Source: a virus
Lineage: Duplodnaviria; Caudoviricetes
Direction: 5' to 3' (one strand)
Virus record (IMG/VR): IMGVR_UViG_3300035534_000051
Span: 1 to 26,468 of that record
Length of the DNA: 26,468 bases
Positions within the stretch are counted from its first letter, which is position 1, and each line of letters opens with the position of its first letter. Position numbers and translations under genes: made by a program. Positions 1 through 26,468 of this stretch are shown here, piece by piece. The notes under the pieces were generated by a model. The model did no database searches, was not told where the DNA came from, and saw nothing but the letters and a program-made list of their open reading frames with translations.

Positions 1-98
1 CTTGGTGCCAAAGCCAATACAACTTGACCAACTTTTGGTTTGACTTTGTCATCAACACTTATCCAGTTGATATTATTCATCGAACTATTGTCTTCCAT
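1..98 (-). CDS. 5' part of a phage protein with a DUF551-like N-terminus; truncated by the window edge
   Basis: ATG at 98-96 preceded by a GGAGGT RBS; translates MEDNSSMNNINWISVDDKVKPKVGQVVLALAP; the 'WISV.D..P....VL' start is typical of DUF551-type phage proteins. Confidence 0.55.
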   Translation of the reverse strand, partial: MEDNSSMNNINWISVDDKVKPKVGQVVLALAP

Positions 99-116
99 AA
101 TTACCTCCAGCAGCGG

Positions 117-236
117 CTAACTGTAATCAGCAGAGCATGAGGGGCTACATGTCTTTTGGCACCGGTGCCTTTTTTTGAACGGCTTGCCGCATATCGTGCA
201 TTTCGGTATGTCTTTGATTTTTTCCGTTTTTTCCAT
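117..236 (-). CDS. 39-aa zinc-finger microprotein (CxxCGKxF...CSxxC); not in the ORF track
   Basis: Translates MEKTEKIKDIPKCTICGKPFKKRHRCQKTCSPSCSADYS; GGAG RBS upstream; co-oriented with neighbours. Confidence 0.65.
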   Translation of the reverse strand: MEKTEKIKDIPKCTICGKPFKKRHRCQKTCSPSCSADYS

Positions 237-279
237 TTTGTTCTCCATTCGGTTCCGGTCAGAAAATGGTTGAAACAGC

Positions 280-316
280 GTCCATGAAGCCCACGGACAT
301 TGTGGGCTTCATGGAC
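280..316. repeat. Perfect 15-bp inverted repeat with 7-nt loop
   Basis: GTCCATGAAGCCCAC-ggacatt-GTGGGCTTCATGGAC, 10 nt downstream of the 327 stop codon. Confidence 0.9.
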
Positions 317-326
317 CAGATCGTGG

Positions 327-1448
327 TTATTGTTTGGGGGTGCCAAAGTATGCTAGGGCCTCAAGGCATTGTTTCTGGGACCATTGCCCGATAAACCGAT
401 TGAATCTCCCTTCCATCTCGGCAAGGTCGTGTCCGTTAGCCTCTGCTGTCCGGGCGCACTCTTCACGGAGAGTCTGCAGTTCTTTTTTAGTGAGCCGTTT
501 TGATGCGTTAGGCTCTTCGTCCTTGTCAGCCGGTTTGGGTTCTTTTTGGGTCTCCTCCGGCTTTGAGATGGGCTTTCTCCGCTCCTGCTCGACCGCCTTT
601 TTCGGTTCAGGCTTCGGTTCTTCCTTTTTCCCGGCTTCCATGTTGAAGAATTCTTGGGGGTTCGCTCCATCTCGGATCTGCGACCCGACCCCTCGGAGAT
701 GTGCCACGTCCTCGGTGGTCCAGTCATCCTTGGGCTTGTGGAGGTACTGCTCTAATCCCTCCATCGGTACGCCGTAGCCGATAAAGAACCGCACAGCAGC
801 GTCTTTGGCCTGATGAAGTCCCACCTTGTCGATGGCCCCTAGTGTAGCTTTTTTTGCCTCCTGCACGGCGGCATCTACCATCCAGCGAGGTACGCCGGCT
901 AAGATTACGTTTCTGATAGCTTTTGACTGCGCGGCTTGAAAAGCCATGTCATCTTTCCTTGCCGCATCATAGCCGCCTCCAAGAGGGTTATGTTTGGCCC
1001 GGAAAAGTCTGGTTGTCGTGTACCCGGTTTCAAGGTCAACGAATCTAGCGATGAATTTGTCCATGCCGGAACTTCGATCGTGGTCAATATCGACCACACA
1101 GTTTCCCCAGAGCCGGGCCAATGCGTATGCCAGACCGATAGATCCCCCTTCGACGGACCCCCGACCACCCTTTCCCTTGACGGTCCAGGAATAGTACCAG
1201 GAATCACCTGCGAAACGAGCCTCCCGCATTACCGTATTGACGATTCTGTCGAGGTCTCTGGGCTTTTGAACGCTTACTGCCGTGGTGTATTGCGTCTGCG
1301 TTCGTTGAAGTGTTCCTCCTGCGGCCACGATAGCCTCTTGGGAATTTGTTGGTTGAACCGCCGGGGCCTGTTTTTGCTGGCCGTTGCCGTCATCGTTGCT
1401 GCCGGAAATGACAGGTACTGCATCCAAAAAATCCATTCCAGTTTCCAT
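327..1448 (-). CDS. Phage protein, putative single-strand annealing/recombination protein (373 aa)
   Basis: ATG at 1448 with GGAGGT RBS, 2 nt after the nuclease stop; core 'PRD...YYSW...VEGGSIGLAYALARLWGN...FVDLETG' followed by a charged low-complexity linker; exonuclease-adjacent position as in Red/RecET pairs. Confidence 0.55.
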   Translation of the reverse strand: METGMDFLDAVPVISGSNDDGNGQQKQAPAVQPTNSQEAIVAAGGTLQRTQTQYTTAVSVQKPRDLDRIVNTVMREARFAGDSWYYSWTVKGKGGRGSVEGGSIGLAYALARLWGNCVVDIDHDRSSGMDKFIARFVDLETGYTTTRLFRAKHNPLGGGYDAARKDDMAFQAAQSKAIRNVILAGVPRWMVDAAVQEAKKATLGAIDKVGLHQAKDAAVRFFIGYGVPMEGLEQYLHKPKDDWTTEDVAHLRGVGSQIRDGANPQEFFNMEAGKKEEPKPEPKKAVEQERRKPISKPEETQKEPKPADKDEEPNASKRLTKKELQTLREECARTAEANGHDLAEMEGRFNRFIGQWSQKQCLEALAYFGTPKQ

Positions 1449-1450
1449 GC

Positions 1451-2248
1451 TTACCTCCGATTTTTTTTGTGTGCGGGAATGTATGGGCAAGTCCAATAAT
1501 ATCCGCACCATTTTGGACCGCAGAGCCAAGAGCCGGGTTCTGCTGGGGGGAAGATCCCCGCTTCAACCATTCTGATCATGGCATCTGCACGGAGCAGCAG
1601 AGCGTCCCAGTCATGGGCAGTCCTGCTTGTTTCAAGGCTCGTGAGTTTTGCTGCACCCTTTCCGCAAGAGATCACGTCAAAAGTGATCTTCTCTGGCGGC
1701 TTGCCCTCAACCTCCTGTAGGAAACGCCAGTAAGCCGAGGCTTGGATCGAGCTGTCAGCGCGGGATTGAGACCACGCCCTTGCAGACGTCTTGAGGTCCG
1801 AAAGGCGCCCGTCTTCCGTCACAAGATCGAGGAAACCAAGCCACGACAGGTGCGGCGTCCTCGGGTCCGTAAATTCTATCCGTTTTTCAACGAATTTTGG
1901 GCGTATAGCCGGGGCGAATTTTTCCCGGAACACCCTGGCCATTTTGATAACCCGATCAAGTGACTCTGCCGCGTCCTTCTTGAATGACGATTTTCCCTCT
2001 GGCGGGACGTACACCCCGCCTTGCATGGCGTGGACATACCCATCCCGGGCCGCATCCAGAACAACGTCCAGGGGCTCATCCTGTCCGGTCTGAATTTTGG
2101 CCCTCCAATTGACCTCTGCACCCTTGTGGACTCCCTGGCCCACGTGGGCAGCAATCCCTGGGGGTATTTTTTCCCCTTCGATGTAACGCCTCCGCCACTG
2201 CTCGGGGCAGTTGGCGAAGGTCCCTATTTGTGAAACCGAAAGCCTCAT
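1451..2248 (-). CDS. PD-(D/E)XK exonuclease, Cas4/AddB-like with putative 4Fe-4S cysteines (265 aa)
   Basis: Start MRLSVSQIGTFANCP after GGAGGA RBS; motifs G..VH, VE, GFLDL, DLKT, Q..AY, and C-terminal C-x4-C-x5-C plus the N-terminal Cys. Confidence 0.85.
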   Translation of the reverse strand: MRLSVSQIGTFANCPEQWRRRYIEGEKIPPGIAAHVGQGVHKGAEVNWRAKIQTGQDEPLDVVLDAARDGYVHAMQGGVYVPPEGKSSFKKDAAESLDRVIKMARVFREKFAPAIRPKFVEKRIEFTDPRTPHLSWLGFLDLVTEDGRLSDLKTSARAWSQSRADSSIQASAYWRFLQEVEGKPPEKITFDVISCGKGAAKLTSLETSRTAHDWDALLLRADAMIRMVEAGIFPPAEPGSWLCGPKWCGYYWTCPYIPAHKKNRR

Positions 2249-2286
2249 CTTTCCTCCTTGGGTTATGTGTTGCCGTGTGAGTATCT

Positions 2287-2315
2287 TTTGTAAACAAAAC
2301 CGATTCACTTGTAAA
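2287..2315 (-). promoter_or_regulatory. Putative leftward early promoter
   Basis: Minus strand TTTACA-N17-TACAAA, about 40 nt upstream of the nuclease ATG. Confidence 0.55.
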
Positions 2316-2501
2316 CCTTTTTGACGACTTTTTTTGTGTTTTTTGATAACTTTTGGCAAAAAATGACAACCTATAGGGAAACGTTGCCGCGCCCTATAAT
2401 GTATTGGATCGGTTCGGCCCGTGCTTGCGGTGCTTTTTTGATGTGTGCCGACAAAAAGGCTGAATTGAGTGCTTTCTATCGTCAATATATCGATTTTTCA
2501 G

Positions 2502-2550
2502 AAAAAAAATGAAACCCCCCAACCCTTGTGCATCAAGGGCTAGGGGGTTT
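2502..2550 (-). terminator. Stem-loop plus U tract (intrinsic terminator-like)
   Basis: 17-bp stem whose two plus-strand mismatches become G-U pairs on the minus strand, followed by TTTCATTTTTTTT. Confidence 0.6.
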
Positions 2551-2579
2551 TTTGTAAACTTTTTTTTGTTATTTGTAAA
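2551..2579 (-). promoter_or_regulatory. Second putative leftward promoter, back-to-back with the rightward promoter
   Basis: Minus strand TTTACA-N17-TACAAA, hexamers identical to the 2287-2315 element. Confidence 0.4.
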
Positions 2580-2616
2580 CTTTTTTGTTGACAACGACAA
2601 TCAAAACGTATACAAA
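2574..2616 (+). promoter_or_regulatory. Rightward early promoter overlapped by a 20-bp operator-like dyad
   Basis: TTGACA(2588-93)-N17-TACAAA; dyad TGTAAAC-N6-GTTGACA at 2574-2593. Confidence 0.65.
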
Positions 2617-2658
2617 GGACTCAACACGGACACAAAAACCTCAACCACGGAGAAGATC

Positions 2659-2709
2659 ATGACACGCACCGAACTCATCAACGAAATCGCAGACATCCGG
2701 ACCCGCTAA
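2659..2709 (+). CDS. 16-aa peptide MTRTELINEIADIRTR (leader peptide or gene remnant)
   Basis: ATG with GGAG RBS directly behind the early promoter/leader; followed by a GC hairpin at 2718-2740. Confidence 0.45.
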   Translation: MTRTELINEIADIRTR

Positions 2710-2762
2710 AACAAAGACGCCCCCTCTTCAAGGGGGGGCGAACTCTCAACACGGAGGCAGCC

Positions 2763-3062
2763 ATGGCAAACATCACTCACCCCACCGATTGGAATGGTCA
2801 TCGGAAGGTTCGCGGCACGGTCATTGAGTTCGGCGAGGTCGAGCTTAATCCGGTCAATGGTTATTGTGAACGGTTGGTCTTCAAGAGCTGTGAATACGAA
2901 GACCATGGGCTTTTACTGGAAAACGGTTTTCTGTCTCGGCCTGCAACGGCAAAGGACATCCGGGACCTGTTCGGGTTTGATCCGGATGACGTAAACAAAG
3001 CAATTCATAACATCATGGGCTGGCCGCAGAACACTGGCTGGCGGCTTTACGAGGGGGTTTAA
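2763..3062 (+). CDS. Hypothetical early protein (99 aa)
   Basis: GGAGG RBS, ATG, tight packing with the next ORF. Confidence 0.8.
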   Translation: MANITHPTDWNGHRKVRGTVIEFGEVELNPVNGYCERLVFKSCEYEDHGLLLENGFLSRPATAKDIRDLFGFDPDDVNKAIHNIMGWPQNTGWRLYEGV

Positions 3063-3065
3063 GAT

Positions 3066-3275
3066 ATGAAAGCATATACCGTAGAAATACACGATCATTG
3101 CGACTGCACGGTCACAGAGGGCGTCATGGCGGCGTCTCCGGCTGGGGCCTTGGAACTGATCGCAGGAACGGATGAATTGACCTATCGAGACAACTTTGAC
3201 GGTGGTGAGCATTTCTATATCGGGGTCCAGCCTCGGCACCGTCATGCTTGGGTATTTGACGAAAATTTTTCATAA
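3066..3275 (+). CDS. Hypothetical early protein (69 aa), paralog of 3288-3491
   Basis: GAGGGGG RBS; shares Y.VEI.DH...V.A...A.E...G.E...R...G..HF..G..P.H.HAWV with the next ORF. Confidence 0.8.
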   Translation: MKAYTVEIHDHCDCTVTEGVMAASPAGALELIAGTDELTYRDNFDGGEHFYIGVQPRHRHAWVFDENFS

Positions 3276-3287
3276 CAGGGGGAAATC

Positions 3288-3491
3288 GTGAGAACGTATA
3301 GAGTCGAAATCGTGGACCATCACATCGTTGAGAAGTCTGTCATTGTTGAAGCTGAAAACGCAGGGATCGCCGTCGAGCAGGTGGTCGGACCTGAAGAGGA
3401 GATTTCCTTTCGGTCCAGACTGTGTGGTCAGTTTCATTTCCGTGTCGGGCACTTTCCAAACCACTTGCATGCGTGGGTTTACCGGAAATAA
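3288..3491 (+). CDS. Hypothetical early protein (67 aa, GTG start), paralog of 3066-3275
   Basis: AGGGGG RBS; end-to-end similarity to the preceding ORF. Confidence 0.8.
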   Translation: MRTYRVEIVDHHIVEKSVIVEAENAGIAVEQVVGPEEEISFRSRLCGQFHFRVGHFPNHLHAWVYRK

Positions 3492-3506
3492 AATTCTTTT
3501 CATAAA

Positions 3507-3549
3507 TGTTTACTTTTTGGTTGACAATGGAAACCAGGTTGTTTACTTA
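3507..3549 (+). promoter_or_regulatory. Second rightward early promoter with the operator-like dyad
   Basis: TGTTTAC-N6-GTTGACA at 3507-3526; TTGACA-N17-TACTTA; downstream leader nearly identical to 2619-2652. Confidence 0.65.
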
Positions 3550-3590
3550 AAACTCAACATGGGCACAAAACCTCAACCACGGAGCTAAAA

Positions 3591-3782
3591 ATGGCAAACA
3601 TTACGAAGACAGTAGAAATCAACCCCGCACACACAGTTCAGGACGTAGCAAACTTTGCCGAAATGTCCCAGCACATGGATATTAACGCCATTAGGCTGAC
3701 CCTGGCCGGGGCAAGTGTGGACGCCGGCATGAGTGAAGGGAACGTCAGGACTGAATACCTGCTGTTTCTATTGAGGTCCTAA
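3591..3782 (+). CDS. Hypothetical early protein (63 aa)
   Basis: GGAG RBS; TAATG overlap with the next gene; begins MANIT like the 2763 ORF. Confidence 0.75.
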   Translation: MANITKTVEINPAHTVQDVANFAEMSQHMDINAIRLTLAGASVDAGMSEGNVRTEYLLFLLRS

Positions 3783-4012
3783 TGGACATCGACCTCAATT
3801 ACGATGGTATCCCGATCCAGGCCGACCTTAAGTTCGAGGACCGCCTGTTCGGGGACCGGGTTGTCGGGTTCGACATGTGGGTGGAGCGGGTCAGGTGCCT
3901 CTCGGAAGATCCGGAAGATGTGGCCTATATCGAAGAGTTTCAAACGGAAGCGGCAGAGTTCGCACGGAGGTGGTTTGAAGATTACCAACGCGAACTTGAG
4001 GCTGGAATCTAA
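3782..4012 (+). CDS. Small acidic hypothetical protein (76 aa)
   Basis: GAGGT RBS, translational coupling; about 21 D/E versus 8 K/R. Confidence 0.75.
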   Translation: MDIDLNYDGIPIQADLKFEDRLFGDRVVGFDMWVERVRCLSEDPEDVAYIEEFQTEAAEFARRWFEDYQRELEAGI

Positions 4013-4063
4013 AACGACGGAAACAACAACCTTGAGCTAATCTTTCAACACACGGAGGCAGTC

Positions 4064-5119
4064 ATGAAGCAAGGAAAAAGCAATCTCGAAGAACTGGCAA
4101 AGACGATCATCGCAGAGGCAGAGGCAAAAGAAGACATCATTTGCGACACCCCGGCTATCACTCTTTCTGAAAATGGCACCATCAAAATTGAGGACAGAGA
4201 GCTTGTCATCGGTGAACACTTTCATGGACAAATGGCGGCGCACCTGAACATCCCCAGGCGTTACTATGACCGACTGTGGGGGTTCCACCGGGATCTGTTG
4301 GTAAACGATGTCAACGCCCTTCTCACAAGGGAACCGAAACGGCGGATGGTTCGGACGCGGGGTGGATCGGCTAGGGCGTTTGCTAGGGCGTTTTTGTCTG
4401 ATAAGTATCGCATCCTGGACAACGAGCAGGTTTTAGAGTCGGTGCTACCGATCTTGACTAGCGGAGATGTGCAACTCGCGTCGATGGAGGTTACGGAATC
4501 CCGCCTTTATATCAAGGCAACTTTTCCCGAGTGTAGGGGAGAGGTAACGCCCGGCGACGTGGTTGAGTCTGGGGTCATGCTCACAAATTCAGAGGTTGGG
4601 CTTGGAGCCCTGGCAGTGACCCCGTTTGTCAATCGGTTAGTGTGCACGAATGGCATGGTCGTGAATGAGGCTGAATCCAAGTTCGGGATCAAAAAAATGC
4701 ACCTGGGGGGTCGGATTCAGCAGGAAGGTGTCTTCCTCCGGGACGATACGCTCGAAGCCTCGGACAAGGCGTTTTTTATGCAGGTCCGGGATGTCGTTGG
4801 TGCTCTTGGGCACAAGGACTCTTTCGACAAGATCCTCGACACCTTTCGGGAGGCGGCCGGGCAGGATATAGAAGGTGATCCGGTTCGAGGGATTGAAATC
4901 TTACAAAAACGAACGGGACTTCGTGACGGGGAGAAGGCCTCCGTCATTCGACACCTGATAGAGGGGGGCGACCTGTCAAAATGGGGCGTAGCAAACGCTG
5001 TGACCAGGACCGCCGTTGATGTTGAGAGTTATGACAGGGCAACTGATTTAGAGGCCCTGGGCGGAAAGATCGTCACCATGCCGGAAGGTTCGTGGCGTGA
5101 AATTGCAACGGCTCAATAA
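4064..5119 (+). CDS. DUF932-family phage/plasmid protein (351 aa)
   Basis: Family motifs RAFLSDKY..LDN, LYIK, NSEVG.GAL, RLVCTNGM, and W...NAVT; GGAGG RBS. Confidence 0.85.
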   Translation: MKQGKSNLEELAKTIIAEAEAKEDIICDTPAITLSENGTIKIEDRELVIGEHFHGQMAAHLNIPRRYYDRLWGFHRDLLVNDVNALLTREPKRRMVRTRGGSARAFARAFLSDKYRILDNEQVLESVLPILTSGDVQLASMEVTESRLYIKATFPECRGEVTPGDVVESGVMLTNSEVGLGALAVTPFVNRLVCTNGMVVNEAESKFGIKKMHLGGRIQQEGVFLRDDTLEASDKAFFMQVRDVVGALGHKDSFDKILDTFREAAGQDIEGDPVRGIEILQKRTGLRDGEKASVIRHLIEGGDLSKWGVANAVTRTAVDVESYDRATDLEALGGKIVTMPEGSWREIATAQ

Positions 5120-5129
5120 GGGGGCGACC

Positions 5130-5330
5130 ATGTATTACGCATTGATCGACCTCGCAGAGCGGAGCGGCCCCATTTGTGGGGTCGTTCGGGGGACGTATGA
5201 GTCGTGGGAGGATGCTTACCGGGCAAAGTGGAGTACATACGCAAGGCGACCCTATATAGCTCGGGTTGGCCGGTATTTGTTCCCCGGAGAGCTATATACA
5301 CGTGATGTTACCCACAAAGCTTCTTCTTGA
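5130..5330 (+). CDS. Hypothetical protein (66 aa)
   Basis: AAGGGGG RBS, ATG at 5130; last ORF before a strong terminator. Confidence 0.6.
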   Translation: MYYALIDLAERSGPICGVVRGTYESWEDAYRAKWSTYARRPYIARVGRYLFPGELYTRDVTHKASS

Positions 5331-5397
5331 TCTCTGTGACATGATCTCTAAGAGTAGTGAGAAGCCTGGAGTCGTCAGCATCGAAATTCTAGTCATC

Positions 5398-5438
5398 AAG
5401 GCCGGGTTCATAGACTATGAACCCGGCCTTTTTGTTTT
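5398..5438 (+). terminator. Intrinsic terminator ending the early operon
   Basis: AAGGCCGGGTTCATAG-a-CTATGAACCCGGCCTT (16-bp perfect arms) followed by TTTGTTTT. Confidence 0.85.
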
Positions 5439-5459
5439 GAGGGTTCGTCAAGTAAGGGG

Positions 5460-5498
5460 TTGCAATTCCTTGTGGCTTTGTTTACTCTTTGGTTGACA
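5460..5498 (+). promoter_or_regulatory. Promoter of the Cro-like gene, overlapped by the operator-like dyad
   Basis: TTGCAA(5460-65)-N17-TACTCT(5483-88); dyad TGTTTAC-N6-GTTGACA at 5479-5498. Confidence 0.55.
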
Positions 5499-5530
5499 TT
5501 TGATTCTAAACGTAAGCGGGAGGTATAAAT

Positions 5531-5731
5531 ATGAATAAAATTCAGCAGTTAACAAATACCCTCGGGGTTTCACGACAAAGGATGAGCCGGATTAGGAAAG
5601 AGGGAGTCAGAACAAAGAAGGCCGCCCAAAGATTGAGCGGCGCGGTCTTACTTGCGTTTGGCGAAGAGACAAAACCAGAGGTCTTTATGTTCCCAGAAAC
5701 ATTGGGGCGGGATCACTGGTTGTTCAAATAG
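5531..5731 (+). CDS. Cro-like helix-turn-helix regulator (66 aa)
   Basis: GGAGGT RBS; 'QQLTNTLGVSRQRMSRIR' HTH pattern; position upstream of replication genes. Confidence 0.7.
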   Translation: MNKIQQLTNTLGVSRQRMSRIRKEGVRTKKAAQRLSGAVLLAFGEETKPEVFMFPETLGRDHWLFK

Positions 5732-5758
5732 AAAACCCCGGGCAACGACGCCCGGGGT
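5732..5758 (-). terminator. Intrinsic terminator for the antisense RNA
   Basis: ACCCCGGGC-N6-GCCCGGGGT followed by TTT on the minus strand. Confidence 0.6.
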
Positions 5759-5835
5759 ACACGGAAACAAAACCCTCTAACTTGGCGGAGGGGAAGGCGG
5801 CTGGATCGTGGGGGAACCAGTCACCCGGCTTTGAA
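5732..5835 (-). ncRNA. Putative ~100-nt antisense small RNA (positionally like lambda OOP RNA)
   Basis: Bounded by a near-consensus promoter at 5841-5869 and a 9-bp hairpin plus UUUU at 5732-5758; no ORF. Confidence 0.5.
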
Positions 5836-5840
5836 GTACA

Positions 5841-5869
5841 ACCCTATGCATCGTGGCCGGGAATGTCAA
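5841..5869 (-). promoter_or_regulatory. Sigma70-type promoter pointing leftward
   Basis: Minus strand TTGACA-N17-TAGGGT. Confidence 0.65.
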
Positions 5870-5894
5870 CTAAATAGGGATCGGGGTTTGTGAA

Positions 5895-6791
5895 TTGAAC
5901 AAAGACTTTCGAATCTCGGTGGCCATCACGGACCACCCGAAGATCATTAAGCTGATGCGACGGCTTGGGGATCGTGCGTTTTTCAATTTGGTCCGGCTGT
6001 GGGGGTACGTCGCTATCAATAAGCCGGATGGGAACCTGTCTGGGGTTGACTGTGAAGACTTGGAAATTGCAGCTGATTGGAGCGGGGAGCCTGGGGCGTT
6101 TGTTGATACGCTCCTGAGTCTTGGGTTGATTGACGATGTGTGTGGGGAGATGATTGTTCATGACTGGATCGACCACAACGAGTTCGCCTCATTTTCAAAA
6201 GCTCGGTCCGAAAAAGCCAAAAAGGCTGCTCGGAAGCGTTGGGAGAAAAAGTCAGGATCAAGTCAAGCAATGCCAAAAAATGCTACGAGCAATGCTCCGA
6301 GCATAAACGAGCAATGCTTGAGCGATGCTAAAAACGTTTTTAGCAATGCCCCTTCTCCTTCTCCTTCTCCTTCTCCTTCTCCTTCTCCTTCTCCTTCTTT
6401 AACTACTTCTTGCTCGGAGCCAGAAAAAAATGGCTCCAAGCCGCCAGCGAAAAAACGAAAGAAAAAACCTGCCGATGATTCGCCGGTTGTTGTTGGTTTG
6501 TCCCTTGTTGATGGTTCTGAATTTTTAGTGACAGAGCGTTGGGTGGAAGAGTTGCAACCCCTCTACCCTGCCGTAGATATTCCGGCCGAATGTCGCAAAA
6601 TGGCTGGGTGGCTGATCGGGAATCCCGGTAAGCGAAAAACGCCGCGAGGGATCAAGCGATTTGTTACCGGCTGGCTTGCGAAAGAGCAGGACCGAGGTGG
6701 AAGCCGGAACCGTGGGGGTTCTGCGACCTCTTTTTCGCATGAAAACGGAAACAACGGAAACAATGGGGGCTTTAAGTATGCAGAGCTTTGA
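5895..6791 (+). CDS. Phage replication initiator (lambda O/DnaD-like; 298 aa, TTG start)
   Basis: N-terminal 'DHPK...L.R.LG...LV.LW...HDW.DHN'; central iteron/low-complexity region; C-terminal 'YPAVD...M.GWL..NP.KRKT..GI.RF..GWL.K.QD'; followed by a DnaC-like gene. Confidence 0.8.
   Translation: MNKDFRISVAITDHPKIIKLMRRLGDRAFFNLVRLWGYVAINKPDGNLSGVDCEDLEIAADWSGEPGAFVDTLLSLGLIDDVCGEMIVHDWIDHNEFASFSKARSEKAKKAARKRWEKKSGSSQAMPKNATSNAPSINEQCLSDAKNVFSNAPSPSPSPSPSPSPSPSLTTSCSEPEKNGSKPPAKKRKKKPADDSPVVVGLSLVDGSEFLVTERWVEELQPLYPAVDIPAECRKMAGWLIGNPGKRKTPRGIKRFVTGWLAKEQDRGGSRNRGGSATSFSHENGNNGNNGGFKYAEL
6266..6349 (+). repeat. Iteron-like AGCAATGC repeats (putative replication origin)
   Basis: AGCAATGC at 6266, 6288, 6310 and 6342, plus AGCGATGC at 6321; ~11/22-bp phasing inside the initiator gene, like lambda ori. 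Confidence 0.7.
6351..6398 (+). repeat. (CCTTCT)x8 microsatellite encoding (Pro-Ser)8
   Basis: Eight perfect hexamer copies directly after the iterons. Confidence 0.95.
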
Positions 6792-7521
6792 ATGCAAGGT
6801 TGCAACCACGACAAAGGTCTGTCCTAAACATGGGGAATATCAGGCCCGGATCGTGGGCGGAGTTGCACTGGGAATCTGCCCGAAGTGTGCAGAGGAAAGC
6901 TACGAGAAAAAGTGTGATAAGGTGATCGCTGAAAACTCTCGGAAGCATAAAGAGCGGTTATATGCGTCACGCATCCCAAAAAGGTTTCGTGATCGTATGA
7001 TCGAGACTTTTGCGACGAAGCACGACAAACGAGCCGCAAAGGTCCTGGAGATAGCCTGGGCCTACGTAGCTGACTTTAAGACAACGAAAGCCCAGGGTCG
7101 ATCCCTTGTCTTTTGCGGAAACCCCGGGACCGGGAAAACCCACCTTGCGTGTGGGATCGCTCATCGGATCATGGGGGAAGGACACTCAGCGCTTTATACG
7201 ACGCTGATAGATCTTGTATTGGACATCAAGCGAACGTGGGGCCGTGAATCTGAATTTACCGAGCAGGAAGTTATATCCCGGTACTCTGTGCCGGAACTTT
7301 TGATTCTTGATGAGGTAGGGGTTCAGTTTGGAACCGATACTGAGCGACAAATCCTTTTTCGGGTGATCAACCGGCGGTATGAAGAAGTGTTGCCAACGAT
7401 TCTCATTAGCAATCTAGGGTTAAGTGATCTTGTGGAGATGGTCGGGGAACGCACCCTTGATCGCTTCAATGAGGGCGGGGGAAAAATCATCCCCTTTGCA
7501 TGGCAGAGCTACCGGAGGTAA
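6778..7521 (+). CDS. DnaC/IstB-like AAA+ helicase loader (247 aa)
   Basis: CPKHG...CPKC Zn motif, Walker A GNPGTGKT, Walker B LLILDEVG, 'RY...PTILISN', 'R.LDR'. Confidence 0.9.
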   Translation: MQSFECKVATTTKVCPKHGEYQARIVGGVALGICPKCAEESYEKKCDKVIAENSRKHKERLYASRIPKRFRDRMIETFATKHDKRAAKVLEIAWAYVADFKTTKAQGRSLVFCGNPGTGKTHLACGIAHRIMGEGHSALYTTLIDLVLDIKRTWGRESEFTEQEVISRYSVPELLILDEVGVQFGTDTERQILFRVINRRYEEVLPTILISNLGLSDLVEMVGERTLDRFNEGGGKIIPFAWQSYRR

Positions 7522-7548
7522 GCGTGAGCAAAGTGGGGAGATGGTTGC

Positions 7549-7809
7549 ATGGAAGCATGGACAGAGAAGCTAAAGCGAAGGCCCGTGGCACGAAACCGAG
7601 AAAAAGCTACAAGGAAAACGTCAGGGCTGCCAAAGCTCGGGCCGAATGGTACGCAAAGGATCGAAGACTGTGATCCTAAGCTGTGTGAGAAGGTCTGTTG
7701 TCTATCCAGCAAGCGTGGGTGCTTTTACGCGAACTACTACCAGCACACCTATTGCCGGATAACGGAAAAACGAAAACAAAAAATTCTAGTCGAAAAGCAA
7801 CGCAGGTGA
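7549..7809 (+). CDS. Hypothetical basic Cys-rich protein (86 aa)
   Basis: GGGGAG RBS; fills the gap after the loader gene; no family recognised. Confidence 0.5.
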   Translation: MEAWTEKLKRRPVARNREKATRKTSGLPKLGPNGTQRIEDCDPKLCEKVCCLSSKRGCFYANYYQHTYCRITEKRKQKILVEKQRR

Positions 7810-7921
7810 CCCCAAATTACGCCGCCTATATAGGCAAATCTTAATGCCAGGCGCTTTTTGGGGTGAATATATGGGCGGAGCGCGTCGCAACGCCCAAAAA
7901 CGGAAATACGGAGGAAGAACG

Positions 7922-8116
7922 ATGAAAAAGCGAATTGAGGAAATCCATGGACTGTTTCAAGAATGGGAAGACCATGCAAAGGCCGGTGCAGAAGGTTACG
8001 GCTCCAAAGGAAAGTATAACAAAAACGCACTTCGGAGGTCCCGCTCTATAACTCAGGAATTGAGGGCTGCGCTCAAAGATTGGCGCAAATACACGATTGA
8101 GGCGGAGAAAGCGTAA
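7922..8116 (+). CDS. Histone H1-like Hc1-family small basic protein (64 aa)
   Basis: GGAGGA RBS; 'NK.A..R.R....EL...LK.WRK' matches the Hc1 N-terminal-domain pattern. Confidence 0.65.
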   Translation: MKKRIEEIHGLFQEWEDHAKAGAEGYGSKGKYNKNALRRSRSITQELRAALKDWRKYTIEAEKA

Positions 8117-8545
8117 ATGGCCGGATCTCTCAATCGTGTCATGCTGATAGGTCGGCTCGGGAAAGATCCAGAGACTAAATATCTAAATTCTGGTCAGCAG
8201 GTAACGACTGCCACCCTTGCGACCGATGAGAGTTATATCAAGGACGGCCAGAAGGTCGATCAAACGGAGTGGCACAGACTAAACGCTTGGGGGAAAACAG
8301 CGGAAACCATGGGGAGGTACCTTCACAAGGGGGCCTTGATCTACGTCGAAGGGAAGCTGCAAACTCGGAAGTGGCAAGATCAGCAAGGCCAGGATCGCTA
8401 CACAACGGAGATCCGTGTTTTCTCCTTCCAGTTTCTGGAATCAAAATCTACAACGGGGGGGCAAGGACAATCGGCTCCACCACCTACGGCTCAACCTTCT
8501 CACAGGGTGGAACAGGCTCCAATGGAAGGTGACGCTCCATTCTAA
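8117..8545 (+). CDS. ssb: Single-stranded DNA-binding protein
   Basis: LNRVMLIGRLGKDPE...TEWHR...YL.KG.LIYVEGKLQTRKW; acidic DAPF C-terminal tip. Confidence 0.97.
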   Translation: MAGSLNRVMLIGRLGKDPETKYLNSGQQVTTATLATDESYIKDGQKVDQTEWHRLNAWGKTAETMGRYLHKGALIYVEGKLQTRKWQDQQGQDRYTTEIRVFSFQFLESKSTTGGQGQSAPPPTAQPSHRVEQAPMEGDAPF

Positions 8546-8552
8546 CCGTAAC

Positions 8553-8591
8553 AAAAACGCAGTGATGTCTCACAGGCATCACTGCGTTTTT
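8553..8591. terminator. Bidirectional intrinsic terminator
   Basis: AAAAACGCAGTGATG...CATCACTGCGTTTTT, ~18-bp stem with A/T tracts at both ends. Confidence 0.85.
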
Positions 8592-8601
8592 AGGAACCGC
8601 G

Positions 8602-8982
8602 ATGCAGATAAAAAATGCAAGAACGTCGGCAACGTCAGAACATGAAGAGCAAACGGCGCTGATGGATTTAGTCAGCCTACACTGCCAAAAATGGCCCGAG
8701 CTAAAACTGCTCCACGCGATCCCGAATGGTGGTTGGAGGCATCCAGCCACGGCAAAAATGCTCAAGCGGGAAGGTGTGAAACCCGGAGTTCCGGACCTGG
8801 AATTACCCATTGCACGTGGAGGCTTTCACGGGCTTCACATCGAAATGAAGGTCGGAAAAAACAAGCCGACTAAAGAGCAAAAGGCGTGGATGCGAGCCCT
8901 TTCGTCAGAAGGTCGGAAGTGCGTGATCTGCTACTCTGCGGAAGCGGCATGGGAAGAAATAGCTAAATATATAAACTTGTGA
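8602..8982 (+). CDS. VRR-NUC domain nuclease (putative Holliday junction resolvase)
   Basis: EH.EQ, HAIPNGG.R, GV..GVPDL, IEMK, EQ..W motifs. Confidence 0.9.
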   Translation: MQIKNARTSATSEHEEQTALMDLVSLHCQKWPELKLLHAIPNGGWRHPATAKMLKREGVKPGVPDLELPIARGGFHGLHIEMKVGKNKPTKEQKAWMRALSSEGRKCVICYSAEAAWEEIAKYINL

Positions 8983-8988
8983 GGGAAA

Positions 8989-9789
8989 ATGATTCTGGGC
9001 AATGACGCGATACATAAAGAGCTAGGCATTCTGGAAATAGTGCAGAAGAATACTGATGAGCTTGTTCCCTATGTGAACAATGCTAAGGTTCACTCCAAAG
9101 AGCAGATTACAAGAATCATGTCATCGATAAAGGAATTCGGCTTTAACAACCCCATCCTACTCGATGGTGATAATGGGATTATTGCAGGGCACGGACGGCT
9201 AATGGCGGCCCAGAAACTAGGAATGACGAAGGTTCCTTGTGTGGAGTTGTGCCATTTGTCCGAGGCGCAGAAAAAAGCCTATACCCTGGCCGACAATCGG
9301 TTGGCCGAGGTTGGTGTGGAGTGGAATGAAGACGTCCTTGCCATTGAGCTTGAGGGGCTGGACGCGATGGACTTTGACCTCGATATGATTGGATTCGGGG
9401 ACTTTGGAGTCGGGGAAGGGAGTGGAACCGAGGACGTGGATAGGTACAGCTCGGACATCAAGGTCCCGATGTATGAGCCCGGAGACATCATCCCCGAAAT
9501 TTCAGAGCTGTATGATACAGAAAAGAGTGACACCCTCAAGGGCGAAATTCTTGAACACAACTTTCCTTCCGAAATTGAGAACTTTCTCCTTGCTGCCGCA
9601 GACCGAATGACTGTTTTCCGTTTTGATAAGATTGCCGATTTTTATGCAAATTCAGATCGGGAACTACAGGAGGTGTTTGAGATGCTTGCGCTCGTTATTA
9701 TTGATTTCCAAAAAGCGTACGAGAATGGGTATGTCGTGTTGACGGAGAAGATTAAAAAAAACCTGATCAAGGACCATGGAGATGAGTGA
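8989..9789 (+). CDS. ParB/Srx N-terminal domain protein fused to a helical domain typical of glycosyltransferase-associated phage genes
   Basis: L.PY.NNA..H...QI..I..SI.EFGF.NPIL.D....IIAGHGR..AA..LG...ADNRL; C-terminal 'P.YEP...FL..AA.R..VF....IA.FYA...ALVIIDF.KA.E.G'. Confidence 0.85.
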   Translation: MILGNDAIHKELGILEIVQKNTDELVPYVNNAKVHSKEQITRIMSSIKEFGFNNPILLDGDNGIIAGHGRLMAAQKLGMTKVPCVELCHLSEAQKKAYTLADNRLAEVGVEWNEDVLAIELEGLDAMDFDLDMIGFGDFGVGEGSGTEDVDRYSSDIKVPMYEPGDIIPEISELYDTEKSDTLKGEILEHNFPSEIENFLLAAADRMTVFRFDKIADFYANSDRELQEVFEMLALVIIDFQKAYENGYVVLTEKIKKNLIKDHGDE

Positions 9790-10639
9790 GGACTTTTGCG
9801 TTTTTATTTTGTCACACGGTAGGGCTGGCAACGTAATTACCTATAATTCACTGCAAAAGGCCGGATACACCGGGAAGATCGTTGTGGTTGTGGACAATGA
9901 GGATTCAACTATTGACGAGTATAAAGAGAAGTTCCCTGATGTAGCCGTGTTCGATAAAGTGGATATCGCAAAGAAGTTTGACACTGGCGACAACTTCGAG
10001 GATCGGAAAACTATTGTCTACGCCAGAAATGCATGCTTTGATATTGCTAGGGATCTTGGGTATCGGTATTTTTTACAGCTCGATGATGACTATACTTATT
10101 TCTCGTATACGGGGATCAGTGACGGCCTTTTTTTTCATAAGGTAGTCTTATCGTTTGACGAAATCGTAAGCGCCTTCCTGGAGTTTTTGAAATCGACGAA
10201 TGCGAAAACGGTTACCTTTGCCCAAGGGGGGGACCTGCTTGGTGGGAAAGATTCGTCTGTTGTAACGAAGAGGATTTTTCCGTTTTTGAAGCGAAAGGCT
10301 ATGAATTCTTTTTTCTGTGATGTCGAAAGGCCAATTACGTTCGTTGGTAGGATCAATGAGGACGTGAACACGTATGTCCTGCAAGGGCTTAAGGGAGATG
10401 TGTTCCTTACGGTTCCCGATGTCATGTTGAACCAGAAGACTACGCAGTCAAACAAAGGAGGGATGACCGATGTTTACCTCGAATCCGGCACGTATCTGAA
10501 AAGTTTTTATTCTGTCATGTATTGCCCGTCAGCGGTGAAGGTTGCGACGATGGGGCATAAGGGGCGCAGGCTACACCATCGGGTTTGCTGGAACAATGCG
10601 ACCCCGAAGTTGCTGCGGGAAGAACACAAAAAGCCGTGA
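9782..10639 (+). CDS. GT-A fold glycosyltransferase, TAGT/GREB1-like (putative DNA-modifying); alternative start 9776
   Basis: FILSHGRA, ARN, QLDDDY (DxD), GRINED, Q..TQ.N.GG motifs; overlaps the ParB stop codon. Confidence 0.8.
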   Translation: MSEDFCVFILSHGRAGNVITYNSLQKAGYTGKIVVVVDNEDSTIDEYKEKFPDVAVFDKVDIAKKFDTGDNFEDRKTIVYARNACFDIARDLGYRYFLQLDDDYTYFSYTGISDGLFFHKVVLSFDEIVSAFLEFLKSTNAKTVTFAQGGDLLGGKDSSVVTKRIFPFLKRKAMNSFFCDVERPITFVGRINEDVNTYVLQGLKGDVFLTVPDVMLNQKTTQSNKGGMTDVYLESGTYLKSFYSVMYCPSAVKVATMGHKGRRLHHRVCWNNATPKLLREEHKKP

Positions 10640-10676
10640 CCGTTGAAAATGTTGATGCACAGAAAAAGGGGGTGTC

Positions 10677-11114
10677 GTGTCGCTTACAGTACAGCAAATT
10701 GAAGATGCATTGCGGAAGTCGGGGGGGTTCGTCTCGAAGGTTGCCTTGGGGTTGCACGTTACGCCAAGCAATATCTATGCACGGATTAAGCGTAGTCCGC
10801 GATTGCAGGAGGTGAAAAAACAGATTGATGAGTCGTACCTTGATGTTGCGGAGCATCGTTTGATCAAAGAAATCAATAACGGCAACCTCGGGGCGATCTG
10901 CTTTTACCTGAAATGCAAGGGCAAAGAGAGGGGATATATCGAGAGGCAGCAGGTCGAAACGAGGCATACAGGGGAAATCAACATAACGAACATGACCGAG
11001 GCGGAGATTGAAGCTAGAATCGTTGAGCTCACGCGAAAAGCTGGAATTGCTGCGGCTCCTGGAGGCTCAGGAGAAGGCGAGAAATGCGAACGATGCGAGT
11101 CTTTGCCGGAGTAG
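10677..11114 (+). CDS. terS: Putative terminase small subunit (HTH)
   Basis: N-terminal HTH 'AL..SGG.VS..A..L.V....IY', 'LD.AE..L..I..GN..AI.FYLK.KGK.RGY.ER'; immediately precedes terL. Confidence 0.75.
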   Translation: MSLTVQQIEDALRKSGGFVSKVALGLHVTPSNIYARIKRSPRLQEVKKQIDESYLDVAEHRLIKEINNGNLGAICFYLKCKGKERGYIERQQVETRHTGEINITNMTEAEIEARIVELTRKAGIAAAPGGSGEGEKCERCESLPE

Positions 11115-12504
11115 TTTTTTCAAGTTTCTTTGCTATTTTTGGGACACCATCATCCAGGAAACGCCGGTTTACAACTGGCATATCAAATACCTATGCGATG
11201 AACTTCAAGCCGTTGTTGAGCGGGTTGTCCGGAGGGAACCGAAAGAATGCGATGTCATTATCAATATTCCGCCGGGGACGACCAAGAGCACGATTGCGGT
11301 GCAGATGCTTCAAGCCTGGGCCTGGACTATTGACCCTTCCTTGCGATTCATCACCGGCTCGTATTCTGAGGCGTTGGCGCTTGAGCATGCGGACTATACT
11401 CGTGATCTATTAAGGAGTGATAAGTTTCAAGCGCTTTTTCCGGAGGTTCAAATTCTTCCGTCGAAAGACCTCAAAAGCAATTATCGGGTGAGGGGAGGCG
11501 GCCAGCGGTTTTCGACCTCTGTAGGTGGGACGGTGACGGGTGTTCATGCCCATATCATTTGCATTGATGACCCACTGAATCCGAAGATGGCTGCGTCTAA
11601 AACGGAGTTGAAAAACGCGAATGACTGGATGGAAAAGACGCTGTCCACTCGCAAGGTCGACAAAGCTGTAACGCCGATAATCCTTATTATGCAGCGGCTG
11701 GCAGAGGATGACTGTACGGGGGCGATTCTTGCGAAAACAGACAAGGCTGTTCGGCACATCTGCTTGCCCGCCGATGATAATTGGCCGATCAAACCGCCCG
11801 AACTTGAGGCGAAATATCGGGAGAATGGTGGGCTTTTAGATCCGATCAGGTTGACTCCCGAAATCCTGCGAGATGCAAAGGTTGACATGGGGACCTTCGG
11901 CTATTCCGGGCAGTTCGGACAGCAACCCGTTCCTACATCTGGCGGAATTTTTCTCCGCGAGTGGTGGAAGTATTACCGCGTTGCACCGGCAAAACATTCA
12001 ACGAGAATTCAGGCGTGGGACACGGCCTACGAGTCCAAGGATGGTGCGGACTGGTCCGTGGGTAGCACTTGGGATGAATGCGATTCCGGATATTATCTGC
12101 GCGACGTTTACCGAAATCGGGTTGAGTATCCGGATCTAAAAAGGGCCGTGATCCAGCAGTATGAAAAGTGGAAGCCGGATGCCGTGCTTGTTGAATACAT
12201 GAGTTCAGGAAAATCTATCGTGCAGGATCTAAAAAGGGATCGAAGGCTCAAGGTGCCGGTAATTGCCAAAAAGGTCGGGGCAAGAGATAAGGAGCAGAGG
12301 GCGAGGGCTATATCTCCACTTGTAGAGTCTGGTTGCGTTTTCCTGCCCGTAGCGGCTCCATGGTTGAATGATTTCATCGAAGAAATCTCATTGTTTCCAA
12401 CGGGGAAGCACGACGATCAGGTCGATACGGTGAGCCATGCGCTTGAGTACCTGAAGTTGAAAAAGGGCCGCGTAATATCCGGTGGCAAAACGGTCAGGGG
12501 GTGA
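11008..12504 (+). CDS. terL: Terminase large subunit (start uncertain)
   Basis: INIPPGTTKS Walker A, IDDP Walker B, IMQRL, WDTA, HDDQVD nuclease motifs. Confidence 0.95.
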   Translation: MKLESLSSREKLELLRLLEAQEKARNANDASLCRSSFFKFLCYFWDTIIQETPVYNWHIKYLCDELQAVVERVVRREPKECDVIINIPPGTTKSTIAVQMLQAWAWTIDPSLRFITGSYSEALALEHADYTRDLLRSDKFQALFPEVQILPSKDLKSNYRVRGGGQRFSTSVGGTVTGVHAHIICIDDPLNPKMAASKTELKNANDWMEKTLSTRKVDKAVTPIILIMQRLAEDDCTGAILAKTDKAVRHICLPADDNWPIKPPELEAKYRENGGLLDPIRLTPEILRDAKVDMGTFGYSGQFGQQPVPTSGGIFLREWWKYYRVAPAKHSTRIQAWDTAYESKDGADWSVGSTWDECDSGYYLRDVYRNRVEYPDLKRAVIQQYEKWKPDAVLVEYMSSGKSIVQDLKRDRRLKVPVIAKKVGARDKEQRARAISPLVESGCVFLPVAAPWLNDFIEEISLFPTGKHDDQVDTVSHALEYLKLKKGRVISGGKTVRG

Positions 12505-12505
12505 C

Positions 12506-12787
12506 ATGAAGTGTCCGAGGTGTGGGAGAACAAAGGATCAAGTCGTATATCGTGAAGCCAGGGGCGGGATGGTCGTTAGGATCAGGCGCTGCGCTTGGTG
12601 CAAGTCTCTTAATGAGACCAGAGAATCGAGGCGGTGCCCGAATTGCGGGTGCATCGACACGCGCATCCTGGGTGGAACGAAAGATATGATGGCAGTTTTT
12701 TCGCGATACCGAATTTGCAATGACTGCGCGACCCGGTTCAGAACCTATGAGGAAACCACCAATGCAGAACACCAAAAAGCTCGCTGA
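12506..12787 (+). CDS. Protein with two tandem NrdR-N/Ogr-like zinc ribbons (93 aa), putative late-gene regulator
   Basis: MKCPRCG...R.RRC..C...ET.E followed by RCPNCG..DT...R.RIC..C..RF.TYE; AGGGGG RBS. Confidence 0.7.
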   Translation: MKCPRCGRTKDQVVYREARGGMVVRIRRCAWCKSLNETRESRRCPNCGCIDTRILGGTKDMMAVFSRYRICNDCATRFRTYEETTNAEHQKAR

Positions 12788-13718
12788 ACTTGTCCAGGCC
12801 TTTATTTGCGCCCAGTCCAAAGACTTCGATGCAACCGTCGAAGAACTCTTCAAGGTCTTAAACGACGCCTTTATTCGACAGACCAGAGAGGCGACTGTTG
12901 ACGCAACGCGAATGGTTCAACGATACCGAGGCGACCTGTCAGACCTTGTTGACGATATGAAAGAACACTTCCGGCAGTGTTTCGAGGGTGAATACCCGGG
13001 AAAAGTGAAGCGCCCCGTATTCGAGTTGCTAGAAGCCGCATATACGCATGGGGCAAACTCTGCGCTTGAGGGGGTCGCTTTTGCAAAGGCCGACGATGAA
13101 CCAGGAATTTCGTTGCCGGTGATTCAGTTTGGACGCAAGGACACAAATGCGCTTAAAACCTTGACCAATGAGGCGATGTTCTGGATAGGGGAACACTATG
13201 GGGATCATATCGAAAAGCCACTTGAGAAGGAGCTTGCGAGTTTCTTCACGGATGGAATGACGAGAGAGGACCTGTCGTGGGGTATCGAAGAAGCGATGAC
13301 GGGAGTGGTCCGGCGGTCCAGATCTTACTGGAATTTTTTTGCGGATCACACGGCAACAAAAATGCGGGAGATCGGACGGGTCAGCGGTTACGAACAGGCC
13401 GGAGTAAAGATTGTCCGGGTCCAGGCGTGGATTGATGATCGGACAACTGAAATTTGCAGGGCCTTAAATGGGCAGGTAATCAGCGTTCGTAGGTTGCGGC
13501 AATTCACGGATAACTACCTGGAGGCATCGGCATCTAAAGACAAGGATGCGATCAAGGAGGCTTGGCCTTGGCTCACGGAAAGCCAGGGGCGGAAACTGCA
13601 AGACTCCCAAGTAAGGGAGGAAGCTGTCCGAGATGGGAAAGTCGGGTTGCCGCCTTATCATGCAAGGTGCCGGACGATCACCGTTGCAGAGTTTCGGGAA
13701 GTGCCTGCTCCCGGTTGA
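12762..13718 (+). CDS. Phage head morphogenesis / minor head protein (SPP1 gp7 / Mu gpF family)
   Basis: A.IDDRTT.ICR.LNG and PPYH.RCRT motifs; GAGGA RBS before ATG 12762. Confidence 0.88.
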   Translation: MQNTKKLAELVQAFICAQSKDFDATVEELFKVLNDAFIRQTREATVDATRMVQRYRGDLSDLVDDMKEHFRQCFEGEYPGKVKRPVFELLEAAYTHGANSALEGVAFAKADDEPGISLPVIQFGRKDTNALKTLTNEAMFWIGEHYGDHIEKPLEKELASFFTDGMTREDLSWGIEEAMTGVVRRSRSYWNFFADHTATKMREIGRVSGYEQAGVKIVRVQAWIDDRTTEICRALNGQVISVRRLRQFTDNYLEASASKDKDAIKEAWPWLTESQGRKLQDSQVREEAVRDGKVGLPPYHARCRTITVAEFREVPAPG

Positions 13719-13729
13719 AAACAGACAGA

Positions 13730-13767
13730 AAAAAGCCCCCGGTTCTTTATCGAGCCGGGGGCTTTTT
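13730..13767. terminator. Bidirectional terminator between convergent genes
   Basis: AAAAAGCCCCCGGTTC-N6-GAGCCGGGGGCTTTTT. Confidence 0.9.
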
Positions 13768-14258
13768 CATGTGAGGTTCACTTCGATGTTCTTTTTGATC
13801 TGGTGAACGACTTTCGGGGCGTAGTGCCTTGTAAGTAAGTCGTTCAAGAAGTCGAAGCCCCCCTTTTTCACACGGTTTATTGCATGAGTTAGAAACGGCT
13901 GTCCCTTCCTTGCTGGCTGGTGGACCTCTCGGGCATAAATGATCCTTCCACCGATTACAAAGCGCAGACGCGCCCTTTCCGGGTTCTGTTGGTACCAGCT
14001 TTTTGAGTGATATTTTTTCCGTTCTCCACGAGGGGGGTTTTTCTGAATGTTCGGGCGGATTGTCAGGGGACCCCTTCCATCATGCACGGCTCTGGCGTAT
14101 GGAAGGTTCGAGCCAACTGAGGCCGCACCAACGCCCTCAACGCTTGCTTGGATAGACTTTCTCAAGTCCCCTGTCCTGAACGGAATTTGACCCGTCTTTG
14201 TGGCTTCTGCCCGGACCTTTTCAGCTATTTGGAGTGCTATCTGGGTCGAGATGTCCAT
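13767..14258 (-). CDS. HK97 gp10 / Mu gpG-like neck or tail-completion protein
   Basis: P.RTG.LR.SI...VGSN.PYA..VH.G...QPFL motifs; GGAG RBS. Confidence 0.75.
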   Translation of the reverse strand: MDISTQIALQIAEKVRAEATKTGQIPFRTGDLRKSIQASVEGVGAASVGSNLPYARAVHDGRGPLTIRPNIQKNPPRGERKKYHSKSWYQQNPERARLRFVIGGRIIYAREVHQPARKGQPFLTHAINRVKKGGFDFLNDLLTRHYAPKVVHQIKKNIEVNLT

Positions 14259-14260
14259 GC

Positions 14261-15520
14261 CTATATCTCCACGGACTTGCGGAATGATTTGAGTGCGTCG
14301 GTCAAGGTTTCCTCCGGGGTGGTATCTACGGTATCGGAGGGGGCATACCCCAACTCTTCCCGGGCTTCATCGATTGTCAGCACACCGCTTCCGATCATGG
14401 CGCTATAGTATGCGCTCGGGGGCTCTGAAAAGTTGCCGTCCATCTTCGCAAAGCGGAATACTCCGAGACCCATGGCCCCAAACAGTTGGTTTAGACGGCG
14501 TTCCCATGCGACTTGATAGGGTTGAATGGTTGTTTCTTGAAACAGTTGAATTTGACCAAAAATCTCCCCACCACCGCCGAGCTGTCCAGATGCGACGACC
14601 CCGGCAACTCTTGGGGGTACGCGATGTGCAGAAAGGATATTGTCGCGACACTGGAGTCGTAGCTTCTCGAAGGATAGATCCCGATCCTTCATATCCCCTG
14701 CGATCTTCTCAAAGCGAACTTTCACGTCCTGATCCGGGATGGGAAGATAAAGCGTTTTGTGCGAGTTATCGAGGCCTTTTATATTGCTTTGGAGGAACGA
14801 AAGAACGGCCGTTTCCGTGTCTTCATCGAATGACCCCCCTTCTACGATCACCGCAAGATCGGGAATCCCGCTGTTTAGGAAAAAGTTCTGATTGTATCGT
14901 GTAGCATAGTAGTCGAGCTCGATGTCTGGGAGGCAACCAGTCCAGTCTGGGAGGCCATAAAGTCGATGCCTGTTTGACTGGTTGGGGAGGTAGAGGATCG
15001 AGTTGTCCCGCTCACCCGGTTTGAATGCGGGCCACGGCTCCATCACCCCTTCGTCGTTAAGGTACATGAAAGGGGTTGATGCCCCCCTTGGTCGAAAGTA
15101 CACGCGGTCTGCTGGCAGGTAGTATAGCTCGGCGGGCCGACCGGCTGTATCTGGCACGACCTCGATAGCGCCCGCACCACAAGCGTGGAAGTCCATCCCC
15201 GCCTGCCGCATCACGTCAGAAAACGACTGTCCGTATTCATTCACGACCGCCAGCCGGTGATCTATTTTGTCCTGGCTTTCAGACAACGAATCTATCCCCA
15301 GACAAAACGATGTAGTTGTCTTCACCGCCAGCGACAATCCGTGGAATGATTGTTTGTCTTGGAGCGAAGCAAAGTAAGGGATTAGAGCCCCGTATTCCTC
15401 GGAAAAGGGGTGCGGTATGACGTCAACACCCTCCGGGATGGTCTGTGCGGACGTTTTTTTGATCGGCTCGGACTTGGCTACCAGTACCGTCTTTGCCCCT
15501 CCAAATGCGCTACTTGACAT
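14261..15520 (-). CDS. Portal protein (PBSX / P2 gpQ-like), 419 aa
   Basis: YGLPDW, YN..FF.N.GIP, F..LR....D.IL.AHRVPP...G, LTIDEARE.LGY.P; GGAGGT RBS. Confidence 0.92.
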   Translation of the reverse strand: MSSSAFGGAKTVLVAKSEPIKKTSAQTIPEGVDVIPHPFSEEYGALIPYFASLQDKQSFHGLSLAVKTTTSFCLGIDSLSESQDKIDHRLAVVNEYGQSFSDVMRQAGMDFHACGAGAIEVVPDTAGRPAELYYLPADRVYFRPRGASTPFMYLNDEGVMEPWPAFKPGERDNSILYLPNQSNRHRLYGLPDWTGCLPDIELDYYATRYNQNFFLNSGIPDLAVIVEGGSFDEDTETAVLSFLQSNIKGLDNSHKTLYLPIPDQDVKVRFEKIAGDMKDRDLSFEKLRLQCRDNILSAHRVPPRVAGVVASGQLGGGGEIFGQIQLFQETTIQPYQVAWERRLNQLFGAMGLGVFRFAKMDGNFSEPPSAYYSAMIGSGVLTIDEAREELGYAPSDTVDTTPEETLTDALKSFRKSVEI

Positions 15521-15675
15521 AGAATTACCTCCGGTTTTTTCAAGTGTTCTTATGCACACTTGTTTACTATTTGTATGACAATTCTTTCTGGTTTGCACAA
15601 AATAGAAATATTGCTACTGGACATGACACCCTGCTGGATAGCATTTCGGGGAAAAACGAAACCCAAAGGTGAACA
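15521..15675. promoter_or_regulatory. Divergent late control region (portal leftward, head genes rightward)
   Basis: AT-rich 155-bp gap; 7-bp inverted repeat CAAGTGT-N8-ACACTTG (15541-15562) and a 17/20 copy of the early operator-like dyad (15561-15580). Confidence 0.55.
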
Positions 15676-16512
15676 ATGAAAACGAATAAGCTAACCGGGC
15701 TCAAGGTCCACTTTATATCTCTTGTAAAGCGCGGCGCGAACCGGCGATCTATCGTCTGGAAGTCAGACAAGGGGCCAGGGGAAACGCTGGACTCAAGCGT
15801 CCGATTGGTCAAGACCGACGAAGAGAAGCGGATTGTTTATGGGGTTGTGTATGCCCCGGAAGAAATCGACTCCCAGGGTGATTGGACCACGGCAGATGAG
15901 ATCGAAAAAGCGGCCCACTCCTTTCTGCGAACCATGGCCCAGCATCATGTTGACGTGGAGCATGACTTTGCTCCGGTGGAAGGTGTGTACGTGGCCGAGT
16001 CGTGGGTGCTTTGTGGCGAGGATAGCAGATTTAAGAAAGAGAGGGAGGGGTCTTGGGTCGTAGGAATCAAAGTCGAAGATGACGACACCTGGGACGCTGT
16101 AAAGAATGGAGACGTGCAGGGAATATCAATGGCTGGAACGGCAAAGCGAACGCTGGATTCCCCGCCGATAAAAAAGTCAGATGACACCGGAGTTCTAAAG
16201 AAAATTATCAACCTTTTGAAAACGCAGGAGACGAGAATGGACAAGAAGGAAATGCAAGAGGCCGTGGAAAACGCGCTCAAGCCGGTGACGGAAAAAATTG
16301 ACGCACTGGAAAAAGCCGCAAAAGAGCGTGACGAAGCCGGTGAAGACAAGAAGGGACACGGCGATAAGACTGACGCGGTAGCCGATGCCCTCAAGTCGAT
16401 CTCGGACCGTCTGGACGCTATCGAAAAGTCCAGCAAGGGCACCAAGCAGGGGGATGCGGGAGCCCCGGACGATGTATCTGAAATGCTCAAGCGCATGAGC
16501 GGCGAAGAATAA
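15676..16512 (+). CDS. XkdF-like prohead serine protease with C-terminal scaffold-like coiled coil
   Basis: ISLV..GAN; EEKRIVYGVVY.P...DSQGD....EIEKAAH.F; ESW; W..VK.G...G.S..G. Confidence 0.88.
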   Translation: MKTNKLTGLKVHFISLVKRGANRRSIVWKSDKGPGETLDSSVRLVKTDEEKRIVYGVVYAPEEIDSQGDWTTADEIEKAAHSFLRTMAQHHVDVEHDFAPVEGVYVAESWVLCGEDSRFKKEREGSWVVGIKVEDDDTWDAVKNGDVQGISMAGTAKRTLDSPPIKKSDDTGVLKKIINLLKTQETRMDKKEMQEAVENALKPVTEKIDALEKAAKERDEAGEDKKGHGDKTDAVADALKSISDRLDAIEKSSKGTKQGDAGAPDDVSEMLKRMSGEE

Positions 16513-16527
16513 GGGAGGCGCTAACAC

Positions 16528-17175
16528 ATGACACAGACACTTGGAATGACCACTGCAAGCCAAACGGTTACCTCTGTCCTGGGGGATCACCCCGTAGTAC
16601 AGAAGCCGATCACGCTTAAGTCCGTAGGCGCAACCCTTACGCTCAAGTGCGGAACCGTTTTGGCAAGAGCCTTCGGCACGACGGTGACCGAAGGTAGTGA
16701 GAATGTCGGCGACGGCGCTATGGGCACCGTAACCCTTAAGAGTGCGGCCGTGCCTGAAACATTTACCCTGACCTGTACTGCGGAATCGCTCGATGCAGGC
16801 ACGTTTTCTGTCGTCGGATCGAAGACTGGTGTCCATGCGGATCTGACCGTGGGGACCGCCTATGATAATGGGTTCTTTGCCGTTACCCTTGCTGACGGTG
16901 CCGAGGACTTCGATGAGGGAGATACGTTCACCATTACTGTTGAGGGTGGAACCTATGAGAGGCTCGATCCAGACAGCAGCAGCGGAAAACAGACTGCCGT
17001 TACTGTCCTACTCGAAGACGTGACAGTCCCCGCATCTGGGAACGAAAAGGCTGTGGCCCTGGCCCACGGGGTTGTCGTGGCCGACAATCTTGTATTTACC
17101 CATACCGGCATCACTGACGAGGAAAAGGCGCAAGCCCTCGCAGACCTCGAAGCCGTCGGAATCTATCACGTCTAG
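16528..17175 (+). CDS. Head decoration protein (lambda gpD-like) with an inserted beta-rich domain
   Basis: L..GTVL N-terminus and 'AL..L...GI' C-terminus; lies between protease and capsid genes. Confidence 0.75.
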   Translation: MTQTLGMTTASQTVTSVLGDHPVVQKPITLKSVGATLTLKCGTVLARAFGTTVTEGSENVGDGAMGTVTLKSAAVPETFTLTCTAESLDAGTFSVVGSKTGVHADLTVGTAYDNGFFAVTLADGAEDFDEGDTFTITVEGGTYERLDPDSSSGKQTAVTVLLEDVTVPASGNEKAVALAHGVVVADNLVFTHTGITDEEKAQALADLEAVGIYHV

Positions 17176-17186
17176 GAGGGCTGATA

Positions 17187-18212
17187 ATGAGTATTACTTT
17201 TGACGAATTCAAGTGGCGGAATATGACAGCGGCGATCAACCGCAGGAAACCCGCTCCGCACTTCCTCAAGGACATGTTTTTCCCCGAGAGTAAGACAAAC
17301 CAGTCTGATACTATCGATGTTGATATTACTATCGGTGGGAAACAGGTTGTTCCCTTTGTATCCCCTATTGAGGGGGGAACCGTAGTCTCGAAACTTGGTC
17401 GGGAAATGCGTTCGGTCAAGACTCCCCGGCTCCGGCCGAAAAAGGAGTTCGGGGCCCAGGAGCTTCTGACTAACCGGGCACCCAGCGGAACCTTTTACGC
17501 AAAGGGTGGGGATATTACGCGGGAGCGTGAGCGCAAGGTGGGTGAAGAGCTTGCCGATCTCAAAAACCGGATCGACGTTACCAAAGAGTGGATGTGTGCC
17601 CAGGCAATGACTGGCACTATCACTGTTTCCCAGGAGAACGTAGCCTTTGAAGTCGATTATCAGTTGCCGGTGACTCACAAGCCGACAGCGGAAGACTTGT
17701 GGACTGCTGAAGGGACGACGGATCAGGATGTCTTTGATGATCTCCAGGCATGGTCAGACCTGATCGGAGAGGGAATTGGCACGGGTGCCGATACCCTTGT
17801 GCTTGGTTCTACTGCTGCAAGTGCTTTCCTGAATCTGGCGAAAGACAGTAAGTGGTTTGACGCGGCAAGGGCGAATGCTGGGAGCATAGCCCTTAATTTT
17901 GCGTCTAACTATATCGGAAATGTCGGCGGAATAGCCGTTTATCGGTACTCCAAGAAATACACTGATGCCAACGGCGACGCGCAGTATCTGGTCAACCCGA
18001 ACGCCGCAATTATGGCATCAAAAGACGCTAGACGGACTCTTGAGCATGGTTTGATCCTTGACCTTAAGGCGAATGCCCGTGTGGTAGCTGAATACTTTGC
18101 CAAGTCGTGGCTGAATGAAGATCCCTCGGCCCTCTGGATGCTTGCCGAGTCACGCCCCCTGCCGGTCCTCTGGGAGCCGGAAGGGATTATCTATGCGACC
18201 GTTGCCGGGTAG
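17187..18212 (+). CDS. Major capsid protein (lambda gpE family)
   Basis: FL...FFP, PFVSP..G, RI....EWM.AQA..G, ES.PLPV motifs. Confidence 0.92.
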   Translation: MSITFDEFKWRNMTAAINRRKPAPHFLKDMFFPESKTNQSDTIDVDITIGGKQVVPFVSPIEGGTVVSKLGREMRSVKTPRLRPKKEFGAQELLTNRAPSGTFYAKGGDITRERERKVGEELADLKNRIDVTKEWMCAQAMTGTITVSQENVAFEVDYQLPVTHKPTAEDLWTAEGTTDQDVFDDLQAWSDLIGEGIGTGADTLVLGSTAASAFLNLAKDSKWFDAARANAGSIALNFASNYIGNVGGIAVYRYSKKYTDANGDAQYLVNPNAAIMASKDARRTLEHGLILDLKANARVVAEYFAKSWLNEDPSALWMLAESRPLPVLWEPEGIIYATVAG

Positions 18213-18235
18213 CCTCTGGCGACCTTCCTCCGAAA

Positions 18236-18267
18236 GAGGCTCCAAGGTTTAAGCCTTGGGGCCTCTG
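18236..18267 (+). terminator. Stem-loop after the capsid gene
   Basis: AGAGGCTCCAAGG-N6-CCTTGGGGCCTCT; weak U tract. Confidence 0.55.
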
Positions 18268-18294
18268 ATTGTAAGAAGATGACAAGGATTTGCA

Positions 18295-18732
18295 ATGCTC
18301 GATTGGTCTTTGATCAAGAATTTTGTGCGAAGGGAATGGCCCGAAGATCCTGATAAGGCGTCACCAGTGCTTGTCCGTGTCATGGACGAACTTTATGAAA
18401 ACGCGGCTCATGTCCTTGGGCGCGATCCCGAGATAACTATTGAAAAATGCTGGGAGGCTGACGACCACGGCGAAAAGTCTTTTCACGCTACGGGGCAAGC
18501 CGTCACTTTCCGCTTCGGACCGGATATACCGCTTGCTCACCAGTTTGCACTGATTACGGCTCACTCGCAGGTTGGAGATATTGGCCTGATTATGAATGAC
18601 GGACACACTGACCGTTGGGATGTCACCATCCGGAGTGGGAATATTCGGAAGTACTGGTATCAGGACAAAAACGCTGGCCCCATGGAGATGATCGAGGCGA
18701 TCAACCTTAAGGATCTGGCACGAGGGTATTAG
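18295..18732 (+). CDS. Peptidase M15-like fold protein, apparently with degenerate Zn ligands
   Basis: W..IKNF...E...LV..MD.L....G....I......H...S.H..G.A pattern and 'G.IG'; the canonical A.D and H.D residues read AVT and WDVT. Confidence 0.55.
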   Translation: MLDWSLIKNFVRREWPEDPDKASPVLVRVMDELYENAAHVLGRDPEITIEKCWEADDHGEKSFHATGQAVTFRFGPDIPLAHQFALITAHSQVGDIGLIMNDGHTDRWDVTIRSGNIRKYWYQDKNAGPMEMIEAINLKDLARGY

Positions 18733-18733
18733 C

Positions 18734-19126
18734 ATGGCATACGCCGAAGTGAGCGACCTCTATGATACTGTGATGCAGGACAAACTTGACGCGCTGGTGG
18801 ACGACGAGGGGGACGGGTCTATGATCGATGCAAGGCTTGTTGAGGCGGTGGACCGGGCAAGCGCAGAGATGGACACCTATATCAGCGAGCAATACGATCT
18901 TCCCCTTGAAGAGCCTTTCCCCCCTGTATTGACGAAAATTGCTTGTGACATAGCCGTTTATGCGATTTTTGCTCACGCTTACGACGATGTGCCTGTTACC
19001 CGGCGCGACCGATACAAGGATGCTGTGGCGATGCTCGAACAGATAAGGACGGGAGAGATATCCCTTATCAAGACCACGGGGGAAACCCCCTCTGGCGCAG
19101 GTCGGGTGGGTTGGTATGCGATTTAG
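18734..19126 (+). CDS. Head-tail adaptor (Mu gp36 / DUF1320-like)
   Basis: MAYA...DL; AS.E.D.YI...Y.LPL...P..L...ACDIA.Y; RY.DA...L..I..G.ISL. Confidence 0.88.
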   Translation: MAYAEVSDLYDTVMQDKLDALVDDEGDGSMIDARLVEAVDRASAEMDTYISEQYDLPLEEPFPPVLTKIACDIAVYAIFAHAYDDVPVTRRDRYKDAVAMLEQIRTGEISLIKTTGETPSGAGRVGWYAI

Positions 19127-19562
19127 TTTGTCGGAAATTGAAGATGCGATATTGGCATTGCTTGAGCCGCTGAAGGTCAGCCTCGGTGTTAGGACGGTGA
19201 AGGCGTACCAAGGTGAGCTTGAATCTCCCGACTTCGGGAAAATGATCGTCTTTTTCCCCGGGATCTTTCTTTATTACTCTGGGAGCACATCTGAACTGGT
19301 CAACAGGCGGGTGGTCGAAACCATGGAATGGTCGGTTTTTGCCGCTGACAGGTCGTTTAGGGGCGATGAGACGGCAAGGAGGGGTGGCACAAAGGGAGTT
19401 GGTACCTACGCGCTTATTAGTGCCATTGCGGACGTGCTACGAGGTCAAAAAGTGTGTGGTGGGGTCCTTATCCCGGTTGGCACAGAGTCAATCGCTTACT
19501 CACAGCGGAACGCCGTTTCTGTTTATGAAAGCCGCTTTCGCATCGACATTATGGAAGGCTAA
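19116..19562 (+). CDS. Tail terminator / Mu gp37-like protein
   Basis: EIEDAI...L; V..Y.GEL; G.Y.LI......L.G; follows the gp36-like gene. Confidence 0.7.
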   Translation: MRFSLSEIEDAILALLEPLKVSLGVRTVKAYQGELESPDFGKMIVFFPGIFLYYSGSTSELVNRRVVETMEWSVFAADRSFRGDETARRGGTKGVGTYALISAIADVLRGQKVCGGVLIPVGTESIAYSQRNAVSVYESRFRIDIMEG

Positions 19563-19564
19563 TC

Positions 19565-19762
19565 ATGAGCCCAGATCCCCTAGATATAATCGACGCGGCC
19601 TCACAGCAGTTTGTGGCGGAGCTTGCGGCACTCCCGAGGCGAGTAGATAGTCTGGAATCGGAGATTCGGACGGTCAAGCGCGTTCTTGCCTGTGCGTCTG
19701 CTGTGCTCTTCTTTGTGGCCGCAGAGGTGGCGCGAAACCTTATCAGGCAAAACCTGGGATAG
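19565..19762 (+). CDS. Small coiled-coil plus single-TM protein (holin/XhlA-like), 65 aa
   Basis: GGAAGG RBS; RRVDSLESEIRTVKR then hydrophobic VLACASAVLFFVAAEVA. Confidence 0.6.
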   Translation: MSPDPLDIIDAASQQFVAELAALPRRVDSLESEIRTVKRVLACASAVLFFVAAEVARNLIRQNLG

Positions 19763-19768
19763 CTAAAA

Positions 19769-20422
19769 GTGTTAAGACTTCTCAAAAACGCAAAAAGTAG
19801 AGTTGATAACGAGCGGCAGACTGTGGACGCTACAAAGGCGCGGCTTAAAATTATTGCGGAAGAGATCTCGAACGCAACGACCGAAGCGAGGAAGCAGCGG
19901 GACGAACTGCGCAGGTTGCGAGACGGATATGAATCACTTTCGCTACAACTCATTACCATGGCGAACTCTGCCGGTTTTTTGTGGCACAAGGATGCAGAAG
20001 GTCGGTTTCTTTTCGCCAGTCAGGACTGGTGCAATTTTTTCTGGCGCGATCACGCCTGTGATGTGGTTGGATTTACCGATCAAGAGCTGGCAGAGCGTTT
20101 TAGGATTCGGTTTCCAAAGGGAGTATTTACATTCGGAGATACAACGACCTGTGTTGGTTCTGACGTGATCACTATTGAAAAAAGAGCCCGGTGCCGTTTT
20201 TTTGAACTTGGCGAAGTCAGGGAATGCCCGGAAGATACGTCCCCAAAAGTTATCCTGCAAACAGAAAAAACGCCCCTGTACAGTAAAGCCGGGCGGTTCA
20301 TTGGCACGGTGGGAATGGCAATGAAGTTGTCGTGGGATGAATTTTGTCAGATGCGAAAGTCCCTGAACGAATCTGGGCGACTAAAAAAATTTTGTGAAAC
20401 CCTCTACCTGATCAATGATTGA
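19769..20422 (+). CDS. Coiled-coil plus PAS domain protein (217 aa)
   Basis: PAS signature 'LW.KD.EGRFLFAS...VVG.TD.EL' and PAC 'KTPLY...GRFIGTVG.A'; no kinase, GGDEF or other output domain. Confidence 0.85.
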   Translation: MLRLLKNAKSRVDNERQTVDATKARLKIIAEEISNATTEARKQRDELRRLRDGYESLSLQLITMANSAGFLWHKDAEGRFLFASQDWCNFFWRDHACDVVGFTDQELAERFRIRFPKGVFTFGDTTTCVGSDVITIEKRARCRFFELGEVRECPEDTSPKVILQTEKTPLYSKAGRFIGTVGMAMKLSWDEFCQMRKSLNESGRLKKFCETLYLIND

Positions 20423-20424
20423 AC

Positions 20425-20604
20425 ATGGATATAGCAGACATCGCACAGCTTTCAGTGGAGTGGGCGGAAATTCCACTGATGGTCCAACCTGGGGAAGGTA
20501 CGACCCATTGCGTCGATTGTGGAGAAAAGATCCCCGAAGCTCGAAAAGCCGCCTATCCACCGTGTATTCGGTGCGCTGAATGCCAAGAGGACTGGGAAAG
20601 ATGA
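20425..20604 (+). CDS. TraR/DksA C4-type zinc-finger protein (59 aa)
   Basis: N-terminal DxxDxA (DIADIA) and CVDCGE.IP.AR..A.P....C.ECQ. Confidence 0.9.
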   Translation: MDIADIAQLSVEWAEIPLMVQPGEGTTHCVDCGEKIPEARKAAYPPCIRCAECQEDWER

Positions 20605-21020
20605 TGTTTGCTCAATTACTTCGAGTTAGAACCGGCGAACAAGGAACCTTCGGGGTCTTTGCTATTAACGGTTTTTGTTGCCGGACGGTTGAACTGCCGT
20701 GGAAAGAAAATCGGCAAAACGTTTCTTGCATACCGAAGGGCGGCTATGTCGCTGAATTGCGGCAATCTCCAAGATACGGGGAAGTTTTTTTAATTAAGGA
20801 CGTTCCGGGGCGAAGTGGGATCTTGATTCATTCTGGGAATCTTGCCGGAGACATTTTTAAGGGCTGGCGGTCCCATTCGGAGGGTTGCATTTTGCTTGGT
20901 GAATACGACGGGTACCTTGGAAAACAGAGGGCGGTTTTGAACTCACGGGAAACAGTGCGTTCATTGGCCGAGGTCACGTGCGGCGAGTCATTCATCCTTG
21001 AAATAAGCGAGATGTACTGA
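20601..21020 (+). CDS. DUF5675-family protein, putative endolysin/cell-wall enzyme
   Basis: GTFG, T.ELPW..N..SCIP.G.Y, VPGRSGILIH.GN, SEGCIL.G. Confidence 0.8.
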   Translation: MMFAQLLRVRTGEQGTFGVFAINGFCCRTVELPWKENRQNVSCIPKGGYVAELRQSPRYGEVFLIKDVPGRSGILIHSGNLAGDIFKGWRSHSEGCILLGEYDGYLGKQRAVLNSRETVRSLAEVTCGESFILEISEMY

Positions 21021-21553
21021 TGATCTTTTCAAGTCTTATCGGCGGCGGTATTACTGGCATTCTGGGATCTCTTATCTCGAACGTTACGGATATATGGAAG
21101 GACCATGCAAGGCGCAAGCACGATTTGGCATTGCGTAGGCTCGATCTCGAAATGATGGACAAAGAATGGGAATATCGGGACCGAGCGAGCGAGCGAGAAG
21201 GGGAGACCCGGCTAGTGGAGTCCGGCGACGACATGCGGGCTGCGTCTTTCAAAGCCGACCGGCTCGCTTATGCCAGAGGCCTCAACTTGAATTCCCTATG
21301 GCTCAAGGCGTCGCTTGTCTTTGTCGATGTTGTCCGTGGGTTAGTCAGACCCGGATTGACACTTTATCTGGTCTGGGTTGTCCAGGCTACGCGAAGTGAA
21401 ACCGAGGCAATTATCAGGGCGGCGGGGTTAGAAACGATCAATGCGACACAAGCGCTGACAATCTACTCTGCCACTGTCGATATGCTTCTTTTTTTGGCGG
21501 CAACCGCCGTGACGTGGTGGTTCGGAACCAGACCTATCAAAAAAAACAAGTAA
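21020..21553 (+). CDS. Holin-like membrane protein (3TM holin type)
   Basis: Gly-rich hydrophobic N-terminus, 'VRG.VRP.LT', C-terminal 'WWFG.R' plus basic tail. Confidence 0.7.
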   Translation: MIFSSLIGGGITGILGSLISNVTDIWKDHARRKHDLALRRLDLEMMDKEWEYRDRASEREGETRLVESGDDMRAASFKADRLAYARGLNLNSLWLKASLVFVDVVRGLVRPGLTLYLVWVVQATRSETEAIIRAAGLETINATQALTIYSATVDMLLFLAATAVTWWFGTRPIKKNK

Positions 21554-21566
21554 ACAGGAGAAAACT

Positions 21567-22328
21567 ATGCCTCAAGCCCCTAGTCCGGAAAACTATCTCT
21601 ATGGCAAAGGTGAAATCTTTTTCAAGCCCTCTGGCGAAGATGGGTACCTTCACCTTGGAAACTGCCCCGCCTTTGCGTTGAATGTCGAACTTGAGAAGTC
21701 CGAACACTACTCTTCAATGGCCGGGACAAAGGAAAAAGATCTGTCCAAGGTGATCCAGAAGACGGTCAAAAGCTCGATCACTTTGGAGGAACTTTCACCC
21801 GCCAACTTGAATCTGGCGTTGATGGGTGGAGCCATTGTGGAAACCACCCAGGCCGAATCGGAGCTGGACGGGCTAGAGGTGGCGGTGGAGACTGGCCGCT
21901 TTGTGCCCATTTCGGAAGGAAAGATCCGCTTGTCTGATGTGGTTGTGACTGACGCAGCAACAAGCCCTACCACCACCTATACCGAGGGTGTGGACTACAT
22001 TGTAAGCCGTGAAGCGGGGATGATTATGTCGTTGCCAACGGGGTCTATTACCACGTCTTGTTTCGTAACCGCGACCGTTAACTCAGTCACAAAGGCCACC
22101 ATTTCCCCACTGTCACAGTCATCGGTGGCGGGGGAACTTTACTTTGTAGGGAATCCTGACATCGGTCCAAAGTGGCAAGTGCGCGGCTGGAACGTGGAAA
22201 TATCTCTTAATGGTGAGATACCATTTATCTCGGAAGATATTGCACAGATCACCGTGGAAGCCGAGTTTCAGGCCGATCGAGCATCCCATCCCTCTTCCCC
22301 GTTCTTTGAAGCCGTCAACGTGGCGTAA
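21567..22328 (+). CDS. Major tail (tube) protein
   Basis: Y.YGKG, LGNCP.F, EHYSS..G....D, L.E....NL.LAL.G; precedes chaperone and tape measure genes. Confidence 0.82.
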   Translation: MPQAPSPENYLYGKGEIFFKPSGEDGYLHLGNCPAFALNVELEKSEHYSSMAGTKEKDLSKVIQKTVKSSITLEELSPANLNLALMGGAIVETTQAESELDGLEVAVETGRFVPISEGKIRLSDVVVTDAATSPTTTYTEGVDYIVSREAGMIMSLPTGSITTSCFVTATVNSVTKATISPLSQSSVAGELYFVGNPDIGPKWQVRGWNVEISLNGEIPFISEDIAQITVEAEFQADRASHPSSPFFEAVNVA

Positions 22329-22339
22329 GGTAGGACTCT

Positions 22340-22723
22340 ATGCGGAAGCGAAGCACGATCAAGATTGATGATAGAGAAATCACGGTAAAGGAACTCACAG
22401 TCAAAGATGTACTGGAAATATTTGAGGCCGGGGGAGACCTTGAGAAAATGGACCTTTTTGAGCTGGTCAAAGTCCATCTTCCCAAAGCCGTAGATTTGAC
22501 CATTGATGACATGAAATCCATGGCCCCTTCCGATCTGGTTACCGTTTATGAGGCGTGGCGGGAGGTCAATTCAGCTTTTTTCAGGATAGCCCAGGCGGTC
22601 GGTCTGGGCGCAATCCTGAAAGAACTTGCAGCGGCGATGCAAAAAGACTTTATGACCCTGTTTTTCGCCTCATTGAAGCGGGACACCGCGACGTATGGGG
22701 TTACGGATGGGGAACCTTCATAA
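22340..22723 (+). CDS. Tail assembly chaperone (gpG-like)
   Basis: I.VKELTV..; EVN..FF; located between tail tube and tape measure genes. Confidence 0.8.
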   Translation: MRKRSTIKIDDREITVKELTVKDVLEIFEAGGDLEKMDLFELVKVHLPKAVDLTIDDMKSMAPSDLVTVYEAWREVNSAFFRIAQAVGLGAILKELAAAMQKDFMTLFFASLKRDTATYGVTDGEPS

Positions 22724-22842
22724 AGGCAGTTGAGAGCAATCAGACGGCCCGTGACGAACGGATCAAGGATTTAGCACTTGCCGTTCGTTACGGGTCACTC
22801 ATGGACCAAAAAACATTCACTCGGTGGCTAAATGGCTCGTAG
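22555..22842 (+). CDS. Tail assembly chaperone gpT-like segment, probably reached by -1 frameshift
   Basis: Open -1 frame overlapping the chaperone 3' end; 'LIEAGH..VW.Y.W..F'; slippery candidates T TTT TTC (22576) and G TTT TTC (22660). Confidence 0.65.
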   Translation: MAGGQFSFFQDSPGGRSGRNPERTCSGDAKRLYDPVFRLIEAGHRDVWGYGWGTFIKAVESNQTARDERIKDLALAVRYGSLMDQKTFTRWLNGS

Positions 22843-25735
22843 CAACACAGTAGAGGTCTTGATCAAGGCCCGAGATCGAGCGACCAAGGAAGTCGGGAAG
22901 GTGAACCAGGGCCTGTCGAAGCTGGAAGCCGCAGGGCATCGAGTTTCACGGGCCTTTTTTTCGCTCAAAACTGCGATAGCCGGGATCGGTGTTGCCTGGA
23001 GTGCAATCAGTGTCGCAAAGACTGGGGCTGCTTTTGAGCAGACCATGGCCGAAGTCCAGGGGATCACGCGGGCAACGAAGGCTGAATTTGAAGCGCTTGA
23101 AACTGTTGCCCGTGAAATGGGCGAGAGTACGGAATGGTCCGCATCCCAGGCCGCAGAGGGTCTAAAGTTTCTCAGTATGGCCGGAATGACGGCCTCGCAG
23201 TCGATTACGGCGCTTCCAGGAATGCTCGATCTTGCCACGGCTGGCGGGATCGAGCTTGGCCGTGCCGCAGATATTGCCACGGACACGCTTTCAGCCTTTC
23301 GGCTTGAGGTGGAAGAAACGGGCCGGGTCAATGACGTCTTTGCTCGAACCATCACTACCTCGAATACGAATATCGAACTCATGTCCGAAAGTATGAAGTA
23401 TGTCGCGGCAACAGCGGCAGGCTTCGGCTATTCCATCGAGGAAGCCAGTGCGTTAATCGGCATCTTGGGCAACAACGGAATTAAGGGGTCCATGGCCGGA
23501 ACCCAGCTTGCTCAATCGTTTATTCAAGCGAAGGAGGCTTTTGACTATTACGGGGTCTCAGCGCGGAATGCAGATGGGTCAAGCAAGGGGCTTGTTGAGG
23601 CTCTTGAACTACTCGAAGAGCAAGGGGCTACGACCGAAGAAGTTATGGAACTCTTCGGGGATAGGGCTGGCCGGGCCATCAACTCCTTTCTCGGTGTGGG
23701 AACAAAGGCTATCCGGAAGTACGTCGAGGAGATCAACAAGGCGGAGGGGGCTTCGACTACTCTCGCTACCACAATGCGCTCCACGACCCTTGCCGCATGG
23801 AAGGAGTGGAAATCGGTTGTCGAATCCATCAAGATCGACATTTTTGACAAGTACGGGGAATCCATAAAGCAGTTTTTGAAGGGCATGACCGAGGCCCTGC
23901 GAGGCTCGAAGGATCAGGTCATAGACGCTGTTGGGGTTATCGGGCCGCTTCTTGTCAGGATGCTTGCGGGTGTGATGAGAGCGTCAGGGAATACGGTTTT
24001 GGTTTTTGTTTCCTTGAAGCGGGCCCTGCACGACATAGGCACCTTTGCGGCGGCGGTTGCCACGGTCTTTGTGGATCTGGCGGCGGCTATGAACCTTTTG
24101 GACCCTGTAACGGCTTTCAAATCCGCGACGCAAGGATTCCGTGCCGCGATGCCAGAACTTGCAAAGGTCCGTGACAGCATCGACGAATTCGGAGAATCCC
24201 AGGCGCTGGCGGCACTCGAAACGGACAAACTCGGAAATGAAACCGCGAAGCTGGCGCTGGTTACTGACGGCTTGGCCGACAACATGCTTAAGATGTTGGA
24301 GCGGACCCAGAACGCAAAGAGCGCGACCAAAGATGAAACCGAGGCGATAAAGGAGAACACGGAAGCCAAGAAGGAGAACGCGAAGGCATCTGGCGGCGAA
24401 TCGGAAAGTAAGGCCAAAAGGCCAGTGGCAACTCTTCCCGTGTCAGAGGTGATCCGATCTGAAATGAGCGTGTTCCTGGCAGAAAATGAGACGCTCATCG
24501 CGGAGCTGGAATCGACATTTGACCGTGCCCTCGTGTCCGCTGATGAATACGTCAAGGGGCGAAAGCAGCTAATTCTTGATGGGATCGACAAGGAAATAGC
24601 GCTTACGAAAAGTGCCGGAACAGCGGAAATTGCACGGATGCAATCGCAGTATGACGGCATGATCAATGAGGCCGAGAAAAGAAATCTCTTGCAGCAGATC
24701 CTAAAAGCCCGGTTGAAGCTCGAAGAAGAACTAAGGATCAAGGCCGAGGAACGGAAACGCGCTGAAATCGAGCTTGCGGATCTTGAGGCCGACGCAGAAC
24801 AGAACGCCCTTGACGCAAAACGAGACAAGGATGAGGCTTTGCGGGATCTTCGCGGCCGGGCACTCGAAGAAGATGACGTAGAGGGCCGATTTGCGCTCGA
24901 AATCGAAGGTATAGAGGCGAAACATGTTCGTGAATTGGAAATGCTTTCGGAACACGGAGCATCCAAAAAGGAACTGCTGGAAGCGCAAGCACTTCAAGAA
25001 CAGGAAATCGAAAACAAAAAAGCTGCTCACCAAAAATCGCTATACGAACAACGCATCTCATGGGCTAAAGATTTTGTGGGGGGCATGGCCGACTCGATGC
25101 AGGCTTTGTATGCCTCTGGGCTGGCGCAGAGCGAGTCTATGTTCAAGGTCTATCAAGCCTTTGCAATCGCGGAGACGATTATCTCCACATATTCCAGTGC
25201 ACAGAAAGCGTACGATGATATGCTTGTCGCTGGTGGACCGTGGGCCATTCCGTTGGCCGTCGCCGCGGCAGCCGCGGCGGTAGCCGGTGGCATGGCCCGT
25301 GTAGCCGCCATCAAGTCCGCTAAACCCCAGGGCTACGCCTACGGTGGCCTGATAGGTGGTCCAGATGAGGGGGCTCGTGCGGACAATGTGACGATCAGGG
25401 CAACCCCGGGCGAATACATGATGGATCGGCCTACCGTAAGGCACTATGGTGTCCGTGTCATGGAGGCCTTGAGGCAAAGACTGGTACCCAGGGACCTACT
25501 CTCAAGCGTCCACTTGCCCGCTATTCGTCCTGCGTACGCGGGGCCGGGGTTTGCATACGGTGGGCAGGTGGGACGGCAAAATACCCCTTCTCGGCCCCCA
25601 CAGCAGACCACTATTGTCAACCTAACTGATAAGTCAGAACTGGATCGCTATCTGGCATCGGTTGAGGGTCAAAATGCGATTATGAATATCATCTCTACGC
25701 GGAGCCAGACTGTCCGGCGAATAGTGGGGGACTAG
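22832..25735 (+). CDS. Tail tape measure protein (TP901-type core), 967 aa
   Basis: FE..M..V; SA.QAA.G...L..AG; L...GIKGS.AGT.L; long Ala-rich helical body; C-terminal YA.GG...D.V.....PGEY. Confidence 0.93.
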   Translation: MARSNTVEVLIKARDRATKEVGKVNQGLSKLEAAGHRVSRAFFSLKTAIAGIGVAWSAISVAKTGAAFEQTMAEVQGITRATKAEFEALETVAREMGESTEWSASQAAEGLKFLSMAGMTASQSITALPGMLDLATAGGIELGRAADIATDTLSAFRLEVEETGRVNDVFARTITTSNTNIELMSESMKYVAATAAGFGYSIEEASALIGILGNNGIKGSMAGTQLAQSFIQAKEAFDYYGVSARNADGSSKGLVEALELLEEQGATTEEVMELFGDRAGRAINSFLGVGTKAIRKYVEEINKAEGASTTLATTMRSTTLAAWKEWKSVVESIKIDIFDKYGESIKQFLKGMTEALRGSKDQVIDAVGVIGPLLVRMLAGVMRASGNTVLVFVSLKRALHDIGTFAAAVATVFVDLAAAMNLLDPVTAFKSATQGFRAAMPELAKVRDSIDEFGESQALAALETDKLGNETAKLALVTDGLADNMLKMLERTQNAKSATKDETEAIKENTEAKKENAKASGGESESKAKRPVATLPVSEVIRSEMSVFLAENETLIAELESTFDRALVSADEYVKGRKQLILDGIDKEIALTKSAGTAEIARMQSQYDGMINEAEKRNLLQQILKARLKLEEELRIKAEERKRAEIELADLEADAEQNALDAKRDKDEALRDLRGRALEEDDVEGRFALEIEGIEAKHVRELEMLSEHGASKKELLEAQALQEQEIENKKAAHQKSLYEQRISWAKDFVGGMADSMQALYASGLAQSESMFKVYQAFAIAETIISTYSSAQKAYDDMLVAGGPWAIPLAVAAAAAAVAGGMARVAAIKSAKPQGYAYGGLIGGPDEGARADNVTIRATPGEYMMDRPTVRHYGVRVMEALRQRLVPRDLLSSVHLPAIRPAYAGPGFAYGGQVGRQNTPSRPPQQTTIVNLTDKSELDRYLASVEGQNAIMNIISTRSQTVRRIVGD

Positions 25736-26468
25736 GTGATAGCTAACGAGATCCTTGCCGTGCGCCCTGACTGGTCCGATACCTTGCGTATGGAATATGC
25801 CTGGAAGACGACCATCAAGCGCGGGCTCGCCGGGCATGAAAAACGATCCGGCCTTTTGTCGGCACCAAGACGCGCCTTCGAGTTTACAGTGCAAGCCCGC
25901 ACCGGTCTTGAATCCGAGATGCTGAAAAAGCGGCTCTATACGGCACATGGGAAGATATTTGGGGTGCCGCTATGGACAGACGCGACCGCTCTTGCGGTGG
26001 GAGTTAGTGCCGGGGCAACCTCTTTGCCGGTTCTGGAAACCGGCTTTCGTCTTTTCCAGGCTGACAGCCTCGCGATTATCGTGTCCGGTGGTTCTTACGA
26101 GGTTGTGGAGGTCTCGGGCGTTTCGACAAGTGTGCTCTCCCTGGCCGAGGCCGTGACACAAGACTGGCCGGCGGGATCTTTTGTAGCCCCATTCTTCCAG
26201 GGTCGTGTCGATGACTCAAAGACGACGGTCACGGGGAAGACGGATCGTGACGGCACAGTCTCCTTGCGCCTGCTTGAAGAGTTTGACGAGCGTTTTTCAG
26301 TCCCGACACCGGACATGACCGATTACCCTACATACAACGGTTTGCCGGTCTTGAATACCCCGCACAACTGGTCTGACAGGTATAGCCAGACGATGGAGAT
26401 GGACACGGAAGCCTTTTCGTTCTCTTCTCTGGCCGGGTTGACCGAAAGGGTTCTGACGCAAGATGAAC
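25736..26468 (+). CDS. Distal tail / virion structural protein; truncated at the window edge and absent from the ORF track
   Basis: GTG immediately after the tape measure stop; open to the end: MIANEILAVRPDWSDTLRMEYAWKT...GHEKR..L..PRR.F. Confidence 0.8.
   Translation, partial: MIANEILAVRPDWSDTLRMEYAWKTTIKRGLAGHEKRSGLLSAPRRAFEFTVQARTGLESEMLKKRLYTAHGKIFGVPLWTDATALAVGVSAGATSLPVLETGFRLFQADSLAIIVSGGSYEVVEVSGVSTSVLSLAEAVTQDWPAGSFVAPFFQGRVDDSKTTVTGKTDRDGTVSLRLLEEFDERFSVPTPDMTDYPTYNGLPVLNTPHNWSDRYSQTMEMDTEAFSFSSLAGLTERVLTQDE

Follow-up and report, generated by a model that had tools for sequence, protein, structure and literature searches.

A predicted RNA of about 105 nt, encoded on the minus strand at positions 5730..5834 of a phage genome fragment, may well be a trans-acting antisense silencer of the phage's early leaders, located in the position of OOP in lambda; we give this reading an even chance. 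The promoter, the terminator, an open seed and the complementarity are all seen or predicted in the DNA sequence, and the steps of the mechanism are what we infer from them. If true, this would mean that an RNA runs a regulon in a phage, through a leader common to shuffled early cassettes, as a modular and simple alternative to CI. The candidate switch would be compact (105 nt with a 14-nt seed), working as a toehold and then by occlusion of the Shine-Dalgarno (SD) sequence. If the RNA is merely OOP-like, it would be ordinary. A literature search, in which subscription and older papers were poorly covered, found no description of the RNA, or of any phage RNA with several early leaders as its targets. 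To our knowledge, each of the known phage immunity RNAs acts on one operon or one antirepressor message.

The window, i.e. the whole stretch of 26,468 nucleotides that was analysed, is a linear piece of the genome of a tailed phage (CheckV 31%). A near-identical 34-kb record shares its start and has tail genes in addition. The sequencing runs containing the phage are DNA, and 22 of 24 rows are oil-field metagenomes; the phage is uncultured, from an oil field, subsurface and unstudied. From the names of homologues, our guess is that the host is a sulfate-reducing deltaproteobacterium. The leftward operon comprises a PD-(D/E)XK nuclease gene and the gene for a phrog_3657 protein, and a bidirectional hairpin (2512-2550) lies between it and the rightward early genes. 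The latter have two promoters, P1 and P2, and include a DUF932 gene; nothing in Pfam or PHROG matches the early ORFs downstream of P1 and P2 (a 16-aa ORF is too short to scan). A terminator (5398-5430) is followed by a gene for a 66-aa probable helix-turn-helix (HTH), Cro-like protein (5531..5731, plus strand). The antisense unit sits between this gene and that of the replication initiation protein (rep; 5895..6791, plus strand), after which come a DnaC-like loader (6778-7521), SSB, terminase, and head and tail genes.

The predicted promoter of the antisense RNA (5841..5869, minus strand) has a -35 TTGACA at 5869-5864, a spacer of 17 nt and a -10 TAGGGT at 5846-5841. These hexamers were noted in a preliminary description of this DNA, and prove to be the sole match of TTGACA-N16-18-TAnnnT on both strands of the window. 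The pattern is weak alone (0.33 matches expected; at least one match in 32 of 100 shuffles), and the promoter was absent from the output of a standard promoter scanner. The hairpin and U tract described as closing the unit were likewise confirmed as an intrinsic terminator (5731..5758, minus strand), with a 10-bp stem (8 G-C) at 5758-5735 followed by UUUUCU, the U tract being on the minus strand only. According to our own script it is one of five strong hairpin-plus-U sites in the window. The antisense promoter lies ~90 nt upstream of it, and no minus-strand gene is nearby for it to serve; the nearest annotated one upstream ends at 13767 and has its own hairpin. By our rough estimate, a promoter would lie by chance at most 150 nt upstream of one of five terminators in 1-2% of cases.

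The start of the RNA, placed by its spacing from the -10 box, would be at 5834-5836. In its predicted fold (z = -2.8), the 105-nt RNA has two stem-loops, then an open stretch of 14 nt, and finally the terminator. Stem-loop 1, the 5' domain, covers 5795..5826 and stem-loop 2 covers 5773..5792 (both minus strand); the 5' arm of stem-loop 2 contains the anti-SD CCUCCG (5791-5786), and its 3' arm contains GAGGG, which pairs with leader CCUC. The open stretch (5759..5772, minus strand) is the single-stranded G/U seed UUUUGUUUCCGUGU. To open the seed would take 1.1 kcal/mol, and to open the 5' ends of the targets 1.6-2.6 kcal/mol. A scan against Rfam 15 gave no family at gathering score, and only a sub-threshold anti-hemB match over 5728-5794 (23 bits vs a gathering score of 49.5). 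The unit had been called ORF-less, which holds in that no complete ORF of at least 20 aa lies inside the predicted RNA, but two frames overlap it: a 40-aa minus-strand frame begins at 5770 and reads through the terminator, and a doubtful 31-aa ORF is found on the plus strand (5782..5877; TTG start, no evident SD), its product being absent from the protein collection. As a candidate RNA, the antisense unit is real and well bounded.

The segment 5759-5777 is identical in 17 of 19 positions to 2624-2642, as previously described, and no other match in the window comes closer than 5 mismatches. Neither of the two differing positions would pair as G-U; each is a true mismatch. The 3557 copy has two G-U-compatible changes, one mismatch and one gap within the 19-mer. 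The similarity noted for 3557-3574 therefore stands, with its two G-U-compatible changes, but G-U pairing is a weak argument for function, because the sense strand has A or C in 16 of the 19 positions, making nearly any transition wobble-compatible, and because the best target (P1) carries two true mismatches. We found additional copies at 2278-2260 (minus strand), in the leader of the leftward operon, and at 4014-4033, which is intergenic. The likeness to the P1 leader extends across the SD, with 28 of 38 columns identical, the 3' half of the RNA being an antisense copy of the whole early leader from +1 to SD. It starts at the predicted +1 and ends at the terminator stem, and does not include promoter sequence upstream.

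Three early promoters precede such leaders. P1 and its leader occupy 2588..2658 (plus strand; TTGACA-17-TACAAA, leader from 2624), P2 and its leader 3521..3590 (plus strand; TTGACA-17-TACTTA, leader from 3557), and the leftward PL and its leader 2249..2315 (minus strand; TTTACA-17-TACAAA, leader from 2278). PL, which had been missed before, lies ahead of the nuclease gene. The -10 boxes of all three lack the final T, and all start sites are predicted. Each leader holds 2-3 ACA triplets. The P1 and P2 leaders agree in 26 of 29 columns while the promoter spacers agree in 8 of 17, so the early leader looks selected. A 17/19 non-coding pair alone was found in 11 of 90 other loci (at least 8 kb each; 138 before de-duplication), and a +1-anchored pair, starting 5-9 nt after a promoter pattern as here, in none of the 90.

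When the RNA was co-folded with 42 gene leaders, those of P1 (-25.0 kcal/mol), PL (-21.4) and P2 (-21.0) came out on top, followed by one at -18.9; each of these three belongs to the gene that stands first behind one of the early promoters. They are one signal seen three times, not independent hits, since the P1, P2 and PL leaders are paralogues. None of 21 decoy segments ranked all three on top, although one had a single hit at -26.5, as strong as that of the real RNA, and for another, which includes the 2749 leader copy, P1 and P2 took the second and third ranks. After dinucleotide shuffling of the 37-nt middle of the RNA, the energies of P1, P2 and PL were reached by 0, 1 and 3 of 400 sequences respectively, and their sum by none of 400. 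The three leaders do not stand out in a raw duplex scan of the window as a whole: two coding sites score above P1, which is third among non-self sites, P2 is 22nd among them, and PL is not among the best 40 listed. The ACACGGAG core that had been proposed to pair with the SDs at 2749 and 4050 is present at both, over the SD of a 99-aa gene (2749..2756, plus strand; a weak site) and, together with the intergenic motif copy, over that of the DUF932 gene (4014..4057, plus strand; a weaker site). They are not supported as main targets, their leaders ranking only 13 and 10 of 42 in the co-folds.

The co-folds suggest how silencing might proceed. In them the seed pairs with each leader starting at +1; the P1 and P2 leaders go on to invade stem-loop 2 through its 3' arm, and in P1, P2 and PL alike the SD is bound by the released 5' arm. 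Host RNA polymerase would transcribe the RNA from a promoter without an operator, and the open G/U seed would dock on the unstructured A/C-rich 5' end of the P1, P2 and PL transcripts. Pairing would then extend into stem-loop 2, and its freed 5' arm CCUCCG would cover the SD. The first gene of each operon would go untranslated, and decay or polarity would reduce the remaining genes. The RNA is perfectly complementary to the cro-rep intergenic mRNA and probably also damps the replication genes in cis. A comparable mode of pairing has been described for GcvB, whose G/U-rich strand binds ACA-rich enhancers located before the SD of several mRNAs (PMC3879156, in part); the candidate RNA likewise has a G/U-rich single strand facing ACA-containing leaders upstream of the SD. 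GcvB is a host metabolic sRNA, and the Rfam scan, which alone bears on a sequence relation, gave none. Of the trans-acting multi-target silencer first proposed, we retain the independent antisense unit and the in silico pairing with several leaders, and add a third leader and the anti-SD; the G-U argument, the choice of 2749 and 4050 as chief targets, and a relationship to P4 CI or P1 C4 are not supported.

Protein control is suggested as well. An operator-like 18-mer, GTWWAC-N6-GTTGAC, occurs on the plus strand over the -35 of P1 (2575..2592), over the -35 of P2 (3508..3525) and in the promoter region of the Cro-like gene (5480..5497). These three copies compare with 0.34 expected (one mismatch allowed) and none in 100 shuffles. 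The repeat, which is absent from the antisense promoter, may be an operator or part of a duplicated promoter cassette. The promoter of the HTH gene may be TTGCAA-17-TACTCT (5460-5497), in which case the repeat would cover its -10 and start; a TTGACA at 5493 has no -10 at normal spacing. The RNA would likely work jointly with a DNA-binding repressor at the 18-bp sites, either as a lysogeny or immunity lock or in early-phase shut-off. The Cro-like label is itself drawn from size, place and Atlas features: the 66-aa protein has no Pfam or PHROG match, searches returned only itself, a 90% cluster mate and a spurious repeat protein, and a single-sequence model (pLDDT 61) gave no fold match. It had been remarked that no cI gene is visible, and indeed three records yielded no peptidase S24, HTH_3 or phage integrase. 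However, these are all linear fragments (CheckV 17-39%), so the missing cI carries no weight; the HTH_3 model misses the 66-aa protein too, and therefore neither 'no cI' nor 'temperate' is established.

Several known RNAs invite comparison. P4 CI RNA (seqA/seqC) is described as a small RNA that pairs with leaders and blocks the phage's own early and replication functions (PMC4825925, in part); leader pairing against own early functions is also predicted here from sequence. CI is processed from the transcript under its control and pairs with flanking sites, whereas the candidate RNA has its own opposite-strand promoter and lies 2-3.5 kb from three separate leaders. The C4 RNA of P1 and P7 pairs in trans near the ribosome-binding site (RBS) and has a role in immunity, according to parts of PMC12197685 and PMC8198154. 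It is part of the c4-icd-ant operon, its target being the antirepressor, whereas our RNA has no Rfam match and no icd or ant was recognised. Pairing in trans at or before the RBS, as in P4 CI and P1 C4, is seen here in silico only. The Rfam result speaks against CI/C4 membership, and with a separate transcription unit and no icd, kil or ant gene recognised, the kinship once suggested is not upheld. By analogy, the RNA would work like P4 CI, P1 C4 and P22 sar, yet would not be a CI/C4 member. P22 sar overlaps its one target, ant, whereas the candidate RNA has several imperfect distant targets. Like the candidate, sar is an independent short antisense unit, and it blocks translation initiation (PMC12197685 and PMC8198154, in part).

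The position is that of lambda OOP, which has its own leftward promoter and terminator and is antisense just upstream of the replication initiator (PMC12197685 and PMC7067206, in part). The candidate is likewise an antisense unit with its own promoter and terminator directly upstream of such a gene. OOP works in cis, overlapping cII at its 3' end, whereas here the RNA matches distant leaders, and there is no cII, just the doubtful 31-aa ORF between the cro-like gene and rep, so it is not an OOP member. The gene order of repressor, antisense RNA and rep is also that reported for plasmids R1 (CopA) and pMV158 (RNAII) (PMC5717011, in part), the repressor label here being inferred. In contrast to CopA and RNAII, the candidate RNA seems not to overlap the rep initiation region, its Tap-like ORF is doubtful and it has extra trans targets. 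It covers the start of the SD-less 31-aa ORF, and its own start lies ~60 nt upstream of the rep start.

Other explanations must be weighed against trans silencing. The motif could be an oriented cis element, that is, a sense-strand site (a nut-like RNA site, a translational enhancer, or a stoperator- or SAS-like site) behind early promoters and after the cro-like gene, to which the antisense promoter and terminator would be unrelated; we think this rather unlikely. Lambda nutR lies after cro, which matches the position of the 5759 copy. All five copies, 5759 included, follow the direction of sense transcription, and they are asymmetric and lie in intergenic DNA, like stoperator, SAS and nut repeats; SAS and stoperators are precedents for oriented repeats at gene starts (PMC3203893, in part). 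The sense-strand copy, too, is predicted to be single-stranded. Against this, the 5759 copy lies downstream of a hairpin, and no plus-strand U-tract terminator follows between this copy and rep; the SD-like GGAGG of this copy is folded away with no start codon at normal spacing. A cis element also leaves unexplained why the motif exactly fills the open part of an opposite-strand promoter-terminator unit.

It is unlikely, in our view, that the RNA acts in cis only, limiting the replication genes as an antisense RNA of the lambda OOP or plasmid CopA/RNAII type, with the leader likeness a leftover of sequence recycling. The layout of small repressor, antisense RNA and rep, as in R1 and pMV158, and the OOP position would both fit, perfect complementarity to the overlapping mRNA is automatic, and the 31-aa ORF could serve as a Tap-like leader. 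The distance to the rep start, the absence of cII and that of the 31-aa product from the protein collection argue the other way, and a cis-only RNA would explain neither the leader conservation nor the top-three ranking. Furthermore, blocking 5730-5834 hardly moves the accessibility of the rep RBS (0.35 to 0.31, 0.56 to 0.59 and 0.52 to 0.59). The sense motif was also considered as an anti-SD element on the rep RBS and rejected, the effect being weak and unsupported. We consider it improbable that the copy is a relic, left when a former promoter-leader cassette was scattered by recombination, next to a chance pair of promoter-like hexamers. Early promoter cassettes scattered in this way are known from the T4-type PeSL (PMC2839356, in part), and the early region of our phage consists of duplicated cassettes shuffled between strains. 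The frequencies of the 17/19 pair in other loci and of the promoter pattern in shuffles are in keeping with chance, and the antisense unit was not found in relatives. On the other hand, the likeness stops short of the upstream promoter sequence, and promoter, terminator and structure coincide. Two strain contigs, which span the RNA region wholly or partly, are unchanged over 5499-5940 and 5584-5803, though the strains are very close.

A bolder form of trans silencing, which we hold to be doubtful, is that a single RNA, transcribed independently, acts as master repressor of all early cassettes and damps the replication operon in cis, with no CI protein. Were this so, it would block three cassettes here and four or more in another strain via the shared leader from +1 to SD, and a gene captured behind a cassette would come under control of the RNA. 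Early transcripts would titrate the RNA, resulting in a threshold switch.

Relatives were sought by several routes. The rep-protein search of viruses gave 80 loci, of which 62 were inspected including the near-identical record; TGTCAA and ACACGG both within 260 nt before rep occurred in none of the 61 others. The same search found the layout in none of 18 loci inspected among 20 from genomes, and among 61 of 80 metagenome loci inspected the reverse promoter pattern occurred in one, inside an upstream ORF. A single-protein metagenome search found no relative, and a PD-(D/E)XK search gave 20 loci, of which 13 were mapped and none had the layout. Motif scans of viral contigs returned only the near-identical record and one chance match in an A/T-rich record, and annotated phages gave no match. 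In the phylum to which a Desulfobacula genome belongs, none of 401 genomes had the promoter-leader pattern; one weak DNA match among them was rejected as it lies inside a transposase-like ORF. An unrelated phage has, some 1250-2010 nt upstream of its match to the nuclease, an operon of a cro-like gene and rep that diverges from early genes, with no obvious cI ORF between them.

Strain variants were seen in contigs from four DNA runs. In these the P1 leader precedes a different gene, and a further TTGACA-17-TACTTA promoter copy is joined to the P1 leader. One leader variant, a loose-end consensus from a single low-depth contig, holds CCTCTAAC, which is identical to 5774-5781; P1 in the window is one base shorter there. 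A third strain contig has 12 differences and one gap over 5409-5887, their positions mostly not shown. The 90% cluster mate of the 66-aa HTH protein has four substitutions, so several of these 12 may lie outside the RNA. The region 2659-5330 is modular, with paralogous small ORFs at 3066 and 3288 and common N-termini at 2763 and 3591. Strain-specific inserts occur after 2652 and between 5299 and 5409, and the middle of the nuclease gene is replaced. The 16-aa ORF with the 2720 hairpin was considered as an attenuator and rejected, being skipped in one strain contig and hence not conserved.

A second candidate non-coding RNA lies between the divergent promoters (2395-2555, plus strand), with TATAAT at 2395, a long stem at 2409-2471 and an end at the 2512-2550 hairpin (fold z -4.0). 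As a silencer of the leaders, the RNA at 2407-2555 was rejected, since it did not rank the early leaders on top in co-folds. One strain has a 20-nt insertion at 2414. In one run, 2427-2462 is flanked by loose ends resembling a CRISPR repeat (type I-C-like), which makes this stretch a probable protospacer and a possible clue to the host. An 18-19-nt likeness links 2362-2379, upstream of the second RNA, with 5861-5880 in the antisense -35 region, and may be a shared site or chance. Elsewhere in the window, the portal and gp10-like genes are reversed within the head cluster (13767-15598, minus strand) and end at a hairpin near 13730-13770. At 8989-10639, a ParB-N-domain protein is followed by a TET-associated glycosyltransferase (PF20691), possibly a DNA modification pair.

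Follow-up and report, generated by a model that had tools for sequence, protein, structure and literature searches.

A PAS protein paired with a one-helix membrane peptide forms a conserved phage module that may tune lysis

The T4 holin T has a GAF-like domain, related to PAS domains, that controls the timing of lysis; in the literature we found no confirmation of the GAF-like label. Among small lysis-cassette proteins, XhlA-type peptides consist of a coiled coil followed by a C-terminal transmembrane (TM) segment. As described in the excerpts drawn on here, T4 lysis inhibition involves the holin T and the antiholins RI (periplasmic) and RIII (cytoplasmic), with superinfecting phage DNA as the proposed signal (PMC12162936). 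VqmA of vibriophage VP882, which combines a PAS domain with an HTH, is a DPO-binding transcription factor that works on the lysis-lysogeny switch via Qtip (PMC8284805, in the portion available). Single-TM accessory lysis proteins with an N-terminal TM segment are described for phage Mu (gp25, the releasin/DUF2730 protein; PMC9239132) and for a mycobacteriophage (LysF1b; PMC13056207), and the sections of these papers used here report no PAS partner for either. PAS proteins that sense redox state through an Fe-S cluster include OrpR of the sulfate reducer Desulfovibrio vulgaris, with cysteines C52-C61-C65 (PMC8359166, in excerpt), and a further Fe-S PAS sensor is NreB of Bacillus (PMC13478379, in excerpt).

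The window analyzed here is a whole virus record of 26,468 bp. Pfam and PHROG searches of its genes recover replication genes, a terminase, head genes, Mu-gp36/gp37-like connectors, the cassette, a tail tube gene, a chaperone and a tape measure. Between the tail terminator and the tail tube gene, the initial annotation had noted five tightly coupled ORFs and read them as one lysis cassette with a built-in sensor. All five are present on the + strand and are translationally coupled (Table 1), with spacings of 2, 6, -4, -4 and -1 nt from the Mu-gp37-like gene through TM177 when the DUF5675 start is taken as 20601. A contig from an independent aquifer run, which is not among the possible sources of the record, spans positions 19264-22400 with 23 substitutions and 0 gaps, so the cassette did not arise by misassembly. 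Among the matches listed, no RNA run carries the cassette, and a promoter and terminator scan of the window stayed at chance level. One 24-nt loose end, next to a probable spacer, exactly matches a CRISPR-type repeat of 2 out of 401 genomes of Desulfobacterota, the only phylum searched, and the CRISPR arrays of these two genomes contain no spacer against the window.

Table 1. Coordinates of the cassette genes and their two flanking genes in the window
Feature	Position	Strand	Support
Mu gp37-like tail terminator (flank)	19116..19562	+	PF08873 8e-17
TM65: 65-aa peptide, acidic N-terminal heptad-pattern helix and one C-terminal TM	19565..19762	+	hydropathy, TM 37-55
Stand-alone coiled-coil/PAS protein, 217 aa, 7 Cys	19769..20422	+	AF2 pLDDT 95, Foldseek, Atlas PAS_4 0.96
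Phage-type TraR/DksA C4 zinc finger, 61 aa; likely start ATG 20425	20419..20604	+	PF01258 1e-9, phrog_54, TIGR02419 2e-12
DUF5675 protein, putative endolysin, 146 aa; likely start ATG 20601	20580..21020	+	PF18925 8e-28, Tlde1 0.004
TM177: holin-like, 177 aa, three hydrophobic segments	21020..21553	+	phrog_6637 7e-18, Atlas 0.96
Tail tube / major tail protein (flank)	21567..22328	+	phrog_807 4e-41

The second gene had been annotated as a coiled-coil/PAS protein that stands alone, and its fold, its ESM-Atlas placement and a profile search all bear this out. The AlphaFold model, built from 29 sequences, consists of a helix (residues 2-68), a PAS core (70-187), a C-terminal helix (189-201) and a hairpin (205-215), and shows the topology of the PAS superfamily, a five-stranded antiparallel sheet flanked by helices. 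Structural comparison returned 31 chains with Z of at least 8, which among the matches listed are PAS or LOV domains; the best, tied with other PAS domains, is the PAS domain of phage VqmA (Z 10.5, rmsd 5.1, 122 aligned). Foldseek gave 95 matches at E<=0.001, and two of the PAS_4 clusters to which the protein was placed in the Atlas are all-viral (159 and 133 members). A profile made from three homologs matches 1299 proteins, of which the multidomain match P0015 is a PAS histidine kinase; in the PDB, VqmA (7dwm, E 0.003) is the only sequence match of the family profile. In Pfam, PHROG and NCBIfam searches the window protein itself had no PAS match, falling below the curated Pfam PAS/PAS_4 cut-off; its relatives L031, L048, L045, L034 and L049 exceed the PAS_4 cut-off. 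Only 30 residues, comprising this helix and the hairpin, follow the PAS core, no HTH family matches, and no output domain was found. Hydropathy likewise shows no TM segment, and the protein is predicted to be cytoplasmic.

These features place the protein near two described systems and set it apart from both. As with VqmA, a PAS domain of a kind common in host signaling is encoded by a phage and would bear on lysis, but the window protein has no HTH and instead has a long N-terminal helix, a membrane-peptide partner and a late-gene location (PMC8284805, in excerpt). The pair would work much as T4 lysis inhibition does, where a single-TM lysis protein has a globular regulatory domain and lysis time is tuned to a signal by a soluble partner; the globular domain of T, however, is periplasmic and fused to an N-terminal TM segment, whereas here that place is taken by a separate, TM-free PAS protein, predicted to be cytoplasmic and resembling host sensors in type (PMC12162936, in excerpt). 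No sequence similarity to the T4 system was found. A structure match of 240 aa (E 8e-4) agrees in length with gp108 of Cellulophaga phage phi19:1, a TM-helix-globular protein encoded behind three membrane genes, which may be a cultured analogue with a different topology.

To define what travels with the PAS gene, we tabulated its neighbors. Viral loci were gathered by alignment scans and by a motif scan that yielded 33; L029, which has no profile match, and the ORF fragments L016 (83 aa) and L019 (71 aa) were dropped before counting, and ORFs longer than 150 aa that match the family profile, clustered at 70% identity, gave 25 groups including the window. A scan with a sub-alignment found no loci. 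For comparison, the motif scan found at least 120 cellular loci in species genomes; 40 without flanks and 8 of the remaining 80 without a complete ORF match were dropped, leaving 72 with a complete ORF matching the profile. A partner was defined as an adjoining same-strand gene for a protein of 55-165 aa with a single TM segment.

A single-TM peptide gene directly adjoins the PAS gene, up- or downstream, in 24 of the 25 viral clusters. The same definition holds for 3/72 cellular loci among the matches listed, two of them with doubtful ORFs and the third (L070) in a phage-like lysis cassette, and for 18 of 406 other genes in the viral loci. Across the 24 clusters the partners are 63-162 aa long, have a helical N-terminal part and one TM segment, and lie -46 to +27 nt from the PAS gene. 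The 25th cluster, L008, is itself a fusion of three TM segments with PAS, encoded beside membrane genes and a GH108 endolysin. Five more such fusions occur among the profile matches, and a charge count puts the PAS domain of the fusions on the positively charged, presumably cytoplasmic, side. The closest relative, L007, is a phage with a different gene layout, in which a TM65 homolog (49% identical) lies directly upstream of the PAS homolog (51% identical). A crude count for TM65 against L007 gives pN 0.33 and pS 0.89, and both the TM65 and PAS genes are under purifying selection. Hence the conserved unit is the two-gene pair of TM65 and PAS, not all five ORFs.

The partner peptides themselves are diverse, sharing 5-49% identity with TM65. 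No holin family matches them, no Pfam family matches TM65, and the DUF2730 profile matches neither TM65 nor 23 partners; 4/26 partners, TM65 not among them, match phrog_1193 ('hemolysin') weakly (E 0.002-0.025). The architecture of TM65 fits that of XhlA-type peptides. Like gp25 and LysF1b, as far as these are described in the sections used here, TM65 would be a small one-TM protein of a lysis cassette that has a cytoplasmic part and assists or times lysis, although its TM segment is C-terminal and theirs is N-terminal (PMC9239132, PMC13056207). The part of TM65 before its TM segment has a net charge of -4 and the long N-terminal helix of PAS one of +4. We considered and discarded two other ideas. 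The N-termini of the PAS family are more amphipathic than controls (median moment 0.61 against 0.52; 38 and 163 proteins, p 7e-6), which could have indicated membrane binding, but the coiled coil confounds this measure and the moment of the window protein is just 0.52. TM65 and PAS share a reading frame, separated by a TAG and 6 nt, which would allow a readthrough fusion; TAG, however, is the ordinary stop of several genes here, and the pair in L007 is out of frame.

The remaining three genes behave differently. Their annotated identities as TraR and DUF5675 proteins hold in Pfam: TraR scores 38.4 bits against a cut-off of 24.9 and has the four-Cys finger, and DUF5675 scores 97 bits against 26.7. 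The DUF5675 model has low confidence (pLDDT 57), and its Foldseek matches (best E 0.011) are, among those listed, nearly all L,D-transpeptidase structures, the rest being DpaA, Csd6 and Bd1075; His84 and Cys103 are invariant in three homologs. The modeled fold thus appears L,D-transpeptidase-like, and the protein is a putative endolysin. A preprint, in the portion drawn on here, classes DUF5675 proteins as 'C82-like' candidate lysins whose function is still unknown; the window protein resembles them in family membership and in an L,D-transpeptidase-like fold with His and Cys (bioRxiv 10.64898/2026.04.11.717860). TM177 has three hydropathy peaks (1.76, 1.38 and 1.70). In the Atlas it is placed with a cluster named 'putative Holin of 3TMs', and its neighbors are named, or partly annotated (27% of one cluster), as GTA_holin_3TM (PF11351), with no Pfam match for TM177 itself. 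By its resemblance to GTA_holin_3TM-type clusters, TM177 is putatively holin-like.

That the five ORFs are translationally coupled and intact together in the aquifer run would fit a cassette operating as one unit, with TraR as the output linking PAS to lysis-gene transcription. Co-occurrence largely refutes this, and we regard it as very improbable. A TraR motif scan was negative in all 24 other PAS clusters and in the three DUF5675/3TM loci, and tblastn with the window DUF5675 and TM177 found no match in the same 24 loci. Conversely, a TM177-type gene follows DUF5675, with neither PAS nor TraR, in L173-L175 and in the cultured Vibrio phage R21Y, where the two come after tail genes. L173-L175 encode a different single-TM peptide before the holin-like gene; in L174 and L175 its gene immediately precedes DUF5675. 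In L007 none of TraR, DUF5675 and TM177 lies within 6 kb of the pair, and the DUF5675 gene is ~33 kb away from it. The cassette is therefore composed of the TM65-PAS pair, TraR, and a DUF5675-TM177 pair that, judged by its gene content, is a separate lysis-like unit; TraR is best explained as an unrelated passenger outside the conserved pair. So the five-gene sensor cassette of the initial annotation gives way to a smaller module, in which the partner of PAS is the small TM peptide.

If the pair has to do with lysis, then its homologs should lie near lysis genes, as had been proposed. A known or putative endolysin is encoded within 2.3 kb of PAS in 16 of the 25 clusters. Besides DUF5675 in the window, the families are GH108 or PG_binding_3 (L008, L024, L028, L031, L037, L049), M15 (L034, L035, L036, L038, L039, L041), M23 as a weak match (L010), and the PHROG endolysins phrog_894 and phrog_181 (L033, L045). 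The available flanks contain no endolysin in the other nine (L007, L009, L012, L047, with an upstream flank of just 1.2 kb, L048, L043, L020, L025 and L042). By clade, linkage is 11/12 in one, 5/9 in the window's and 0/4 in the rest; with 11 of the 16 linked clusters in a single clade, these are not independent counts. In L024 the pair is followed by a full set of holin-like, two spanin-like and GH108 genes, with the spanin and holin labels read from TM and lipobox patterns, and so looks accessory.

Linkage of this kind could also arise if the pair were a membrane-tethered signaling or decoy module unrelated to lysis timing. The module would sequester a host ligand or cross-dimerize with host kinases or cyclases bearing the same PAS type, so that host physiology or superinfection is retuned, and its proximity to lysis genes would merely reflect that both are expressed late. 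The nine clusters in which the pair is kept without a nearby endolysin speak for this, as do pairs located in head/packaging or tail regions (L007, L012, L047) or with opposite-strand genes on both sides (L020, L048), two PAS-peptide pairs in tandem in L043, and the frequency of the same PAS type in host signaling proteins. Yet an endolysin within 2.3 kb would be expected in roughly 5-15% of clusters (an estimate, not a computed value, that assumes a single endolysin per genome of 30-100 kb), far below the linkage seen. Moreover, the partner architecture is that of small lysis-cassette membrane peptides, some with the weak 'hemolysin' matches noted above, and PADLOC, run on 8 proteins, gave one weak unrelated match and none that was convincing. 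On balance we consider a role apart from lysis unlikely.

The same PAS type occurs in cellular signaling proteins. Among the matches listed, 69/72 cellular loci encode it within a long protein (at least 340 aa), chiefly in Desulfobacterota, Campylobacterota and Bacteroidales, with some Betaproteobacteria and one Methanosarcinales. The suggested link with anaerobic hosts is supported in that this is a PAS type of anaerobe and microaerophile signaling proteins and that, of the 24 cassette-bearing runs among the matches listed, 23 come from oil-field metagenomes and the other from an aquifer metagenome (7/24 possibly being the source of the record). A search of 401 Desulfobacterota genomes for a prophage copy of PAS returned only four long proteins at E<=1e-15, and five queries against 50,697 records found no cultured phage with the PAS family. 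Repeated independent capture of PAS from hosts was suggested by a quick 97-row tree that separated at least three viral groups, one of them nested within Campylobacterota, but this nesting was lost in a careful 41-row tree, and a single viral clade was not rejected by the AU test (p 0.33).

In long proteins, taken from profile matches not chosen by the motif, Cys88 is conserved in 96/118, His120 in 93/118 and Cys128 in 104/118; the corresponding counts in short proteins, most of which helped to build the profile, are 27/34, 22/34 and 27/34. Short proteins have two extra cysteines, Cys97 (23/34, against 5/118 long proteins) and Cys142 (25/34, against 15/118). The window PAS has all four cysteines, with Phe in place of His at 120. 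Judged from these residues, a cofactor is plausible. OrpR and NreB share with this family a PAS with three or more conserved cysteines in anaerobe-related signaling, but are fused to ATPase or kinase outputs (PMC8359166, PMC13478379, both in excerpt). The OrpR spacing C-x8-C-x3-C is not reproduced: C88-x8-C97 is present, but position 101 is an invariant Gly and the other conserved cysteines are 128 and 142.

Because Phe replaces the conserved His120 and the window clade sits on a long branch (2.8 changes per column), the window PAS may have lost its ligand. The pair could then still regulate lysis, with PAS as a purely structural module that acts constitutively on TM65, as a cytoplasmic antiholin or a chaperone, and imposes a fixed delay. 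T4, with its globular regulatory domain and the cytoplasmic antiholin RIII, sets a precedent in the part of the account used here (PMC12162936). Against this, retention of Cys88 and Cys128 together with the gain of Cys97 and Cys142 is what one would predict for a cofactor site, not for a site in decay, and a second viral clade of 12 clusters, itself found by the motif, keeps the full His/Cys motif. A ligand-free regulator therefore strikes us as rather improbable.

Our preferred reading, to which we give a probability of about 0.45, is that TM65 and PAS are a signal-responsive accessory regulator of lysis. It rests on the fold, the absence of an output domain, the near-obligate pairing, the frequent endolysin link and the kinship with anaerobe Cys/His PAS proteins; from these we infer binding, ligand, direction and effect. 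Both proteins would be expressed late, with TM65 in the inner membrane and its helix on the cytoplasmic side. The ~68-residue helix of PAS would pair with the TM65 helix, anchoring PAS at the inner membrane. A metal, Fe-S or thiol site formed by Cys88, Cys97, Cys128 and Cys142 would report redox state, oxygen or a metabolite and shift the coiled coil, and this shift would free or lock TM65. TM65 would then hasten or postpone hole formation by TM177, as the presumed main holin, and with it the exit of the DUF5675 wall hydrolase. More tentatively, viruses of anaerobes and microaerophiles may carry a metal or Fe-S PAS that is shared with host kinases but lacks an enzymatic output, linked by a coiled coil to a one-helix membrane peptide, so that oxygen, sulfide or redox state gates lysis directly at the membrane. 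The module would on this view be a post-translational environmental lysis clock that holds or releases virions by the redox state of the habitat.

Several observations count against the signal-responsive reading. Linkage to endolysins is incomplete, also in the window's own clade, and in L007 spans tens of kilobases; sequence similarity among the partner peptides is low, and no holin family matches them; and the lytic roles of DUF5675 and TM177 are putative. In the literature, with subscription journals thinly covered, we found no description of a PAS-linked phage lysis module. Collectively, our data describe a conserved two-gene phage module without prior description and make a good computational case that it may tune lysis to a sensed signal. 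At about 860 bp, the two genes are small enough for the module to be rebuilt in a laboratory host.

Lysis time determines burst size and phage fitness. In the signal-responsive cases considered, the signal acts via superinfection (T4) or transcription (VqmA). If a cytoplasmic PAS acted on a lysis component in the membrane, it would add a third route and make viral release depend on host redox where oxygen is absent, as in oil reservoirs and aquifers. The module also draws attention to a Cys/His subfamily of PAS domains that sulfur-cycling bacteria widely carry and that has apparently not been studied.

Among near-identical variants of this phage, the cassette is nearly invariant whereas the tape-measure gene (22832-25735) diverges strongly. 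Compared with L006, one of these variants, 179 changed tape-measure codons are non-synonymous; the count was made without gaps and may be too high if an indel is present.

In other loci, the pair formed by the PAS protein and the adjoining single-TM peptide takes several forms (table). L043 carries it twice in tandem, with two PAS domains that are not of the same type. Three other loci encode a tandem-PAS protein with a longer helix-TM partner of 139-162 aa, and no endolysin was found in the genes neighbouring these pairs. In a further clade, which includes the cellular locus L070, a third conserved peptide comes after the TM peptide, and its last residue is Cys.

Coordinates of features in the window and comparison loci
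Feature	Locus	Position	Strand	Basis
Two tandem PAS + TM-peptide pairs	L043	3798-5330		
Tandem-PAS protein (~435 aa) + helix-TM partner	L020	4009-5768		
	L025	4290-6022		
	L042	4278-6001		
Third conserved peptide (41-64 aa)	L024	4284-4409		
	L031	2680-2814		
	L036	4332-4457		
	L049	5491-5616		
	L070	3985-4113		
	L039	4355-4549		
C-terminal helix + hairpin, 3' of PAS core	window	20321-20419	+	AlphaFold model
145-aa ORF, 5' of gp36-like gene	window	18295-18732		
TET-associated glycosyltransferase	window	9776-10639		PF20691

The PAS protein of the window ends in a helix and hairpin that are kept within its clade and missing from most of the long cellular proteins. This element, which is similar to part of a winged helix, could be the output element of the PAS protein.

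Elsewhere in the window, the 145-aa ORF had no matches in Pfam, PHROG or NCBIfam; judged by eye on its motif, it may resemble a degenerate M15-type peptidase. The glycosyltransferase gene adjoins a ParB-like gene, an arrangement that suggests DNA modification. Within the otherwise plus-strand head module, the portal gene and one neck/tail-completion gene lie on the minus strand (13767-15598), convergent with a Mu-F-like gene, and a 21-nt hairpin (13725-13772) marks the meeting point. No inverted repeats were found flanking this minus-strand segment.

Short, high-depth contigs from the aquifer metagenome run that holds the cassette match 19264-19293 and 19954-19993 and continue past the match into unrelated sequence, which beside one match is a CRISPR-type repeat. 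These matches are probably spacers targeting the gp37-like tail terminator and PAS genes.
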